In this document: positions 1 through 64,000 of the stretch, in pieces
How positions within the stretch are numbered: position 1 is the stretch's first letter
How the letters are laid out: each line of letters opens with the position of its first letter
Assembly (NCBI RefSeq): GCF_003334305.1
Contig: NZ_QOWS01000013.1
Strand: one strand, 5' to 3'
Origin: Escherichia coli
Lineage (GTDB): Bacteria; Pseudomonadota; Gammaproteobacteria; Enterobacterales; Enterobacteriaceae
DNA: 64,000 nucleotides
The notes under the pieces: generated by a model
Database searches by the model: none
Told to the model about the DNA's origin: nothing
Seen by the model: the letters and a program-made list of their open reading frames with translations, nothing else
Translations under genes and position numbers: made by a program

Positions 1-10906: not shown

Positions 10907-11884
10907 TTATTCAACGAGTATTGGCGATAACCAGTACAACATCGCCAGCCATACGATAAATCCGCCAGTTAATAATACCCCTACACCACGGCCCGGTTGC
11001 GGGGAGCGCCGCCAGCACAGCAACGCAAAAATAATGCTCACCAGCAACATCACGCTGTAGTCACGACTGTACGCCAGTGGATCAATCTCTCCTGGCGTTA
11101 TCAGCGCGGGTAAACCCAACACGATGACAATATTAAAAATGTTTGCGCCAATGATATTTCCGACAGCAATGTCGTTTTCACCTTTGCGAACCCCCGCTAT
11201 TGCGGTTGCCAGTTCCGGCAGGCTGGTTCCGATAGCAATTGCCGTCAGACCCATCGTCAACTCGCTGATGGCAAAGTAATTCGCCAGCACCGTGGCGTTA
11301 TCAACCACCATCCGCGTGGCCACTGGCATGATGATAAGCGCAATGCCGAGCCATAAAAACGCGACGGGCAATCCGCCGTCACGCGGCAGCTCTGCAAGCT
11401 GCTCTCTGGTCAGGCTGTCAGTCCCCTGACGTTCAGCCTGACGTGCAAGTTTAACAATGAACAGCAGCCATAGCACAGCCAGAAAGAGGAGAAAGATACC
11501 ATCGCTTCGACTAAGTTGTCCGTCATAGAGTACGGAACCGGCCACCACGCTGACCAACAACATTAAGGGTAATTCACGGCGTAGAACATCAGAATGGACG
11601 GTAAAAGGACGAACCAGCGCAGCCAGACCGAGGATCAGCAATATATTGATAATGTTTGAGCCGAGGGCTGTACCAACGGCTAAATCGCGTTGTTCGTGCA
11701 GAGACGCGGCAAGCGAGACGATGATTTCTGGTAACGATGTACCAATACTGACCACCGTCATGCCGATGATCAGCGGCGGGATGCCAAAGGTTCGGCAAAG
11801 AATAGACGCGGCAAAAACCAGGCGGTCGGCACTGTAAACGACCAAAAGTAAACCAACAATTAACAGTGCCGTAGCTAAAAGCAT
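10907..11884 (-). CDS. yrbG: Ca2+/Na+ antiporter-family inner membrane protein YrbG, 325 aa
   Basis: Multi-pass membrane protein with duplicated alpha-repeat motifs (GTSLPE / GNIIGSNIFNI). Confidence 0.9.
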   Translation of the reverse strand: MLLATALLIVGLLLVVYSADRLVFAASILCRTFGIPPLIIGMTVVSIGTSLPEIIVSLAASLHEQRDLAVGTALGSNIINILLILGLAALVRPFTVHSDVLRRELPLMLLVSVVAGSVLYDGQLSRSDGIFLLFLAVLWLLFIVKLARQAERQGTDSLTREQLAELPRDGGLPVAFLWLGIALIIMPVATRMVVDNATVLANYFAISELTMGLTAIAIGTSLPELATAIAGVRKGENDIAVGNIIGANIFNIVIVLGLPALITPGEIDPLAYSRDYSVMLLVSIIFALLCWRRSPQPGRGVGVLLTGGFIVWLAMLYWLSPILVE

Positions 11885-12093
11885 CTAACGTCCTTTCTTC
11901 AGGTATACTCGCCGGTCCGCTGAAGATTTTCAGAAAGCCGTAACGGATTCTTAATTTTGACTTTATGCGGCTAAAAAGTAAAACAAATGCCAGCTTTCGC
12001 TAACCACGGCGGGTAATATTCTGTAAATATGTTGGGTTCAAGGTTAAATTGAGCGCCATGCTTAGAAAATCAACGCAAGACGAAGGGTGAATT

Positions 12094-13693
<1,600 letters not shown>

Positions 13694-13697
13694 GTTC

Positions 13698-14249
13698 ATG
13701 CAAACGAAAAAAAATGAAATTTGGGTGGGTATCTTTTTATTAGCAGCACTGCTGGCGGCGCTGTTTGTTTGCCTGAAGGCGGCGAACGTGACGTCCATAC
13801 GTACTGAACCGACCTACACGCTTTATGCGACGTTCGATAACATTGGCGGCCTGAAAGCGCGCTCTCCGGTCAGTATTGGTGGCGTTGTTGTGGGTCGGGT
13901 GGCGGATATTACGCTGGACCCGAAAACCTATCTGCCGCGCGTAACGCTGGAAATTGAACAACGTTATAACCACATTCCAGATACCAGTTCGCTGAGCATT
14001 CGTACTTCCGGCCTGCTGGGGGAACAATATCTGGCATTAAACGTCGGTTTTGAAGACCCGGAACTGGGGACTGCTATCCTGAAGGATGGCGATACAATTC
14101 AGGACACTAAGTCTGCGATGGTGCTGGAAGATCTCATTGGTCAGTTCCTTTACGGTAGTAAAGGCGATGACAATAAGAATAGTGGCGATGCGCCAGCTGC
14201 TGCGCCAGGTAATAATGAAACCACTGAACCTGTGGGTACAACGAAATAA
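13698..14249 (+). CDS. mlaD: MCE-domain phospholipid-binding protein MlaD, 183 aa
   Basis: Start at the internal Met MQTKKNEIWVG; N-terminal membrane anchor followed by an MCE domain. Confidence 0.93.
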   Translation: MQTKKNEIWVGIFLLAALLAALFVCLKAANVTSIRTEPTYTLYATFDNIGGLKARSPVSIGGVVVGRVADITLDPKTYLPRVTLEIEQRYNHIPDTSSLSIRTSGLLGEQYLALNVGFEDPELGTAILKDGDTIQDTKSAMVLEDLIGQFLYGSKGDDNKNSGDAPAAAPGNNETTEPVGTTK

Positions 14250-14902
<653 letters not shown>

Positions 14903-14903
<1 letters not shown>

Positions 14904-15196
14904 TGAGCGAGTCACTGAGCTGGATGCAGACGGGTGACACGCTGGCGTTATCCGGAGAGCTGGATCAGGACGTTCTGCTACCGCTTTGGGAAATGCGTGA
15001 GGAAGCGGTGAAGGGGATTACCTGCATCGATCTTAGCCGTGTGTCCCGCGTGGATACGGGTGGACTGGCACTGCTGCTCCATCTTATCGATCTGGCGAAA
15101 AAGCAGGGCAACAACGTGACGCTTCAGGGGGTAAACGACAAAGTGTATACCCTCGCGAAATTGTATAATTTGCCTGCTGATGTTCTGCCTCGTTAA
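14903..15196 (+). CDS. mlaB: STAS-domain protein MlaB, 97 aa
   Basis: Start MSESLSWMQTGDTL; TAATG overlap with the mlaC stop; ORF-track start at 14807 rejected. Confidence 0.9.
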
Positions 15197-15355
15197 ATTT
15201 TTTCAGGCCGGATATGGCGTTAACCGCCTGTCCGGCAAACCTGCCTGCAAGTCGAGCCTTGTCTGATTTATCAGCGAGGCTTTTTGCTTATTTATGCCAG
15301 CGCAACTTTGCTCTAAGATGTTTCGCTGGTTTATTAACTGATGATTGAAGATCCC

Positions 15356-15610
15356 ATGGAAAATAATGAAATTCAGAGCGTGTTGATGAACGCTCTCTCC
15401 CTCCAGGAAGTCCACGTTTCCGGCGATGGCAGCCACTTTCAGGTTATTGCCGTGGGTGAGTTGTTTGACGGCATGAGTCGGGTTAAAAAACAGCAGACGG
15501 TCTATGGCCCGCTGATGGAATATATTGCGGATAACCGCATTCATGCTGTGTCGATCAAAGCGTATACCCCTGCGGAGTGGGCGCGCGATCGCAAACTGAA
15601 CGGCTTTTGA
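15356..15610 (+). CDS. ibaG: BolA-family acid stress protein IbaG (YrbA), 84 aa
   Basis: Start at the internal Met [14 protein letters not shown]; BolA-like fold and canonical length. Confidence 0.9.
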
Positions 15611-15664
15611 GCTATGGGCGATTCGCCGGTAGCGGATATGAATTGTTAACTGAGAACAAACTAA

Positions 15665-16924
<1,260 letters not shown>

Positions 16925-16971
16925 TCGTCTGAGAGCTGGCAGCCCCGTTCGCGGGGCTACCGCCAGACCAC

Positions 16972-17250
16972 TCATTTTTTCGGTTTAGTGTAGCTACGCA
17001 TCAACTGCGTTCTGTCGATAAACTCATGGGTCTGCGGATCATGGTAGCGTGATGGCCAGATAACCCAGGGGTCAGTTCCCAGGGCTTTCGCAATAATCAT
17101 CTCTCCTTTCGGCCATGGGCGCGATAATGCGTTTGCCAGCGTTGAGGAACTCAAACCATTTCTGCGAGACTCCGCCGCCATTGACGTTCCCTTCTTGCGC
17201 AAACCCGCAATGATGTCAGCGGGATGCCAGTCAATGAAATTACTTTCCAT
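16972..17250 (-). CDS. sfsB: Ner-like DNA-binding regulator SfsB (Nlp), 92 aa
   Basis: Small helix-turn-helix protein; translation MESNFIDWHPADIIAGLRKKG. Confidence 0.9.
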   Translation of the reverse strand: MESNFIDWHPADIIAGLRKKGTSMAAESRRNGLSSSTLANALSRPWPKGEMIIAKALGTDPWVIWPSRYHDPQTHEFIDRTQLMRSYTKPKK

Positions 17251-17477
17251 CTTTCCTCACTCCTTAAGTTAGTCGCTTTCATTCAGAACACTTCTTCTGT
17301 CGGGCATCACTATACTCCTGATGGCCTATTGATCTAAAAAGTTCCTGTAAAGAGTGTGAATATTCAGAATATATAAAGATTCATCGCCCTTTTTTTCAGG
17401 TGTTATAGCGCTGAATTAGTGTTTTTATGGAATTTACTGGAATCATCCCGCGCACTGCGCGGGATGAAGGGAGGGGA

Positions 17478-18449
17478 TTAACGATCGCGTTGAACAGCGA
17501 TGTGCGCGAGGCCGATGAGTGCTTCTCGCCAAGGGGTGTCCGGGAGCACCTGTAATGCTGCGATGGCTTTGTCTGCTTCTTCCTCGGCACGCTGACGCGT
17601 CCATTCAAGAGATCCACAAGCGTTCATTGCTTCCAGAACCGGTTCCAGAAGATGGCGACCGTTACCCTGTTCGATGGCGGTACGGATCATCTGTGCCTGT
17701 TCTGGTGTGCCATGATGCATCGCATGCAGCAGCGGCAGCGTCGGTTTACCTTCGTTCAGATCGTCGCCGACATTTTTACCTAACTGTTCGCCATCGGCAT
17801 TGTAATCGAGTAAATCGTCGATCAACTGGAAAGCAGTGCCGAGATAGCGCCCATAATCCTGCAGGCCTTTCTCCTCTTCCGGCGTACAGCCAGCCAGAAT
17901 CCCGGAACACTGCGCGGCAGCCTCAAACAGACGCGCGGTTTTGCTATAGATAACGCGCATGTAGTTTTCTTCAATGATGTCCGGATCGTTAACGTTCATC
18001 AGTTGCAGAACTTCACCTTCTGCGATGACGTTTACGGCTTCTGACATGACTTCCAGCACTTTGAGCGAACCGAGGCTGGTCATCATCTGGAACGCGCGGG
18101 TATAAATAAAATCGCCTACCAGCACGCTGGCGGCATTGCCAAATGCAGCGTTGGCGGTAGCTTTACCCCTGCGCATATCTGATTCATCCACAACGTCGTC
18201 GTGCAGCAGAGTCGCCGTGTGGATAAACTCGATCAGGGCAGCAATGGTGACATGCGCATTTCCCTCATAGCCAACAGCTCGTGCAGCCAGTACAGCAATC
18301 ATCGGACGAATACGTTTACCGCCGCCGCTGACGATGTAATAGCCTAACTGATTGATCAGCTGGACGTCGGAATTAAGCTGCTCAAGGATTGCCGCATTAA
18401 CACCCGCCATATCTTGCGCGGTTAACTCATTGATTTTTTCTAAATTCAT
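17478..18449 (-). CDS. ispB: Octaprenyl diphosphate synthase IspB, 323 aa
   Basis: Polyprenyl synthase aspartate-rich motifs (LLHDDVVDESD, DDLLDY) in the translation. Confidence 0.96.
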   Translation of the reverse strand: MNLEKINELTAQDMAGVNAAILEQLNSDVQLINQLGYYIVSGGGKRIRPMIAVLAARAVGYEGNAHVTIAALIEFIHTATLLHDDVVDESDMRRGKATANAAFGNAASVLVGDFIYTRAFQMMTSLGSLKVLEVMSEAVNVIAEGEVLQLMNVNDPDIIEENYMRVIYSKTARLFEAAAQCSGILAGCTPEEEKGLQDYGRYLGTAFQLIDDLLDYNADGEQLGKNVGDDLNEGKPTLPLLHAMHHGTPEQAQMIRTAIEQGNGRHLLEPVLEAMNACGSLEWTRQRAEEEADKAIAALQVLPDTPWREALIGLAHIAVQRDR

Positions 18450-18671
18450 CGCAAAAGCCGGGCTTTTCGCCCCGATTACCTTACTGTGAACAAAGGCAAC
18501 TTAGGGTTTATGGTTAGGAATATAGAGTGATTGTACTGAAAAAATGGCACAGATAAACGTTACCGTACAAGTTGTGTTTTTTTTCTTCGTGTATTGACTG
18601 TAGCACTTGTCAAAGGCGTGCGTTTTGCGTAATATTCGCGCCCTATTGTGAATATTTATAGCGCACTCTGA

Positions 18672-19297
<626 letters not shown>

Positions 19298-19322
19298 GTT
19301 TTTCGCGTCCCGGTAACGGATG

Positions 19323-19352
19323 AAAGCCCCGCAACACGTTGCGGGGCTTTTT
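19323..19352 (+). terminator. Rho-independent terminator after rpmA
   Basis: Hairpin AGCCCCGCAACACGTTGCGGGGCT followed by a T tract. Confidence 0.7.
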
Positions 19353-19423
19353 ACATTCGATAACCGGTAAAAATGCGCATGGTGCGACGTTAATCCGCAA
19401 ATGCGCTTTGCAGGGAATACGGT

Positions 19424-20389
19424 ATGAAGCAGCAGGCAGGCATTGGCATTCTTTTGGCGCTCACCACAGCAATTTGCTGGGGGGCGTTGCCAATCGCAAT
19501 GAAGCAGGTGCTGGAGGTGATGGAACCTCCGACAATCGTGTTTTACCGTTTCTTGATGGCGAGTATTGGCCTTGGTGCCATTCTTGCGGTGAAGAAGAGG
19601 TTGCCGCCATTACGCGTGTTTCGTAAGCCACGCTGGTTGATTTTGTTGGCAGTGGCGACCGCCGGGCTGTTTGGGAACTTCATCCTGTTCAGCTCATCCT
19701 TGCAATACCTGAGTCCGACCGCTTCGCAGGTGATTGGGCAACTCTCGCCAGTTGGCATGATGGTTGCCAGCGTATTTATCCTGAAAGAGAAAATGCGCAG
19801 CACTCAGGTTGTAGGGGCATTGATGCTCCTGAGCGGCCTGGTGATGTTTTTTAACACCAGTCTGGTCGAGATATTTACAAAGCTCACCGATTACACCTGG
19901 GGAGTTATCTTTGGGGTCGGTGCGGCGACGGTTTGGGTGAGTTATGGCGTGGCGCAAAAGGTTTTATTGCGTCGGCTGGCCTCACCGCAGATCCTGTTTT
20001 TACTGTACACTTTATGTACAATTGCGCTCTTCCCTCTGGCAAAGCCTGGAGTGATAGCGCAGCTTAGCCACTGGCAGCTCGCATGTTTAATTTTTTGCGG
20101 ACTGAATACATTGGTAGGATATGGCGCCCTGGCGGAAGCGATGGCTCGCTGGCAGGCAGCGCAGGTGAGCGCGATCATCACGCTCACCCCACTGTTTACG
20201 CTGTTTTTTTCAGATCTTTTATCACTGGCCTGGCCCGATTTCTTCGCCAGACCGATGTTAAACCTTTTAGGTTATCTCGGTGCGTTTGTCGTGGTTGCGG
20301 GCGCGATGTATTCCGCCATTGGTCATCGTATTTGGGGCGGATTACGTAAGCATACAACGGTGGTATCGCAACCCCGCGCAGGCGAATGA
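19424..20389 (+). CDS. yhbE: EamA/DMT-family inner membrane transporter YhbE, 321 aa
   Basis: Ten-TM drug/metabolite transporter-like translation. Confidence 0.9.
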   Translation: MKQQAGIGILLALTTAICWGALPIAMKQVLEVMEPPTIVFYRFLMASIGLGAILAVKKRLPPLRVFRKPRWLILLAVATAGLFGNFILFSSSLQYLSPTASQVIGQLSPVGMMVASVFILKEKMRSTQVVGALMLLSGLVMFFNTSLVEIFTKLTDYTWGVIFGVGAATVWVSYGVAQKVLLRRLASPQILFLLYTLCTIALFPLAKPGVIAQLSHWQLACLIFCGLNTLVGYGALAEAMARWQAAQVSAIITLTPLFTLFFSDLLSLAWPDFFARPMLNLLGYLGAFVVVAGAMYSAIGHRIWGGLRKHTTVVSQPRAGE

Positions 20390-21577
<1,188 letters not shown>

Positions 21578-21582
21578 TCAGC

Positions 21583-21614
21583 AAAACCCCGGCCATGTGC
21601 CGGGGTTTCTTTTT
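21583..21614. terminator. Bidirectional rho-independent terminator between convergent obgE and dacB
   Basis: Hairpin CCCCGGCCATGTGCCGGGG flanked by an A-run on one side and a T-run on the other. Confidence 0.7.
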
Positions 21615-21616
21615 GA

Positions 21617-23050
21617 CTAATTGTTCTGATAAATATCTTTATACAAACGGCTTTCAAAACGCACTAACGGAATACGGCGATTACGCTGATCCGCCGGTTC
21701 TACTGCATAGCCAGAAAGATATTGTACAAACGCCATTCGTTGCCCGCTCGCTGTGGTAATGAATCCCGCCAGGTTATATACCCCCTGCAACGAACCGGTT
21801 TTCGCTGAGACTTTTCCATCCACGCCCGCCTGATGCAGACCTGCACGGTACTGCAAAGAGCCGTCATAGCCCGCAAGCGGCAGCATGGAGATAAAGTTAA
21901 GTTCATTGTCGTGTTGGGCAATGTATTGCAGCACCTGCATCATGGTGGCGGGGGCAATCAGGTTATGCCGCGAAAGCCCTGAACCATCGGCAATAATGGT
22001 GTTTCCAATATCGACACCGGCTTGCTGGCGCAGGATCTGACGCACGGCGTCCGACCCGGCCCGCCATGTTCCAGGCACATTGAAGCGCGCATGGCCTATC
22101 ATGCGGAAAACCGTATCGGCGATCATGTTGTCCGACTTTTTCAGCATAATCTTAAGCAGATCGTGCAACGGGGCCGACTGTTTACTGGCAACTACCGTTC
22201 CAGGTTCGTTAACCTGAGTCTGGCGCAGCAGTGTTCCGCTCCAGGTGATACCTGCCTGTTTTAACTCATCTTTCAGAATTGCCCCGGCATAGCTGGCTCC
22301 ATCCTGCACGGCAAAAGCCAACGGGAGCGGCTCAGAACGTTGTGGCAGGCATCCCGTCAGCGTAAAGCGGTTCAGGTCGCCTGGTACGACATCCAGTTCG
22401 CAGTATTGCGCTTCGGCAGAACCTCGGGGGAGGGTGCGTACCTGGCTGAACATCGTAACGGGGTAATAAGATGCCACGCGTATAAAAGCCATATCACCAG
22501 GTTTTGGGGCACTGTAGAGCGAGACGGAGAAACAGTTGCGGTCAACTATGGCAGCGGCAGGCGGAGCGCTAAAGCATTGTGTCATGTCATTCCATGGCCA
22601 GCCGGGGGCTTTATCGTGGCTGGCGAAAATGGAGGTATCTATCAACACATTGCCATCGATTTGGTTGACGCCAGATTTTTTCAAAGTCGCGACCATATTG
22701 CGAATATCCTGACGTTTTAACGTCGGATCGGCACCAAATCGCGCCACTAAGTCACCCTTAAGTACGCCGTTTTCCACATTGCCTTTGGTTTCAAGCGTCG
22801 TGGTGAAACGAAAATCGGGGCCGAGTTGAATCAACGCCGCCAGCGCAGTAATCACTTTCTGCGTACTGGCGGGCAGCGCCATCTGCTGACTGTGGTAATC
22901 AATAGCGGGGGCCGACGCGCCGACTTTTTGCACCATCAGGGCAAGGTTGGCACCAGCGGGGAGTTGAGTAACGTACTCATCAACATTCGCGGCCTGAACA
23001 CTGAACGCTATACAGCTGGTCAATCCGATGATAAATCTGGAAAATCGCAT
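21617..23050 (-). CDS. dacB: D-alanyl-D-alanine carboxypeptidase/endopeptidase PBP4 DacB, 477 aa
   Basis: Signal peptide plus SxxK-containing PBP4 translation (PASTQK). Confidence 0.96.
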   Translation of the reverse strand: MRFSRFIIGLTSCIAFSVQAANVDEYVTQLPAGANLALMVQKVGASAPAIDYHSQQMALPASTQKVITALAALIQLGPDFRFTTTLETKGNVENGVLKGDLVARFGADPTLKRQDIRNMVATLKKSGVNQIDGNVLIDTSIFASHDKAPGWPWNDMTQCFSAPPAAAIVDRNCFSVSLYSAPKPGDMAFIRVASYYPVTMFSQVRTLPRGSAEAQYCELDVVPGDLNRFTLTGCLPQRSEPLPLAFAVQDGASYAGAILKDELKQAGITWSGTLLRQTQVNEPGTVVASKQSAPLHDLLKIMLKKSDNMIADTVFRMIGHARFNVPGTWRAGSDAVRQILRQQAGVDIGNTIIADGSGLSRHNLIAPATMMQVLQYIAQHDNELNFISMLPLAGYDGSLQYRAGLHQAGVDGKVSAKTGSLQGVYNLAGFITTASGQRMAFVQYLSGYAVEPADQRNRRIPLVRFESRLYKDIYQNN

Positions 23051-23170
23051 AATCTCGCGCTAACAACCTGGAATCGAGCCGTCATACTACGGCGCAACGC
23101 CCTATAAAGTAAACGATGACCCTTCGGGAACTTCAGGGTAAAATGACTATCAAAATGTGAATTGTAGCTG

Positions 23171-23203
23171 ACCTGGGACTTGTACCCGGGTCGGTATTTT
23201 TTT
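23171..23203 (+). terminator. Terminator/attenuator hairpin in the greA leader (source of GraL short transcripts)
   Basis: Hairpin ACCTGGGACTTGTACCCGGGT followed by T7, about 95 nt upstream of the greA ATG. Confidence 0.5.
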
Positions 23204-23297
23204 GCTTCTGGTCCCGGTGAGGAGTTATGCCGGGCAGGCCGAACAGCCGGGGTGGGTGAAGACTTGCCCCATCAGGAATATTCAAGAGGTATAACAA

Positions 23298-23774
<477 letters not shown>

Positions 23775-23817
23775 GAATTACCCAATACTCAAGATGTTGA
23801 TGTATTGTAAAGAAAGG

Positions 23818-23846
23818 AAAAAGGCCGCTATGCGGCCTTTTATCAA
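23818..23846. terminator. Bidirectional terminator between convergent greA and yhbY
   Basis: Hairpin GGCCGCTATGCGGCC flanked by A and T runs. Confidence 0.65.
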
Positions 23847-23929
23847 CGAACAGAGCGTGGCATTTTGCTCTCCTGCCTGCGGAAAACCCCTCGTTTTACA
23901 CAGCAAATGTGTGTAACTTTAGGATAATC

Positions 23930-24223
23930 TTAGCGTGGCAGCGAGATTTTACGTTCTTTAGTTGGGCGATAAAGCACCAGCGTTTTACCGATGACCTGTA
24001 CATTACAGGCGCCGGTTTCGCGCACGATAGCTTCCACGATCAAGGTTTTAGTTTCGCGATCTTCGGTGGCGATTTTCACCTTGATGAGTTCATGGTGCTC
24101 TAACGCTTGTTCAATCTCGGCCAGCACCCCTTCGGTCAAACCATTACTGCCAAGCAGAACAACTGGCTTGAGCGGATGTGCCAGACCTTTCAGGTGCTGT
24201 TTTTGTTTAGTACTCAGATTCAT
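23930..24223 (-). CDS. yhbY: CRS1/YhbY-type RNA-binding ribosome assembly factor YhbY, 97 aa
   Basis: Translation MNLSTKQKQHLKGLAHPLKPVVLLG. Confidence 0.93.
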   Translation of the reverse strand: MNLSTKQKQHLKGLAHPLKPVVLLGSNGLTEGVLAEIEQALEHHELIKVKIATEDRETKTLIVEAIVRETGACNVQVIGKTLVLYRPTKERKISLPR

Positions 24224-24348
24224 CGTATTTTTTGCTTACGTTGGGATTGAAAACGGGTCATTCTACCGCCATCTCCCATATATCACCAAATAGGCGCGTA
24301 AAAATTTACGCAATTGGTTACGATGAGTTATCCCCATGGGAAAGTTAA

Positions 24349-24978
24349 ATGACAGGTAAGAAGCGTTCTGCCAGCTCCAGCCGCTGGCTTCAGGAACACT
24401 TTAGCGATAAATATGTTCAACAGGCACAGAAAAAGGGGTTACGTTCCCGTGCCTGGTTTAAACTTGATGAAATACAGCAAAGTGACAAACTCTTTAAACC
24501 GGGAATGACGGTTGTCGACCTTGGTGCTGCTCCGGGTGGTTGGTCACAATATGTGGTCACCCAAATTGGCGGCAAAGGCCGCATCATCGCTTGCGATCTT
24601 TTACCTATGGATCCTATCGTTGGTGTGGACTTTCTTCAGGGCGATTTTCGTGATGAACTGGTGATGAAAGCACTGCTGGAGCGCGTTGGCGACAGCAAAG
24701 TCCAGGTTGTCATGTCCGATATGGCACCAAACATGAGCGGAACACCGGCGGTGGATATCCCCCGTGCCATGTATCTGGTGGAACTGGCGTTAGAAATGTG
24801 TCGTGATGTATTAGCGCCAGGTGGCAGTTTTGTAGTGAAGGTGTTCCAGGGCGAAGGTTTCGATGAGTATCTAAGGGAAATTCGCTCCCTGTTTACGAAG
24901 GTCAAAGTTCGTAAGCCGGACTCTTCTCGTGCACGTTCGCGGGAAGTGTATATTGTAGCGACCGGGCGTAAACCCTAA
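24349..24978 (+). CDS. rlmE: 23S rRNA U2552 2'-O-methyltransferase RlmE (FtsJ/RrmJ), 209 aa
   Basis: SAM-binding motif [14 protein letters not shown] in the translation. Confidence 0.96.
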
Positions 24979-25077
24979 CCGGGAGATTTCAGACGAAAGT
25001 TTGAAAGATGCTGGATATAGAGTATCCTGACGCTGTTTTTAACACAGTTGTAATAAGAGGTTAATCCCTTGAGTGAC

Positions 25078-27012
25078 ATGGCGAAAAACCTAATACTCTG
25101 GCTGGTCATTGCCGTTGTGCTGATGTCAGTATTCCAGAGCTTTGGGCCCAGCGAGTCTAATGGCCGTAAGGTGGATTACTCTACCTTCCTACAAGAGGTC
25201 AATAACGACCAGGTTCGTGAAGCGCGTATCAACGGACGTGAAATCAACGTTACCAAGAAAGATAGTAACCGTTATACCACTTACATTCCGGTTCAGGATC
25301 CGAAATTACTGGATAACCTGTTGACCAAGAACGTCAAGGTTGTCGGTGAACCGCCTGAAGAACCAAGCCTGCTGGCTTCTATCTTCATCTCCTGGTTCCC
25401 GATGCTGTTGCTGATTGGTGTCTGGATCTTCTTCATGCGTCAAATGCAGGGCGGCGGTGGCAAAGGTGCCATGTCGTTTGGTAAGAGCAAAGCGCGCATG
25501 CTGACGGAAGATCAGATCAAAACGACCTTTGCTGACGTTGCGGGCTGCGACGAAGCAAAAGAAGAAGTTGCTGAACTGGTAGAGTATCTGCGCGAGCCGA
25601 GCCGCTTCCAGAAACTCGGCGGTAAGATCCCGAAAGGCGTCCTGATGGTCGGTCCTCCGGGTACCGGTAAAACGTTGCTGGCGAAAGCGATTGCAGGCGA
25701 AGCGAAAGTTCCGTTCTTTACTATCTCCGGTTCTGACTTCGTAGAAATGTTCGTCGGTGTGGGTGCATCCCGTGTTCGTGACATGTTCGAACAGGCGAAG
25801 AAAGCGGCACCGTGCATCATCTTTATCGATGAAATCGACGCCGTAGGCCGCCAGCGTGGCGCTGGTCTGGGCGGTGGTCACGATGAACGTGAACAGACTC
25901 TGAACCAGATGCTGGTTGAGATGGATGGCTTCGAAGGTAACGAAGGTATCATCGTTATCGCCGCGACTAACCGTCCGGACGTTCTCGACCCGGCCCTGCT
26001 GCGTCCTGGCCGTTTCGACCGTCAGGTTGTGGTCGGCTTGCCAGATGTTCGCGGTCGTGAGCAGATCCTGAAAGTTCACATGCGTCGCGTACCATTGGCC
26101 CCCGATATCGACGCGGCAATCATTGCCCGTGGTACTCCTGGTTTCTCCGGTGCTGACCTGGCGAACCTGGTGAACGAAGCGGCACTGTTCGCTGCTCGTG
26201 GCAACAAACGCGTTGTGTCGATGGTTGAGTTCGAGAAAGCGAAAGACAAAATCATGATGGGTGCGGAACGTCGCTCCATGGTGATGACGGAAGCGCAGAA
26301 AGAATCAACGGCTTACCACGAAGCGGGTCATGCGATTATCGGTCGCCTGGTGCCGGAACACGATCCGGTGCACAAAGTGACGATTATCCCACGCGGTCGT
26401 GCGCTGGGTGTGACTTTCTTCTTGCCTGAGGGCGACGCAATCAGCGCCAGCCGTCAGAAACTGGAAAGCCAGATTTCTACGCTGTACGGTGGTCGTCTGG
26501 CAGAAGAGATCATCTATGGGCCGGAACATGTTTCTACCGGTGCGTCCAACGATATTAAAGTTGCGACCAATCTGGCACGTAACATGGTGACCCAGTGGGG
26601 CTTCTCTGAGAAATTGGGTCCACTGCTGTACGCGGAAGAAGAAGGTGAAGTATTCCTCGGCCGTAGCGTAGCGAAAGCGAAACATATGTCCGATGAAACT
26701 GCACGTATCATCGACCAGGAAGTGAAAGCACTGATTGAGCGTAACTATAATCGTGCGCGTCAGCTTCTGACCGACAATATGGATATTCTGCATGCGATGA
26801 AAGATGCTCTCATGAAATATGAGACTATCGACGCACCGCAGATTGATGACCTGATGGCACGTCGCGATGTACGTCCGCCAGCGGGCTGGGAAGAACCAGG
26901 CGCTTCTAACAATTCTGGCGACAATGGTAGTCCAAAGGCTCCTCGTCCGGTTGATGAACCGCGTACGCCGAACCCGGGTAACACCATGTCAGAGCAGTTA
27001 GGCGACAAGTAA
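25078..27012 (+). CDS. ftsH: ATP-dependent zinc metalloprotease FtsH (HflB), 644 aa from the ATG (647 aa if the upstream TTG at 25069 is used)
   Basis: Walker [12 protein letters not shown] region and zinc site HEAGH in the translation; two TM segments at the N-terminus. Confidence 0.96.
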
Positions 27013-27043
27013 GTTCCCGCATCAGATGACTGTATTTGTACCG

Positions 27044-27076
27044 AAAACCCCGGGGCGTGCTCCGGGGTTTTTTCTT
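27044..27076 (+). terminator. Rho-independent terminator downstream of ftsH
   Basis: Hairpin CCCCGGGGCGTGCTCCGGGG followed by a T6 tract. Confidence 0.7.
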
Positions 27077-27101
27077 ATCAATTCATACCAGGGATAACAT
27101 C

Positions 27102-27950
27102 ATGAAACTCTTTGCCCAGGGTACTTCACTGGACCTTAGCCATCCTCACGTAATGGGGATCCTCAACGTCACGCCTGATTCCTTTTCGGATGGTGGCACG
27201 CATAACTCGCTGATAGATGCGGTGAAACATGCGAATCTGATGATCAATGCTGGCGCGACGATCATTGACGTTGGTGGCGAGTCCACGCGCCCAGGGGCGG
27301 CGGAAGTTAGCGTTGAAGAAGAGTTGCAACGTGTTATTCCTGTGGTTGAGGCAATTGCTCAACGCTTCGAAGTCTGGATCTCGGTCGATACATCCAAACC
27401 AGAAGTCATCCGTGAGTCAGCGAAAGTTGGCGCTCACATTATTAATGATATCCGCTCCCTTTCCGAACCTGGCGCTCTGGAGGCGGCTGCAGAAACCGGT
27501 TTACCGGTTTGTCTGATGCATATGCAGGGAAATCCAAAAACCATGCAGGAAGCTCCGAAGTATGACGATGTCTTTGCAGAAGTGAATCGCTACTTTATTG
27601 AGCAAATAGCACGTTGCGAGCAGGCGGGTATCGCAAAAGAGAAATTGTTGCTCGACCCCGGATTCGGTTTCGGTAAAAATCTCTCCCATAACTATTCATT
27701 ACTGGCGCGCCTGGCTGAATTTCACCATTTCAACCTGCCGCTGTTGGTGGGTATGTCACGAAAATCGATGATTGGGCAGCTGCTGAACGTGGGGCCGTCC
27801 GAGCGCCTGAGCGGTAGTCTGGCCTGTGCGGTCATTGCCGCAATGCAAGGCGCGCACATCATTCGTGTTCATGACGTCAAAGAAACCGTAGAAGCGATGC
27901 GGGTGGTGGAAGCCACTCTGTCTGCAAAGGAAAACAAACGCTATGAGTAA
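27102..27950 (+). CDS. folP: Dihydropteroate synthase FolP, 282 aa
   Basis: Start at the internal Met [12 protein letters not shown]; pterin-binding motif [13 protein letters not shown]. Confidence 0.95.
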
Positions 27951-29280
27951 TCGTAAATATTTCGGTACCGATGGGATTCGTGGTCGTGTAGGGGATGCGC
28001 CGATCACACCTGATTTTGTGCTTAAGCTGGGTTGGGCCGCGGGTAAAGTGCTGGCGCGCCACGGCTCCCGTAAGATTATTATTGGTAAAGACACGCGTAT
28101 TTCTGGCTATATGCTGGAGTCAGCACTGGAAGCGGGTCTGGCGGCAGCGGGCCTTTCCGCACTCTTCACTGGCCCGATGCCAACACCGGCCGTGGCTTAT
28201 CTGACGCGTACCTTCCGCGCAGAGGCCGGAATTGTGATATCTGCATCGCATAACCCGTTCTACGATAATGGCATTAAATTCTTCTCTATCGACGGCACCA
28301 AACTGCCGGATGCGGTAGAAGAGGCCATCGAAGCGGAAATGGAAAAGGAGATCAGCTGCGTTGATTCGGCAGAACTGGGTAAAGCCAGCCGTATCGTTGA
28401 TGCCGCGGGTCGCTATATCGAGTTTTGCAAAGCCACGTTCCCGAACGAACTTAGCCTCAGTGAACTGAAGATTGTGGTGGATTGTGCAAACGGTGCGACT
28501 TATCACATCGCGCCGAACGTGCTGCGCGAACTGGGGGCGAACGTTATCGCTATCGGTTGTGAGCCAAACGGTGTAAACATCAATGCCGAAGTGGGGGCTA
28601 CCGACGTTCGCGCGCTCCAGGCTCGTGTGCTGGCTGAAAAAGCGGATCTCGGTATTGCCTTCGACGGCGATGGCGATCGCGTGATTATGGTTGACCATGA
28701 AGGCAATAAAGTCGATGGCGATCAGATCATGTATATCATCGCGCGTGAAGGTCTTCGTCAGGGCCAGCTGCGTGGTGGCGCTGTGGGTACATTGATGAGC
28801 AACATGGGGCTTGAACTGGCGCTGAAACAGTTAGGAATTCCATTTGCGCGCGCGAAAGTGGGTGACCGCTACGTACTGGAAAAAATGCAGGAGAAAGGCT
28901 GGCGTATCGGTGCAGAGAATTCCGGTCATGTGATCCTGCTGGATAAAACTACTACCGGTGACGGCATCGTTGCTGGCTTGCAGGTGCTGGCGGCGATGGC
29001 ACGTAACCATATGAGCCTGCACGACCTTTGCAGCGGCATGAAAATGTTCCCGCAGATTCTGGTTAACGTACGTTACACCGCAGGTAGCGGCGATCCACTT
29101 GAGCATGAGTCAGTTAAAGCCGTGACCGCAGAGGTTGAAGCTGCGCTGGGCAACCGTGGACGCGTGTTGCTGCGTAAATCCGGCACCGAACCGTTAATTC
29201 GCGTGATGGTGGAAGGCGAAGACGAAGCGCAGGTGACTGAATTTGCACACCGCATCGCCGATGCAGTAAAAGCCGTTTAA
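27943..29280 (+). CDS. glmM: Phosphoglucosamine mutase GlmM, 445 aa
   Basis: Active-site motif SASHNP in the translation; 8-nt overlap with folP. Confidence 0.96.
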
Positions 29281-29298
29281 AGCGTTAGATAACTGGCT

Positions 29299-29327
29299 AA
29301 AAAGGCGGCGATTGTCGCCTTTTTTCT
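29299..29327 (+). terminator. Rho-independent terminator after glmM
   Basis: Hairpin GGCGGCGATTGTCGCC followed by T6. Confidence 0.7.
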
Positions 29328-29507
29328 CAGCGAACACATCGGTTTTGCTGTTTTTTTCCGCAGTTGATACAATGCGATAAAATTGCCCTTGCGAAGGTCA
29401 TTCGCTTTGGTTAGTATTCACACCCGCTTCAGTGGGAAAGATTAAAAACTCCCGCTTTATTGGTTGAAGCATTGGTACGCGGCAACTCCGCAAGGAACAG
29501 GTTGATT

Positions 29508-29840
29508 ATGTACGAAGCTCTTTTAGTAGTTTTCCTTATTGTGGCAATTGGCCTTGTTGGTCTGATCATGCTGCAGCAAGGTAAAGGCGCTGATATGGGA
29601 GCCTCCTTCGGAGCAGGCGCTTCCGCTACGCTGTTTGGTTCAAGTGGTTCTGGTAACTTCATGACCCGCATGACGGCGCTGCTGGCAACGTTATTCTTCA
29701 TCATCAGTCTGGTGCTGGGTAACATCAATAGCAACAAAACCAATAAAGGTAGCGAATGGGAAAATCTGAGTGCACCGGTGAAAACCGAACAAACCCAACC
29801 AGCTGCTCCGGCTAAGCCGACCAGCGATATCCCGAACTAA
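29508..29840 (+). CDS. secG: Protein translocase subunit SecG, 110 aa
   Basis: Start at the internal Met MYEALLVVFLIVAIGLVGLIML; ORF-track start at 29460 rejected. Confidence 0.95.
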   Translation: MYEALLVVFLIVAIGLVGLIMLQQGKGADMGASFGAGASATLFGSSGSGNFMTRMTALLATLFFIISLVLGNINSNKTNKGSEWENLSAPVKTEQTQPAAPAKPTSDIPN

Positions 29841-29854
29841 AAAGTAGTATCCGT

Positions 29855-29941
29855 GCCGAGGTGGTGGAATTGGTAGACACGCTACCTTGAGGTGGTAGTG
29901 CCCAATAGGGCTTACGGGTTCAAGTCCCGTCCTCGGTACCA
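29855..29941 (+). tRNA. leuU: tRNA-Leu (anticodon GAG), 87 nt, class II with long variable arm
   Basis: Sequence GCCGAGGTGGTGGAATTGGTAGACACGCTACCTTGAGGTGGTAG...GTCCTCGGTACCA with the anticodon loop CTTGAGG and an encoded CCA end. Confidence 0.95.
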
Positions 29942-29950
29942 AATTCCAGA

Positions 29951-29978
29951 AAAGAGACGCTGAAAAGCGTCTTTTTTC
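29951..29978 (+). terminator. Rho-independent terminator after leuU
   Basis: Hairpin AGACGCTGAAAAGCGTCT followed by T6. Confidence 0.75.
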
Positions 29979-30397
29979 GTTTTGGTCCTGGTCTGAGGAA
30001 TGGTTGTCAGGTATCTGTATCTCGTCCAGTTGCTTTACTCGTAGCTGGTACCTTGAAACGATGGTGCCGGTACGCCTTAGTTATAAACTTTTCCCTTCTG
30101 CTGACATAATTGGCACTTTATTGTGTCAACTCCAGTTCCGGTACGAATACGGATATGTTTACTTCTCGATAAACCATCCTGCTCCTGTCAGTATAACTAC
30201 TGATGGCTACGTTCTGCGTAATGTTTAGAGACGCATTGATAATGTTATTTAATTACTGAGAACAATGGCCGCATCATTTAAAAAGAAAAAACTAACAGTG
30301 TTTCGGTCTGATATGGATCAGAGTTGAAAAACATGTCTGATATAAAATTGAACATTGTTGATAATTGTTTATATTGGTTGTGAACTTGGATTTCTGG

Positions 30398-32023
30398 ATG
30401 ACAGTATTCAACAAATTTGCTAGAAGTTTTAAATCTCATTGGTTGTTGTATCTTTGTGTTATTGTTTTTGGTATTACGAACTTAGTCGCCTCTTCCGGAG
30501 CGCATATGGTTCAGCGATTGCTGTTCTTCGTCCTGACCATCCTGGTTGTTAAACGTATATCATCCCTTCCGCTTCGCCTGCTTGTTGCCGCACCATTTGT
30601 GTTACTGACTGCGGCAGACATGAGTATTAGCCTCTATTCATGGTGTACCTTTGGTACAACTTTCAATGATGGATTTGCGATTAGTGTGCTGCAGAGTGAT
30701 CCGGATGAAGTTGTCAAAATGCTGGGGATGTATATCCCTTATCTATGTGCTTTTGCTTTTTTATCCCTTCTTTTTTTGGCAGTAATAATAAAATATGATG
30801 TTTCCTTGCCGACAAAAAAAGTGACAGGAATATTATTGCTGATTGTCATTTCGGGCAGTTTATTTTCCGCTTGTCAATTTGCTTATAAAGATGCAAAAAA
30901 TAAAAAAGCGTTCAGTCCATATATACTAGCGTCGCGATTTGCTACCTATACGCCGTTTTTTAATCTCAACTATTTTGCTTTAGCAGCGAAAGAGCATCAA
31001 AGATTACTCTCAATTGCAAACACGGTGCCGTATTTTCAATTATCAGTCAGGGATACAGGTATTGATACCTACGTGTTGATTGTGGGGGAGTCTGTACGTG
31101 TCGACAATATGTCTTTGTATGGATATACACGCTCTACGACACCGCAAGTTGAAGCACAAAGAAAACAGATCAAACTGTTTAATCAAGCAATAAGCGGCGC
31201 ACCTTACACTGCGCTGTCGGTTCCCCTTTCTTTAACTGCTGATTCTGTTTTGAGTCATGACATTCATAATTACCCCGACAACATTATTAATATGGCTAAT
31301 CAAGCAGGATTTCAGACTTTCTGGCTAAGCTCGCAATCCGCTTTTCGGCAGAATGGTACAGCAGTTACCAGTATCGCCATGCGCGCCATGGAAACAGTCT
31401 ATGTCAGAGGATTTGATGAATTGTTGTTGCCGCATTTATCGCAAGCGTTACAGCAAAAGACGCAGCAAAAGAAACTGATTGTTCTTCATTTAAATGGAAG
31501 CCATGAACCGGCTTGTAGCGCCTATCCGCAATCCAGCGCCGTGTTTCAACCGCAGGACGATCAGGATGCCTGCTATGACAACTCCATTCATTACACAGAC
31601 AGTTTGCTAGGTCAGGTTTTTGAATTATTAAAAGATCGCCGCGCCTCGGTCATGTATTTTGCCGACCACGGCCTGGAACGCGACCCTACGAAGAAGAACG
31701 TCTATTTTCATGGAGGCAGGGAGGCCAGCCAGCAGGCATATCATGTCCCGATGTTTATCTGGTATAGCCCCGTTCTTGGGGATGGCGTGGATCGCACAAC
31801 AGAAAACGATATCTTTTCCACTGCGTACAATAATTACCTTATTAATGCGTGGATGGGGGTAACAAAGCCGGAACAGCCGCAAACGCTGGAGGAAGTGATT
31901 GCACACTATAAAGGAGACTCACGGGTTGTGGATGCAAACCATGATGTTTTCGATTATGTGATGCTCAGAAAGGAGTTTACAGAGGATAAGCAAGGTAACC
32001 CCACCCCTGAAGGGCAGGGTTGA
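30398..32023 (+). CDS. yhbX: Sulfatase / phosphoethanolamine-transferase-family inner membrane protein YhbX, 541 aa
   Basis: N-terminal TM segments followed by an alkaline-phosphatase-like domain; coding sequence is visibly AT-rich; start at the internal Met MTVFNKFARSF. Confidence 0.88.
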   Translation: MTVFNKFARSFKSHWLLYLCVIVFGITNLVASSGAHMVQRLLFFVLTILVVKRISSLPLRLLVAAPFVLLTAADMSISLYSWCTFGTTFNDGFAISVLQSDPDEVVKMLGMYIPYLCAFAFLSLLFLAVIIKYDVSLPTKKVTGILLLIVISGSLFSACQFAYKDAKNKKAFSPYILASRFATYTPFFNLNYFALAAKEHQRLLSIANTVPYFQLSVRDTGIDTYVLIVGESVRVDNMSLYGYTRSTTPQVEAQRKQIKLFNQAISGAPYTALSVPLSLTADSVLSHDIHNYPDNIINMANQAGFQTFWLSSQSAFRQNGTAVTSIAMRAMETVYVRGFDELLLPHLSQALQQKTQQKKLIVLHLNGSHEPACSAYPQSSAVFQPQDDQDACYDNSIHYTDSLLGQVFELLKDRRASVMYFADHGLERDPTKKNVYFHGGREASQQAYHVPMFIWYSPVLGDGVDRTTENDIFSTAYNNYLINAWMGVTKPEQPQTLEEVIAHYKGDSRVVDANHDVFDYVMLRKEFTEDKQGNPTPEGQG

Positions 32024-32030
32024 TGTCGAA

Positions 32031-33389
<1,359 letters not shown>

Positions 33390-33425
33390 TTAATTAACTG
33401 ATGATGAGCCTGGATTTCCGCTCTC

Positions 33426-33445
33426 ACTGAATTTTTATGCAAAAT
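33426..33445. promoter_or_regulatory. Putative ARG box (ArgR operator half of the argG control region)
   Basis: cTGAATttttATGCAaa fits the ARG-box consensus TGAAT-N4-ATTCA with one mismatch. Confidence 0.4.
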
Positions 33446-33559
33446 AAATGAGTTTTCATTTAATCATCTTTTATCGGAGACAGGAAGAGTTTAGTGTGTT
33501 TTTTGTAAAATAATGCGCTTAAGGGAGAGCAGGAGAAGGCAAAAGTATTCAACAAATGA

Positions 33560-33585
33560 AAGTGAATTGGATATTCATTCACGTG
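33560..33585. promoter_or_regulatory. Putative ARG box pair upstream of argG
   Basis: Palindromic gTGAATtggatATTCAttcac; on the argG strand it reads TGAATgaatATCCA, close to the ARG-box consensus. Confidence 0.4.
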
Positions 33586-33721
33586 ATTAGCAATAAACGT
33601 TGACAAAATGTGGCATGGATCACTATAATGCCTGCAGATTTTACGTCCCGTCTCGGTACACCAAATCCCAGCAGTATTTGCATCTTTTACCCAAAACGAG
33701 TAGAATTTGCCACGTTTCAGG

Positions 33722-33798
<77 letters not shown>

Positions 33799-33919
33799 CT
33801 TTCCCTTAGAGTCCTTTTTCAAATATACTGTGAAGACTTCGGCCTTCGTAGTGGGATTTGAAAAAATCCTTCTGGAAAGTGCTCCAGACCGCAGTTGCGG
33901 TTATAGGGTTCAGTTATAT

Positions 33920-33946
33920 AAAGCCCCGATTTATCGGGGTTTTTTG
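33920..33946 (+). terminator. Leader terminator/attenuator hairpin between metY and rimP
   Basis: Hairpin AGCCCCGATTTATCGGGGT followed by T6. Confidence 0.65.
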
Positions 33947-33967
33947 TTATCTGACTACAGAATAACT

Positions 33968-33987
33968 GGGCTTTAAGCCCTTTTTTT
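33968..33987 (+). terminator. Second hairpin with T tract immediately upstream of rimP
   Basis: GGGCTTTAAGCCC followed by T7; a tandem arrangement with the preceding hairpin. Confidence 0.45.
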
Positions 33988-34004
33988 ATGTCTTGGGGGT
34001 GGGC

Positions 34005-34457
34005 TTGTCCACATTAGAGCAAAAATTAACAGAGATGATTACTGCGCCAGTTGAGGCCCTGGGTTTTGAACTGGTTGGCATCGAATTTATTCGCGGTCGC
34101 ACATCCACACTGCGCATCTATATTGATAGTGAAGATGGCATCAATGTTGATGATTGTGCTGATGTGAGCCACCAGGTAAGTGCTGTGCTGGATGTTGAAG
34201 ATCCCATCACCGTTGCTTATAACCTGGAAGTCTCCTCACCGGGTCTCGATCGCCCACTGTTCACGGCTGAACACTACGCCCGTTTTGTCGGAGAAGAGGT
34301 GACTCTGGTTCTCCGTATGGCGGTACAAAACCGTCGTAAATGGCAGGGCGTTATCAAAGCGGTAGACGGTGAAATGATCACAGTTACCGTCGAAGGTAAA
34401 GATGAAGTGTTCGCGCTGAGTAATATCCAGAAGGCGAACCTGGTTCCCCACTTTTAA
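34005..34457 (+). CDS. rimP: Ribosome maturation factor RimP (YhbC), 150 aa, TTG start
   Basis: Translation (M)[24 protein letters not shown] beginning at a TTG codon; the ORF track begins at another TTG 12 nt upstream. Confidence 0.88.
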
Positions 34458-34484
34458 TAGTCTGGATGAGGTGAAAAGCCCGCG

Positions 34485-35972
<1,488 letters not shown>

Positions 35973-35996
35973 TAAACTGTAGCAGGAAGGAACAGC

Positions 35997-38669
35997 ATGA
36001 CAGATGTAACGATTAAAACGCTGGCCGCAGAGCGACAGACCTCCGTGGAACGCCTGGTACAGCAATTTGCTGATGCAGGTATCCGGAAGTCTGCTGACGA
36101 CTCTGTGTCTGCACAAGAGAAACAGACTTTGATTGACCACCTGAATCAGAAAAATTCAGGCCCGGACAAATTGACGCTGCAACGTAAAACACGCAGCACC
36201 CTTAACATTCCTGGTACCGGTGGAAAAAGCAAATCGGTACAAATCGAAGTCCGCAAGAAACGCACCTTTGTGAAACGCGATCCGCAAGAGGCTGAACGCC
36301 TTGCAGCGGAAGAGCAAGCGCAGCGTGAAGCGGAAGAGCAAGCCCGTCGTGAGGCAGAAGAATCGGCTAAACGCGAGGCGCAACAAAAAGCTGAACGTGA
36401 GGCCGCAGAACAAGCTAAGCGTGAAGCTGCTGAACAAGCGAAACGTGAAGCTGCGGAAAAAGACAAAGTGAGCAATCAACAAGACGATATGACTAAAAAC
36501 GCCCAGGCTGAAAAAGCCCGCCGTGAGCAGGAAGCTGCAGAGCTCAAGCGTAAAGCTGAAGAAGAAGCGCGTCGTAAACTCGAAGAAGAAGCACGTCGCG
36601 TTGCTGAAGAAGCACGTCGTATGGCGGAAGAAAACAAATGGACTGATAACGCGGAACCGACTGAAGATTCCAGCGATTATCATGTCACAACTTCTCAACA
36701 TGCTCGCCAGGCAGAAGACGAAAGCGATCGTGAAGTCGAAGGCGGCCGTGGCCGTGGTCGTAACGCGAAAGCAGCGCGTCCGAAGAAAGGCAACAAACAC
36801 GCTGAATCAAAAGCTGATCGTGAAGAAGCACGCGCAGCAGTACGTGGCGGTAAAGGCGGAAAACGTAAAGGTTCTTCCCTGCAGCAAGGCTTCCAGAAGC
36901 CAGCTCAGGCCGTTAACCGTGACGTTGTGATCGGCGAAACCATCACCGTTGGCGAACTGGCGAACAAGATGGCGGTTAAAGGCTCTCAGGTCATCAAAGC
37001 GATGATGAAACTGGGCGCAATGGCAACCATCAACCAGGTTATCGATCAGGAAACCGCACAGCTGGTTGCTGAAGAGATGGGCCACAAAGTTATCCTGCGT
37101 CGTGAAAACGAGCTGGAAGAGGCGGTAATGAGCGACCGTGACACGGGGGCTGCGGCTGAACCGCGCGCGCCGGTTGTGACCATCATGGGTCACGTTGACC
37201 ACGGTAAAACCTCTCTGCTGGACTACATTCGTTCAACGAAAGTGGCCTCTGGCGAAGCGGGCGGCATTACCCAGCACATTGGTGCATACCACGTTGAAAC
37301 TGAAAACGGCATGATCACCTTCCTGGACACCCCGGGGCACGCCGCGTTTACTTCAATGCGTGCACGTGGTGCGCAGGCAACGGACATCGTAGTCCTGGTT
37401 GTTGCTGCCGACGACGGCGTGATGCCGCAGACCATCGAAGCAATCCAGCACGCGAAAGCGGCGCAGGTACCGGTGGTGGTTGCAGTGAACAAGATCGATA
37501 AACCAGAAGCCGATCCGGATCGTGTTAAGAACGAACTCTCCCAGTATGGCATCCTGCCGGAAGAGTGGGGCGGTGAAAGCCAGTTCGTACACGTATCTGC
37601 GAAAGCGGGTACCGGTATCGATGAACTGCTGGACGCTATCCTGCTGCAGGCGGAAGTTCTGGAGCTAAAAGCGGTACGTAAAGGTATGGCGAGCGGTGCG
37701 GTTATCGAATCCTTCCTCGATAAAGGTCGTGGTCCGGTTGCTACCGTTCTGGTACGTGAAGGTACTCTGCACAAGGGCGATATCGTTCTGTGTGGCTTCG
37801 AATACGGTCGTGTTCGTGCGATGCGTAACGAACTGGGTCAGGAAGTGCTGGAAGCGGGTCCGTCCATTCCGGTGGAAATCCTCGGCCTGTCCGGCGTACC
37901 GGCTGCGGGTGATGAAGTTACCGTTGTACGTGACGAGAAGAAAGCGCGTGAAGTTGCACTGTATCGTCAGGGTAAATTCCGCGAAGTTAAACTGGCGCGT
38001 CAGCAGAAATCTAAACTCGAGAACATGTTCGCCAACATGACCGAAGGCGAAGTTCACGAAGTGAACATCGTCCTGAAGGCAGACGTACAGGGTTCTGTGG
38101 AAGCGATCTCCGACTCCTTGCTGAAACTGTCTACTGACGAAGTTAAAGTGAAGATCATCGGTTCTGGCGTAGGTGGTATCACCGAAACCGACGCCACCCT
38201 GGCTGCGGCGTCCAACGCCATCCTGGTTGGCTTCAACGTACGTGCTGATGCCTCTGCACGTAAAGTGATTGAAGCGGAAAGCCTGGATCTGCGTTACTAC
38301 TCCGTCATCTATAACCTGATTGACGAAGTGAAAGCGGCGATGAGCGGTATGCTGTCTCCGGAACTGAAACAGCAGATTATCGGTCTGGCGGAAGTTCGTG
38401 ACGTGTTCAAATCGCCGAAATTTGGTGCCATCGCAGGCTGTATGGTTACCGAAGGTGTGGTTAAACGTCACAACCCGATCCGCGTTCTGCGTGACAACGT
38501 GGTTATCTACGAAGGCGAGCTGGAGTCCCTGCGCCGCTTCAAAGATGACGTTAACGAAGTCCGTAACGGTATGGAATGTGGTATCGGCGTTAAGAACTAC
38601 AACGACGTCCGCACTGGCGATGTGATCGAAGTATTCGAAATCATCGAGATCCAACGTACCATCGCTTAA
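35997..38669 (+). CDS. infB: Translation initiation factor IF-2, 890 aa (alpha form)
   Basis: G domain motifs GHVDHGKT and DTPGH; repetitive Ala/Glu/Lys/Arg-rich N-terminal region. Confidence 0.97.
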
Positions 38670-38679
38670 GGTTTTTAGG

Positions 38680-38758
38680 GTTCCATGCGGGATAAGGCGT
38701 TTATGCCGCATCCGGCATGGATTGCCTGATGTGACGCTGGCGCGTCTTATCAGGCCAA
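38680..38758. repeat. REP/BIME-like palindromic elements in the infB-rbfA spacer
   Basis: GCCTGATGTGACGCTGGCGCGTCTTATCAGGCC and CGGGATAAGGCGTTTATGCCGCATCCGGC, both typical REP palindromes. Confidence 0.6.
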
Positions 38759-38790
38759 CGTGAACAGCCCTTCCACCTGAAATTAATTTT

Positions 38791-38817
38791 AAAAAGGGGC
38801 TAACAGCCCCTTTTTTG
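38791..38817 (+). terminator. Hairpin with T tract upstream of rbfA
   Basis: AAAAAGGGGCTAACAGCCCCTTTTTT. Confidence 0.55.
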
Positions 38818-38832
38818 TCAGGAGAATTTATT

Positions 38833-39234
38833 ATGGCGAAAGAATTTGGTCGCCCGCAGCGCGTAGCGCAGGAAATGCAAAAAGAGATCGCTCTCATCCT
38901 GCAGCGTGAAATTAAAGATCCTCGCCTGGGCATGATGACCACCGTTTCCGGTGTCGAAATGTCTCGCGACCTGGCGTATGCCAAAGTATATGTGACGTTC
39001 CTCAACGACAAAGATGAAGACGCGGTTAAAGCGGGCATCAAAGCGTTGCAAGAAGCTTCTGGTTTCATCCGCAGCCTGCTGGGGAAAGCGATGCGCCTGC
39101 GTATCGTGCCGGAACTGACCTTCTTCTACGACAACTCTCTGGTTGAAGGGATGCGCATGTCAAACCTGGTGACCAGCGTGGTCAAACATGACGAAGAACG
39201 TCGTGTTAACCCGGACGACAGCAAGGAGGACTAA
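38833..39234 (+). CDS. rbfA: Ribosome-binding factor A RbfA, 133 aa
   Basis: Start at the internal Met [20 protein letters not shown]; ORF-track start at 38815 rejected. Confidence 0.94.
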
Positions 39235-40178
39235 TGAGTCGTCCTCGTCGTCGCGGTCGCGACATTAACGGCGTTTTGTTGCTGGATAAATCGCAGGGTA
39301 TGTCCAGCAATGATGCGCTGCAAAAAGTGAAACGGATTTATAACGCCAACCGTGCCGGGCATACCGGTGCGCTGGACCCGCTGGCAACTGGCATGTTGCC
39401 AATTTGCCTCGGGGAAGCGACGAAGTTTTCCCAGTATCTGCTGGACTCCGACAAACGCTATCGGGTCATTGCGCGTCTTGGACAGCGTACCGATACTTCT
39501 GATGCCGACGGACAAATCGTTGAAGAACGTCCGGTAACCTTTAGCGCAGAGCAACTGGCGGCGGCGCTGGATACTTTCCGTGGCGATATCGAACAGATCC
39601 CTTCGATGTATTCAGCACTGAAATATCAGGGTAAAAAACTGTACGAATATGCGCGTCAGGGCATTGAAGTACCGCGTGAAGCGCGCCCGATTACCGTTTA
39701 TGAATTGCTGTTTATTCGCCACGAAGGCAATGAGCTGGAGCTGGAAATTCACTGCTCAAAAGGCACTTATATCCGCACCATCATTGATGACCTGGGTGAA
39801 AAACTCGGTTGTGGCGCGCATGTTATTTACCTGCGTCGTCTGGCGGTAAGTAAATATCCGGTTGAACGGATGGTGACCTTGGAACATCTGCGTGAACTGG
39901 TCGAACAAGCCGAACAGCAGGATATTCCGGCTGCGGAGTTACTTGATCCATTACTGATGCCAATGGACAGTCCAGCTTCGGACTACCCGGTGGTGAATCT
40001 TCCGTTAACGTCTTCTGTTTACTTCAAAAATGGTAACCCAGTTCGTACATCCGGTGCGCCGCTGGAAGGACTGGTTCGCGTTACAGAAGGTGAGAACGGC
40101 AAATTTATCGGTATGGGCGAAATTGACGATGAAGGCCGCGTTGCGCCTCGTCGCCTGGTGGTTGAATACCCGGCGTAA
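39234..40178 (+). CDS. truB: tRNA pseudouridine-55 synthase TruB, 314 aa
   Basis: Catalytic motif [14 protein letters not shown] in the translation. Confidence 0.96.
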
Positions 40179-40230
40179 TGTTAACCGTCTTGCGATAACA
40201 GGTCGCTACGAGTAGAATACTGCCGCTTAA

Positions 40231-40596
<366 letters not shown>

Positions 40597-40611
40597 TTCT
40601 TGCGAGTTTCA

Positions 40612-40640
40612 GAAAAGGGGGCCTGAGTGGCCCCTTTTTT
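40612..40640 (+). terminator. rpsO rho-independent terminator
   Basis: Hairpin AAAAGGGGGCCTGAGTGGCCCC followed by T6. Confidence 0.75.
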
Positions 40641-40650
40641 CAAGCTGACG

Positions 40651-40824
40651 GCAGCAATTCACTGGAAACTAATGTATTGTTGCTATGAATGATCTTCCGT
40701 TGCAGAGGTTCGCGCGGCTAATGAGAGGCTTTACCCACATAGAGCTGGGTTAGGGTTGTCATTAGTCGCGAGGATGCGCAGAAGATCGGGTATTAACACC
40801 AGTGCCGTAAGGTACTGTCTAAGA
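40651..40824 (-). ncRNA. sraG: Possible SraG (PsrO) sRNA antisense in the rpsO-pnp spacer
   Basis: Placed from remembered K-12 position only; I cannot confirm the ends from sequence. Confidence 0.3.
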
Positions 40825-40842
40825 AAGAGAAAGGATATTACA

Positions 40843-42978
40843 TTGCTTAATCCGATCGTTCGTAAATTCCAGTACGGCCAACACACCGTGACTCTGGAAA
40901 CCGGCATGATGGCTCGTCAGGCTACTGCCGCTGTTATGGTTAGCATGGATGACACCGCGGTATTTGTTACCGTTGTTGGCCAGAAAAAAGCCAAACCAGG
41001 TCAGGACTTCTTCCCACTGACCGTTAACTATCAGGAGCGTACTTACGCTGCTGGTCGTATCCCGGGTAGCTTCTTCCGTCGTGAAGGCCGCCCAAGCGAA
41101 GGCGAAACCCTGATCGCGCGTCTGATTGACCGCCCGATTCGCCCGCTGTTCCCGGAAGGCTTCGTCAACGAAGTTCAGGTTATCGCCACCGTGGTTTCTG
41201 TTAACCCGCAAGTTAACCCGGATATCGTCGCGATGATTGGTGCTTCCGCAGCACTGTCTCTGTCTGGTATTCCGTTCAATGGTCCGATTGGTGCTGCTCG
41301 CGTAGGTTACATCAATGACCAGTACGTACTGAACCCGACTCAGGACGAGCTGAAAGAGAGCAAACTGGATCTGGTTGTTGCCGGTACTGAAGCCGCTGTT
41401 CTGATGGTTGAATCTGAAGCTGAACTGCTGAGCGAAGACCAGATGCTGGGCGCAGTAGTGTTCGGTCATGAACAACAGCAGGTTGTTATTCAGAACATCA
41501 ATGAACTGGTGAAAGAAGCCGGTAAACCACGTTGGGACTGGCAGCCGGAGCCGGTAAACGAAGCGCTGAACGCGCGCGTTGCTGCACTGGCTGAAGCTCG
41601 CCTGAGCGATGCTTACCGCATCACCGACAAACAAGAGCGTTATGCGCAGGTTGATGTCATCAAATCTGAAACCATCGCGACGCTGCTTGCTGAAGACGAA
41701 ACCCTGGACGAAAACGAACTGGGTGAAATTCTGCACGCTATCGAGAAAAACGTTGTTCGTAGCCGCGTACTGGCAGGCGAACCGCGTATCGACGGTCGTG
41801 AAAAAGATATGATCCGTGGTCTGGATGTGCGTACTGGCGTGCTGCCGCGTACTCACGGTTCTGCGCTGTTCACCCGCGGTGAAACGCAGGCACTGGTTAC
41901 TGCAACGCTGGGTACCGCTCGTGACGCGCAGGTTCTTGATGAACTGATGGGCGAACGTACCGATACCTTCCTGTTCCACTACAACTTCCCTCCGTACTCC
42001 GTAGGCGAAACCGGCATGGTCGGTTCTCCGAAGCGTCGTGAAATTGGTCACGGTCGTCTGGCGAAGCGCGGCGTGCTGGCAGTCATGCCGGATATGGACA
42101 AATTCCCGTACACCGTACGTGTAGTGTCTGAAATCACCGAATCCAACGGTTCTTCTTCTATGGCTTCCGTGTGCGGCGCGTCTCTGGCGCTGATGGACGC
42201 AGGTGTGCCAATCAAAGCTGCCGTTGCGGGTATCGCAATGGGTCTGGTGAAAGAAGGCGACAACTACGTTGTACTGTCTGACATTTTGGGCGACGAAGAT
42301 CACCTGGGCGATATGGACTTCAAAGTTGCAGGTTCCCGCGACGGTATCTCTGCACTGCAGATGGATATCAAAATTGAAGGTATCACCAAAGAGATCATGC
42401 AGGTTGCGCTGAACCAGGCTAAAGGTGCGCGTCTGCATATCCTGGGCGTAATGGAACAGGCGATCAACGCGCCGCGTGGCGATATCTCTGAGTTCGCACC
42501 GCGTATCCATACCATCAAGATCAACCCGGATAAGATCAAAGACGTTATCGGTAAAGGCGGCTCTGTTATCCGTGCCCTGACCGAAGAAACTGGCACTACC
42601 ATCGAAATCGAAGATGACGGTACTGTGAAGATCGCAGCGACCGACGGCGAGAAAGCGAAACATGCTATTCGTCGTATCGAAGAGATCACTGCAGAAATCG
42701 AAGTGGGCCGCGTCTACACTGGTAAAGTGACCCGTATCGTTGACTTTGGCGCATTTGTTGCCATCGGCGGCGGTAAAGAAGGTCTGGTCCACATCTCTCA
42801 AATCGCTGACAAACGCGTTGAGAAAGTGACCGATTACCTGCAGATGGGTCAGGAAGTACCGGTGAAAGTTCTGGAAGTTGATCGCCAGGGCCGTATCCGT
42901 CTGAGCATTAAAGAAGCGACTGAGCAGTCTCAACCTGCTGCAGCACCGGAAGCTCCGGCTGCTGAACAGGGCGAGTAA
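40843..42978 (+). CDS. pnp: Polynucleotide phosphorylase PNPase, 711 aa, UUG start
   Basis: Translation (M)[20 protein letters not shown] from TTG at 40843; two RNase PH domains, KH and S1; ORF-track start at 40756 is an upstream extension. Confidence 0.95.
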
Positions 42979-43087
42979 GGTTGCCATTTGCCCTCCGCTG
43001 CGGCGGGGGGCTTTTAACCGGGCAGGACGCCTTGTTGAGCCGCCGGGAACAGGACGTTCATTCAACCGTGGTCTTCGGGAGTGGGAA

Positions 43088-43972
43088 ATGAAGCCTTTTT
43101 TGCGCTGGTGTTTCGTTGCGACAGCACTTACGCTTGCAGGATGCAGTAATACTTCCTGGCGTAAAAGTGAAGTCCTCGCGGTACCATTGCAACCGACTTT
43201 ACAGCAGGAAGTGATTCTGGCACGTATGGAACAAATCCTTGCCAGTCGGGCTTTAACCGATGACGAACGCGCACAGCTTTTATATGAGCGCGGAGTGTTG
43301 TATGATAGTCTCGGTCTGAGGGCATTAGCGCGTAACGATTTTTCGCAAGCGCTGGCAATCCGACCGGATATGCCTGAAGTATTCAATTACTTAGGCATAT
43401 ATTTAACGCAGGCAGGCAATTTTGATGCTGCCTATGAAGCGTTTGATTCTGTACTTGAGCTTGATCCAACTTACAACTACGCGCACTTGAATCGCGGGAT
43501 CGCATTATATTACGGCGGTCGTGACAAGTTAGCGCAAGATGATCTGCTGGCGTTTTATCAAGACGATCCCAATGATCCTTTCCGTAGTCTGTGGCTTTAT
43601 CTCGCCGAGCAGAAGCTCGATGAGAAGCAGGCTAAAGAAGTGTTGAAACAGCACTTCGAAAAATCGGATAAGGAACAGTGGGGATGGAACATTGTCGAGT
43701 TCTACCTGGGCAACATTAGCGAACAAACGTTAATGGAAAGGCTCAAGGCGGACGCAACGGATAACACCTCGCTCGCTGAGCATCTCAGTGAAACCAACTT
43801 CTATTTAGGTAAGTACTACCTAAGTCTGGGGGATTTGGACAGCGCCACGGCACTGTTCAAACTGGCGGTTGCCAACAACGTTCATAACTTTGTTGAGCAC
43901 CGATACGCATTGTTGGAATTATCGCTCCTGGGCCAGGACCAAGATGACCTGGCAGAATCGGACCAGCAATAG
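43088..43972 (+). CDS. nlpI: TPR-repeat outer-membrane lipoprotein NlpI, 294 aa
   Basis: Lipobox LTLAGCSN and TPR repeats in the translation. Confidence 0.96.
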
Positions 43973-44151
43973 CTGACGTACACATCAGCCCGTAATCTTT
44001 TTTGATTGCCATCACCTTAACGGGTGAGGGCGTTGTTGTTCGTTAATACACCTACTTTGAGCCGGTTCACACTTTTCAATGAAAATTGCTGATCAATTTC
44101 ATGATGAGTTATGTAGACTGGCCGCCATTAATTTTGAGGCACACGTACTAC

Positions 44152-46041
44152 ATGGCTGAATTCGAAACCACTTTTGCAGATCTGGGCCTGAAGGCTCCTA
44201 TCCTTGAAGCCCTTAACGATCTGGGTTACGAAAAACCATCTCCAATTCAGGCAGAGTGTATTCCACATCTGCTGAATGGCCGCGACGTTCTGGGTATGGC
44301 CCAGACGGGGAGCGGAAAAACTGCAGCATTCTCTTTACCTCTGTTGCAGAATCTTGATCCTGAGCTGAAAGCACCACAGATTCTGGTGCTGGCACCGACC
44401 CGCGAACTGGCGGTACAGGTTGCTGAAGCAATGACGGATTTCTCTAAACACATGCGCGGCGTAAATGTGGTTGCTCTGTACGGCGGCCAGCGTTATGACG
44501 TGCAATTACGCGCCCTGCGTCAGGGGCCGCAGATCGTTGTCGGTACTCCGGGCCGTCTGCTGGACCACCTGAAACGTGGCACTCTGGACCTCTCTAAACT
44601 GAGCGGTCTGGTTCTGGATGAAGCTGACGAAATGCTGCGCATGGGCTTCATCGAAGACGTTGAAACCATTATGGCGCAGATCCCGGAAGGTCATCAGACC
44701 GCTCTGTTCTCTGCAACCATGCCGGAAGCGATTCGTCGCATTACCCGCCGCTTTATGAAAGAGCCGCAGGAAGTGCGCATTCAGTCCAGCGTGACTACCC
44801 GTCCTGACATCAGCCAGAGCTACTGGACTGTCTGGGGTATGCGTAAAAACGAAGCACTGGTACGTTTCCTGGAAGCGGAAGATTTTGATGCGGCGATTAT
44901 CTTCGTTCGTACCAAAAATGCGACTCTGGAAGTGGCTGAAGCTCTTGAGCGTAACGGCTACAACAGTGCCGCGCTGAACGGTGACATGAACCAGGCGCTG
45001 CGTGAGCAGACACTGGAACGCCTGAAAGATGGTCGTCTGGACATCCTGATTGCGACCGACGTTGCAGCCCGTGGCCTGGACGTTGAGCGTATCAGCCTGG
45101 TGGTTAACTACGATATCCCGATGGATTCTGAGTCTTACGTTCACCGTATCGGTCGTACCGGTCGTGCGGGTCGTGCTGGCCGCGCGCTGCTGTTCGTTGA
45201 GAACCGCGAGCGTCGTCTGCTGCGCAACATTGAACGTACTATGAAGCTGACTATTCCGGAAGTAGAACTGCCGAACGCAGAACTGCTGGGCAAACGCCGT
45301 CTGGAAAAATTCGCCGCTAAAGTACAGCAGCAGCTGGAAAGCAGCGATCTGGATCAATACCGCGCACTGCTGAGCAAAATTCAGCCGACTGCAGAAGGTG
45401 AAGAGCAGGATCTCGAAACTCTGGCTGCGGCACTGCTGAAAATGGCACAGGGTGAACGTACTCTGATTGTTCCGCCAGATGCGCCGATGCGTCCGAAACG
45501 TGAATTCCGTGACCGTGATGACCGTGGTCCGCGCGATCGTAACGACCGTGGCCCACGTGGCGACCGTGAAGATCGTCCGCGTCGTGAACGTCGTGATGTT
45601 GGTGACATGCAGCTTTACCGCATTGAAGTGGGCCGCGATGATGGTGTTGAAGTTCGTCATATCGTTGGCGCGATTGCTAACGAAGGCGACATCAGCAGCC
45701 GTTACATCGGTAACATTAAGCTGTTTGCTTCTCACTCCACTATCGAACTGCCGAAAGGTATGCCGGGTGAAGTACTGCAACACTTTACGCGTACTCGCAT
45801 TCTGAACAAGCCGATGAATATGCAGTTGCTGGGCGATGCGCAGCCGCATACTGGCGGTGAGCGTCGTGGCGGTGGTCGTGGTTTCGGTGGCGAGCGTCGT
45901 GAAGGCGGTCGTAACTTCAGCGGTGAACGCCGTGAAGGTGGTCGTGGTGATGGTCGTCGTTTTAGCGGCGAACGTCGTGAAGGCCGCGCACCGCGTCGTG
46001 ATGACTCTACCGGTCGTCGTCGTTTCGGTGGCGATGCGTAA
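44152..46041 (+). CDS. deaD: Cold-shock DEAD-box RNA helicase DeaD (CsdA), 629 aa
   Basis: Motifs GSGKT, DEAD, SAT and [11 protein letters not shown]; Arg/Gly-rich repetitive C-terminus; start at the internal Met [13 protein letters not shown]. Confidence 0.95.
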
Positions 46042-46066
46042 TCATCGCTGAACAGCGAACACAGTC

Positions 46067-46084
46067 TGTAAAATAATATATACA
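46067..46084. promoter_or_regulatory. Putative TyrR box (TGTAAA-N6-TATACA) upstream of mtr
   Basis: TGTAAAataataTATACA resembles the TyrR box consensus TGTAAA-N6-TTTACA. Confidence 0.35.
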
Positions 46085-46115
46085 GCCCCGATTTGAACCA
46101 TCGGGGCTTTTTTTC
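46083..46115 (+). terminator. deaD rho-independent terminator
   Basis: Hairpin CAGCCCCGATTTGAACCATCGGGGCT followed by T7. Confidence 0.75.
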
Positions 46116-46123
46116 TGTCTTTT

Positions 46124-46141
46124 GTACTCGTGTACTGGTAC
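46124..46141. promoter_or_regulatory. Putative TrpR operator in the mtr promoter
   Basis: GTACTCGTGTACTGGTAC resembles the Trp operator palindrome (GTACTAGTTAACTAGTAC). Confidence 0.45.
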
Positions 46142-46194
46142 AGTGCAATACATAACAACGCAGTCGCACTATTTTTCACTGGAGAGAAGCCCTC

Positions 46195-47439
46195 ATGGCA
46201 ACACTAACCACCACCCAAACGTCACCGTCGCTGCTTGGCGGCGTGGTGATTATCGGCGGCACCATTATTGGCGCAGGGATGTTTTCTCTGCCAGTGGTCA
46301 TGTCCGGGGCGTGGTTCTTCTGGTCAATGGCGGCGCTGATCTTCACCTGGTTCTGTATGCTGCATTCCGGCTTGATGATTCTGGAAGCTAACCTGAATTA
46401 CCGAATCGGTTCGAGTTTTGACACTATCACCAAAGATTTGCTGGGCAAAGGCTGGAACGTGGTCAACGGCATTTCCATTGCCTTTGTGCTCTATATCCTG
46501 ACCTATGCCTATATTTCTGCCAGTGGTTCAATTCTGCATCACACCTTCGCAGAGATGTCGCTAAACGTCCCGGCACGGGCGGCGGGTTTTGGTTTTGCAC
46601 TGCTGGTAGCGTTTGTGGTGTGGTTGAGTACTAAGGCCGTCAGCCGCATGACGGCGATTGTGCTGGGGGCGAAAGTCATTACCTTCTTCCTCACCTTTGG
46701 CAGCCTGTTGGGGCATGTGCAGCCTGCGACATTGTTCAACGTTGCAGAAAGCAATGCATCTTATGCGCCGTATCTGCTGATGACATTGCCGTTCTGCCTG
46801 GCGTCGTTTGGTTATCACGGTAACGTGCCAAGCCTGATGAAGTATTACGGCAAAGATCCGAAAACCATCGTGAAATGCCTGGTGTACGGTACGCTGATGG
46901 CACTGGCGCTGTATACCATCTGGTTGCTGGCGACGATGGGTAACATCCCGCGTCCGGAGTTTATCGGTATTGCAGAGAAGGGCGGTAATATTGATGTGCT
47001 GGTACAGGCATTAAGCGGCGTGCTGAACAGCCGTAGCCTGGACCTTCTGCTGGTCGTGTTCTCAAACTTTGCGGTAGCGAGTTCGTTCCTTGGCGTAACG
47101 CTGGGTTTGTTTGACTATCTGGCAGATCTGTTTGGTTTCGATGACTCAGCCCTGGGGCGCTTGAAAACGGCATTGCTGACCTTTGCCCCGCCTGTTGTGG
47201 GTGGTCTACTGTTCCCGAACGGATTCCTGTACGCCATTGGTTATGCTGGTTTAGCAGCTACCATCTGGGCGGCAATTGTTCCGGCGCTGTTAGCCCGCGC
47301 ATCGCGTAAACGCTTTGGCAGCCCGAAATTCCGCGTCTGGGGCGGCAAGCCGATGATTACGCTGATTCTGGTGTTTGGCGTTGGCAACGCACTGGTCCAT
47401 ATTTTATCGAGCTTTAATTTACTGCCGGTGTATCAGTAA
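46195..47439 (+). CDS. mtr: Tryptophan-specific permease Mtr, 414 aa
   Basis: HAAAP-family polytopic membrane protein; translation [22 protein letters not shown]. Confidence 0.95.
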
Positions 47440-47444
47440 TCAGC

Positions 47445-47545
47445 GGTGCCTTATCCGACATTTCTGCTGCCTACACAATGCCTGATGCGCTTCGCTTATC
47501 AGGTCTACGTAGGACAGCGTTGCCAGCTCGGATAAGGCTTCCCGC
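47445..47545. repeat. REP/BIME palindromic elements between mtr and yhbW
   Basis: TGCCTGATGCGCTTCGCTTATCAGGTCTAC and GCCTTATCCGAC...CGGATAAGGC REP-type palindromes. Confidence 0.6.
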
Positions 47546-47556
47546 GTTAAGACACA

Positions 47557-48564
47557 CTATCCCAACAACTCTTCCTTAACATCCATCGCCAGCTCAAACG
47601 AATGCAGCCGCGCCTGGTGGTCGAAAATCTGCCCGTTGACCATAATCTCATCGGCGTCGGTTTCGCGCAGGATCGACTGCAAGCCATGACGCACTTTCGC
47701 TTTATCACCTACCAACGACATACTCAGCGCCTGCTGCACACCATACTGTTCGGACGGCGACCAGAACTGATCCATATTTTGAATCGGTGGCGGCAGTTGC
47801 CCGGTTTCGCCACGGCGCAACTTCACAAAGGCTTGCTGCATTGAGGTAAACAGAAACTCAGCGTCGCGGTTGCTATCGGCGGCGATAATATTGATGCACA
47901 CCATCGCGTATGGTTTTTCCAGTCGTGCCGACGGTTTGAAGTTGCTGCGATAAAGATGCAGCGCCTGGAACAACATATCCGGCGCGAAGTGTGAGGCAAA
48001 CGCGAACGGCAGACCAAGCTGCGCCGCCAGTTGCGCGCTGTAAAGGCTGGAGCCTAACAACCACACGGGGATTTTCTCGCCATAGCCTGGTACCGGGCGC
48101 ACATGCGGATTGGGATCGCGGGCGTCAAACCAGTCCACCAGCTCCGCGACATCGCGGGGGAAATTATCAATATCGCCGCTCATATGGCGACGCAGCGCCA
48201 TCATTGTCCGTTGGTCACTACCTGGCGCACGACCCAGCCCCAAATCGATTCGCCCCGGATAGAGTGTATTGAGCGTGCCGAACTGTTCGGCAATGACCAA
48301 CGGTGAGTGGTTAGGCAACATCACGCCGCCAGACCCCAGATGCAGCGTGGTGGTATTCGCCGCCAGATAGCCAATCAATACCGACGTGGCAGCACTGGCA
48401 ATGCCAGTCATATTGTGGTGTTCTGCCAGCCAGTAGCGATGATAGCCGCGCTTTTCAGCCAGACGGGCGAGATCGAGAGAGTGGGAGAATGCTTCTCGCG
48501 CTGAAGAACCTTCGGGAATGGGGGCCAGATCGAGTAGCGAAAACGCAATGGTTTTATCAGTCAT
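47557..48564 (-). CDS. yhbW: Luciferase-like flavin-dependent monooxygenase-family protein YhbW, 335 aa
   Basis: LLM-class oxidoreductase-like translation [19 protein letters not shown]. Confidence 0.9.
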
Positions 48565-48769
48565 AACAGCTCACTTTGTTACCGATTAATCTTTAATACT
48601 GCATTAAAGAGTAGTTAAAGTTGTTAACAAAGTGAGCTGTGCTCTAAATAATTCGAGTTGCAGGAAGGCGACAAGAGAGTGAATCCCCAGGAGCTTACAT
48701 AAGTAAGTGACTGGGGTGAACGAATGCAGATGCAGCACATGCAACTTGAAGTATGACGAGCATATTTAC

Positions 48770-49648
48770 TTAGGCTTGCAGCTCCAGTCCTGCCAGCCGC
48801 CGCCAGTAGCCGTTACAGTCGCTGTTTGCCGTCAACAATAGTGGCGCAGCGCCATTTTCATTAGCGCGGAAGGCGTCGAGCATCGCGAAAGTGTCAGTAC
48901 CCTGCGGTGACAGGCGGACCACATCAACCAGCCCCTGCATGGATGCCAGCTCGTTACCGAGGTTGTAAACGTAGCCGCTCATGGTCTGAATGCCATTGAG
49001 TACAAACACTTGTTGGTTTTCCTGCGACAGCACGTTGCGCCCGTTCGGATACTTAATGCAGCAGGTTTCACACTCATCTTTCGGGCGGTCTTCCGAACGC
49101 GCGGTAAAGCAGCGGGCGGAGTAGGCCAGCGGTAGATGACCGTAGCTCAGGACTTCCACTTCAAACTGGTTGCGAATGCCCAGCTCATCGCACTGATTAA
49201 GCAGATTCACCAGCCAGTCGCGGGAAAGCTCCACCGGCATACACCAGCGCATCATGCCCTGTTTGAGCAATATTTTCAGCGTCACCGCGTTGTAGCAGTT
49301 CAGCGCGTGCCCGGCGACGAACGGCAGTTTGCGTTCAGCGCACATATTCACCACGCCGAGATCGCTGGCTTCAATCAGAAACTCACCGTTCTCAACATAG
49401 CGTTTCAGTTCGCCCAGTTCAGAGGATGCCTGCACCAGCGCCAGCGTGGAGAGCACAATCTGCTTGCCACTTCCGGCGAGCGATTTTGCCATCTCCAGCC
49501 AGTCGCCAACTTTGGTTGCCCGGCGCTTGCTGCATACCGCTTCACCAAGATAAATCACGTCGGCGCTGCTGGTGGCGGCCTGCTGATAAAAATCTTCCAG
49601 CGTCTCTTTTGGCCAGTACCACAGCACTGGCCCTAAGGAATATTTCAT
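48770..49648 (-). CDS. ubiV: U32-family protein UbiV (YhbV), O2-independent ubiquinone biosynthesis, 292 aa
   Basis: Start at the internal Met MKYSLGPVLWYW; peptidase U32-family Cys motifs. Confidence 0.88.
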   Translation of the reverse strand: MKYSLGPVLWYWPKETLEDFYQQAATSSADVIYLGEAVCSKRRATKVGDWLEMAKSLAGSGKQIVLSTLALVQASSELGELKRYVENGEFLIEASDLGVVNMCAERKLPFVAGHALNCYNAVTLKILLKQGMMRWCMPVELSRDWLVNLLNQCDELGIRNQFEVEVLSYGHLPLAYSARCFTARSEDRPKDECETCCIKYPNGRNVLSQENQQVFVLNGIQTMSGYVYNLGNELASMQGLVDVVRLSPQGTDTFAMLDAFRANENGAAPLLLTANSDCNGYWRRLAGLELQA

Positions 49649-49656
49649 TGCTCTTC

Positions 49657-50652
49657 TCACTGCCATTTACGGTGATACGCGCCAAGGGTGGTCTGCGTGC
49701 CTTCGGACATCGACCCGAGCGTCTCCATCCACGCGCTTTGCGGTATGAAGTTTTGCGGATCGGCCTTACAACGGTCGATAGCCTGACGCCAGACTTTCGC
49801 CACCTGGCTGACATACGCCGGGCTACGCTGGCGGCCTTCAATTTTCACCGAAGCAATATTCGCCGCCATTAACTCCGGCAGCAGTTCCAGGGTATTGAGA
49901 CTGGTTGGTTCTTCCAGCGCGTGATAGCGCTCGCCGTCCACCAGATAACGCCCTTTACATAGCGTCGGATAACCTGCGTTTTCGCCGTCCTGATAACGGT
50001 CGATCAGCACTTCGTTCAGGCGGGATTCCAGCCCCTGCGGCGTTTGTTGCCAGCGCACGAAACGGGCCGGAGAACACGCGCCTACGGTGTTGGGCGACTC
50101 ACCCGTCAGATACGACGACAGATAGCAACGACCTTCCGACATAATGCACAGGCTGCCGAAAGCAAAGACTTCCAGTGGTACAGGTGTGACCCGTGCCAGT
50201 TGTTTCACCTGATGAATCGACAACACGCGCGGCAGCACCACGCGGGCAACGTCAAAATGGCGATGATAAAAGTTAATCGCCTCTTCATTGGTCGCCGAAG
50301 CCTGCACCGATACGTGGCGCTCAATATGCGGATAACGCTCGGCGGCGTATTCCAGCATGGCGAGGTCGGCGAGGATCAGCGCGTCGGCACCCAGCTGCGC
50401 CGCCATATCCACGGCGCGCTGCCAACGGGCGTAACCGTCCGGATGCGCAAAAGTGTTAATCGCGATGTGAAGTTTGCGGCGATGTTGATGGACAAAACTC
50501 ACCGCTTCCTGCAATTTTTTCTCGGTAAAGTTAAGGCCGGCGAAGTGACGGGCATTGGTATCATCTTTTAGCCCGATATAAACAGCATCTGCGCCGTTTT
50601 CGATGGCCGCCTTAAGCGCCGGGAGATTTCCGGCAGGGCAGAGCAGCTCCAT
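49657..50652 (-). CDS. ubiU: U32-family protein UbiU (YhbU), O2-independent ubiquinone biosynthesis, 331 aa
   Basis: Start at the internal Met MELLCPAGNLPALKAAIENG. Confidence 0.88.
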   Translation of the reverse strand: MELLCPAGNLPALKAAIENGADAVYIGLKDDTNARHFAGLNFTEKKLQEAVSFVHQHRRKLHIAINTFAHPDGYARWQRAVDMAAQLGADALILADLAMLEYAAERYPHIERHVSVQASATNEEAINFYHRHFDVARVVLPRVLSIHQVKQLARVTPVPLEVFAFGSLCIMSEGRCYLSSYLTGESPNTVGACSPARFVRWQQTPQGLESRLNEVLIDRYQDGENAGYPTLCKGRYLVDGERYHALEEPTSLNTLELLPELMAANIASVKIEGRQRSPAYVSQVAKVWRQAIDRCKADPQNFIPQSAWMETLGSMSEGTQTTLGAYHRKWQ

Positions 50653-50860
50653 AATTTTTCCTGAAGGTTGCGCTATCAAAACGCAAAAATGTTAACGAAC
50701 TGGGATTTTAGTTAACCTTGCTGCGACAATTTTTGATTTAAGGCAGTTAAAGTTGTATTGGTGGTAGCAGCAATTTCATATGGAATTGTTGATTTATACC
50801 GCTATGTTATTTTTCTGATATGGCAAAATAGGATGATTGTTGAAACAGGGAGTAAAACTC

Positions 50861-51385
50861 GTGTTGGATAAACTGCGTTCCCGTATTGTGCATTTGGGGC
50901 CATCTCTGTTGAGTGTACCGGTAAAACTGACGCCATTTGCGCTAAAACGCCAGGTTCTTGAGCAGGTCTTAAGCTGGCAATTCCGTCAGGCGCTGGATGA
51001 TGGTGAGCTGGAGTTTCTTGAAGGCCGCTGGTTAAGTATTCATGTGCGTGATATTGACCTGCAATGGTTTACCTCGGTGGTGAATGGCAAACTGGTGGTC
51101 AGCCAGAACGCGCAAGCTGATGTGAGTTTTAGTGCCGACGCCAGCGATCTGCTGATGATTGCGGCGCGTAAACAAGATCCGGATACGCTCTTCTTCCAGC
51201 GTCGGCTGGTGATTGAAGGCGATACGGAGCTGGGGCTGTATGTGAAAAACCTGATGGACGCCATTGAACTGGAGCAAATGCCGAAAGCCTTACGCATGAT
51301 GCTGCTGCAACTGGCGGATTTTGTTGAGGCGGGAATGAAAACCGCGCCTGAAACCAAACAGACATCGGTAGGTGAACCATGCTAA
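50861..51385 (+). CDS. ubiT: SCP2-domain lipid-binding protein UbiT (YhbT), 174 aa, GTG start
   Basis: Translation (M)LDKLRSRIVHLGPSLLSVPVK from GTG at 50861; divergent from ubiUV. Confidence 0.82.
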   Translation: MLDKLRSRIVHLGPSLLSVPVKLTPFALKRQVLEQVLSWQFRQALDDGELEFLEGRWLSIHVRDIDLQWFTSVVNGKLVVSQNAQADVSFSADASDLLMIAARKQDPDTLFFQRRLVIEGDTELGLYVKNLMDAIELEQMPKALRMMLLQLADFVEAGMKTAPETKQTSVGEPC

Positions 51386-51882
51386 TTCGAGTAGAAATTC
51401 CCATTGATGCGCCGGGTATTGATGCCCTGCTACGTCGCTCATTCGAAAGTGATGCGGAAGCGAAGCTGGTTCACGATCTGCGTGAAGATGGCTTTCTGAC
51501 GCTGGGGCTGGTGGCGACAGATGACGAAGGTCAGGTCATTGGCTATGTGGCATTTAGTCCGGTTGATGTGCAGGGCGAAGACCTGCAATGGGTCGGCATG
51601 GCACCGTTGGCGGTTGATGAAAAATACCGTGGACAGGGGCTGGCACGCCAACTGGTCTATGAAGGACTCGATTCGCTTAATGAGTTCGGCTATGCCGCAG
51701 TGGTGACGCTGGGCGATCCGGCGCTGTACAGTCGTTTCGGCTTTGAACTGGCGGCGCATCACGATCTGCGTTGCCGCTGGCCGGGCACTGAAAGCGCCTT
51801 CCAGGTACATCGTTTAGCGGATGACGCGCTGAATGGCGTTACCGGCCTGGTTGAGTATCACGAGCATTTCAATCGCTTTTAA
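51379..51882 (+). CDS. yhbS: GNAT-family N-acetyltransferase YhbS, 167 aa
   Basis: Acetyl-CoA binding motif ([10 protein letters not shown]) in the translation. Confidence 0.9.
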
Positions 51883-52171
51883 TCTTTGGGGTTTGCAGGC
51901 TGCTCAACAGCTCTGCAAACCCTGCGCCTTCCGCTACCAGACGCTCTTTTTGCCGTTTGGTCAGTTGCTTAACGCGATATTCTGCCCGTAACGCCAGCGA
52001 ACGATCGCCCACTGGCGCAGAAAACGCCAGCGTCAGTTCTCCTTTCCCGCGCAGTGCTTTCGCCCCTTTGCCGCTTTGATGTTGCTGATAGCGGCGTTCG
52101 ACATCCGTGGTGATCCCGGTATAAAGCTTATTGTCGGCGGTACGGATCAAGTAAAGAAACCAGGGTGTCAT
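51869..52171 (-). CDS. yhbQ: GIY-YIG domain protein YhbQ, 100 aa
   Basis: GIY-YIG core ([17 protein letters not shown]); start at the internal Met MTPWFLYLI; 3' end overlaps convergent yhbS by 14 nt. Confidence 0.88.
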
Positions 52172-52221
52172 CGTCTGCATCGCATGTTAAGGTCAGGCCC
52201 ACAGTATAAAAGAGAACAGCA

Positions 52222-52644
52222 ATGGAAACACTCACCGCCATCAGCCGTTGGCTGGCAAAACAACATGTTGTCACCTGGTGTGTGCAGCAGGAAGGGGAAC
52301 TCTGGTGCGCTAATGCCTTTTATCTTTTTGATGCGCAGAAAGTCGCCTTCTACATTTTGACGGAAGAAAAAACGCGCCACGCGCAGATGAGCGGGCCGCA
52401 GGCGGCAGTTGCCGGAACGGTAAACGGTCAGCCGAAAACGGTAGCGTTAATTCGCGGTGTGCAGTTTAAAGGTGAGATCCGCAGGCTGGAAGGTGAGGAA
52501 AGCGACCTCGCGCGCAAGGCGTACAATCGTCGCTTTCCGGTTGCCAGAATGCTGTCGGCCCCGGTGTGGGAAATCCGGCTCGATGAAATCAAATTCACCG
52601 ACAACACGCTGGGCTTTGGTAAAAAAATGATTTGGCTACGCGAC

Positions 52645-52665
<21 letters not shown>
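52222..52665 (+). CDS. yhbP: PNPOx-like FMN-binding split-barrel protein YhbP, 147 aa
   Basis: Translation [23 protein letters not shown]. Confidence 0.88.
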
Positions 52666-53926
<1,261 letters not shown>

Positions 53927-53998
53927 TTATTCCCAAGAATTGATAGTGAGCGTAATATTCACGCGCTCAATTATCATAACTTATTCCTGGGGAATGCT

Positions 53999-55039
53999 AT
54001 GACTGGTCAGTCTTCATCTCAGGCGGCAACGCCCATTCAGTGGTGGAAACCCGCGCTTTTCTTTCTCGTTGTCATTGCCGGTCTCTGGTATGTGAAATGG
54101 GAACCTTACTACGGCAAAGCGTTTACTGCTGCCGAAACCCACAGTATCGGTAAATCTATCCTTGCGCAGGCGGATGCTAACCCATGGCAGGCGGCGTTGG
54201 ATTACGCGATGATCTATTTCCTCGCGGTATGGAAAGCGGCGGTGCTGGGGGTGATCCTCGGTTCGTTGATTCAGGTGCTGATCCCGCGTGACTGGTTGTT
54301 GCGTACGCTTGGGCAATCGCGCTTTCGCAGCACGCTGCTGGGAACGCTGTTTTCGCTGCCGGGCATGATGTGTACCTGCTGTGCGGCTCCGGTCGCGGCG
54401 GGAATGCGTCGCCAACAGGTGTCGATGGGCGGTGCGCTGGCATTCTGGATGGGCAATCCGGTGTTAAACCCGGCGACGCTGGTGTTTATGGGGTTTGTCC
54501 TCGGCTGGGGTTTTGCGGCGATTCGTCTGGTGGCCGGGCTGGTGATGGTGTTGCTGATTGCGACGCTGGTGCAAAAATGGGTGCGTGAAACACCGCAAAC
54601 GCAGGCACCGGTCGAAATTGACATACCGGAAGCACAGGGCGGTTTTTTTAGCCGCTGGGGCAGGGCGCTATGGACGCTTTTCTGGAGTACGATCCCGGTT
54701 TACATCCTTGCAGTACTGGTGTTGGGTGCCGCTCGCGTCTGGTTATTCCCCCATGCCGATGGTGCTGTCGATAACAGCCTGATGTGGGTGGTGGCGATGG
54801 CGGTGGCAGGATGCTTGTTTGTCATTCCCACGGCAGCAGAAATTCCGATTGTACAAACGATGATGCTGGCAGGTATGGGAACCGCTCCGGCGCTGGCATT
54901 GTTGATGACGCTCCCGGCAGTGAGTTTGCCGTCACTGATTATGCTGCGCAAAGCGTTCCCGGCGAAAGCCTTATGGCTGACAGGGGCGATGGTGGCAGTG
55001 TCTGGTGTGATTGTCGGCGGGCTGGCGCTGTTGTTCTGA
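53999..55039 (+). CDS. yraQ: Predicted permease YraQ, 346 aa
   Basis: Polytopic membrane protein with CxxC motif (MMCTCCAAP). Confidence 0.88.
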   Translation: MTGQSSSQAATPIQWWKPALFFLVVIAGLWYVKWEPYYGKAFTAAETHSIGKSILAQADANPWQAALDYAMIYFLAVWKAAVLGVILGSLIQVLIPRDWLLRTLGQSRFRSTLLGTLFSLPGMMCTCCAAPVAAGMRRQQVSMGGALAFWMGNPVLNPATLVFMGFVLGWGFAAIRLVAGLVMVLLIATLVQKWVRETPQTQAPVEIDIPEAQGGFFSRWGRALWTLFWSTIPVYILAVLVLGAARVWLFPHADGAVDNSLMWVVAMAVAGCLFVIPTAAEIPIVQTMMLAGMGTAPALALLMTLPAVSLPSLIMLRKAFPAKALWLTGAMVAVSGVIVGGLALLF

Positions 55040-55054
55040 TTTGAGGGAAAACAT

Positions 55055-55140
55055 GTCGGATGCGGCGTAAACGCCTTATCCGATCTACGGTTTGCATCGT
55101 TGTATGCCTGATAAGACGCGGCAAGCGTCGCATCAGGCAT
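55055..55140. repeat. REP/BIME palindromic elements between yraQ and dolP
   Basis: GTCGGATGCGGCGTAAACGCCTTATCCGATCTAC and TGCCTGATAAGACGCGGCAAGCGTCGCATCAGGCA. Confidence 0.6.
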
Positions 55141-55152
55141 TACAAGGGGCTG

Positions 55153-55728
55153 CTATTTAATAAACGTAAACGCTGTGGTTACCCGCTTTACGCCGCTCAC
55201 CCGGCTGGCAATATCTGCCGCCGCTTTCGCTTCACGTTCAGTCACCAGCCCCATCAGGAACACTTCACCGTTTTCGGTGGTCACTTTCACGTTGGACGAT
55301 TTCACCAGGTCGCTGGTTAAGAGCTGCGAACGCACTTTGGTGGTGATCCACGTATCGTTAGATGCTTCGCCCAGACCAATCGGCTGGCCCTGACGAATCT
55401 CGTTATACACTTCGTTGGCACCGTCTACGCCCATAGCAATCTGTTTGGCGCGAGCCGAAAGTTCAGCGTTTGGTGACTGCCCAACCAGCAGCACTTTGCC
55501 CTGATACGCCGTGACATTAATACGGGTTTCTTTCTTAATCTGTTCGTCTTTCGACAATGCGCTGTTCACGCGCACTTCCAGGGTACCATCGTCCACCTGG
55601 GTGCCGACACTGCGTGGGTCAGTTGCGGCTTTGGTACCCACAGCAGCGGTACCCACTACGGCAGCGGCAACACAACCTTGCAACAGCAGCGCGGAAATAA
55701 GGACTGCGATTGGCGATAATGCCTTCAT
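55153..55728 (-). CDS. dolP: Dual BON-domain outer-membrane lipoprotein DolP (YraP), 191 aa
   Basis: Lipobox LLLQGC and two BON domains. Confidence 0.93.
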   Translation of the reverse strand: MKALSPIAVLISALLLQGCVAAAVVGTAAVGTKAATDPRSVGTQVDDGTLEVRVNSALSKDEQIKKETRINVTAYQGKVLLVGQSPNAELSARAKQIAMGVDGANEVYNEIRQGQPIGLGEASNDTWITTKVRSQLLTSDLVKSSNVKVTTENGEVFLMGLVTEREAKAAADIASRVSGVKRVTTAFTFIK

Positions 55729-55737
55729 GTATTCTCC

Positions 55738-56328
55738 TTAATCATCCTGGTGAGGGAAAAGCGTGTTATCGATCAGATCGCACAGGCAATTTACCGTCAG
55801 CATATGCATTTCCTGAATGCGAGCACTACGATGCGAAGGAATGCGGATCTCCACATCCTGTGGCCCTAACAAACCTGCAAGCTCGCCGCCGTCATAGCCG
55901 GTCAATGCCACAATGGTCATATCACGCGTAACGGCGGCTTCAACTGCTTTAACAATATCGCGGCTGTTGCCACGGGTGGAAATGGCTAACAATACATCTC
56001 CCGCATGACCCAGCGCCCGCACCTGTTTTGCATACACTTCATCATGTAAGCGATCGTTGGCAATCGCCGTTAAGACAACATTATCAGTATTTAGTGCAAT
56101 GGCAGGTAAGCTGGGCCGCTCCGTTTCGAAACGGTTGATCATGCTGGCAGCAAAATGCTGTGCATTGGCAGCGGAAGTTCCATTACCACAACAGAGGATT
56201 TTGTTGCCATTGAGCAGAGACTGAACCAGCGTCATGGCTGCACGGGAGATGGCATCCGGAAGCGCCTCTGCCGCCGCAATTTGAGTTTGAATGCTTTCAG
56301 TGAAGCAAGCTTTAATTCTTTCTTGCAC
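55738..56328 (-). CDS. diaA: DnaA initiator-associating protein DiaA, 196 aa
   Basis: SIS domain translation [17 protein letters not shown]. Confidence 0.94.
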
Positions 56329-56347
56329 GCTAATCCTTAAACCTTAA

Positions 56348-56743
56348 TTATGAGTGGTCATTAAAGGCATCCTTAATCCACTCAACCTCATTCCCGGTGA
56401 AGGCTACCACATCGAACCGGCAATCCACAGTATCAAAACTCCCATTATGACGCGCGAGCCACAAGCGGGCAGTCTGTAATAATTTGTGTTGTTTGCTGCG
56501 GGTCACACTGGCTGCCGCGCCGCCATAAAGCGCAGAGCGGCGATAGCGTACCTCGACAAAAACGGTGGTCCGGCCTTCACGCATTATCAGATCGATCTCG
56601 CCGCCACGCTCGTTCACGTTAGCGGCGACAAATCGCAGTCCTTTGCCTTCCAGCCAGCGACGCGCTTGTACTTCCCACGCATCGCCGGTCTGTTTGGTGG
56701 TTAACTGGCGGGGACTACCTGACCTTGTTGGTACTGTAGCCAT
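56348..56743 (-). CDS. yraN: UPF0102 endonuclease-like protein YraN, 131 aa
   Basis: Canonical length and position; start overlaps the lpoA 3' end. Confidence 0.88.
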
Positions 56744-58737
56744 GATAACTTCCTGTTAATCACGCAATCCGGGTTTGCCGTCAGGCTTCCGGTATTACCG
56801 TTGATTTCAAAACCCTGAACCTGGCGCATTTGTGAGAAATGATTTGCCAGCGACCAGGCATCGACGCCCATCGCATACATGCGAGCCAGTGAATAATCGT
56901 TATTCACCGCGCTGAGTGCCTGCTGCATTAACGGTAGATTACCGCCTGCCAGCATCGGGATTTCGCTGTACTGCAAGCCTTCCATCTCCAGTCGGAAATC
57001 CGGGCCAGCGGTCCCTTGCGCACTGCGGGAGCTGGCGTACAGCGTTGCACCGCTCTGGCTACCGTTACGCATGGCGATCATCGGTTTGATAAAAGCGATT
57101 TCACCCGGCGTTGCCACAATGTACACCGCATCGACACGACCGCCATTATTGGTGAACTGGTCATCGGTTGGCGTGGTTTGCAGCGTTGGATTGTTGGTCG
57201 TCATGCCGGAGTCGGTTGTCGCTCTGGGAGTAATCGGGCTACCCGTTAAAGCAATACCAGAACCGCCGTTAACACCCGCGCGTAATTCGCTGGTGGAACC
57301 AAATTTTTGTTGCAGAACGGTGCCGCCGCCTAGTTTCTGCCACTCTTGCGCAAACGCATTGGCTACGCGATCGCCCAATGAACTGCGTGGGATCAGCACC
57401 AGCGGCGCTTGTTTACCCTGGTCACGAATATGACGCGCTGCATCGCGCGCTTCGTCTTCCGGTGAAAGCGCGAAGTAACAAATATTGACGCGGTTTTCGA
57501 TATTCTCCGGCTGGTTCAGTGCCAGCACGTTCAGCGGGGTGTTGCTCTTAAGCAACTCTTCAACGTTATTTTTCAGCAACGGACCAACCACAATACTCGC
57601 GCCATCCTGCTGAACCTGGCTTAAGATCTGGCTAAGTGGTTGTGATGAGGTATCGTAGATTTTCAGTTCTGCGGATGGATTCGCTGGCGCGCTTACCGCT
57701 GTGGTGGTTGCTGCCGGGGTGCTTACAGGCGCTGGCTGTGCCGCAGGCTGTTCACCGGTCAGATCGCTAACCGAGGCTTGTGCCGGGCTGGCAACGCCAT
57801 CCGCAGTTTGCGGCTGAGGTTGTTCAGCTACGTCTGCGGCAGGTGCGGCAGCTACCTGAGCCGCCACTGGCTGAGTGCCGATATTTTTCGCCGCTTCAAA
57901 GCCTTGCTGAATAGTGCGACCAAATACCGCTGCCTGGCCATTCAGCGGCAACAGCAGGGCGATTTTGTTGGTCGAGGCTGGTTTAAACGCTTTTACGTTA
58001 ACCAACTGCGTTGGCAGCATTTTCGCGCCCGGATTGTTCGGATAACGTTTTTGCCAGTCGGCGATCCCGGCTTTCATCATGTCGGGATCGTTACGGTTAT
58101 CAAACCAGACGCGCTGCAGATCCAGCCAGCCTTGCAGAATATTTTCGTCGGCGTTGATCACCAGCGTATTCGCCTGTTCCTGAGTCATGGAGGAGAGCGC
58201 CTGCCAGGTGGCATCAATATTCTGCTGTTTTTCTTTCGCGCCGAGCAGCGGTTCCTGAGCAATTAACGCGCGCAGTAAATCAATGGAAGGACGCCCCTGG
58301 CTGGCATCGATTTTTGCCTGCCAGTAACGCGCTTGCTGGTTTTGTTCTAAATCGGCAGGTGTGATTTTCGCCAGCAAGTTTTGCGCGCCAGCAAAATCTT
58401 TCTGCGCCAGTTTAATCTCTACCGCCAGCAGTGTTTTCTCGCGACGCTGAGAATCGTTCAGTTCTTGCGGTAGTTGGTTAAACAACTCAACCGCCTGCCC
58501 GGTTTTACCTTCTTTCACCAGTGCACGAATGGCGAGTAATTGCCAGTTGATCCTGGTATCATCAGAGCTTTGCTGCATCTGCTGAAGATAAAAGGCAGAA
58601 TCAGCCTGCGCCGTGCCCTGCATATAAGCAGTGGACTGATCGGGAGTATGGGTGCCACAACCGGCGAAAATCAGGGCTGCCAGAACAACAGGCAGACAAC
58701 GCGCGGCTTTCAAACGAGAAAATGTTGAGGGTACCAT
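56701..58737 (-). CDS. lpoA: Penicillin-binding protein activator lipoprotein LpoA, 678 aa
   Basis: Lipobox LIFAGCG, N-terminal TPR-like region and C-terminal periplasmic-binding-protein-like domain. Confidence 0.94.
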
Positions 58738-58800
58738 AATGTATCCAGTGATATTTTTTTACGCAATGCTCAATATTAAATCGGCAATACGGACGACACA

Positions 58801-59661
58801 ATGAAACAACACCAATCGGCGGATAATTCTCAGGGCCAGCTTTACATTGTACCGACGCCAATCGGCAATCTGGCGGATATCACCCAGCGTGCGTTAGAGG
58901 TATTACAGGCCGTTGATCTGATTGCCGCCGAGGATACTCGTCACACCGGTTTATTGCTGCAACATTTTGGGATTAATGCCCGGTTGTTTGCGCTGCACGA
59001 CCATAACGAACAACAAAAAGCCGAAACGCTGCTGGCGAAGCTGCAAGAAGGGCAGAACATTGCGCTGGTTTCCGATGCCGGAACGCCGCTAATTAACGAT
59101 CCTGGCTACCATCTGGTGCGTACCTGCCGTGAAGCGGGGATCCGCGTGGTGCCGCTACCCGGGCCGTGTGCTGCTATCACTGCGTTAAGCGCAGCGGGTT
59201 TACCCTCTGACCGTTTCTGTTACGAAGGCTTTTTACCTGCCAAATCAAAAGGCCGCCGTGATGCGCTAAAAGCCATTGAAGCGGAGCCGCGCACGCTGAT
59301 TTTTTATGAATCTACCCACCGTCTGTTAGATAGCCTGGAAGATATCGTTGCGGTATTAGGCGAATCCCGCTACGTGGTTCTGGCGCGTGAGCTGACCAAA
59401 ACCTGGGAAACCATTCACGGCGCGCCCGTTGGCGAGCTGCTGGCGTGGGTAAAGGAAGATGAAAACCGTCGCAAAGGCGAAATGGTGCTGATTGTCGAAG
59501 GTCATAAAGCACAGGAAGAAGACTTACCCGCCGATGCCCTGCGCACGCTGGCGCTGCTACAGGCAGAACTGCCGCTGAAAAAAGCGGCGGCGCTGGCCGC
59601 AGAAATTCACGGCGTGAAGAAAAATGCGCTGTATAAGTATGCGCTGGAGCAGCAGGGGTAA
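58801..59661 (+). CDS. rsmI: 16S rRNA C1402 2'-O-methyltransferase RsmI (YraL), 286 aa
   Basis: Tetrapyrrole-methylase-like fold with N-terminal [15 protein letters not shown]. Confidence 0.94.
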
Positions 59662-59703
59662 CAGTGCCGAAGCGTTGCGTTAATCAAAACGCAACGTCTT
59701 CTT

Positions 59704-60795
59704 TTACCGCACGATGACGGTAATGGTGGCTGTGCCCTGAAATTTTCCTGTTTCCAGCTCACCACCGACCAGATTAACTGGCCAGGCGCGCATATTGACG
59801 GTGCCATGCCCGGAAGGATCAACGGGAAGGATACCGTTCTGAAAAGGAATATTTGCAACTCCGCCGCCGAGATTTTCAATACGAATACCGACATCGGGCA
59901 CATTGTCTGAACTTCTTCGCCTGGCGACCAGGTTGTACTGGTCTACTACCCCAGTTGTACCGTCGATGCGCATTTGCAACGAGTTTTTAATCTTTGAAGT
60001 ATCACCACAGTCATAAGTGATATCAAAGTCTACTGGAGTAAAACCGTCTGGCATGGCATTGCGGGTGGTAAACTTCTGACCATTGATGAATCCAAAATTA
60101 ACCTTAATAACATCGCCCTGATTAATTTTGCACGACTGTGGGGCGGTGAGATTTCCCTGAATCGATAACTTGACTAAATCATGGAAGTCACCTGTAGACG
60201 GGCTTCCCATTCCATCGACCCACGCGCCTTTAATGACGGCAATATCCGTTTTCGGAATGGTCATCGAGCCGAGAAATGGCTTGGTGACATACAGGGTAAA
60301 GGTGGTGTTCGCACCAATATTAACGGGTCCATAACGAGACGTATCACCCTGGCAAACACCCGTTTGGGTTGCAGCAGAATATACCGTGTTGTTTTTTATC
60401 TGTGTGAATCGGGTGTTAACAGAGACAACCTGGTCGGTTGTGAGTCCTGGAATGTCGTTTGCCTGTAATGTGGTTTTAATATCCAGGCTGTCATTGAGTT
60501 TGTAATATCCTGTCTGATGTCCAGTGGTGGTAAGTACGGGGCTGACCATATAGACAAGTTTAACTGCCTTACCCGCAGAGCAGGAACAGGCGTATTGCCA
60601 GTTAGTGCTACTTAGCGTTGCAGAGGTAAACTCCCGTCCTGTCACGTTATCTGTCTGGTTCACCGTAACATCATCAACCACACTGCTGTAATTTGTCGCA
60701 CCGCTAGTGCTGTCAGCGCCACACCCTCCTGAGGAGGCATAAGCGCAGGATGTGGATATCAACAAAAGTCCTGTTATAAGAGGCGCTCTTTTCAT
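59704..60795 (-). CDS. yraK: Putative fimbrial adhesin-like subunit YraK, 363 aa
   Basis: Start at the internal Met MKRAPLITGLLLISTSCAYA (signal peptide); the ORF track extends 86 codons upstream into yraJ. Confidence 0.85.
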   Translation of the reverse strand: MKRAPLITGLLLISTSCAYASSGGCGADSTSGATNYSSVVDDVTVNQTDNVTGREFTSATLSSTNWQYACSCSAGKAVKLVYMVSPVLTTTGHQTGYYKLNDSLDIKTTLQANDIPGLTTDQVVSVNTRFTQIKNNTVYSAATQTGVCQGDTSRYGPVNIGANTTFTLYVTKPFLGSMTIPKTDIAVIKGAWVDGMGSPSTGDFHDLVKLSIQGNLTAPQSCKINQGDVIKVNFGFINGQKFTTRNAMPDGFTPVDFDITYDCGDTSKIKNSLQMRIDGTTGVVDQYNLVARRRSSDNVPDVGIRIENLGGGVANIPFQNGILPVDPSGHGTVNMRAWPVNLVGGELETGKFQGTATITVIVR

Positions 60796-60805
60796 TTTTT
60801 TATCC

Positions 60806-63322
60806 TTAATGGCACTGCGCCGTGCCTTGTAATACAGAGGTTGTTGGTTCTGAATCCGGTGTACTAAAAGCAAACTGACATTGTTGATCTGCCTGATTTC
60901 CCCAGCGTACAGTCCAGCTTTGTGATTTACTCGATATCCCAGAGAGATATAGTATGCCGCCCTCATCGACGATACTTTGTTGCCCCGTCTCATCGTTGCT
61001 GGCAAGAGCGCCAAAGGGCAACGGTTTACCGTTGCGATCGCTGACTGTAACAAGTACGCGATAACCGATATTGGCGTTGAAACGCGCCGCTACCATTGCA
61101 CCTCTGTTGGGCACCACAAACTGTGTTGTTTGTTCAAGATCGACGTTATCGGGCAGCTGCGTAGTATCTACCGAGAGACGGTTTTCCTGGTAAGTCGTGA
61201 GATAAGGAACCACTGCATAGCCAAAGGGATCAGTAGCAATCCCCGGATAGTTTTGTATCCTCACGCCAGAAGCCCCATTAGCATCGATAAGCGCAAAAGC
61301 GTTGCCCAGATATTGCGAGAGCGTCACGCCATGAGGATGGATAACCACGCCGCCGGTAACGCCGTAATTGTATTGGCTGCTGTCATTACCGTAGCTGTAT
61401 CCGGCACTGAAGGTGCCATAAGGTGAACGGTAACTGGCGTTCAGGCTACTGTTATGGTTGTTATCGTCATCCAGACTTTGTTCCAGGCTATAGCTCAGGC
61501 GACCATCATCCAGCAGTGAGCCATCAAGACGCATTTCATGTTGGGTTGGGCGATCTTTCTGGCTGGTCATCTGATAGGAAACCCGGCTACGCGGTAACCA
61601 GCGTTCTAACGGAATACTGAGATTCAAAGAGAGTGCACGGTCATTATTTTCATCAGTGTAGCGGCTGTATTGATAATTCAGGCTGTAACCAATTCCCCAT
61701 TGCTGGCCGGAAACCCCAACAGAGATATTCCTGTTTTTCTCGTTATTGCCCCAATAGTCTTGCTGCGAACCGGAGGCATACAGACTTACCCCATCAAATA
61801 TTGTCTGGCTGATGTTGAATTGAATTTCACTTTTTTGGCGACTGTTATAGTCCCAATTGCGGGTATTGGCTTCATCAAAACTAAAATAGCCATCGTTGGT
61901 ATAGCGATAGTAGCTAACAGCGATATTGGTGTTGGTTTCCGGGATATCTTTGATGTACTGCGTACGCCATTGATAGCCATGAAAAGAGTGCTGGTTATCG
62001 AATTGGGTGTCAGCTCTGTTGATATCCATCGACAACGCGCCCAGTGCGCCAAGTGTGCCGCCGATACCGATCCCCAGCGCATAATAATCTTCAGAACCGA
62101 GCAGGCCGCCATACAGCGTAAAAGTATTATTCAAACCATATATTGCCGTGGCTTCAGCAAATTCTGGTTCCTTGCTATCACTGTTTGCATCAGCGCGATA
62201 GCGTCCAGCGGTCGCGCTATATTTTAGATGCCCAGGTCGCTGCATCATGGGTAATGAAGAATAAGGCTGGATAAAGCGACGTTGTGTACCGTCACTTTCT
62301 TCAATCGTGACTTCTAAATCGCCGCTGTTGGAAGAGGGGTAGAGATCGTTAATTTCAAAGGCACCCGCTGGCACGTTGCTTTGATAGATCACATAACCAT
62401 TTTGCCTGATAGTCACGATTGCACTACTGTTTGCGATACCGCGTACCGTTGGGGCAAATCCGCGCTGGCTGTTTGGCAACATATTATCGTCGGAAGCGAG
62501 TTGCACGCCAGTAAAGGTGTAGCTGGAAAAAATACTGCCGCTGGTGGCGCTTTCTCCCAGAAGCAACTGAGACTTCAACGCCTTGATATCACGTTGTAAA
62601 TAACTACTGATAGTGTTCCAGCTTGACGCCTGATCGTTGCGTGTCCACGTAGAATAGTTACGTAATCGCCAGGGGCCAAAATTAGCACCATTTTGCATAT
62701 TCAGGTACTGTCGTTGGCTACGATTGCCCTGGCGGTAACGGTTATCAGAACCTGTAAACGAGTAGTTGGTAAACAGCGTTGGTATACCATCGTCCCAACG
62801 AGAAGGGGAGACGTAACCTCTTGCATCACGGTACAGTGCAATTTGGGGAATGCTCAAATTAAGTCGCTGATGATTGAAATCAAATTCAGCAGCTGTACCG
62901 GGAATGATTTGTTCAAGCGAGTTGATCACGCTATCGTCATCTTTTTCAGCCAGCGCCGGGATTTCATCCACCTTAATACCCAGCTCACGTAGTTGTTCTA
63001 CCGTAAACTGTGGCTGCAGAAGTTGCTCTGCATTGGCGGTAAATGTAATTTTTTTCTGTGAAACCTTCTTTTTATTCAGCCAGATATCAACCTGATAAGT
63101 TCCTGGTAGTTGTGCGTATTTTTTTGAAAAACGTGACAGATCAGTTGTTTGCATACCACTTTTTGTAGTTTCCAGCATAATGGGGTCGAAATAATACTCT
63201 TCGGCGTTAGCGGTAGTGCAAAGCATGCCGCTGCCAGTGAGCACCATCGGCAAACAGCGTTTGATGATGAGCGCCAACTGTTTCGGTGTGCGTTTATGTC
63301 CCTGGTGGTGTCGTTGTGGCAT
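60806..63322 (-). CDS. yraJ: Outer-membrane fimbrial usher YraJ, 838 aa
   Basis: FimD/PapC-like usher length and translation; sits between the chaperone and adhesin genes. Confidence 0.93.
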   Translation of the reverse strand: MPQRHHQGHKRTPKQLALIIKRCLPMVLTGSGMLCTTANAEEYYFDPIMLETTKSGMQTTDLSRFSKKYAQLPGTYQVDIWLNKKKVSQKKITFTANAEQLLQPQFTVEQLRELGIKVDEIPALAEKDDDSVINSLEQIIPGTAAEFDFNHQRLNLSIPQIALYRDARGYVSPSRWDDGIPTLFTNYSFTGSDNRYRQGNRSQRQYLNMQNGANFGPWRLRNYSTWTRNDQASSWNTISSYLQRDIKALKSQLLLGESATSGSIFSSYTFTGVQLASDDNMLPNSQRGFAPTVRGIANSSAIVTIRQNGYVIYQSNVPAGAFEINDLYPSSNSGDLEVTIEESDGTQRRFIQPYSSLPMMQRPGHLKYSATAGRYRADANSDSKEPEFAEATAIYGLNNTFTLYGGLLGSEDYYALGIGIGGTLGALGALSMDINRADTQFDNQHSFHGYQWRTQYIKDIPETNTNIAVSYYRYTNDGYFSFDEANTRNWDYNSRQKSEIQFNISQTIFDGVSLYASGSQQDYWGNNEKNRNISVGVSGQQWGIGYSLNYQYSRYTDENNDRALSLNLSIPLERWLPRSRVSYQMTSQKDRPTQHEMRLDGSLLDDGRLSYSLEQSLDDDNNHNSSLNASYRSPYGTFSAGYSYGNDSSQYNYGVTGGVVIHPHGVTLSQYLGNAFALIDANGASGVRIQNYPGIATDPFGYAVVPYLTTYQENRLSVDTTQLPDNVDLEQTTQFVVPNRGAMVAARFNANIGYRVLVTVSDRNGKPLPFGALASNDETGQQSIVDEGGILYLSGISSKSQSWTVRWGNQADQQCQFAFSTPDSEPTTSVLQGTAQCH

Positions 63323-63351
63323 TCCCTGATGACCTGTGTTTTTTATATTTG

Positions 63352-64000: not shown

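Follow-up and report, generated by a model that had tools for sequence, protein, structure and literature searches.

Translation of pnp, the gene for polynucleotide phosphorylase (PNPase), almost certainly starts at the UUG codon at positions 40843–40845 of the window (the whole stretch of 64,000 nucleotides of Escherichia coli DNA that was analysed) and gives a protein of 711 aa, the in-frame ATG at 40774 and TTG at 40756 being non-starts. The finding is an ordinary one, as published work and current RefSeq already, and correctly, have E. coli pnp starting at UUG, and beyond correct annotation it matters little. The first description of this start reportedly came in the 1980s, along with the gene sequence; Portier and Regnier 1984 and Regnier et al. 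1987 are said to be the original pnp sequencing papers, and the second of these is also said to be the one with the N-terminal protein sequencing.

The gene order in the window is truB (39234–40178), rpsO, pnp and nlpI (43088–43972), as given by the list of open reading frames and by the RefSeq annotation of an identical locus, in which the pnp CDS at 3044–5179 corresponds to 40843–42978 of the window (2136 nt, 711 codons plus the stop). A query of 901 nt (40300–41200) found matches in all 5,426 complete E. coli genomes searched, with at least 99% identity in 5,396 of them and up to 100%. The product is identified as PNPase by two NCBIfam equivalog models aligned over nearly their entire lengths: TIGR03591 scores 1092.5 bits (cut-off 525) over profile positions 1–688 of 689, and NF008805 scores 1060.7 bits (cut-off 471) over positions 3–682 of 683. 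An open frame of 855 aa on the minus strand (40819–43386) runs antisense to the whole of pnp and carries no RefSeq annotation; the strong bias of the pnp coding strand most likely makes it a shadow ORF. The coordinates of the features discussed here are collected in Table 1.

Table 1. Features of the rpsO–pnp region, in window coordinates
Feature	Position	Strand	Basis
S15 (rpsO) autoregulatory leader	40269..40383	+	Rfam RF00114, 117.6 bits versus gathering score 39.5
rpsO CDS, ribosomal protein S15, 89 aa; upstream gene of the rpsO–pnp operon	40327..40596	+	ORF list, RefSeq
SraG, sRNA antisense to the pnp leader; 5′ end probable	40613..40828	-	Rfam RF00082 match and PMC5029454
GC-rich hairpin GGGGCC..GGCCCC; rpsO terminator on the plus strand, SraG terminator on the minus strand	40618..40634	.	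terminator scan, Rfam SraG 3′ end, PMC5029454
Nearest upstream in-frame stop, TGA	40690..40692	+	codon walk
RNase III-cleaved hairpin of the pnp leader; core stem 40708–40775, loop 40738–40745	40697..40789	+	RNAfold, -41.6 kcal/mol
Upstream in-frame TTG, mechanical ORF start (740 aa), non-start	40756..40758	+	paired in the 3′ arm of the hairpin; no Shine–Dalgarno upstream
Upstream in-frame ATG, presumed start of the obsolete 734-aa annotation, non-start	40774..40776	+	paired in the stem, within GAGGAUG
Shine–Dalgarno AAGGA, 7-nt spacer to the UUG	40831..40835	+	sequence; conserved in 81 sequences
TAATAT, probable -10 box of the SraG promoter, in the Shine–Dalgarno–UUG spacer	40835..40840	-	reverse complement
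UUG initiation codon of pnp	40843..40845	+	sequence, RefSeq, orthologue conservation, published toeprint (PMC5029454)
pnp CDS, polynucleotide phosphorylase, 711 aa	40843..42978	+	RefSeq, NCBIfam TIGR03591

The codon at 40843 is TTG, and the codons that follow it are CTT AAT CCG ATC GTT CGT AAA TTC CAG TAC. The distance from the AAGGA to this codon falls within the 5–9 nt that separate a Shine–Dalgarno sequence (SD) from an AUG, GUG or UUG start. By this arrangement the SD would position the 30S subunit on the UUG, and initiator tRNA would decode the codon as fMet to begin the 711-aa PNPase. Published experiments place the start at the same codon: the toeprint formed on pnp by 30S subunits and tRNA-fMet lies at +15 nt from the UUG, and a chromosomal mutant in which the TTG was changed to TGA lost pnp translation and had a destabilised mRNA (PMC5029454). 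The mutant alone does not discriminate between starts, because a protein initiated further upstream would be stopped as well; the toeprint, unlike the mutant, does exclude an upstream start. There is no mention of pnp in the main text of the Ribo-RET preprint or of the Salmonella N-terminal proteoform paper.

Comparison of orthologues, with one genome per species and 80 Enterobacterales loci ranging from E. albertii to Xenorhabdus, Yersinia, Serratia, Dickeya and Pantoea, shows that the homologous codon is TTG in every one of these other species (81/81 with the window), preceded by AAGGA or AAGGG. The A at -12 and the G at -10 within the SD are each 99% conserved in the 81 sequences. Downstream of the TTG the mean column entropy is 0.115, 0.058 and 0.908 bits for the first, second and third codon positions, and upstream of the SD it rises to almost 2 bits, near the maximum, so that the three-base periodicity of conservation that marks the onset of coding begins precisely at the TTG. 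In 48 of the 80 species there is no in-frame ATG, GTG or TTG between this codon and the nearest upstream stop; 61 lack an upstream in-frame ATG, and 8 have the stop one codon away. Within E. coli, 5,339 of the 5,426 genomes share an identical 63-mer centred on the TTG, and the same 63-mer with ATG or GTG in its place found no match at 99% identity or above in any of the 5,426. One of the 87 variant genomes was inspected, that of strain MEW (L090), and it keeps the TTG; where it aligns to 40825–40835, its leader lacks 1 nt and its SD reads AAGGG in place of AAGGA. Two further features of the bases next to the start codon may be recorded: the base at -3 is A in 81/81 sequences, and the codon preceding the TTG is ATT in >90% of species, ACA taking this place (window 40840–40842) in E. 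coli, E. albertii and two Rahnella species.

The protein sequences give the same N-terminus. A search with the first 156 residues recovered N-termini from many Gamma- and Betaproteobacteria, in which 6–8 residues precede the FQYG motif (MNPIVK.., MFEKPVVK.., MFNKVTK..). The few longer N-termini are evident gene-caller extensions; one database protein (P0004) reproduces the frame of the E. coli leader, an extension resembling the obsolete annotation, and three others (P0047, P0059, P0069) appear over-extended, reading through a likely GTG start. The NCBIfam PNPase models align from residues 37–39 of the mechanical 740-aa ORF, which are residues 8–10 of the 711-aa protein. The sequence-only reading had proposed the UUG at 40843 as the start, and on this point the RefSeq start, the published toeprint, the invariant TTG, the orthologue N-termini and the model starts all bear it out. 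It was also right that the longer N-terminus is not conserved: the 29 residues upstream are unmatched by any PNPase model and the extension is absent from the orthologues. Alignment with orthologues, the check that it had suggested, gives no support to the longer form and leaves the start at the TTG standing.

Why a UUG should be so strictly kept is a separate question. On a neighbour-joining tree built from the first 600 coding bases of the 81 sequences, the bases of the TTG show no parsimony changes, and the 74 four-fold degenerate sites average 19.7 changes each, a single one of them having none. The TTG has stayed unchanged while neutral sites changed ~20 times, which points to purifying selection within Enterobacterales. 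Each of the 12 invariant internal leucine columns in the first 200 codons uses 3–6 synonymous codons, with CTG dominant and TTG in at most 8 of 81 sequences; as far as codon usage in the alignment goes, the pattern at the start looks unlike that of an internal leucine codon. Such strict conservation argues for selection acting on the codon itself, without saying why.

One reading, which we hold tentatively and with less than even confidence, is that selection may retain a near-cognate start on pnp because it contributes to the control of PNPase dosage. Expression of pnp is controlled by RNase III, whose cut is followed by decay that depends on PNPase and RNase E, by CsrA at the SD, by competition between PNPase and S1 and by SraG (PMC5029454), and the UUG could set a moderate rate of initiation that lets CsrA, the S1/PNPase competition, SraG and RNase E act. 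The suggestion of the sequence-only reading, that a weak start codon fits the autoregulation of PNPase, is plausible and a reasonable idea. ‘Weak’ is, however, an unsafe label for UUG, because an mRNA with UUG competes well with one with AUG in vitro and is favoured at 20–30 °C (PMC5499595). As UUG outcompeted AUG at these temperatures in that work, the codon could instead keep initiation efficient in the cold and so favour PNPase synthesis during cold adaptation. A search of the literature found no pnp mutant with UUG changed to AUG and no test of the role of the start codon; the strict conservation of a non-AUG codon is what gives codon-swap work on PNPase homeostasis and cold induction its worth.

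It is rather unlikely, though well worth weighing, that the UUG has been kept by history and weak selection only, AUG or GUG being equally good and the codon having no regulatory role. Codon identity is indeed not universal, since other orders use GTG, as Pasteurellales, Aeromonadales and Alteromonadales do, or ATG at the same position. Of eight further loci outside the core Enterobacterales (L082–L089), those of Plesiomonas, Haemophilus, Aeromonas, Shewanella and Pseudoalteromonas start with GTG, those of Vibrio and Janthinobacterium with ATG and that of Buchnera with TTG; non-AUG starts of pnp are common in Gammaproteobacteria but not universal. Moreover, UUG gives 10–100% of the output of AUG in reporters (bioRxiv 10.1101/063800), and it is the initiation codon of ~3% of E. 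coli genes. Against this explanation stands the contrast between the unchanged start codon in 81 lineages and the neutral sites on the same tree.

Constraint from the opposite strand or from RNA structure, rather than selection for a near-cognate start, would be another way of holding the TTG constant, and it has a probable overlap to point to. The antisense RNA SraG is recognised between rpsO and pnp by Rfam RF00082, with 164.3 bits (gathering score 50) over 40613–40784 on the minus strand. The transcript is 216 nt long, its true start having been mapped 42 nt upstream of the 5′ end formerly assigned (PMC5029454), numbers which would put the SraG 5′ end near 40826–40828. The minus-strand TAATAT (40840–40835), only 3 nt from the TTG, is probably the -10 box of SraG, as its position fits this start, and the pnp initiation region and the SraG promoter would then overlap. 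The T at -4, which is the key A of the -10 box on the other strand, is nevertheless kept in only 43% of species, whereas the TTG is kept in 100%. Furthermore, the TTG falls in the spacer of the SraG promoter, and the sequence of a sigma-70 promoter spacer matters little. The SraG promoter was therefore rejected as the main cause of TTG invariance, its -10 box being unconserved in many species that keep the TTG.

The RNA side of the same explanation concerns a predicted helix, GAUCGG:CCGAUC, in which 40784–40789 of the leader pair with 40852–40857 in codons 4–5 (plus strand), so that the SD and the UUG are enclosed and the initiation region is bracketed. Among 69 unique orthologous leaders, 75% have it in the minimum free energy fold, versus 44% when the leader is shuffled; as the sequences are related, this is suggestive only of a helix between leader and coding sequence that might occlude the initiation region. 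The TTG itself lies outside the predicted helix. Taking both strands together, constraint of this kind is distinctly improbable as the reason for the invariant codon. The third base of the proline codon at position 4 is 96% conserved.

The leader upstream of the start is dominated by the hairpin that RNase III cleaves. Folding of the 241-nt leader gives a z-score of -3.9, and the consensus fold for 42 species has 25 pairs, 6 apical ones supported by compensatory changes as in a conserved hairpin, and a lower stem, including GUCGCGAGGAUG, that is essentially invariant among the 42. RNase III cuts the leader at +39 and +77 from promoter P2 (PMC5029454). Combined with the geometry of the fold, these positions would place the P2 transcription start roughly near 40685 and the downstream cut near 40761; a scan of 40200–41000 for the sigma-70 consensus found no promoter. 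With the downstream cut near 40761, the TTG at 40756 would be lost from the processed mRNA, and it is probably removed in this way. In the folded leader both this TTG and the ATG at 40774 are paired in the 3′ arm of the very hairpin whose cleavage by RNase III triggers PNPase autoregulation.

Both upstream codons bear on what the sequence-only reading said of the leader. It had placed an ATG at the mechanical ORF start at 40756, where the codon is in fact TTG, and it had seen no in-frame ATG nearby, overlooking the one at 40774–40776, 69 nt (23 codons) upstream of the start. Its extension of 29 residues is correct as a length counted from the TTG at 40756 but not as one that begins with ATG, since the ATG at 40774 adds 23.

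This ATG would, if used, yield a protein of 734 aa, and we take it to be the start in the older K-12 annotation. It is in frame and open in the window, the motif GAGGATG that contains it is present in 73/82 sequences, and the PDB entries 3CDI and 3CDJ (chain A of each) have KRKDIT before LLNPIV, six residues derived from the 5′ UTR (window 40825–40842). These residues are a legacy of the obsolete 734-aa annotation, and the later entries 3GCM, 3H1C and 7OGK have their first residue at the TTG codon. The conserved motif stands 59 to 81 nt from the TTG, with the distances spread over the three mod-3 classes as 27, 24 and 22, and only 6 of the 73 sequences (E. coli and 5 others) have the ATG in frame and open; in strain MEW the 1-nt deletion falls between the two codons. 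Because its distance to the TTG varies without any preference for frame, the upstream ATG is conserved as an RNA element and not as a codon. In the folded leader the ATG is paired in the RNase III hairpin, and the GAGG abuts it directly, leaving no SD spacing; no PNPase model covers the extension and no orthologue has it, and the toeprint is at the UUG (PMC5029454). Frame-independence, pairing in the hairpin, the N-termini of models and orthologues and the toeprint effectively refute a start at this ATG, for which we see scarcely any chance. As the ATG is in frame and open in E. coli and the 5 others, a trace of a longer isoform may nonetheless arise from unprocessed transcripts.

A start further downstream, at the in-frame GTG of codon 15 or the ATGs of codons 22/23, with the TTG untranslated or internal, is just as remote: such codons do exist there, but no SD precedes them, the toeprint maps to the UUG (PMC5029454), and codons 2–21 are conserved at the amino-acid level across Proteobacteria, with third-position wobble from codon 2, and are therefore translated.

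What the leader does conserve around the upstream ATG is the motif GCGAGGAUGCGC (40768–40779, plus strand), an invariant sequence in the 3′ arm of the hairpin. Its AGGAUG resembles a CsrA GGA site and is the probable second CsrA site of the processed leader, which is described as having two, one of them over the SD (PMC5029454, citing Park 2015). In the folding model the motif would become single-stranded only once RNase III and PNPase have processed the leader, and this matches the published requirement for repression by CsrA. The conserved ATG is an RNA feature, part of the RNase III hairpin and probably of a CsrA site, and no coding extension; it has misled the older annotation and two PDB constructs.

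The closest known system is pnp of E. coli K-12 itself (b3164, UniProt P05055), which agrees with the window in its UUG start, its SD, the RNase III hairpin and SraG. The stretches of leader and early coding sequence that were compared are identical or nearly so; nothing of substance differs, and the locus is the same. As a case of a mis-annotated N-terminal extension pnp resembles others of its kind, which comparative analysis or profiling of initiation sites has put right, having once been annotated from an upstream in-frame ATG (734 aa), and it is now correct in RefSeq. A more instructive comparison is with infC, which encodes IF3, starts with AUU and is translationally autoregulated, and so also combines a conserved non-AUG start with an autoregulated gene of the expression machinery (PMC5499595). 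The mechanism is known for infC, where IF3 discriminates against its own AUU, whereas no factor is known to sense the UUG of pnp. Unlike that of infC, the documented control of pnp acts through the leader hairpin, the SD (by CsrA), the binding of S1 and the decay of the mRNA (PMC5029454).

Follow-up and report, generated by a model that had tools for sequence, protein, structure and literature searches.

The interval 45480–46030 of the window (the whole 64-kb stretch of DNA analysed here) is the 3' end of deaD/csdA on the Escherichia coli chromosome, and it encodes the well-known and already described C-terminal extension of the cold-shock DEAD-box RNA helicase DeaD/CsdA. In this extension, a folded RRM of the DbpA type (aa 484-563) lies between an R/D-rich linker (aa 446-483) and an R/G/E-rich tail (aa 564-629). 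The feature flagged in an earlier note on this DNA is ordinary and already known: the protein is the one characterized by Xu et al. (2017; PDB 5gi4, 5gju and 5b88), with an identical domain layout and no difference of substance.

Layout of the DeaD C-terminal extension

The coding sequence of deaD (csdA) occupies 44152..46041 on the plus strand and translates to 629 aa plus a stop codon. The gene name given in the earlier note is confirmed by RefSeq annotation, as 100% identical DNA is labelled deaD in RefSeq E. coli genomes, and by the NCBIfam equivalog PRK11634, which scores 1395.5 bits (cut-off 989) with aa 1-629 aligned to positions 1-628 of a 628-position profile; the K-12 CDS is 1890 nt. 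Both peptides quoted in that note are encoded exactly by this plus-strand ORF ending at 46041, as aa 453-482 (45508–45597) and aa 568-612 (45853–45987). Pfam domains occur in the order DEAD (aa 30-196), Helicase_C (232-340), DeaD_dimer (374-443), DbpA (489-558) and DeaD_C (568-629), and PDB entries 5gju, 5gi4 and 5b88 together span the protein except for aa 446-480 and 565-629.

Upstream of deaD is a 294-aa ORF (43088–43972) with a lipobox-like LAGC that fits the TPR lipoprotein nlpI, TPR matches being present in the orthologous gene upstream of deaD, and the downstream gene in RefSeq annotation is mtr (tryptophan permease). A scan identified a hairpin and T tract resembling an intrinsic terminator 43 nt past the deaD stop codon (46084..46115, plus strand; 9-bp stem with six G-C pairs, TTTTTTT tail). 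No RNA family was detected within or beside deaD when the window was scanned in full with Rfam, and no inverted repeats were detected by a scan of 45400–46100.

The extension begins after the dimerization domain (aa 374-443; 45271..45480, plus strand; Pfam PF25399 DeaD_dimer, E 4.8e-17), which falls within the region covered by PDB 5gi4 (aa 218-445). It continues on the same strand with the mixed-charge R/D-rich linker (45487..45600), whose core is the first of the two quoted peptides, the DbpA-type RRM RNA-binding domain (45601..45840; Pfam PF03880 DbpA at aa 489-558, E 3e-20; PDB 5b88, ∼aa 481-564) and the R/G/E-rich tail (45841..46038; Pfam PF12343 DeaD_C at aa 568-629, E 9.2e-12, profile positions 1-62 of 62), which is predicted to be disordered. 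In an AlphaFold2 model of DeaD that rests on a shallow alignment of 22 sequences, the RRM adopts a beta-alpha-beta-beta-alpha-beta fold with pLDDT 67-82, and aa 436-483 (pLDDT <50) and the tail (pLDDT ∼40) are without secondary structure. Low confidence of this kind speaks for disorder only indirectly. The linker is missing from every solved DeaD fragment, the tail is in no PDB entry, and PF12343 is itself named "DeaD helicase C-terminal disordered region." Linker and tail are accordingly predicted to be disordered segments flanking a folded RRM that is almost invariant over 22 orthologs. The earlier note had described a single low-complexity C-terminal tail, a description that suits the last ∼66 residues; the first of its two peptides is the linker, and the folded RRM lies between.

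Repeat units in the linker and tail

The tail contains 20 G, 19 R, 7 E, 4 D and 4 F, has a net charge of +8, carries F every 11-15 residues and closes with a conserved RRRFGGDA. The glutamates and aspartates make it less basic than classical RNA-tethering tails, an observation that counts against a tether. A regular-expression scan of aa 564-629 found one RGG, three RG, one di-RG (RGGGRG), four GERR and three GGR motifs, and no di-RGG or tri-RG. Thandapani and colleagues reportedly defined the RGG/RG box in 2013 by clusters (tri-RGG, di-RGG or tri-RG) whose members are 0-4 residues apart, and by this definition the DeaD tail is not a canonical box. The term "RGG/RG-like" used in the earlier note therefore applies only loosely, in the sense of R/G-rich, the actual motif being GERR or GGR in the company of acidic residues. 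E. coli is not known to possess PRMT-type arginine methylation.

An imperfect tandem repeat of 33 nt (11 aa) is present in the tail at 45853..45996 on the plus strand, in ∼3-4 units, as judged by TRF, a repeat search, codon shuffles and a lag-11 test on the protein. The units are U1 (45853–45885), U2 (45886–45918), U3 (45919–45963, including a 4-aa GRRF insertion) and a degenerate U4 (45964–45996). TRF reports 45854–45948 with period 33, 2.9 copies, 72% matches and a score of 106, the highest in the window, and the repeat search recovers three copies of 44 nt with 73-84% identity. Of 500 codon shuffles, only 1-13 (according to the segment and window chosen) reach the best 33-45 nt diagonal in the tail, and the autocorrelation of the tail protein peaks at lag 11 (z 3.5), a value reached by 70 of 5000 shuffles. 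Where two units have the same amino acid, the codon is also shared at 27 of 43 positions, against 27.9 expected from codon usage. The likeness of the units in DNA is no greater than the protein repeat and codon bias predict and, because of this degree of codon sharing, the DNA periodicity of the tail is read as a reflection of an ancient protein repeat, without recent DNA duplication. The proposal that the tail is built from tandem DNA repeats thus picked out a real, imperfect 33-nt repeat and overstated its DNA signal.

The linker holds approximately three 8-aa units (RDRDDRGP, RDRNDRGP and RGDREDRP), and its protein autocorrelation has an 8-residue period at a z of 3.4, which 44 of 5000 shuffles attain. 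Its core alternates R with D/E and is 77% charged; over aa 446-488, 65% of residues are charged and the net charge is +4. At the DNA level, the self-similarity of the linker (windowed diagonal) is within the range of codon shuffles, 240-334 of 500 reaching it, and TRF finds only a 9-nt row with a score of 31. We dropped the linker as a candidate DNA tandem repeat given this nonsignificant diagonal test, its period being found at the protein level only. The DNA between the two peptides (45598–45852, 255 bases), which encodes the folded RRM, has no self-similarity, so that 45480–46030 does not form a single uninterrupted low-complexity tail.

The earlier note suggested that repeat copy number be compared among strains, and variation of this kind turned out to be infrequent. 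A 216-nt tail query was run against 5426 complete E. coli genomes, of which ∼97% have a tail of the same length as this strain, which carries the majority-length allele. The one common variant has 12 additional nucleotides (CGTGAAGGTGGT, encoding REGG), inserted inside U2 near 45895, and is present in ∼187 of the 5426 genomes (∼3.4%), which have a tail longer by 4 aa. Tail coverage is below 80% in three genomes, and the one examined, the clinical isolate FXCREC035, has an in-frame 132-nt deletion flanked by a pair of 8-nt direct repeats, GCGTCGTG, that lie 132 nt apart (45860..45999, plus strand; located by alignment). With 44 of its 66 tail residues gone, FXCREC035 still has a deaD annotated as intact, suggesting that viability, at least, does not depend on most of the repeat. 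A test for a VNTR or slippage-prone locus was negative, as the units are not more alike in DNA than required and copy-number polymorphism is not frequent among the 5426 genomes.

Indels were placed using DNA and protein alignments of the window, K-12, L001 and L002. Ortholog tails were taken from a homolog search with the C-terminal 256 aa, which returned mostly gene fragments from metagenome assemblies with few species names, and two of the source scaffolds carry an in-frame stop or an N gap. Orthologs from the Enterobacteriaceae have ∼2-5 tail units and an invariant RRM, with conservation of the terminal RRRFGGDA and of GERREGG units, whereas orthologs of ∼50% identity have an unrelated, K/N-rich tail with no GERR units. 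The linker is also an indel hot spot among orthologs, an additional DRNDRG unit in ortholog P0005 being one example. Every indel seen in linker or tail, among strains and orthologs alike, is in frame. Between the window and K-12, 25 of 26 differences over 45100–46041 are synonymous third-position changes, including both of those in the linker and all five in the tail, which differs from that of K-12 DeaD by synonymous changes only; the sole amino-acid difference among the 313 DeaD residues compared is Q419 versus L. Since nearly all differences from K-12 are synonymous and every indel is in frame, the sense frame of the deaD 3' end appears to be under purifying selection. The repeat most likely originated long ago, when an 11-codon unit underwent slippage or unequal recombination, and would now be kept at the protein level, with composition and approximate length being selected and the exact number of units less so.

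Proposed function of the low-complexity segments

Linker and tail probably form a flexible cationic RNA tether that aids annealing and condensate formation. The linker would be a flexible leash giving each RBD of the dimer access to RNA at sites surrounding both helicase cores, and the net-positive tail would add non-specific, multivalent electrostatic contacts with RNA. Such contacts may hold DeaD on large structured RNAs (50S precursors and mRNAs, for example), make strands anneal faster and play a part in RNA-dependent condensation. C-terminally truncated CsdA, in work ascribed to Turner in 2007, reportedly complements at 25 °C and fails to do so at 15 °C. PMC11850223, citing Xu 2017, describes CsdA as a stable dimer with the RBD as its major RNA platform. 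Among the DEAD-box proteins of E. coli, five in number, CsdA has the longest CTD, which is locally basic and has been proposed as the seat of ATP-independent annealing (PMC3590231). CsdA comprising core, dimerization domain and RRM without the tail has ATPase and unwinding activities above those of the dimeric core (PMC11850223); therefore, the tail is not required for catalysis in vitro.

The dimeric DEAD-box helicases Hera of T. thermophilus and CshA of Geobacillus and Staphylococcus share with DeaD the layout of core, dimerization domain and RNA-anchoring RRM-type RBD (PMC11850223). CshA (PDB 5ivl) aligns with DeaD aa 6-433, and the NCBIfam CshA model scores 497 on DeaD, below its cut-off of 646. 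Unlike Hera and CshA, the enterobacterial DeaD lineage, and it alone, has the long R/D linker and a tail of GERREGGR repeats. The C-tails of the DEAD-box RNA chaperones Mss116p and CYT-19 are likewise net-positive, predicted to be unstructured and located after the helicase and ancillary domains, and a role in non-specific tethering to structured RNA and in helping annealing has been proposed for them (Mallam et al. 2011, cited in PMC3590231). However, they have no sequence relationship to the DeaD tail, a periodic segment rich in glycine with 11 acidic residues, for which tethering is a proposal. Eukaryotic RGG/RG boxes (FMRP, hnRNP U, and the Ded1/DDX3 and LAF-1/DDX4 N-termini) resemble the tail in being R/G-rich and of low complexity, with F spacers, attachment to helicases and a link to condensates, but the tail is made of glutamate-containing GERR/GGR units and has a single RGG and a single di-RG. 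The basic-acidic motifs of the mixed-charge U1-70K LC1 domain, as described in PMC6834393, resemble the DeaD linker in composition, although the linker is short (∼30-38 aa), bacterial and interdomain. We also considered a regulated degron like that reported for the C-terminus of cyanobacterial CrhR (PMC9117542) and rejected it, as DeaD offers no sequence or motif evidence for one.

Several observations speak for a different emphasis, in which the main selected function of both low-complexity segments is to drive or tune DeaD phase separation, with RNA tethering secondary and the threshold set by repeat valency (R, G and F stickers and mixed-charge blocks). DeaD shows LLPS in vitro that depends on salt and concentration, and it also makes condensates in vivo (PMC12758526); together with SrmB and RhlE it is listed among phase-separating DEAD-box ATPases (PMC9232405). 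In Pseudomonas, both the phase separation and the specificity of RhlE helicases are governed by their C-terminal IDRs (PMC11260450), and the periodic F and R/G spacing of the tail, together with the 65%-charged linker, fits sticker-spacer and mixed-charge designs. We nevertheless regard this emphasis as unlikely: the literature consulted, PMC12758526 included, assigns DeaD condensation to neither aa 446-483 nor aa 564-629, a dimer carrying two RBDs is multivalent even without tails, and the K/N-rich tails of the ∼50%-identical orthologs, without GERR units, have a different composition. It is a speculative and rather improbable extension that the number of units in tail and linker is a slowly evolving tuning knob for the condensation threshold or the strength of RNA tethering, of which the +REGG allele, fixed in a minority lineage of E. 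coli, and the ∼2-5 units of the Enterobacteriaceae would be examples.

The indel hot spot within and between species, the natural 44-aa deletion allele and a tail that is unneeded for catalysis in vitro would all be expected if the repeats were neutral slippage products, tolerated at an unconstrained C-terminus and having no role beyond spacing. This is very improbable given that the tail is a recognisable Pfam family matched over its full length, that RRRFGGDA and GERREGG units are kept in Enterobacteriaceae orthologs, that linker and tail differ from K-12 by 7 substitutions, every one of them synonymous, and that ∼97% of the 5426 genomes have the same length and all indels are in frame.

Antisense reading frames and implications

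Three ORFs run antisense to deaD on the minus strand: one of 145 aa over the tail (45732..46169), one of 75 aa over the linker (45381..45608) and the longest, of 447 aa (44506..45849), in the codon-aligned frame (phase 0 relative to deaD codons). The earlier note correctly called such ORFs spurious: in K-12 the 447-aa frame contains two stop codons and the 75-aa ORF has lost its start codon (M>I at 45606). Their attribution to the repeats, in contrast, has to be replaced by codon composition. Among its 630 codons deaD has two TTA, no CTA and no TCA, and the 447-aa ORF is an artefact of this gene-wide codon bias and not of the repeats. Codon-shuffled versions of the tail have 0-1.1 antisense stops per frame, while for the RRM, a segment of comparable length, the figure is 3-5.4 in the two frames that are not codon-aligned; because the shuffles keep the frames nearly stop-free, the 145-aa and 75-aa ORFs are by-products of codon composition and not of repeat order.

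That the 145-aa or the 75-aa ORF is a real overlapping gene is extremely improbable, for although both frames are open in the window, a same-phase open stretch occurs at two orthologous loci and K-12 substitutions are mostly synonymous in the antisense frame too, the third positions of these ORFs coincide with those of deaD, where synonymous changes are expected, the tail frame stays nearly stop-free after codon shuffling, the start codon of the 75-aa ORF is gone in K-12, the 145-aa ORF would need a start within the mtr promoter region and would have to cross the deaD terminator, the far end of its open stretch varies between species (98 nt versus 23 nt past the stop in orthologous loci), and it has no annotation in the RefSeq genomes inspected.

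The findings matter little beyond correct annotation. They correct an interval in which a folded RNA-binding domain stands between two dissimilar segments predicted to be disordered, and indicate that gene calling should pass over the long antisense ORFs of deaD. Tail-length alleles that occur naturally (+4 aa, ∼3.4% of genomes; −44 aa, one isolate) are ready reagents for testing the predicted disordered regions of DeaD in tethering and condensates. If unit number did prove to be a tuning knob, cold adaptation or the recently reported antibiotic persistence linked to DeaD condensates would be affected, and these alleles would differ in phenotype.

Domain layout of the deaD 3' end

The flagged interval (45480-46030) lies at the 3' end of deaD (csdA), which encodes the cold-shock DEAD-box RNA helicase DeaD (CsdA) on the + strand from ATG 44152, in the RefSeq-consistent frame, to 46041 (629 aa). 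A 701-nt query around this end matches several E. coli chromosomes at 100% identity and is found in 5426 of 5426 complete E. coli genomes, with deaD as the underlying annotation throughout, and the protein matches the NCBIfam equivalog PRK11634 end to end at 1395.5 bits (cut-off 989). Pfam assigns DEAD (aa 30-196), Helicase_C (aa 232-340), DeaD_dimer (aa 374-443), a DbpA RNA-binding domain (aa 489-558) and DeaD_C, a "C-terminal disordered region" (aa 568-629). The mechanical ORF begins at a TTG 22 codons 5' of the ATG (44086-44151), an extension outside the annotated protein; ATG 44152 agrees with the 1890-nt RefSeq CDS. Searches of the E. coli collection with 45400-46100 and 45830-46045 gave one deaD 3'-end match on a record labelled plasmid, and some genomes have two matching places.

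An earlier note read the interval as a single low-complexity tail carrying two peptides. Both are encoded exactly, at aa 453-482 (45508-45597) and aa 568-612 (45853-45987), and the 255 nt separating them code for a DbpA-type RRM. The second peptide does belong to the C-terminal tail; the first is interdomain linker, because it is placed between the dimerization and RNA-binding domains. The observation is thus real but partly mis-described, the interval being three parts, linker (aa 446-483), RRM (aa 484-563) and tail (aa 564-629), not one tail. Solved structures (5gju, aa 6-210; 5gi4, aa 218-445; 5b88, about aa 481-564) together span all of DeaD except the two low-complexity segments. In an AlphaFold2 model of aa 374-629 (input 22 orthologs), aa 484-563 form a folded beta-alpha-beta-beta-alpha-beta domain (pLDDT 67-82), and aa 436-483 and 564-629 have pLDDT <50 and no secondary structure, a prediction consistent with disorder.

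Repeats and composition of the tail and linker

The self-similarity that the earlier note expected of a dot-plot is present in the tail. TRF reports an array at 45854-45948 (period 33, 2.9 copies, 72% matches) whose score of 106 is the highest in the 64-kb window, the remaining arrays all being in infB, and a repeat search recovers three 44-nt copies (73-84% identity) and five GCGGTGAGCGTCGTG-like copies, four of them within the tail at spacings of 33, 33 and 45 nt. Permuting the codons of a segment leaves its amino-acid and codon content unchanged, and only 1-13 of 500 such shuffles (range over segments and windows) reach the best 33-45 nt diagonal. Protein autocorrelation at lag 11 has a z of 3.5, with the all-lag maximum reached by 70 of 5000 shuffles, and the tail comprises four 11-residue units in series, the third with an extra GRRF.

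The description "built from tandem DNA repeats" goes further than the DNA signal, because codon sharing between tail units is only as expected. At 43 positions where units have the same amino acid, 27 share the codon versus 27.9 expected from tail codon usage, and nothing indicates that units were recently duplicated or homogenised. A protein-level repeat expressed through strongly biased codons (CGT, GGT/GGC, GAA) therefore accounts fully for the DNA periodicity. An 11-codon unit was presumably duplicated to give the repeat, and the event is old: Enterobacteriaceae orthologs have the same units. Nor does the description hold for the linker, where repetition is real only in part, at the protein and not the DNA level: DNA self-similarity is not above codon shuffles (240-334 of 500 reach the observed value), and the protein has a period of 8 residues (RDRDDRGP / RDRNDRGP / RGDREDRP; z 3.4, 44 of 5000 shuffles), with whole DRNDRG-type units gained or lost among orthologs. 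The DNA diagonal test detected no self-similarity in the RRM-coding middle. The only other tandem arrays of the window (36305-36632), within an 890-aa IF2/infB-like + strand ORF (35997..38669), have a period of 24 nt, 8-aa charged units and TRF scores of 68-88; here too a translation-related protein carries charged low-complexity repeats.

Linker and tail are two different kinds of low complexity. The linker is a mixed-charge R/D segment (core 77% charged, net +3), whereas the tail is R/G-rich (20 G, 19 R, 7 E, 4 D, 4 F; net charge +8) with recurrent GERR (four), GGR (three) and F[GS]GERR (three) elements. The usual RGG-box motif definitions are those of Thandapani et al. 2013. A motif scan of aa 564-629 found one RGG and one di-RG and neither di-RGG nor tri-RG, so that membership of the RGG-box class under those definitions is unsupported; "RGG/RG-like" is acceptable loosely, as R/G-rich and RGG-like.

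Antisense frames and variation among genomes

Open antisense frames on the - strand comprise 447 aa (44506..45849, codon-aligned), 145 aa over the tail (45732..46169) and 75 aa over the linker (45381..45608). They are long and spurious, as previously supposed: none has a RefSeq annotation in the genomes inspected, K-12 has two stop codons in the frame of the 447-aa ORF and has lost the start codon of the 75-aa ORF, and the far end of the 145-aa stretch is not the same across orthologous loci. Their attribution to the repeats does not survive. Codon-shuffled tail and linker have antisense frames almost without stops (mean 0-1.1 per frame), and therefore openness comes from composition, not repeat order; shuffled RRM of similar length has 3-5.4 stops in two non-codon-aligned antisense frames. 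In the codon-aligned antisense frame, stops come solely from sense TTA, CTA or TCA codons, of which the 630 codons of deaD include 2, 0 and 0, respectively, and we reject the 447-aa ORF as a gene in favor of a gene-wide codon-bias artefact. An 855-aa antisense ORF (40819..43386, - strand), exactly codon-aligned with a pnp-like + strand gene (open 40693-42978, only 4 TTA/CTA/TCA codons), is an artefact of the same kind.

An Rfam scan of the whole window found no family in or adjoining deaD. Gathering-level matches elsewhere are SraG (40613-40784, -), the S15 (40269-40383, +), greA (23081-23202, +) and rimP (33887-33987, +) leaders, ArcZ (1475-1582, -) and naRNA4 (38686-38756, +), and the scan also gave two tRNAs (29855-29938 and 33722-33795). 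A strong bidirectional-looking hairpin (46084-46115; 9-bp stem, T tract on the + strand) lies 3' of deaD, and the start codon of mtr (46195) follows about 80 nt further downstream.

K-12 differs at 26 positions across 45100-46041, and 25 of these are synonymous third-position changes, among them all seven in linker and tail; every indel observed is in frame. The low-complexity segments are therefore under purifying selection on composition and approximate length. The sole replacement is residue 419 in the dimerization domain (45407), Q (CAG) here and L in K-12. L419 also occurs in two other E. coli loci compared, and Q419 is the single amino-acid difference over 313 residues.

Comparison of copy number among strains, as the earlier note proposed, yields some length alleles, yet the great majority of the 5426 genomes belong to the same length class. 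A 216-nt tail query has at least 80% coverage in 5423 of them; in the 178 genomes at 90-95% identity, an insertion of 12 nt, CGTGAAGGTGGT, puts REGG inside unit 2. Querying with this allele gave 161 genomes at ≥99% identity and 26 at 95-99%, about 187 carriers (3.4%), among them strains 042 and PCN033. In FXCREC035, a urine isolate, 132 nt are deleted in frame, exactly between two GCGTCGTG direct repeats; 44 of 66 tail residues are lost, and deaD there keeps its annotation as an intact CDS. The tail is therefore prone to indels without being a hypervariable VNTR. Between species the RRM hardly varies, and linker and tail are indel hot spots: Enterobacteriaceae orthologs have roughly 2-5 tail units and duplicated APRRDD units, and in orthologs of ~50% identity the tails are unrelated and rich in K/N/R. 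The ortholog protein search returned mostly fragments because deaD is split in two metagenome scaffolds, L004, with an in-frame TAG at an E. coli Trp codon (1495-1497) and a neighbouring Val codon reading Ala, and L005, with a run of N at about 1385-1400; the splits are probably assembly or sequencing artefacts, or pseudogenes.

Proposed role of the low-complexity segments

Among the five DEAD-box proteins of E. coli, CsdA has the longest C-terminal extension, which is locally basic and the proposed seat of ATP-independent annealing activity (PMC3590231). CsdA forms a stable dimer, as do Hera and CshA, and binds RNA mainly through its RBD; a construct complete except for the tail shows higher activity than the dimeric core (PMC11850223, quoting Xu 2017). 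Phase separation of DeaD occurs in vitro, and in vivo the protein marks condensates (PMC12758526; PMC9232405). We propose that the R/D linker may be a flexible leash joining the dimerization domain to the RBD, and that the cationic, periodic tail would contribute nonspecific multivalent RNA contacts, through which it may aid tethering, annealing and condensation; the papers cited assign none of them to aa 446-483 or aa 564-629 in particular. Anatomy, predicted disorder, charge, periodicity, conservation pattern and allele spectrum are shown by the present analysis, and the overall explanation, which adds the leash and RNA-contact roles, seems to us reasonably likely. The region is a textbook one, already known and with its own Pfam family; the natural tail length alleles are the only mildly new items and could serve as reagents.

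Follow-up and report, generated by a model that had tools for sequence, protein, structure and literature searches.

Which proteins occupy the short stretch between deaD and mtr of Escherichia coli, and how do their binding sites share this space with the terminator of the upstream gene? An earlier note, made from the letters of the sequence alone, had described a TrpR-operator-like and a TyrR-box-like site in the mtr promoter region downstream of deaD, and had placed the second of them across the start of the deaD terminator. TrpR and TyrR have been recognized as regulators of mtr since 1991, and their action there belongs to the textbook account of aromatic amino acid regulation. Here, both sites and the terminator were analyzed within the window, i.e. 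the whole stretch of 64,000 nt of E. coli DNA under study, and in the corresponding region of related species.

The region of the window that contains the sites is the nlpI-deaD-mtr region of E. coli. All 5,426 complete E. coli genomes contained a match to a 351-nt query across it, annotated there as deaD and mtr, and the K-12 record holds the same gene order on the opposite strand (yhbW-mtr-deaD-yrbN-nlpI). One of the two flanking open reading frames (ORFs) ends at 46041 and the next begins at 46195. ORFs and annotation together identify the genes on either side as deaD and mtr. Read directly, the sequence from 46060 to 46145 is cacagtcTGTAAAATAATATATACAgccccgatttgaaccatcggggctttttttctgtcttttGTACTCGTGTACTGGTACagt. 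Over 181 nt, the window and K-12 MG1655 differ at five positions (46032, 46064, 46095, 46096 and 46150), none of which touches either site, and the TrpR and TyrR sites of the window are base for base those of MG1655. The coordinates of all features are collected in Table 1. The deaD start given there was derived from the 1890-nt K-12 annotation (629 amino acids), whereas the mechanical ORF extends from a TTG at 44086 to 46041 and has 651 amino acids; the K-12 annotation also has a small overlapping gene, yrbN, just upstream of the deaD start. Within the 3' coding part of deaD, a 33-nt unit is repeated 2.9 times with 72% matches (45854-45948). This repeat encodes the arginine/glycine-rich tail of DeaD, the length and sequence of which differ between species.

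Table 1. Features of the deaD-mtr region, in the numbering of the window.
Feature	Position	Strand	Sequence, parts and basis
deaD coding sequence, ATP-dependent RNA helicase	44152..46041	+	ORF and deaD annotation in matching E. coli genomes
deaD stop codon	46039-46041		TAA
Candidate weak (distal) TyrR box	46037..46054	.	CGTAATCATCGCTGAACA; covers the deaD stop codon; putative assignment
Strong (proximal) TyrR box	46067..46084	.	TGTAAAATAATATATACA; consensus, matrix, conservation, K-12 identity; centre about -76 from the putative start
deaD intrinsic terminator	46084..46114	+	stem 46084-46092/46100-46108, loop 46093-46099, T7 tract 46108-46114
Weak -35, CTGTCT/TGTCTT	46115..46121	+	putative; 17-18 bp spacing to the -10 and published 42 bp (PMC4374768)
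TrpR operator	46124..46141	.	GTACTCGTGTACTGGTAC; matrix, conservation, K-12 identity; about -28 to -11
Extended -10, TGgTACAGT	46136..46144	+	read from the sequence; TGGTACA invariant across species
mtr coding sequence, tryptophan:H+ symporter	46195..47439	+	ORF and annotation in E. coli genomes

The matrix scans for TrpR and TyrR that the earlier note had proposed were carried out with position weight matrices from which mtr was left out. As input, the best consensus matches in ten other K-12 promoter regions were used, meaning that the sites were picked inside the promoters of known regulon members. The TrpR sites were those of trpL (GAACTAGTTAACTAGTAC), aroH (GTACTAGAGAACTAGTGC), trpR (GTACTCTTTAGCGAGTAC) and aroL (GTACTAGTTTGATGGTAT), and the TyrR matrix comprised eight K-12 boxes from aroF (two), tyrP, tyrR, aroP, aroG and aroL (two). 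Random controls consisted of 200 first-order Markov sequences of 64 kb. With the TrpR matrix, which was built on four sites only, 46124-46141 ranked first in the 64 kb with 18.7 bits (next match: 11.3 bits), a value within the range of the training sites (17.3-24.9 bits) that was reached in 1 of the 200 random sequences. The TyrR matrix likewise placed 46067-46084 first, with 21.6 bits (next match: 12.5 bits); the training boxes score 14.0-23.7 bits, and none of the 200 random sequences attained the score of the mtr box. Both strings that the earlier note had singled out are present at the positions it gave, and each is the top match to its matrix. The second-best TrpR match at 62748-62765 (GAACCTGTAAACGAGTAG, 11.3 bits) and the second-best TyrR match at 59840-59857 (TGAAAAGGAATATTTGCA, 12.5 bits) each lie in a long ORF and score below the typical best match of a random 64-kb sequence, and both were discarded as chance matches.

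Consensus searches were also performed. The TrpR operator shares 14 of 18 bases with the idealised trp palindrome GNACTAGTTAACTAGTNC, and its four mismatches are inside the range found for the other operators (trpL 1, aroH 3, trpR 4, aroL 5). When the window was searched with the palindrome at up to three mismatches, no match was obtained, because the mtr operator has four. The pattern GTACT-N9-GTAC occurs once in the window, against 0.15 occurrences expected, and the operator holds a direct repeat, TGTACTCG/TGTACTGG, with a spacing of 8 bp. The strong TyrR box carries 11 of the 12 bases of TGTAAA-N6-TTTACA and keeps the G-N14-C pair (G46068 and C46083). At up to one mismatch to this consensus it was the sole match in the window, with 0.13 expected, while at up to two mismatches two matches were found with 2.35 expected, so that loose matching is uninformative. 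By every sequence-level criterion examined, one site belongs to the TrpR operators and the other to the TyrR boxes; they are in fact the mtr sites that serve as reference in E. coli K-12.

For mtr, a strong TyrR box with its centre 42 bp upstream of the -35 element and, at a distance of 8 bp, a weak distal box have been described; tyrosine-bound TyrR occupies the strong box only, and phenylalanine-bound TyrR both boxes (PMC4374768). Upstream of the strong box, CGTAATCATCGCTGAACA was the only TyrR-like sequence. Its agreement with the consensus is 8 of 12 bases, the G-N14-C pair is retained, and its matrix score is only 5.2 bits. Taken as 22-bp boxes, the two elements span 46035-46056 and 46065-46086 and leave a gap of exactly 8 bp. 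Because CGTAATCATCGCTGAACA is the sole upstream TyrR-like sequence and shows exactly this gap, we infer from the 8-bp geometry that 46037-46054 is the published weak box. The published boxes of mtr as a whole are assumed here to have the coordinates of Table 1, on the basis of their geometry. In the aligned Enterobacteriaceae loci outside E. coli, the candidate weak box was not conserved. In several loci from Phytobacter, Kosakonia and a related MAG (L006-L009, L028 and L070), a further TyrR-like element precedes the strong box by about 21 nt; its TTTACA arm is good, as in cTGTAAGTTCTCTTTACg and CAGTAAGTCAGCTTTACA. This distance is shorter than that of the weak box in E. coli, and the position of the auxiliary box thus seems to differ between genera.

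Two further observations concern the DNA around the candidate weak box. A small RNA hairpin, UCGCU-GAAC-AGCGA, is predicted at 46045-46058, right after the deaD stop codon and in the right arm of the candidate box; this fold was obtained for E. coli only. Further, a sigma-70-like match on the plus strand, TGAACA-17-AATAAT (9/12; 46049-46077), spans the candidate weak box and the strong box. It is probably a chance match, as judged from its -35 part, which is not conserved, and any transcript initiated there would proceed directly into the terminator of deaD.

Conservation of the sites was analyzed across the Enterobacteriaceae. A scan for the Mtr protein with one genome per species yielded 80 loci, with orthologues of 84-99% identity in 80 species, of which 78 had enough upstream sequence (79 including the window). 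The deaD stop codon of each species was taken from the longest ORF, with the DeaD tail checked. GTACTnnnGTACTGGTAC was present in 79 of the 79 species. Of the 18 operator positions, 15 do not vary at all, two others reach about 95% conservation, and 46130 is nearly unconstrained (0.23 bits). The left arm GTACT (46124-46128) is invariant although it lies inside the promoter spacer, and since RNA polymerase sets no base-specific constraint there, this invariance points to a bound protein. For the right half, the overlap with the extended -10 means that part of the invariance could be due to the promoter alone.

The TyrR box was found with one to three mismatches in 75 of the 79 species, most commonly as CGTAAAGTAAAATATACA. 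Its arms carry 1.4-1.9 bits per column, its centre (46077-46079) 0.4-0.8 bits and the eight bases upstream of it at most 0.5 bits, which looks like the pattern expected of a two-armed protein site. Conservation runs a few bases into the spacer, as GTAAAGTAA. The four taxa without the box, Cedecea neteri (L059), Enterobacter sp. Cy-643 (L063), Cedecea davisae (L068) and Shimwellia pseudoproteus (L081), have retained TrpR operator and terminator, and in the alignment their spacing is unchanged. TyrR control of mtr was apparently lost, or never gained, in these lineages. The longer hairpins that were initially obtained for the four taxa are an artefact of A-runs pairing with the T-tract; the alignment shows no change in length.

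In 75 of the 79 species, the deaD stop codon, the TyrR box, the terminator, the TrpR operator with the promoter, and mtr follow each other in this order at near-constant spacing. The centres of box and operator are 57 bp apart in 64 species, 56 bp in ten and 58 bp in one. The distance from the operator to the ATG varies from 48 to 75 nt, and that from the deaD stop codon to the box from 9 to 28 nt. Hence the 57-bp module between box and operator almost never gains or loses bases, with a scrambled loop inside it and flanks of variable length on both sides. This constancy is consistent with a need for helical phasing in activation by TyrR. It argues only faintly for selection on spacing by TyrR, because the taxa without the box show the same spacing.

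The deaD terminator that the earlier note had named is real. A pattern scan found a 9-bp stem, a 7-nt loop and a T7 tail, beginning 42 nt after the deaD stop codon, and folding of the RNA of 46040-46125 returned the same hairpin with -21.2 kcal/mol (z = -2.7). Among 77 distinct sequences, 91% of the cells in the stem alignment are paired and 6 of 11 pairs have changed on both sides; none of 500 shuffles reached the observed pairing or covariation, and in slid controls at most 52% of the cells were paired. Fold and covariation together therefore demonstrate a genuine conserved RNA hairpin, the base pairing of which is kept by compensatory changes. An Rfam scan of the region gave no family above threshold and sub-threshold noise only. 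A 21-nt inverted repeat with 71% complementarity connects the 3' half of the terminator (46098-46118) to the Shine-Dalgarno sequence and start codon of mtr (46178-46198); it could matter only in read-through transcripts and does not look conserved in other species.

The relation between the TyrR box and this hairpin needed correction. That the two overlap at the start of the hairpin, as had been claimed, is correct, but the statement that terminator and regulator site share sequence was too strong. With the 18-bp box, the two elements have only A46084 in common, the partner of T46108 in the stem (A-U in 76 of 77 sequences), and with the 22-bp definition they have three bases in common, 46084-46086. 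In all 75 box-bearing species, the stem begins with the final base of the box. Box and hairpin thus abut rather than share much sequence, and no conflict arises from the shared base because the box acts as double-stranded DNA and the hairpin as RNA.

The promoter of mtr was read from the sequence. Across species, the -10 hexamer is TACAGT or TACAAT, and the -35 region is poorly conserved. Transcription of mtr would start near 46151, and the exact positions of the -35 and -10 elements are putative in the same way. The centre of the strong box at 46075.5 lies 42-43 bp upstream of the centre of the putative -35 element. The TrpR operator spans the promoter spacer and overlaps the extended -10, and its position fits repression by occlusion. 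Relative to mtr, the terminator covers about -68 to -38, with the T7 tract at about -44 to -38. Both TyrR boxes would lie inside the deaD transcription unit, the candidate weak box on the stop codon and the strong box in the 3' UTR.

Could the two matches be chance resemblances to a consensus that have no regulatory role? The search for TyrR boxes at up to two mismatches does find no more than expected, and the operator is four mismatches away from the idealised palindrome. However, the stricter TyrR search returned one match where 0.13 were expected, the matrix scores are far above those of the next matches and of random sequence, and the sites are kept in 75-79 of 79 species beside flanks that are not conserved. 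In addition, regulation by both proteins has been reported (PMC4374768, PMC5343134, bioRxiv 10.64898/2025.12.20.695731). Conservation and literature effectively refute an origin by chance, to which we give practically no credence. Constraints unrelated to TrpR and TyrR might instead have preserved the same bases: GTACTGGTACA could be kept as an extended -10, and the block GTAAAG...ATACA as an RNA element in the deaD 3' UTR that serves stability or pairing with a small RNA. In favour of such constraints, the right half of the operator coincides with TGgTACAGT, the box is transcribed in the deaD 3' UTR at 9-28 nt past the stop codon in every species, and conservation extends into the box spacer. 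They would leave the left GTACT half-site, invariant within the promoter spacer, and the two-arm pattern of a palindromic protein site in the box without explanation. Nor does the box form a stable RNA helix, as the centroid fold leaves it unpaired; no Rfam family was detected at threshold, and matrices derived from unrelated promoters pick exactly these positions. We regard this explanation as very improbable.

The dense arrangement of box, hairpin and promoter might itself be functional. TyrR bound 0-18 bp upstream of the hairpin would then hinder polymerases that are completing deaD, and so modulate formation of the deaD 3' end, or alter read-through into mtr, and the terminator DNA with its T-tract would act as a length-constrained, A/T-rich spacer and as a docking surface for the alpha subunit of RNA polymerase. 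All 75 species that possess the box have it directly next to the hairpin, the 57-bp module is nearly free of indels despite its scrambled loop and variable flanks, and the T7 tract is placed at about -44 to -38. Against this, the spacing is also kept in the four taxa without the box, so that the fixed length may reflect terminator and promoter alone, or a low indel rate, and the hairpin DNA beside the box is G+C-rich, which is atypical of a docking site of the alpha subunit. A functional role of the packing is unlikely on this evidence. The literature search found no paper on the deaD-mtr overlap or on an effect of TyrR on deaD 3' ends or read-through, and a full-text search with the exact site strings returned only a primer in an unrelated paper.

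It is very probable that the region is the known mtr regulatory region, with the TrpR operator, the TyrR boxes and the deaD terminator acting in the following manner. Tryptophan-bound TrpR would bind the operator, which fills the spacer and overlaps the extended -10, and would thereby keep RNA polymerase off the promoter. TyrR with phenylalanine or tyrosine would bind the strong box about 42 bp upstream of the weak -35, and with phenylalanine would also bind the weak box at about 46037-46054. Activation by TyrR from there would be of class I and involve the C-terminal domain of the alpha subunit of RNA polymerase. The interval from the TyrR box to the core promoter would be taken up by the deaD terminator, which would end deaD transcription at the RNA level. 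While sites, scores, conservation and covariation were observed here, binding and the direction of regulation are taken from the literature, in which TrpR is a repressor and TyrR an activator of mtr (PMC5343134), activation by TyrR proceeds via the C-terminal domain of the alpha subunit (PMC4374768) and depends on a strong box located upstream of the -35 (PMC7142922). In a single-cell CRISPRi study from 2025, tyrR was found to activate and trpR to repress mtr, the repression being dominant, and CRISPRi of trpR increased mtr expression (bioRxiv 10.64898/2025.12.20.695731). The anatomy fits all these published statements, and no different mechanism is called for.

With the TrpR operators of trpLEDCBA, aroH, trpR and aroL, the mtr site has in common the 18-bp two-fold symmetry, arms of the GTACT/AGTAC type and the overlap with the core promoter. 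It is unlike them in that both CTAG cores are degenerate (CTCG and CTGG), in that it can also be read as a direct repeat of GTACT with 8-bp spacing, and in that it overlaps an extended -10 instead of a canonical -35/-10 pair. The strong TyrR box shares TGTAAA-N6-TTTACA and the A/T-rich centre with the boxes of the TyrR regulon (aroF, tyrP, aroL, aroP, aroG and tyrR). Most members of this regulon are repressed by TyrR, whereas mtr is activated, and the strong box of mtr is located upstream of the -35, the position that activation requires (PMC4374768, PMC7142922). The strong and weak boxes of mtr are 30 bp apart from centre to centre, while the two best matches in K-12 tyrP start 23 bp apart. 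The deaD hairpin resembles other intrinsic terminators in its G+C-rich stem and T tail downstream of a stop codon, but it is placed within the upstream activating region of mtr, with an activator site on one side and the core promoter on the other.

Since regulation of mtr by TrpR and TyrR was already known, the finding is correct but ordinary; a reading of the sequence alone had identified both sites correctly. What is added is descriptive: the deaD terminator, backed by covariation, separates the TyrR box from the core promoter of mtr, both TyrR boxes are situated within the deaD transcription unit, with the candidate weak box over the stop codon, and the strong-box arrangement is kept throughout the family. 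The comparative picture of this region in the Enterobacteriaceae illustrates, on a small scale, regulon turnover and the tight packing of bacterial intergenic regions.

Follow-up and report, generated by a model that had tools for sequence, protein, structure and literature searches.

The ubiV-yhbW gap and its inverted repeat

The element studied here lies in the gap between ubiV and yhbW, within the window (the whole 64-kb stretch of Escherichia coli DNA that was analyzed). yhbW (47557-48564, minus strand) is an open reading frame with the PF00296 domain, a luciferase-like, flavin-dependent and O2-using monooxygenase, and its start codon (48562-48564, minus strand) reads CAT on the plus strand. 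Upstream of it, on the same strand, are ubiV (yhbV; 879 nt, 48770 to about 49648), which is the last gene of the ubiUV operon, and ubiU (49657-50679); mtr converges on yhbW from the opposite side. The two transcription units are regulated differently. The ubiUV operon is anaerobic and activated by Fnr (PMC10470549), whereas published work places yhbW in the MarA/SoxS/Rob/RamA regulon: its expression is RamA-dependent in Salmonella, the Klebsiella yhbW promoter as a whole was shifted in gels by purified RamA and activated 6.9-fold in vitro, and E. coli YhbW rises 77-fold with vanillin, even without soxS, as the strongest-induced protein in one stress study. According to this literature, yhbW is thus co-regulated with the Mar/Sox/Rob regulon and not with Fnr.

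The initial annotation had reported a perfect 16-bp inverted repeat whose proximal arm lies one nucleotide from the yhbW ATG, and both statements hold: the arms have 16 nt each, are 100% complementary and are separated by a 43-nt spacer. The proximal (3') arm (ACAGCTCACTTTGTTA, 48566-48581, minus strand) ends one base before the AUG, with the single base 48565 in between, and contains a Shine-Dalgarno-like GUGAG (48570-48574, minus strand). The distal arm, 5' in the sense RNA, is TAACAAAGTGAGCTGT (48625-48640, minus strand), and its native part (see below) is AGCTCACTTTGTTA (48625-48638). The AT-rich spacer (48582-48624, minus strand) would be the loop in a read-through RNA and, in DNA, the putative core promoter and start region of yhbW. 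In the 64-kb window, this is the only perfect inverted repeat of at least 14 nt with a spacer of at most 100 nt; under first-order Markov shuffling, 0.01 such repeats arise on average at 14 nt, and none of 16 nt appeared in 100 shuffles. Used as a query, the 86-nt element was found as a single copy in 5,424 of 5,426 E. coli genomes, with at least 95% identity in all but one of them. The inverted repeat is real and, as described below, conserved across enteric bacteria.

The gap measures 205 bp here, as it holds the hairpin plus a 125-bp ERIC (IRU) repeat, versus 80 bp in K-12, O157:H7 and many other strains, where it is nearly all hairpin. In MG1655 (NC_000913.3), the ubiV stop codon ends at 3303367, followed after 6 nt by the distal arm (3303374-3303387), the proximal arm (3303431-3303444) and the yhbW ATG (3303448-3303450). 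The ERIC repeat (48639-48763, no strand), located between the ubiV stop codon and the hairpin, has the features of its class, i.e., an imperfect palindrome of about 125 bp with a conserved core, multiple copies, and both filled and empty sites. The ERIC1R sequence matches exactly at 48679-48700 (minus strand) and the ERIC2 sequence, with one mismatch, at 48701-48722 (plus strand); we take these two to be the standard ERIC-PCR primers. Aligned E. coli strains have either filled or empty sites, a presence/absence polymorphism, and the ERIC junction is present in 1,423 of 5,426 complete E. coli genomes, the ERIC half of it being multi-copy.

This insertion affects how the length of the repeat is to be read. 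In strains without ERIC (K-12, O157:H7) the distal arm is TAACAAAGTGAGCT followed directly by AT. Since these empty-site strains read GTGAGCT and then AT, the native perfect pairing is only 14 bp, and the outer two pairs (48639-48640, GT) come from the ERIC end. The K-12 RNA still has a 17-bp stem including one G.U pair (AAUAGCUCACUUUGUUA/UAACAAAGUGAGCUGUU), which spans from 3 nt past the ubiV stop codon to the base preceding the yhbW AUG. The published MG1655 ubiV deletion primer reads gagctatttac at this site (PMC10470549), and therefore K-12 has no ERIC in the ubiV-yhbW gap and the window does not come from K-12; a literature search by arm sequence returned nothing except this primer. The likeness to ERIC/IRU repeats thus belongs to the neighbor at 48639-48763 and not to the hairpin which, unlike those repeats, is single-copy and older than the ERIC insertion.

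Conservation and folding of the two arms

Orthologous loci were collected via the YhbW protein, and the arms were aligned for 19 enterobacterial taxa. Both arms are kept in about 19 taxa, and arm conservation, on which the initial annotation had made its functional reading depend, is strong. Besides E. coli, they are present in E. albertii, Salmonella, two Citrobacter species, Superficieibacter, three Enterobacter isolates, Cronobacter, Franconibacter, Atlantibacter, Entomohabitans, Pluralibacter, Buttiauxella, Mangrovibacter, 'Klebsiella' BIGb0407, Tenebrionibacter and one further assembly. Providencia, Brenneria and Erwinia have only the proximal AACAAAGTGAG, without the distal arm. The association with ubiV is not strict either: Providencia keeps AACAAAGTGAG with yhbW though ubiV is not upstream, and Tenebrionibacter retains the distal arm though ubiV is not directly upstream, so insulation from ubiUV is not the only role of this arm. 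Where both arms are kept, 43 to 166 nt lie between them. Across the 19 taxa, the distal arm hardly varies and is more constant than the strand with which it pairs; its inner half (TTTGTTA) is better conserved than the opposite strand, which appears as TAACAAA, TGACAAA, TAATTAA, GATAAAA and others. Thus, the distal arm is under a constraint beyond pairing.

For every species folded, both the minimum-energy and the centroid structure of the sense RNA are closed by a stem of the two arms: E. coli from this window (-28.7 kcal/mol, z -4.6), E. coli K-12 (-28.4 kcal/mol, z -5.6), Salmonella (-29.2 kcal/mol, z -3.7), Citrobacter (-33.0 kcal/mol, z -5.1), Pluralibacter (-22.5 kcal/mol, z -5.0) and Buttiauxella (-36.7 kcal/mol, z -6.1). 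Folding of the region upstream of yhbW, where the initial annotation had expected a long stem, thus gives a robust one that covers the GUGAG and the base beside the AUG, with an inner stem-loop predicted within the spacer (UCUUUAAU/AUUAAAGA).

The comparative evidence for pairing is of unequal strength. Over the 19 taxa, 84.5% of the alignment cells are paired, versus 32-49% after shifting the 3' partner by one to three columns; the observed percentage is reached by 45 of 500 shuffles. Double changes occur at three pairs only, in 6 cells versus 3.2 after shuffling; 9 of 500 shuffles give as many. So, of the two properties that the initial annotation had considered together, conservation is strong and covariation is weak, and underpowered because the arms hardly vary. 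One position within CUCAC/GUGAG is A-U in 14 taxa, G.U in four and G-C in one, with no broken pair, and the outermost native pair is A-U in five taxa, G-C in four and unpaired in nine. Within the 13-bp core, the non-Watson-Crick cells comprise 12 G.U versus 3 A.C, these events not being phylogenetically independent. Given that G.U is tolerated in the sense RNA and A.C in the antisense only, this bias favors a structure in the sense-strand RNA, for which we consider the evidence modest.

No known Rfam family of cis-regulatory RNAs matched at or above its gathering score. With permissive E-values at the locus, the hairpin was matched only by mir-1285 (25 bits versus a gathering score of 56, a chance match), and over the locus there was a weak ERIC-like match to V_AS5 (38.8 bits versus 96); searches with the leader insert from other genera gave no match.

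The end of ubiUV transcripts and probable masking of the yhbW ribosome site

In the SMRT-Cappable-seq data of Yan et al. 2018 (PMC6131387), the forward row NC_000913.3 3301438-3303449 (b3158|b3159) is labeled 'novelTTS'. A total of 162 reads begin at the ubiUV start site, of which 16 end at the listed 3' site, 53 further ones end within 50 bp downstream and 28 pass through, with a median read-through length of 76 nt (PMC6131387). In a further table of that study, the database operons b3158|b3159 and b3160 are joined as b3158|b3159|b3160, so some transcripts also extend into yhbW (PMC6131387). The ubiUV 3' end was thus already listed, unremarked, in a high-throughput table. In K-12 coordinates, position 3303449 falls on the U of the yhbW AUG (its counterpart here is 48563), 2-5 nt beyond the stem. 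Both arms are part of the transcripts that start at the upstream ubiUV promoter, and these either end just past the stem or read into yhbW; the hairpin marks the end of many ubiUV transcripts, and read-through is partial.

A 3' end just past the stem points to the hairpin as a non-canonical terminator or a structure that protects the 3' end. RNA 3' ends immediately downstream of a stem are also what an intrinsic terminator produces. However, a canonical one can be rejected, since the stem is AT-rich with 14-17 bp and a 43-nt structured interior, instead of short (about 5-14 bp) and GC-rich with a loop of 3-8 nt, and the tail GUUAUGAC has 3 U in 8 nt, where a U-tract has at least 5 in 8. A terminator scan called none at the hairpin. 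RNase III cleavage is an unlikely source of the 3' end because this end is placed beyond the stem rather than inside it. Only 16 of the 162 reads end at the exact site, and exonuclease trimming after Rho-dependent termination further downstream could explain it as well. The 3'-end data are therefore compatible with termination or with exonucleolytic trimming back to the hairpin.

The simplest reading of these data would be that the hairpin is purely an end-of-operon terminator or 3' stabilizer of ubiUV, its overlap with the yhbW ribosome site being a by-product of a compact gap with no regulatory consequence. The 3' end mapped just beyond the stem fits this reading, as do the A-rich run before the stem and the U residues after it (K-12), and the fact that in the more distant Erwinia and Brenneria, where the distal arm is missing, ubiV is followed by an ordinary GC-rich terminator. 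However, it leaves unexplained the conservation of AACAAAGTGAG with yhbW where ubiV is not upstream (Providencia), as well as the distal arm kept without an adjacent ubiV (Tenebrionibacter). Furthermore, REP and ERIC insertions have separated the hairpin from ubiV but not from yhbW, the gene with which it therefore travels; and since a read-through transcript including yhbW exists, the question of masking arises anyway. We consider a purely end-of-operon role unlikely, yet still a serious contender.

The masking itself was proposed in the initial annotation, in which the stem sequesters the ribosome site within the leader of the yhbW mRNA. The structural part of this proposal stands, as the stem covers the GUGAG and abuts the AUG; its location in the gene's own 5' untranslated region is doubtful, given the promoter-like module between the arms (see below). 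Energetically, opening positions -13 to +3 is predicted to cost 15-17 kcal/mol in the read-through RNA versus 3.4 kcal/mol in the predicted own mRNA of yhbW. Masking of the ribosome site thus probably holds only for the read-through RNA, as far as these folding models go.

A promoter-like module between the arms

In 18 of 18 taxa, a hexamer CAnTAT lies downstream of the distal arm (GCTCACTTTGTTAAC), at a distance of 23 nt, or 22 nt for the Buttiauxella-like group. For E. asburiae, a pattern search gave a distance of 11 due to an earlier CATTAT, and the alignment puts the GCAGTAT block at 23. In the window, the hexamer is CAGTAT (48596-48601, minus strand), -10-like and placed inside a conserved block (TTTAATGCAGTATTAAAG, 48591-48608, minus strand) whose sequence and distance to the distal arm are kept in 18 taxa. 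The sequence between the distal arm and the hexamer is free to vary. On the other side, hexamer and proximal arm are anywhere from 21 to 145 nt apart owing to several unrelated insertions, and all the insertions between the arms are found in this interval. The repeats, REP in Salmonella and ERIC in E. coli and E. albertii, are located immediately upstream of the distal arm and never in the module. A fixed spacing between arm and hexamer, indels only downstream and repeats only upstream point to an upstream site and a -10 element of a promoter followed by a transcribed leader; such an asymmetry would be predicted by a promoter with its leader, and not by a purely structural hairpin. In addition, since yhbW is regulated unlike ubiUV, it needs its own promoter, for which 80 bp are available in K-12. 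From this comparative pattern, the hairpin looks like it contains an activator-dependent yhbW promoter, with a predicted start at about 48589-48591, some 6-8 nt after the hexamer (about 3303422 in K-12).

A scan for the sigma-70 consensus found none on the yhbW strand, its sole match being a plus-strand TTAACA-17-AATAAT formed across the arm/ERIC junction, and CAGTAT as a -10 comes without a recognizable -35 hexamer. The putative -35 region is overlapped by a marbox-like site (48621-48640, minus strand) that consists of the distal arm and its flanks. By our own count, this 20-mer agrees at 11 of 14 positions with AYnGCACnnWnnRYYAAAYn, the older marbox consensus. The 15-mer is forward-oriented and, if CAGTAT is the -10 and the start is as predicted, centered at -41. 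Class II marboxes are centered between -36 and -55 (PMC12052159, PMC6900184). The 15-mer agrees with the marbox consensus GCANNWWNTGNNAAA at 7 of 10 positions (our count; consensus from PMC12052159); with three mismatches, GCTCACTTTGTTAAC fails the published filter of at most two mismatches to this consensus (PMC12052159), and because of that 'marbox' is only a candidate. On this comparison of motifs, we regard a marbox as the leading candidate for the identity of the distal arm, not an established one. Positions that the marbox leaves free are invariant where they are paired with AAGUGAG, as expected if they also pair with the arm over the ribosome site. yhbW is absent from the tables and supplementary lists of PMC12052159, and the published data sets searched for a yhbW start or further 3' ends (Kim 2012, Ettwiller 2016, Adams 2021, Middlemiss 2023 and the 2025 MarA paper, the files being possibly incomplete) contained no measured yhbW start and gave no match to yhbW or to a 33034... 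coordinate, where absence is not evidence of absence.

If yhbW has its own start between the arms, its mRNA would begin downstream of the distal arm, the situation that the initial annotation had named as incompatible with a stem in the yhbW leader. Conversely, yhbW mRNA may start upstream of the distal arm, so that the hairpin in its 5' untranslated region would be a cis-acting translational repressor or a sensor opened under certain conditions. This reading draws on the same stem, which covers the Shine-Dalgarno sequence, abuts the AUG and takes 15-17 kcal/mol to open, on the conserved arms and on the excess of G.U over A.C that favors the sense RNA. However, with only 6 nt between the ubiV stop codon and the distal arm in K-12, the promoter would need to be inside ubiV, and in Salmonella and ERIC-bearing E. 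coli the REP or ERIC repeat separates ubiV from the arm with the module intact. The fixed spacing between the distal arm and the hexamer, with indels only downstream, fits instead a promoter between the arms, and a sensor finds neither an Rfam match nor a conserved core resembling a ligand pocket. We thus consider such a leader repressor or sensor quite unlikely.

The other possibility raised in the initial annotation, a two-half-site operator, fares worse. As a DNA element, each arm would be bound by the same protein, either MarA/SoxS/Rob on inverted marboxes or a dimeric or looping repressor. Both arms are indeed near-invariant beyond the needs of pairing, and each is marbox-like on its own strand, the proximal copy lying at about +17, a repressing position. 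Nevertheless, the spacing of 43-166 nt puts the arms out of helical phase and led us to reject an operator of fixed geometry. The two copies are constrained differently, as drift is seen in the inner half of the proximal arm but not in the distal arm, and one-sided changes are biased to G.U (12 versus 3), which is meaningful for RNA only. Moreover, the MarA-family proteins bind asymmetric sites as monomers (PMC12052159). A two-site operator is therefore very unlikely. Finally, the perfect terminal inverted repeats around an AT-rich interior, beside an ERIC, might suggest a recombination site or what is left of a small mobile element, namely a MITE bounded by 16-bp terminal inverted repeats; either is hardly credible given that the element has a median of one place per genome (5,424 E. 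coli genomes), on which a dispersed repeat or MITE was rejected, occupies the orthologous position in many genera, and owes two of its 16 bp to the accident of the ERIC insertion.

A proposed dual-use element and its relation to known systems

We propose that the 75-nt element serves two uses in the intergenic region that separates the stress gene yhbW from the anaerobic ubiUV operon. As RNA, transcripts from the Fnr-dependent ubiUV promoter, which carry both arms, would form a hairpin (about -28 kcal/mol) reaching from a few bases past the ubiV stop codon (6 nt without ERIC) to the yhbW AUG. This hairpin would serve as a non-canonical terminator or a 3'-end protector of the ubiUV mRNA, the step seen in the K-12 reads. 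In the RNA that reads through, the 3' arm would lock the Shine-Dalgarno sequence and the start-codon context of yhbW, so that the O2-dependent monooxygenase would not be translated from an anaerobic message. As DNA, the distal arm, in the class II marbox position for MarA/SoxS/Rob/RamA, together with the CAnTAT 22-23 nt downstream, would be the activator-dependent promoter of yhbW. From the comparative anatomy of the locus, the yhbW mRNA made there would start between the arms, without the distal arm, and its ribosome site would be open. We lean slightly toward this dual-role explanation as a whole, the ubiUV end and masking in RNA together with the yhbW promoter in DNA. Its most specific form is that one sequence of 14-17 nt is read twice, as the activator site in DNA and as the anti-Shine-Dalgarno strand in RNA that silences yhbW and ends ubiUV transcripts, with a promoter nested in a terminator-like hairpin; this we put forward tentatively, the balance being somewhat against it.

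The RNA side of this explanation has a parallel in insertion sequences. Fold-back inhibition was reportedly described in IS10/Tn10 and IS50 by Davis, Simons and Kleckner (1985, Cell) and Kleckner (1990, Genetics). In IS10 and IS50, it protects the transposase gene from outside read-through. The shared logic is that the 3' arm lies over the ribosome-binding site, here with GUGAG in the arm, and that the gene's own promoter would lie between the arms, so that only foreign read-through transcripts form the inhibitory hairpin, as we propose for yhbW. Read-through from an upstream promoter is found here too, as reads from 3301438 pass the hairpin. Unlike IS10/IS50, the yhbW hairpin belongs to chromosomal metabolic and stress genes and not to a transposon, it also marks the 3' end of an upstream operon, and its 5' arm appears to double as an activator site; the internal start and the translational effect are predictions in the case of yhbW.

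With intrinsic terminators, REP-type stabilizers and Rho-trimmed ends, the element shares a stable stem-loop after the last stop codon, a 3' end a few nucleotides past it and partial read-through. It differs from them in being AT-rich (5 G-C in the 14 native pairs), with a 43-nt interior and no U-tract, and in that its 3' arm is the ribosome site of the next gene. The DNA side resembles class II marbox promoters (micF, fumC, lpxC P2) in its forward asymmetric site over a poor -35, at about -41 from the predicted start and at a fixed distance from the -10, and yhbW is likewise a member of the regulon with direct RamA activation in vitro; on the other hand, the match is only 7/10 (15-mer) or 11/14 (20-mer). 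Terminator-like hairpins, masking of ribosome sites and class II marbox promoters are thus all of known kinds, and the possible novelty is that all three are superposed on one 75-nt chromosomal element, with a rationale in the oxygen logic of the two genes.

If this explanation is true, the 80-bp ubiV-yhbW gap would pack an operon end, a promoter and a translational insulator, which would keep independent two adjacent units on the same strand with opposite oxygen logic (the Fnr-activated ubiUV and an O2-dependent monooxygenase). The O2-requiring enzyme would be made from its own stress promoter only, insulated from the transcription of an O2-independent pathway, and the fold-back trick of insertion sequences would be in use by ordinary chromosomal genes. 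The element also offers a defined position at which to seek the yhbW start site and marbox, and deletions or tags of ubiV that reach the hairpin may change yhbW expression.

Repeat elements between ubiV and the hairpin

In the window, a 125-bp ERIC/IRU repeat (48639-48763) has inserted after the stop codon of ubiV, ahead of the hairpin (the inverted repeat adjoining the yhbW start codon). The GT at its end lengthens the perfect arm by two pairs, from 14 to 16 bp. The element was found at this site in 1,423 of 5,426 complete E. coli genomes, K-12 and O157:H7 being among the strains without it. In the window strain, the 3' region of ubiUV, as transcribed, includes the ERIC, and the ERIC RNA is predicted by folding to form a long stem of its own. 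The arm/ERIC junction is also spanned by a sigma-70-like match on the plus strand (48624-48652; TTAACA, 17 nt, AATAAT; 10/12), which is limited to ERIC-bearing strains and is oriented away from yhbW, antisense into ubiV.

An ERIC element lies at the same site in E. albertii (locus L010, 2240-2430) and carries an additional internal segment of ~70 nt (GGCCTGAGGCCTCGCCC...); this resembles either a lengthened form of ERIC or a case of one repeat nested in another. In Salmonella enterica, REP-type palindromes (GCCGGGTGGCGGC... and GCCTGATAAGCGTAGCGCCATCAGGC; loci L086 and L087, about 1019-1120) fill this same position, after ubiV and before the distal arm. Repeats have thus landed more than once at the junction immediately preceding the distal arm, and the hairpin module remains unbroken.

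Affiliation and integrity of the arms

In Tenebrionibacter (L096, region 750-998), ubiV and yhbW are separated by a ccdA antitoxin gene and ~960 nt. Though ubiV is thus far off, a degenerate distal arm, ATCTCGCTTTGATAAC, is still present ~80 nt upstream of yhbW, which argues that the distal arm goes with yhbW and not with ubiV. In the window, a perfect 10-bp palindrome containing an HpaI site (TTGTTAACAA, 48621-48630) lies partly in the distal arm and partly in the spacer; it is retained in E. coli, Salmonella and Citrobacter and is not found in Buttiauxella-like taxa. In E. coli M19, an IS110-family insertion sequence (L003 and L100; NZ_CP010221.1, 4876443-4877462) has taken the place of the outer part of the proximal arm together with the start of yhbW (its 5' end), with the junction inside AGCTCAC|TTTGTTA; the annotation of that genome lists yhbW as a partial pseudogene without its N-terminus.

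A conserved insert ahead of the proximal arm

Downstream of the -10-like block and ahead of the proximal arm, Enterobacter, Cronobacter, Franconibacter, Atlantibacter and Entomohabitans carry a conserved insert of 60-85 nt, CAGCTTTCTGGC...GCCAGGCTGGAAGAAGACCTTCAATCTGATGAC..GCTG (L006, 2393-2480; L088, 1095-1180; also L011, L089, L091 and L094). Its predicted consensus structure is closed by the stem ACAGC/GCUGU and has a further stem inside, with a variable tip, and the insert had no match in Rfam; it may be an uncharacterized leader element of yhbW in these five genera. A mini-ORF of 4 codons (ATG ACC ATG CTG TAA) occurs in several copies, and the proximal arm opens with its stop codon.

Follow-up and report, generated by a model that had tools for sequence, protein, structure and literature searches.

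As shown in Table 1, the window, which here means the whole 64-kb stretch of Escherichia coli DNA that was analysed, contains ubiU and ubiV on one strand, separated by 8 nt, and ubiT diverging from them across a control region, with yhbS/hqbA overlapping the end of ubiT by 7 nt. The gene coordinates and strands of the original prediction are right, and the intergenic interval that it named is exactly 208 bp long; its locus end at 51385 cuts an operon, since the ubiT unit runs on into yhbS/hqbA. It has been published that ubiT and hqbA form one operon that is co-induced by Fnr independently of ArcA. Many E. coli chromosomes in which RefSeq annotates ubiV, ubiU and ubiT match the locus at 100% identity. 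Compared with the locus of K-12 MG1655 (b3157-b3159; Pelosi 2019, Arias-Cartin 2023), the gene order, orientation and gene lengths are the same, and the UbiT protein and the control region are identical, the latter base for base, including F1, F2 and the primer flanks; MG1655 differs in lacking the 125-bp ERIC repeat insertion that separates ubiV from yhbW in the window. No difference between the window and K-12 is expected to change function. The start of ubiV at 49648 is that of RefSeq, and a published cloning primer begins at the same ATG, while the GTG of ubiT is preceded by GGGAG (50848-50852), and cagggagtaaagctcGTG at this gene is conserved across genera in the comparative alignment. 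The longer mechanical reading-frame starts (ubiV ATG 49666, ubiU TTG 50679 and ubiT TTG 50837) were dropped because the RefSeq starts and the published primer starts differ from them, and the TTG of ubiT also because the Shine-Dalgarno sequence plus GTG is conserved.

Table 1. Genes and regulatory features of the ubiT/ubiUV locus, in window positions.
Feature	Position	Strand	Description
ubiV (yhbV)	48770-49648	-	292 aa; U32-family [4Fe-4S] protein, UbiU partner
ubiU (yhbU)	49657-50652	-	331 aa; U32-family [4Fe-4S] protein; first gene of the ubiUV operon
Divergent control region	50653-50860		208 bp, ubiU/ubiT intergenic
ubiUVp -10, TAAAAT	50705-50710	-	Conserved hexamer; predicted start about 50697-50698
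Fnr site F1	50733-50746		TTGATTTAAGGCAG; activator site of ubiUVp, centre about -41.5 to -42.5
ubiTp1 core (putative)	50733-50761	+	Distal, constitutive; predicted start about 50769-50770
Fnr site F2	50789-50802		TTGATTTATACCGC; activator site of proximal ubiTp2, centre about -39.5 to -40.5
ubiTp2 extended -10, TGGCAAAAT	50821-50829	+	Predicted start about 50835-50836
ubiT (yhbT)	50861-51385	+	174 aa; GTG start; SCP2 lipid-binding accessory factor
yhbS / hqbA	51379-51882	+	GNAT acetyltransferase, Hfq-binding; second gene of the ubiT operon; from reading frame and annotation

The proposal that these genes encode UbiT, UbiU and UbiV was to be judged by a homology search, in which all three proteins match their families in both NCBIfam and Pfam, and it is borne out by the equivalog models together with the RefSeq names in a 100%-identical strain. 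UbiU scores 560.0 bits against quinone_UbiU NF047963 (cut-off 440; residues 1-331 of 331 covered), UbiV 363.2 bits against quinone_UbiV NF047965 (cut-off 275), and UbiT 153.6 bits against SCP2_dom_UbiT NF047962 (cut-off 46.9). In Pfam, Peptidase_U32 PF01136 is matched by UbiU at 2e-67 and by UbiV at 1.6e-9, and SCP2 PF02036 by UbiT at 1.1e-19. The cysteines published as [4Fe-4S] ligands are found in both U32 proteins, namely Cys169, Cys176, Cys193 and Cys232 of UbiU (CX6CX16CX38C) and Cys39, Cys180, Cys193 and Cys197 of UbiV (CXnCX12CX3C), and the two substitutions that each protein carries relative to K-12 (I190V and V303I in UbiU; E19D and P271L in UbiV) do not affect a cluster ligand. A sequence search with UbiU for a solved structure gave none at E ≤ 0.001.

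It has been published for the K-12 proteins that UbiU and UbiV form a heterodimer with one [4Fe-4S] cluster per subunit and are needed, when ubiquinone is made without O2, for its three ring hydroxylations, in which prephenate donates the oxygen atom, and that anaerobic UQ8 is lost in ubiU and ubiV mutants. UbiT has been described as an SCP2 lipid-binding accessory factor that corresponds, under anaerobic conditions, to UbiJ, which is likewise an SCP2 accessory factor but belongs to the aerobic Ubi complex. The cell requires UbiT only when O2 is absent, and ubiT, unlike the gene for UbiJ, lies beside ubiUV under Fnr control. UbiU and UbiV belong to a common Peptidase_U32 fold family with TrhP (YegQ) and RlhA (YdcP), which are involved in RNA hydroxylation, but with 165 bits UbiU stays well short of the cut-off of the TrhP model (534). 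The substrates also differ, being a prenylated quinone precursor for UbiU/UbiV and tRNA or rRNA bases for TrhP/RlhA, and the UbiU-UbiV heterodimer, unlike TrhP/RlhA, works with UbiT.

Anaerobic regulator sites had been expected in the control region, and it does hold them, as two published and mutationally validated Fnr sites, F1 and F2, which could be located through the comparison with the published ubiTUV promoter mapping that had been suggested as a check. Both sequences equal the published sites, and on either side of them the window agrees exactly with the published mutagenesis primers. Among the 5,425 E. coli genomes in which the control region is present, its identity never falls below 99%. 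Each site has one perfect TTGAT half, the other half being GGCAG in F1 and ACCGC in F2, so that each shows 3 mismatches to TTGAT-N4-ATCAA. In a consensus scan, they are the best two matches in the control region, but such matches are common: the window contains 285 sites with at most 3 mismatches against 244 by chance, or about one per 225 bp, and about 0.8-0.9 sites with 3 mismatches are expected by chance in 208 bp. The scan was therefore rejected as the sole identifier of sites, its best matches lying at background level. The same figures explain why the original prediction made no confident Fnr call from the letters alone, which was a fair reading.

With an assumed coordinate offset, an FNR ChIP peak lies 2.5 bp from the centre of F1. 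This is the peak at yhbT/yhbU of Myers (2013), in which yhbUV is on the activated list. It has been reported that mutating TTGAT of F1 (mutF1) abolishes anaerobic UbiV production, and that deleting F2 (deltaF2) or mutating it (mutF2) removes the anaerobic induction of UbiT while its basal level is unchanged (Arias-Cartin 2023, mBio). The mutations were tested in plasmid-borne fusions as well as chromosomally, and the two promoters were separable (Arias-Cartin 2023, mBio). On identical DNA, others have shown that the locus depends on Fnr, what mutation of F1 or F2 does to expression, and where the ChIP peak lies.

By the published distances, F1 precedes the ubiUVp start by 36 nt, and F2 follows the ubiTp1 start by 19 nt and precedes the ubiTp2 start by 33 nt (Arias-Cartin 2023, mBio), the starts themselves deriving from dRNA-seq; the exact start coordinates in Table 1 are predicted. 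The gap to the conserved -10 element is 22 nt for F1 and 21 nt for F2, in agreement with the published 36 and 33 nt. This spacing has the geometry of a class II activator, with centres near -41.5 and -40.5, and Fnr would probably make class II contacts at both promoters. Compared with class II Fnr promoters in general (centre near -41.5, TTGAT-N4-ATCAA), F1 and F2 share one perfect half, the spacing and the need for Fnr; unlike the class II consensus, the second half is far off in both sites, and that of F1 is invariant across gammaproteobacterial orders. For ubiTp1, a reading of the sequence suggests a -35 hexamer TTGATT at 50733-50738, a 17-nt spacer and a -10 hexamer TATTGG at 50756-50761, in which case the -35 element would overlap F1; the -10 region is partly conserved in Enterobacterales in the 39-genus alignment.

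Both units are controlled from the 208-bp region. At low O2, active Fnr on F1 switches on ubiUVp leftwards, and active Fnr on F2 switches on the proximal ubiT promoter rightwards. In air, the distal, Fnr-independent ubiTp1 provides basal ubiT expression. Fnr bound at F1 may occlude this distal promoter.

Several other candidate features of the control region were rejected. The single match of a sigma-70 scan (50679-50651, minus strand) extends into the ubiU start codon, lies downstream of the mapped start and is attributed to chance. No terminator-like site was found. A sigma-54 reading of GGCAG...TTG fails by eye, its spacing being off by one and the GC of the -12 element missing. Repeats of ArcA sites are spaced 11 or 22 bp apart, and two GTTAAC motifs read as an ArcA site lie 20 bp apart, UbiT moreover being unaffected by ArcA. 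In an Rfam search of 48400-52000 at a permissive threshold, the only match in the control region is CRISPR-DR22 (21.9 bits, E = 0.28), which is taken as chance, and a V_AS5 match falls on the ERIC repeat, far under the gathering score.

The conservation of the locus was examined in 120 gammaproteobacterial species, comprising 970 kb of loci, with an alignment of 39 genera. UbiT lies upstream on the opposite strand at the loci of 97 of the 120 species, and a YhbS homologue is found on the ubiT side and on the strand of ubiT in 83. Exact TTGAT-N4-GGCAG occurs upstream of ubiU in 93 of the 120 species, including Vibrionales, Aeromonas and Moritella, and in none of the shuffles; the motif has 94 matches in the 970 kb, where about 1.9 are expected, and all but one of these matches lie upstream of ubiU. 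The gap between F1 and the -10 element is fixed at 22 nt in 60 species, and the hexamer is highly conserved in the 39-genus alignment. Similarly, F2 is kept across most Enterobacterales, TTGAY followed by the conserved -10 element is present at 57 of the 79 loci with a divergent ubiT, and TG[GT]CA..AT is kept upstream of ubiT, in 51 cases separated from the F2 14-mer by 21 nt. It can be seen from this comparison that F1, F2 and their promoter geometry are ancient and deeply conserved. In addition, the non-consensus half GGCAG of F1 is as invariant as TTGAT across the 39 genera, whereas the flanks and all but one of the four spacer positions vary, in an information profile whose motif columns are inflated by the use of the motif to anchor the loci; this is a mildly new observation.

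Three other readings of the locus have to be weighed. Both U32 proteins could be collagenase-type peptidases and not hydroxylase components, as their Pfam family suggests and as is echoed by the product name that RefSeq gives to ubiV, 'U32 family peptidase', and by its best NCBIfam model being the generically named PRK15447. This reading is hardly credible, given that both proteins score above the cut-offs of their equivalog models and possess the Fe-S cysteine ligands, that near-identical K-12 proteins are needed for anaerobic ubiquinone hydroxylation and bind [4Fe-4S], and that the paralogues RlhA and TrhP are likewise involved in hydroxylation reactions; the published anaerobic loss of UQ8 in the mutants already refutes it. 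It could also be argued that the TTGAT 14-mers are chance matches and that Fnr acts on the locus only indirectly, since two sites with at most 3 mismatches in 208 bp are not significant at the density found. Against this stand the site-specific mutations, which separate the two promoters in plasmid-borne and chromosomal settings alike, the FNR ChIP peak at F1, and the retention of both sites and of their -10 spacing across genera when the neighbouring columns are not kept, so that the reading has next to no probability. These genes almost certainly form the E. coli ubiT(-hqbA)/ubiUV locus of O2-independent ubiquinone synthesis, with Fnr control through F1 and F2, and none of the results is at odds with this.

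The remaining reading accepts Fnr at F1 and makes the site a composite operator, in which GGCAG is read by a second, conserved factor or through a special asymmetric mode of binding that fixes the O2 threshold. The equal invariance of the two halves amid a mostly variable spacer and flanks, and the spread of the exact motif to Vibrionales, Aeromonas and Moritella, speak for it, since drift would be expected in a half-site that was simply weak. On the other side, the conserved block is exactly 14 bp, which is the footprint of one dimer of the CRP/FNR family, and GGCAG retains the C-A of ATCAA, that is, the T-G core on the opposite strand. Mutation of the TTGAT half alone abolishes expression, and Fnr is required (Arias-Cartin 2023, mBio). 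ArcA has been published to be without effect on UbiT, no candidate for a second factor was found, and the invariance profile carries the inflation noted above. A composite operator is unlikely, and it is with the same small probability that the ubiUV operator may be an invariant asymmetric element beyond a weak Fnr site, with GGCAG perhaps under selection of its own for a precise O2 threshold or a second factor. Fnr acting through F1 and F2 remains the preferred account.

The locus and its regulation have already been published for E. coli, and the window adds no new biology to them; the present analysis assigns window coordinates to both of the published Fnr sites. The conservation of the sites and their geometry in the 120-species comparison supports the transfer of the E. 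coli regulatory model to the rest of the Enterobacterales and, as regards the ubiUV promoter, also to Vibrionales. The locus allows facultative anaerobes to keep making ubiquinone without O2, using the organic oxygen donor prephenate, and its control by Fnr ties the supply of quinone to respiratory adaptation in the gut.

The window is E. coli chromosome and has the gene order of K-12 MG1655 b3151–b3162, and the proteins encoded on both sides of the divergent promoter region were compared with NCBI curated equivalog models, on which UbiU scored 560.0 bits (cut-off 440), UbiV 363.2 bits (cut-off 275) and UbiT 153.6 bits (cut-off 46.9). Pfam places Peptidase_U32 in UbiU and UbiV and SCP2 in UbiT. 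The paralogue TrhP was rejected as an identity for UbiU, which reached 165 bits on the TrhP model, below its cut-off of 534. UbiT is identical to its K-12 counterpart, while UbiU and UbiV differ by two residues apiece, and every [4Fe-4S] ligand of UbiU (C169, C176, C193 and C232) and UbiV (C39, C180, C193 and C197) is found where published, with the same spacings (Pelosi 2019, PMC6747719). The three proteins are thus UbiT, UbiU and UbiV. It has been reported that UbiU and UbiV pair as a two-cluster heterodimer and are needed for O2-independent hydroxylation (PMC6747719), that prephenate is the oxygen donor (PMC10990095), and that UbiT is an SCP2 accessory factor required only without O2; by analogy with this literature, the proteins of the window would function likewise. 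A PDB sequence search with UbiU returned no solved structure at E ≤ 0.001. The original prediction had named these proteins and a divergent region of 208 bp, and homology upholds the former while the ubiU ATG and ubiT GTG positions give exactly the latter (50653–50860). All its proposals hold and had already been published for identical DNA, the locus being a known one; the window departs from the K-12 system only by four conservative substitutions and a nearby ERIC-like repeat.

Genes and regulatory elements of the ubiT / ubiU-ubiV locus (genes from the ORF list and the RefSeq annotation of a 100%-identical E. coli chromosome)
Feature	Coordinates	Strand	Sequence	Remark
ubiV	48770-49648	-		
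ubiU	49657-50652	-		
ubiT	50861-51385	+		GTG start
yhbS	51379-51882	+		
F1	50733-50746		TTGATTTAAGGCAG	published site found in window
F2	50789-50802		TTGATTTATACCGC	published site found in window
ubiTp2 extended -10	50821-50829		TGGCAAAAT	conserved in loci with divergent ubiT

The 208-bp control region is the same as that of MG1655 at every base, so the published mapping carries over directly. Arias-Cartin et al. 2023 described two Fnr sites in this region, of which F1 precedes the ubiUV transcription start by 36 nt, and F2 is 33 nt upstream of the start of the proximal ubiT promoter (ubiTp2) and 19 nt downstream of that of the distal one (ubiTp1) (PMC10470549); in its flanks, each of their mutagenesis primers agrees fully with the window. 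Altering the TTGAT of F1 blocked anaerobic UbiV production, deletion or mutation of F2 abolished anaerobic UbiT induction with the basal aerobic level kept, and neither mutation affected the other promoter (PMC10470549). In addition, Myers et al. 2013 reported an FNR ChIP peak at yhbT/yhbU, that is, ubiT/ubiU (3299423), and listed yhbUV among FNR-activated genes. The anaerobic regulator sites expected in the control region were therefore found by comparison with published mapping. With an offset of 1,977 bp between the genome versions, the ChIP peak falls 2.5 bp from the centre of F1.

F1 and F2 each combine a perfect TTGAT half with three mismatches in the other half of the consensus TTGAT-N4-ATCAA. 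The window contains 285 sites of this quality, where chance predicts 244; at this density of about one per 225 bp, a pair within the 208-bp region is not significant. No Fnr site had been named with confidence from the sequence, and this was sound, because three-mismatch matches, the best that the consensus scan gave there, are no better than background. A generic sigma-70 scan was of no help in finding the sites.

For comparison across species, one genome per species was scanned with the ubiU N-terminal coding pattern, a query blind to the promoter, which gave 120 loci from Enterobacterales, Vibrionales, Aeromonas, Moritella and relatives. In 93 of the 120 species an exact TTGAT-N4-GGCAG occurs in the 420 nt that precede ubiU, and in none of the shuffled controls, a count free of anchoring bias; in the 970 kb of loci there are 94 matches, 93 of them at ubiU, with about 1.9 expected by chance. 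A -10-like TAAAAT on the ubiU strand (50710–50705 in the window) is exactly 22 nt from F1 in 60 loci and 21 nt away in another 2, and in an alignment of 39 genera this hexamer is strongly conserved and its neighbouring columns are not. With TAAAAT at -12 to -7, the F1 centre falls at -41.5, where class II activators classically bind, and the start of the ubiUV promoter (ubiUVp) would lie at about 50698. A divergent ubiT lies no more than 1.2 kb away in 79 loci, and 57 of these carry TTGAY with the conserved extended -10 after it; 21 nt separate the F2 14-mer from the -10 hexamer in 51 cases, and the right half of F2 differs from genus to genus. This conservation of the sites and of their -10 spacing indicates, on sequence comparison, that both published sites are ancient, and it lends F1 and F2 support independent of the experiments.

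In 23 of the 120 species (Vibrio/Photobacterium, e.g., loci L005, L009, L016, L034 and L037), no UbiT homologue was found around ubiU. The F1-type site and -10 are kept upstream of ubiU there, and F1 conservation is therefore independent of the divergent ubiT promoter.

The GGCAG half of F1 is as invariant as TTGAT though non-consensus, and three of the four spacer positions are variable, in the 39-genus alignment, which was anchored on the motif and so inflates conservation of the motif columns. A half-site that was simply weak should have drifted, and a second factor, or selection for precise affinity, might act on F1; this is unlikely, however, as the conserved block is exactly 14 bp, the length of one CRP/FNR-type dimer site, and retains the C-A of ATCAA. 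The simplest reading of F1 is therefore an operator that is unusual but bound by Fnr alone.

Within E. coli, a search with the 2,616-bp locus gave matches in 5,425 of the 5,426 complete genomes. Every one of these 5,425 keeps at least 99% identity over the control region, whereas over the whole locus (48770–51385) 4,039 of them reach only 95–99%; the most conserved part is thus the non-coding one. One genome lacks a match and one copy is plasmid-borne; in strain EEC_W5 (NZ_CM130020.1), the control region lies in two separate places with 61% coverage, possibly through an insertion.

Several other elements were observed nearby. Two GTTAAC motifs (50691–50696 and 50711–50716), lying within an imperfect 18-nt inverted repeat (50682–50725), bracket the ubiUVp -10 and inferred start; they are kept in Enterobacteriaceae and Pectobacterium but not in Vibrio, and may be a repressor site, their 20-bp spacing not fitting ArcA repeats. 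The near-palindrome CAGCAATTTCATATGGAATTGTTG (50768–50791) lies between the ubiTp1 start and F2; Citrobacter retains its CAATT / AATTG arms around a different centre, and more distant genera have lost the left arm. The spacer from the ubiV stop to the yhbW start measures 205 bp, against 80 bp in MG1655, and includes a 125-bp insertion (48639–48763) that K-12 lacks. The inserted DNA looks like an ERIC/IRU element: it matches the ERIC1R primer perfectly and ERIC2 with one mismatch, is dispersed over the E. coli genome in a median of 5 copies, and gives a sub-threshold Rfam V_AS5 match (38.8 bits). The insertion sits at the right edge of a perfect 16-nt inverted repeat (48566–48640; arms ACAGCTCACTTTGTTA and TAACAAAGTGAGCTGT, 43 nt apart), also present in K-12, which encloses a second, 11-nt hairpin and could be a terminator or a yhbW operator. 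In the expression table of Myers 2013, yhbW (6.78) and ubiU (0.07) go in opposite directions.

On the ubiT side, yhbS (hqbA), encoding an Hfq-binding GNAT acetyltransferase, shares its first 7 nt with the end of ubiT. In 83 of the 120 species loci, a YhbS homologue is encoded on this side, on the ubiT strand. It has been reported that hqbA is downstream in the ubiT transcript and co-induced by Fnr, with ArcA having no effect (PMC10710024); the right boundary first drawn at 51385 therefore cuts a transcription unit.

At low O2, dimeric [4Fe-4S] Fnr occupies F1 and F2 and switches on each of the divergent promoters independently, while basal ubiT expression in air comes from ubiTp1 (PMC10470549). 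Judged from the sequence of the window, ubiTp1 probably has TTGATT (50733–50738) as -35, a 17-nt spacer and TATTGG (50756–50761) as -10. Since this -35 is inside F1, Fnr bound there would cover it, and F2 is just downstream of the ubiTp1 start; together these positions suggest that ubiT may be handed over from ubiTp1 to ubiTp2 as O2 falls.

Follow-up and report, generated by a model that had tools for sequence, protein, structure and literature searches.

The ubiT gene (yhbT, b3157; NP_417626.1; UniProt P64599) of Escherichia coli K-12 MG1655 is located at 3300752–3301276 on the minus strand and consists of 525 nt (174 codons and a stop codon). UbiT is an SCP2-domain accessory factor of O2-independent ubiquinone synthesis; deletion of yhbT leads to the loss of anaerobic UQ8 in E. 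coli, and pK-yhbT restores it (PMC6747719). yhbT was cloned with the primer TATCGAATTCATGttggataaactgcgttcc, and the insert starts at the GTG codon (as ATG) without the 8 upstream codons (Pelosi et al. 2019, PMC6747719). With the yhbT plasmid, anaerobic UQ8 in the yhbT deletion was 64.6 versus 2 pmol/mg, and that in the wild type was 114 pmol/mg (PMC6747719). This complementation shows that the 174-residue form is sufficient, and it is silent on whether this is the sole form made.

For ubiT, Arias-Cartin et al. 2023 (PMC10470549) drew on the dRNA-seq map of Thomason et al. 2015 to describe a distal promoter (ubiTp1) and a proximal one (ubiTp2). Between them is an Fnr site, F2 (TTGATTTATACCGC), situated 19 nt downstream of ubiTp1 and 33 nt upstream of the +1 of ubiTp2; mutation of F2 abolishes the anaerobic induction of UbiT-SPA (PMC10470549). 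yhbS, which is co-transcribed with ubiT, encodes the Hfq-binding acetyltransferase HqbA, and a promoter within ubiT itself has been proposed (PMC10710024).

The ubiT locus was analysed here in a window of 64,000 nt (the whole stretch of DNA under study; all features are on the plus strand unless stated otherwise). The window is E. coli chromosome: of 5426 complete E. coli genomes, 5425 had a match to a 781-base query (50640–51420), with at least 99% identity in 5306. Its ubiT is the same gene as that of K-12, with the same start codon, 525-nt length, and neighbours, and no difference was found between the two.

Reading frame and annotation of ubiT

The ubiT coding sequence occupies 50861–51385 and comprises 174 codons and a TAA stop codon (51383–51385), as indicated by the open reading frame, the score of the protein against the UbiT profile, matches to SCP2 chains, and annotation. 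Its GTG initiation codon at 50861–50863 was assigned from the sequence, annotation, and conservation among orthologues. The product of this frame begins (M)LDKLRSRIVHLG..., and its N-terminus also reads (M)LDKLRSRIVHLGPSLL.... Upstream, the frame is limited by an in-frame TGA at 50834–50836, followed by TTG (50837), TTG (50840), AAA, CAG, GGA, GTA, AAA, CTC, GTG (50861), and TTG (50864). The two adjacent TTG codons (50837–50842) are thus the sole possible starts upstream of GTG. The original prediction, which placed the start at GTG, had named an ATG at 50837 as the rival start. The eight residues that a frame opened there, 24 nt upstream of GTG, would add (MLKQGVKL) were given correctly, but the codon at 50837–50839 is TTG and not ATG. 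Since the rival start is a TTG, weaker than the supposed ATG, the conclusion in favour of GTG is strengthened. The predicted N-terminus of the form starting at TTG 50837 is (f)MLKQGVKLVLDK..., and that of the form starting at TTG 50840 is MKQGVKLV....

The sole ATG nearby is located at 50833–50835 in a different frame from ubiT. It opens an out-of-frame ORF of 12 codons that ends with TAA at 50869–50871 and overlaps the start of ubiT. This ORF was considered as an upstream ORF and set aside: AGGA abuts the ATG without a spacer, the ATG is missing in other genera, and transcription from ubiTp2 starts downstream of it. It is probably meaningless.

The protein scored 153.6 bits against the NCBIfam UbiT equivalog model NF047962 (cut-off, 46.9), with residues 22–139 covering profile positions 2–120 of 120. 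Coverage of this profile was also tried as a test of the N-terminus and rejected, the 174- and 182-residue forms giving 153.6 and 153.4 bits, respectively, without discrimination; because the model is limited to residues 22–139, it does not help in choosing the start. Sequence matches in the PDB were to sterol carrier protein 2 chains (1c44_A, 2c0l_B, and 1qnd_A; E = 4e-5 to 2e-4), and precomputed PF02036 hits were found on the homologues. ubiU–ubiV, which are U32-family genes, are divergent upstream of ubiT in the window and in reference genomes, and a U32 gene is also divergent at the distant loci L083–L085.

In a PGAP-annotated E. coli genome, the ubiT CDS (WP_001295552.1) maps to 50861–51385 of the window, and 174 residues is the length of nearly all among the 120 closest database proteins. 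These records and the 525-nt CDS of MG1655 bear out the prediction that the 174-residue product has the known length of UbiT. The proposed start reproduces the existing reference annotation; thus, the GTG start of ubiT is the current reference annotation and is already known. A 182-residue "putative lipid carrier protein", which corresponds to the TTG 50837 model, is present in some GenBank records (one protein cluster, P0056; 114 member sequences). These records share that model with the longest-ORF rule, which takes the first start after a stop codon. The 182-residue models in some records are over-extensions, and neither conservation nor transcript structure supports them. The same rule gives a wrong start for each of the three genes here. 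For ubiU (minus strand, 49657–50679), the longest-ORF call starts at TTG and gives 340 residues, while the annotated protein has 331 residues from ATG 50652. For ubiV (minus strand, 48770–49666), the call gives 298 residues, while the annotated protein has 292 residues from 49648.

Conservation of the start codon and its upstream region

Orthologues were collected from 80 loci of other Enterobacteriaceae species (81–99% protein identity), and the counts below are over 81 sequences. The codon aligned with 50861 was GTG in 81 of the 81. Codon 2 varied among TTG, TTA, and CTG and is therefore not conserved as a start. The four GGAG columns upstream of GTG were 96–100% conserved across the 75 unique sequences. 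A stop codon was present within 33 nt upstream of GTG in 56 of the 81 sequences, and in 47, the frame read upstream from GTG reached a stop without passing any start. An in-frame start was found at −21 in only 20 sequences (Escherichia, Citrobacter, Salmonella, and Intestinirhabdus loci) and at −24 in only five (Escherichia). The MAFFT alignment revealed a 1-nt length difference at ca. −16 between the group of Escherichia, Citrobacter, Salmonella, and Intestinirhabdus and most other genera. Since this indel lies inside the putative 8-codon extension, the extension cannot be a conserved coding sequence.

Column entropies at codon positions 1, 2, and 3 downstream of the start were 0.41, 0.07, and 1.12 bits, respectively, with a three-base periodicity from +3 onward. 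The corresponding values in −24 to −1 were 0.62, 0.67, and 0.92 bits, showing no coding periodicity. Positions −14 to −1 form a solidly conserved block of Shine-Dalgarno (SD) sequence and spacer, and the stretch 5′ of −14 varies at all three positions. The alignment of orthologues thus agreed with the predicted start: GTG and GGAG are conserved, and the upstream extension is broken by stops or a 1-nt indel in most relatives.

Other potential start codons were seen in some orthologues. In four Citrobacter loci (L007, L008, L009, and L011), the in-frame codon at −21, TTG in E. coli, is ATG (ggactaATGaaacagggag). AGGA lies just 3 nt before this ATG, and a gene caller could choose it. At −6, two codons before GTG and 2 nt after the SD sequence (gggagtaATGctcGTG), an in-frame ATG occurs in L048, L065, L069, L077, and L082 and an in-frame TTG in L063 and L064. 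These codons, found in several genera, are a possible further source of inconsistent start calls.

More distant N-termini were obtained by searching the representatives of 50%-identity clusters, among which 112 relatives of UbiT were full-length-like. Their N-terminal offset from query residue 1 peaked at 0 to +2 (30/112) and was within 3 residues in 51 of the 112, and the nearest relatives begin MLDKLCSH, MLKRLQNL, and MLNKIRTRL; these N-termini are gene-caller calls and constitute weak evidence when taken alone. The DNA was read for three distant clusters (L083–L086; 65%, 52%, and 49% identity), and the homologous start was GTG in each. In-frame stops were located at −15, −6, and −15 in these clusters with no start in between; therefore, there is no upstream alternative there.

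Ribosome-binding site, transcript structure, and alternative starts

The SD sequence GGGAG is located at 50848–50852, 8 nt before GTG; its duplex with the 3′ end of 16S rRNA has a predicted energy of −7.7 kcal/mol, and it is conserved among the orthologues. This spacing lies within the 5–10 nt of SD-led initiation and agrees with the predicted start. The best core SD 9-mer before the TTG codons contains AGGA (50830–50833; −4.0 kcal/mol), with spacings of 3 and 6 nt. When extended pairing was considered, the 20-nt window before TTG 50840 reached −7.0 kcal/mol, so SD energetics alone leave a weak use of TTG 50840 possible. This codon was rejected because of conservation and transcript structure, not SD energy. 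The leader and start region (50836–50905) folds weakly (−10.9 kcal/mol; z = +1.39 versus shuffles), which suits an initiation region. ubiT thus shares with canonical SD-led initiation at non-ATG codons a GGAG core 8 nt upstream, an unstructured region, and a conserved start and SD sequence.

The F2 sequence (PMC10470549) was located in the window at 50789–50802. Since F2 ends at 50802, 33 nt upstream of +1, the ubiTp2 transcription start is placed at approximately 50835–50837, on the upstream TTG. This position was deduced from the wording of that paper and the end of F2, with an uncertainty of ±1–2 nt, and an Fnr site centred at −41.5 would put the start at 50837. The conserved block TGGCAAAAT (50821–50829), 6–8 nt upstream of the deduced start, is a putative extended −10 element of the Fnr-dependent ubiTp2. 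The left half of F2 and this block are conserved across Enterobacteriaceae loci. A simple scan for the sigma-70 consensus detected no plus-strand promoter in 50640–50900. No sigma-70 match is expected for an activator-dependent promoter without a −35 match, and the scan was therefore not counted against ubiTp2. The distal, aerobically active ubiTp1 starts at ca. 50770, and its mRNA includes both TTG codons and the AGGA 6 nt before TTG 50840. The Fnr sites F1 (ubiUV, 50733–50746) and F2 (ubiT) both lie within the 208-bp divergent intergenic region.

The possibility that the main product is a 182- or 181-residue UbiT starting at TTG 50837 or 50840 was weighed against these data. The frame is open from 50837, the 182-residue protein appears in some older GenBank records (P0056), and AGGA precedes TTG 50840 at 6 nt. 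However, among the three bacterial start codons, TTG is used least often, and the upstream starts are kept in few orthologues (20/81 at −21 and 5/81 at −24), the extension being interrupted elsewhere by stops or the 1-nt indel. Furthermore, −24 to −1 has no coding periodicity, the Fnr-dependent mRNA begins approximately at the TTG itself, and both RefSeq and the MG1655 record use GTG. Leaderless initiation is known to require a 5′-terminal AUG. A main product starting at either TTG is very improbable. Somewhat less improbable, though still unlikely, is dual initiation, in which GTG 50861 gives the main product and a minor extended form is made on the ubiTp1 mRNA from TTG 50840 (Escherichia) or from the −21 ATG (some Citrobacter). 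The inclusion of the TTG codons in the ubiTp1 transcript, the extended anti-SD pairing before 50840, and the ATG of the four Citrobacter loci are in line with such a form. Nevertheless, the stronger SD sequence, which serves GTG, sits inside the extension, and no experimental sign of such a form was found. The extension is unconserved beyond the loci of Escherichia, Citrobacter, Salmonella, and Intestinirhabdus; a minor extended form is therefore unlikely to matter functionally. Initiation at codon 2 (TTG 50864), which would give 173 residues, would use a permitted start codon 11 nt after the SD sequence. Yet this spacing exceeds the usual optimum, and many orthologues have CTG or TTA as codon 2 after an invariant GTG, so that we regard this start as practically negligible.

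Evidence at the protein level was sought in the supplements of TRAINSPOTTER (PMC13245402), TetRP (PMC4909307), and Giess 2017 (PMC5576327). yhbT, ubiT, or b3157 was not mentioned in these supplements, which contained neither an N-terminal peptide nor an initiation-profiling record for UbiT. A mention of yhbT in PMC7593589 was also considered as start evidence and discarded, since it concerns an internal deletion in Salmonella.

Annotation, the conserved GTG and SD sequence, coding periodicity, the transcript start, and the functional construct all agree with the start at GTG 50861–50863 that had been predicted. GTG 50861 is very likely the start of ubiT, giving a 174-residue UbiT by SD-led initiation, and we infer that it is used exclusively in the cell. 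In the proposed mechanism, the main anaerobic mRNA would begin at ca. 50835–50837 from the Fnr-activated ubiTp2 and carry a leader of only ca. 25 nt. The upstream TTG codons would then lie at the extreme 5′ end of this mRNA, without a ribosome-binding site, and the 24 nt before GTG would be non-coding 5′ UTR. The 30S subunit would pair with GGGAG and then initiate at GTG 50861 to produce the 174-residue SCP2-domain UbiT.

Invariant GTG and the ubiT–yhbS operon

yhbS (hqbA), the second gene of the operon (PMC10710024), is located at 51379–51882 according to the sequence and annotation. The 3′ end of ubiT shares 7 nt with the start of yhbS (ATGCTAA, 51379–51385), an arrangement that suggests translational coupling. 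In E. coli S56 (NZ_CP010242.1, 611722–613279), the match to 50640–51420 was split into two pieces and was 777 bp longer, and the annotation of the matched stretch includes an IS1 family transposase. This points to an IS1 element having inserted within or beside ubiT in that strain.

The start codon was GTG in all 85 sequences examined (the window, at 50861–50880, and L003–L086), down to 49% protein identity. It was never swapped for ATG, which is the sole oddity of ubiT with respect to canonical SD-led GTG initiation. GTG is kept though nearby synonymous sites are close to saturated, and the third positions of codons 2–7 are much less variable than those farther downstream. The low variation at early third positions and the invariant GTG may result from selection for a weak start or from selection acting on the initiation region. 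A deliberately weak GTG, or an overlapping RNA-level element at −14 to +20, might set the output of UbiT relative to that of the co-transcribed hqbA (yhbS), or a minor extended proteoform might be made from ubiTp1; we consider this idea speculative and rather unlikely.

Tagging, expression constructs, and structural work on UbiT require its correct N-terminus. The reference annotation of UbiT (174 residues, GTG start) is trustworthy, and the finding carries little weight beyond annotation hygiene.

Follow-up and report, generated by a model that had tools for sequence, protein, structure and literature searches.

A conserved 43-nt overlap between lpoA and yraN in Escherichia coli and related bacteria, with a probable internal ribosome-binding site for yraN

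Gene arrangement at the lpoA/yraN junction

The window, by which we mean the whole 64,000-nt stretch of E. coli DNA analysed here, carries lpoA and yraN as same-strand neighbours in a cluster that continues with diaA and ends with dolP. LpoA is an outer-membrane lipoprotein that activates PBP1A. The features referred to below are the following.

58737..56701, minus strand: lpoA coding sequence, 678 aa, PBP1A activator, with its TAA stop codon at 56703..56701 (open reading frame list, RefSeq and K-12 annotation)
56743..56348, minus strand: yraN coding sequence, 131 aa, YraN/UPF0102 PD-(D/E)XK nuclease family (open reading frame list and RefSeq)
56701..56743, minus strand: lpoA/yraN overlap, 43 nt, same strand
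56743..56741, minus strand: yraN start codon ATG, the sole canonical start between the upstream in-frame TAA and codon 43
56749..56754, minus strand: Shine-Dalgarno-like AGGAAG inside lpoA, made up of its Arg-AGG and Lys-AAG codons and separated from the ATG by 5 A/U-rich nucleotides (UUAUC)
56731..56757, minus strand: block of low synonymous variation, lpoA codons -18 to -10, covering the Shine-Dalgarno (SD) motif, spacer, start and yraN codons 2-4/5
56328..55738, minus strand: diaA, 19 nt past the yraN stop (+19 also in the supplement of Huber et al. 2023)
55728..55153, minus strand: dolP (yraP), 9 nt past diaA, final gene of the lpoA-yraN-diaA-dolP cluster
58801-59661, plus strand: rsmI, divergent from lpoA
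1475-1582, 23081-23202, 33887-33987, 38686-38756, 40269-40383 and 40613-40784: Rfam elements elsewhere in the window

The sequence-only reading of this DNA had reported a 43-nt same-strand overlap between the lpoA 3' end and the yraN start, which proves exact to the base. The same overlap follows from a RefSeq record that is 100% identical over a 601-nt query (lpoA 1164-3200, yraN 3158-3553) and from the K-12 MG1655 annotation (3293400-3295436 for lpoA and 3295394-3295789 for yraN). The open reading frame coordinates also bear out its placing of the yraN start within the final 14 codons of lpoA, since the ATG begins at the third base of the 14th-from-last sense codon (TCA). The overlap accordingly comprises one base of that codon, the last 13 lpoA sense codons and the stop (1 + 13x3 + 3 = 43 nt), with the ATG starting 42 nt before the last stop base; in the yraN frame the same stretch holds codons 1-14 and one base of codon 15. 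Its length is of the 3n+1 phase class, to which the frequent overlaps of 4 nt and 1 nt also belong. Read in the lpoA frame, the minus-strand RNA is GUG AUU AAC AGG AAG UUA UCA UGG CUA CAG UAC CAA CAA GGU CAG GUA GUC CCC GCC AGU UAA, where the A of UCA and the UG of UGG together make the yraN AUG.

The assignment of lpoA is supported by RefSeq, which places the gene at the identical locus, and by K-12 b3147 in the same position. The LpoA protein of the window matched no NCBIfam profile; PF04348 (LppC) is recorded on the LpoA orthologue of one related locus (L082). YraN scores above the curated cut-offs of its family profiles, reaching 200.2 bits against TIGR00252 (cut-off 69.05, residues 10-131) and 144.9 bits against NF009150 (cut-off 81), and PF02021 is on record for a 99%-identical protein (P0001), placing it in the YraN/UPF0102 family. 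The gene order of the cluster is described in PMC7806268, together with sigma-E promoters directly upstream of dolP.

Within the species, the 601-nt junction query (56300-56900) has a match of 95-100% identity in all but one of the 5426 complete E. coli genomes (5425). The lpoA/yraN region is missing from one of the 5426 genomes, and a second copy of the junction lies on one plasmid record of the E. coli collection. The Rfam matches in the rest of the window (ArcZ, greA leader, rimP leader, naRNA4, S15 leader, SraG and two tRNAs) are those expected for E. coli.

Conservation of the overlap in orthologous loci

When species-representative genomes were scanned for the YraN protein, at least 80 loci were obtained, and one further locus (L082) was added through a 64%-identical homologue. 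Among the matches listed, the overlap measures exactly 43 nt in all 33 enterobacterial species other than E. coli, whose YraN proteins are 54-92% identical to the query. This clade sample consists of E. albertii, 11 Citrobacter, 4 Enterobacter, 5 Kluyvera, Pseudenterobacter, Huaxiibacter, Lelliottia, Superficieibacter, Atlantibacter, Siccibacter, Erwinia persicina, Acerihabitans arboris, two MAG or other genomes, and L082. Conservation of the overlap, which the sequence-only reading had proposed as a check, is thus found across Enterobacteriaceae, Erwinia and Acerihabitans among the matches listed. The invariant length can be explained by double coding, because any insertion or deletion breaks one of the two frames.

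Outside this clade the spacing varies. Among the matches listed, 24 gamma- and betaproteobacterial loci have an LpoA-like gene upstream of yraN, and their spacing extends from 62 nt of overlap to a gap of 46 nt; a 4-nt overlap occurs in 5 of the 24, and -1 overlaps and short gaps are also present. In Morganella psychrotolerans, lpoA and yraN are separated by a 78-nt spacer with its own SD sequence, and YraN starts at the equivalent of about residue 14 of the E. coli protein. The sequence-only reading had named downstream yraN starts in orthologues as evidence that would speak against it. Such starts are absent from the clade among the matches listed and present outside it, in Morganella and other lineages, which shows that the 43-nt overlap is lineage-specific and not that the E. 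coli start is wrong.

The annotated yraN start

The yraN frame of E. coli is closed by a TAA (56758..56756) four codons ahead of the ATG. After the ATG, no canonical start follows until a GTG at codon 43, within the conserved nuclease core, which leaves the annotated ATG as the sole usable start. The first CTG is codon 31. The conserved YraN core starts at about residue 15-20, so a downstream start would cut into it. Alignments with the family profiles (TIGR00252, NF009150), with PDB entry 3FOV and with distant homologues likewise begin only at about residue 10-20. In the 33 enterobacterial species among the matches listed, there is no canonical in-frame start between codons 2 and 22.

These observations bear on the possibility that the overlap is an annotation artefact, with the true yraN start lying downstream of the lpoA stop and the two genes not overlapping at all. 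Such a reading would agree with the rarity of long annotated overlaps, as more than 80% of overlapping pairs share less than 30 bp according to PMC12548453, with the position of the first ~13 YraN residues outside the conserved family core, and with the shorter Morganella protein. It requires, however, a start that the sequence does not offer. No ATG, GTG or TTG occurs in frame between codons 2 and 43 in E. coli, and both codon 43 and the CTG at codon 31 lie inside the conserved core. Together with the missing starts in the 33 clade species and a conserved SD motif at the correct distance from the annotated ATG, this rules out a downstream start before codon 43 in E. coli and before codon 22 in those species, making an annotation artefact very improbable.

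The start position itself is occupied by ATG in 28 of the 33 enterobacterial sequences among the matches listed, by GTG in 3 and by TTG in 2. This alternation is weak evidence for a start, because the variants are synonymous third-position forms of an lpoA Ser codon and three of the four TCN forms yield a start codon. In a look for experimental start-site or abundance data, yraN was not found in the TRAINSPOTTER and INRI-seq supplements.

A probable internal ribosome-binding site

The AGGAAG motif upstream of the yraN ATG pairs with the 16S 3' end at a calculated energy of about -4.4 kcal/mol, which corresponds to a moderate SD. Its conservation was assessed by tabulating lpoA codon usage per column over the last 70-130 codons of 34 sequences. 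Codons -18 to -14 are nearly invariant, with AAC in 34/34, AGG in 34/34, AAG in 33/34, TTA in 32/34 and TCA in 29/31. Codons in the neighbouring columns are free to vary, with Arg encoded by CGC, CGT or CGG, Leu mostly by CTG, and three to four codons in use at four-fold sites; within E. coli lpoA, AGG accounts for only 2 of 28 Arg codons. The mean codon entropy of columns -18 to -14 is 0.19 versus 1.0 for the background, a lower value than in any other of the 97 five-column windows within the terminal 130 codons. When five background columns were drawn at random 100,000 times, a single draw was equally low, giving a permutation p of ~1e-5 that is optimistic, since the species are related and their independence is overstated; the relevant control is provided by the lpoA codons on either side, taken from these genomes. 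The zone of low entropy extends from about -20 to -10, taking in the SD, spacer and start together with the first 4 yraN codons, and the remainder of the overlap is back at background entropy (0.95).

A motif placed 5-9 nt upstream of a start and conserved beyond what lpoA coding needs is what a functional internal ribosome-binding site (RBS) should look like, and both properties are found here. The synonymous-site pattern of lpoA codons -18 to -14 therefore points to a conserved internal Shine-Dalgarno AGGAAG, followed by an A/U-rich spacer and the start codon. Among the matches listed, this putative SD is kept across Enterobacteriaceae, Erwinia and Acerihabitans, in line with the internal SD sequence that the sequence-only reading had suggested looking for. 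A second SD-like stretch, AAGGUCAGG, lies within the overlap (56718-56726, minus strand; -5.0 kcal/mol with the 16S 3' end). It is probably incidental, because no in-frame start follows it.

Two RBS alleles cover 5424 of the 5426 complete E. coli genomes, both keeping the ATG and the 43-nt overlap. The allele of the window, AGGAAG, is present in 3916 genomes, while AGGAAC is found in 1508 genomes of the K-12 lineage, including MG1655 (locus L085:2889; window position 56749, minus strand). This G-to-C change in the RBS is also a Lys-to-Asn change in LpoA (..INRK.. to ..INRN..); the LpoA end in K-12 is ..VVPVS, versus ..VVPAS in the window. Since the whole K-12 lineage has AGGAAC, the sixth base of the SD is dispensable.

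Conservation at synonymous sites could in principle have other causes, and the block in lpoA might instead represent an internal promoter for yraN-diaA, a structured RNA or a frameshift site for an LpoA-YraN fusion. A small hairpin (UAAC/GUUA plus extensions) does fold in E. coli and displays AGGAA in its loop. The alifold consensus reaches only -2.6 kcal/mol, however, and the hairpin shows no covariation (0 pairs), an explicit 8-pair helix containing no pair that is changed on both sides. A conserved RNA hairpin around the RBS is hence unsupported, and the predicted unpaired fraction of the RBS amounts to 0.27-0.48 across species. A promoter scan found no sigma-70-like promoter in the conserved block, and Rfam gave no family at 55-59 kb of the window.

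The idea of a fusion draws on two database 'YraN' proteins with N-terminal extensions, P0004 (160 aa) and P0006 (155 aa), which join an LppC segment to YraN, P0004 also matching LppC (PF04348). Their clusters have one or two members each, which fits frameshift errors or over-long start calls, and it is implausible that a secreted lipoprotein would be fused to a cytoplasmic nuclease. Inspection of the overlap in the lpoA frame revealed no X XXY YYZ slippery heptamer. In both proteins, a frameshift or a start called too far upstream has probably attached the LpoA C-terminus to YraN, and neither speaks for a natural fusion. A programmed frameshift was rejected as a candidate for these reasons, the heptamer being missing and the fused proteins being near-singletons, and we regard any function of the block other than ribosome binding as extremely improbable.

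Origin and evolution of the overlap

The distribution of substitutions within the overlap shows which of the two frames is constrained. Non-majority bases at lpoA codon positions 1, 2 and 3 number 30/15/111; the stretch changes in the manner of lpoA coding sequence. From this pattern, YraN residues 6-14 look like a weakly constrained passenger tail. Pairwise identities describe the same picture, with 85% for the last 13 LpoA residues, 53% for YraN residues 6-14 and 83% for YraN residues 2-5. The 13-14 extra N-terminal residues of YraN would then form a tail whose sequence is dictated by the conserved LpoA C-terminus. This overlap-encoded tail distinguishes the E. coli protein from shorter family members, which lack it.

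The comparison with Morganella psychrotolerans hints at how the overlap arose. LpoA is homologous to its very end in that species, which argues that lpoA has not been lengthened. More likely, the spacer disappeared and yraN came to start within lpoA. A same-direction RsmI-YraN COG pair is frequent across 1,695 genomes (median -4, n=195), as given in the supplement of PMC10666635. rsmI and yraN may already have been linked before lpoA was inserted between the two.

Translation of yraN

Taken as a whole, the locus is very probably a genuine, evolutionarily fixed long same-strand overlap, explained by an independent internal RBS, operon compaction and a passenger tail. The geometry implies that yraN shares one mRNA with lpoA, and yraN would accordingly be carried on the lpoA transcript. 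On this transcript, yraN would be translated from its own RBS in the lpoA 3' end, composed of AGGAAG (the rare AGG plus AAG), the 5-nt A/U-rich spacer and the ATG. Initiation would occur chiefly by fresh binding of ribosomes at an accessible site; a ribosome terminating on lpoA, 40 nt downstream, should leave the RBS uncovered. Ribosomes finishing lpoA, or the traffic they create, may add to or modulate yraN initiation. The conserved SD in a weakly structured region favours independent initiation and argues that ribosomes can start at yraN by themselves.

PMC5828445 describes a yraN plasmid clone that includes just 40 bp ahead of the annotated start among the clones that complemented mutants almost completely or partially. 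Independent expression of yraN is therefore plausible, with the reservation that complementation from pUC19 is also compatible with read-through from lacZ-alpha.

The main alternative is strict coupling, whereby YraN would come mainly from ribosomes that terminate at the lpoA stop and return some 40 nt to the yraN ATG, or whose passage is required to unfold the site. LpoA output would then hold YraN output at a small, constant fraction of itself, and the pair would resemble the coat-lysis genes of the RNA phages fr (-38) and MS2 (-50). Coupling over these two distances, with scanning to the nearest start, is documented in the review PMC12548453. The yraN ATG is the only start near the lpoA stop, the -43 geometry is frozen in 33 species among the matches listed, and the pair is tightly spaced in every sampled lineage among those matches (62-nt overlap to 46-nt gap). 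Huber et al. 2023 (PMC10666635) further give a median spacing of -4 for the LpoA-YraN COG pair (262 pairs), with quartiles of -26 and +7, and the spread seen among the 24 loci agrees with this.

Several observations nevertheless speak against strict coupling. At -43, the distance lies outside the spacings typical of termination-reinitiation (-4, -1, up to about +6), and reinitiation in E. coli drops steeply as stop and start move apart, being nearly abolished at distances of ~20 nt in three native gene pairs, according to PMC10666635. An SD under synonymous-site constraint matches the requirement of a site that initiates independently, a conserved occluding hairpin was not found, and the invariance of the overlap length is accounted for by double coding alone. 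Strict coupling is on balance unlikely. The sequence-only reading, which suggested coupled expression of the two genes, is borne out in part: the position of the start and the conservation it asked about are confirmed, while coupling in the strict sense is the unlikely element.

The lpoA/yraN pair can be compared with several known systems. Pairs with short overlaps (ATGA/TGATG) are likewise co-directional and presumably share one mRNA, and the LpoA-like/YraN pair itself uses -4 or -1 in other lineages. lpoA/yraN differs from them in its distance of -43 and in that its products are not subunits of one complex ('CMPLX not' in PMC10666635). With the coat-lysis pairs of fr and MS2, it shares the spacing range of 38-50 nt. 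As described in PMC12548453, lysis expression is coupled to coat translation in these phages, by scanning from the coat stop in fr and by RNA unfolding in MS2. Coupling of the phage type would call for a start that is sequestered, or too weak to function unless the upstream gene is translated; yraN instead has a conserved SD in a weakly structured context (consensus -2.6 kcal/mol, unpaired fraction 0.27-0.48), and a dependence on lpoA translation is hypothetical here.

The overlap agrees with ordinary unidirectional overlaps as catalogued by Fonseca et al. 2013 (PMC3887535) and Huber et al. 2023 (PMC10666635): both genes share one orientation, the second starts within the first, and the length belongs to the 3n+1 class. 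It is longer than most of them, PMC12548453 placing more than 80% below 30 bp; about 60% of overlaps measure 4 or 1 nt, with long overlaps of the 3n+1 phase class being rarer. Unlike ordinary overlaps, it is fixed at one length throughout a family-level clade among the matches listed. The supplement of Huber et al. 2023 (PMC10666635) lists E. coli lpoA/yraN at -43, so the overlap, an ordinary feature, is already catalogued.

Function of YraN

The sequence-only reading had called YraN an endonuclease-like protein of unknown role, a description that is outdated. According to a preprint (bioRxiv 10.1101/2024.02.06.579203), Legionella, Acinetobacter and Vibrio depend on YraN for natural transformation. 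The preprint describes YraN as a PD-(D/E)XK ssDNA endonuclease that has co-evolved and acts with the ComM helicase, processing the D-loop. The YraN proteins of the preprint are those of Legionella, Acinetobacter and Vibrio, to which E. coli YraN is linked through family profiles, so that a role as ComM partner in natural transformation is presumptive for the E. coli protein.

The E. coli protein is homologous to PDB 3FOV. The active-site signature of PD-(D/E)XK nucleases comprises an acidic residue in beta-2 and E-x-K in beta-3. Judged from its sequence, the putative motif of the E. coli protein consists of G-E49-I-D51 and V-E63-V-R65, in which the acidic residues are present but R and not K occupies the third position. 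The R is also present in most of the proteobacterial relatives compared, and the 3FOV alignment sets EVR opposite EVK.

As a cytoplasmic DNA nuclease partnering ComM, YraN would be unrelated in function to LpoA. The overlap would then reflect operon compaction rather than a need for matched stoichiometry. A literature search for papers treating yraM and yraN together found none. The biological importance of the arrangement is small; its interest lies in a long-overlap start that comparative genomics alone can validate, via synonymous-site constraint in the upstream gene. Given the proposed function as ComM partner, studies of YraN in E. coli need the correct start and RBS, the K-12 RBS allele being the variant AGGAAC.

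Consequences for yraN mutants

The shared sequence has practical consequences for deletion strains. Judging by the coordinates, a clean start-to-stop deletion of yraN, beginning directly behind the ATG, would also remove the conserved last 13 residues of LpoA (56704-56742) and may be polar on diaA and dolP. EcoGene 3.0 counts 468 Keio strains in which the deletion primers also took away a short 3' piece of the neighbouring gene ('adjacent-gene double deletions'). In a synthetic-lethal screen with Lpp+21, both lpoA and yraN were hits, and the authors set yraN aside as a technical artefact. We infer that this hit could be accounted for more simply by the overlap or by polarity on dolP. Heat sensitivity of a yraN deletion mutant is reported in PMC5828445. 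With the last 13 LpoA residues lost on yraN deletion, the envelope phenotypes of such mutants (Lpp+21 lethality, heat sensitivity) may be lpoA or dolP effects.

A more speculative proposal, by analogy with the phage coat-lysis pairs, is that the -43 arrangement acts as a metering device for YraN. Back-scanning or ribosome traffic could tie a very low YraN output to LpoA translation. If so, envelope growth would set a proportional upper limit on how much of a potentially dangerous DNA nuclease is made. Taken jointly with the attribution of the yraN-deletion envelope phenotypes to lpoA or dolP, this proposal is a long shot.
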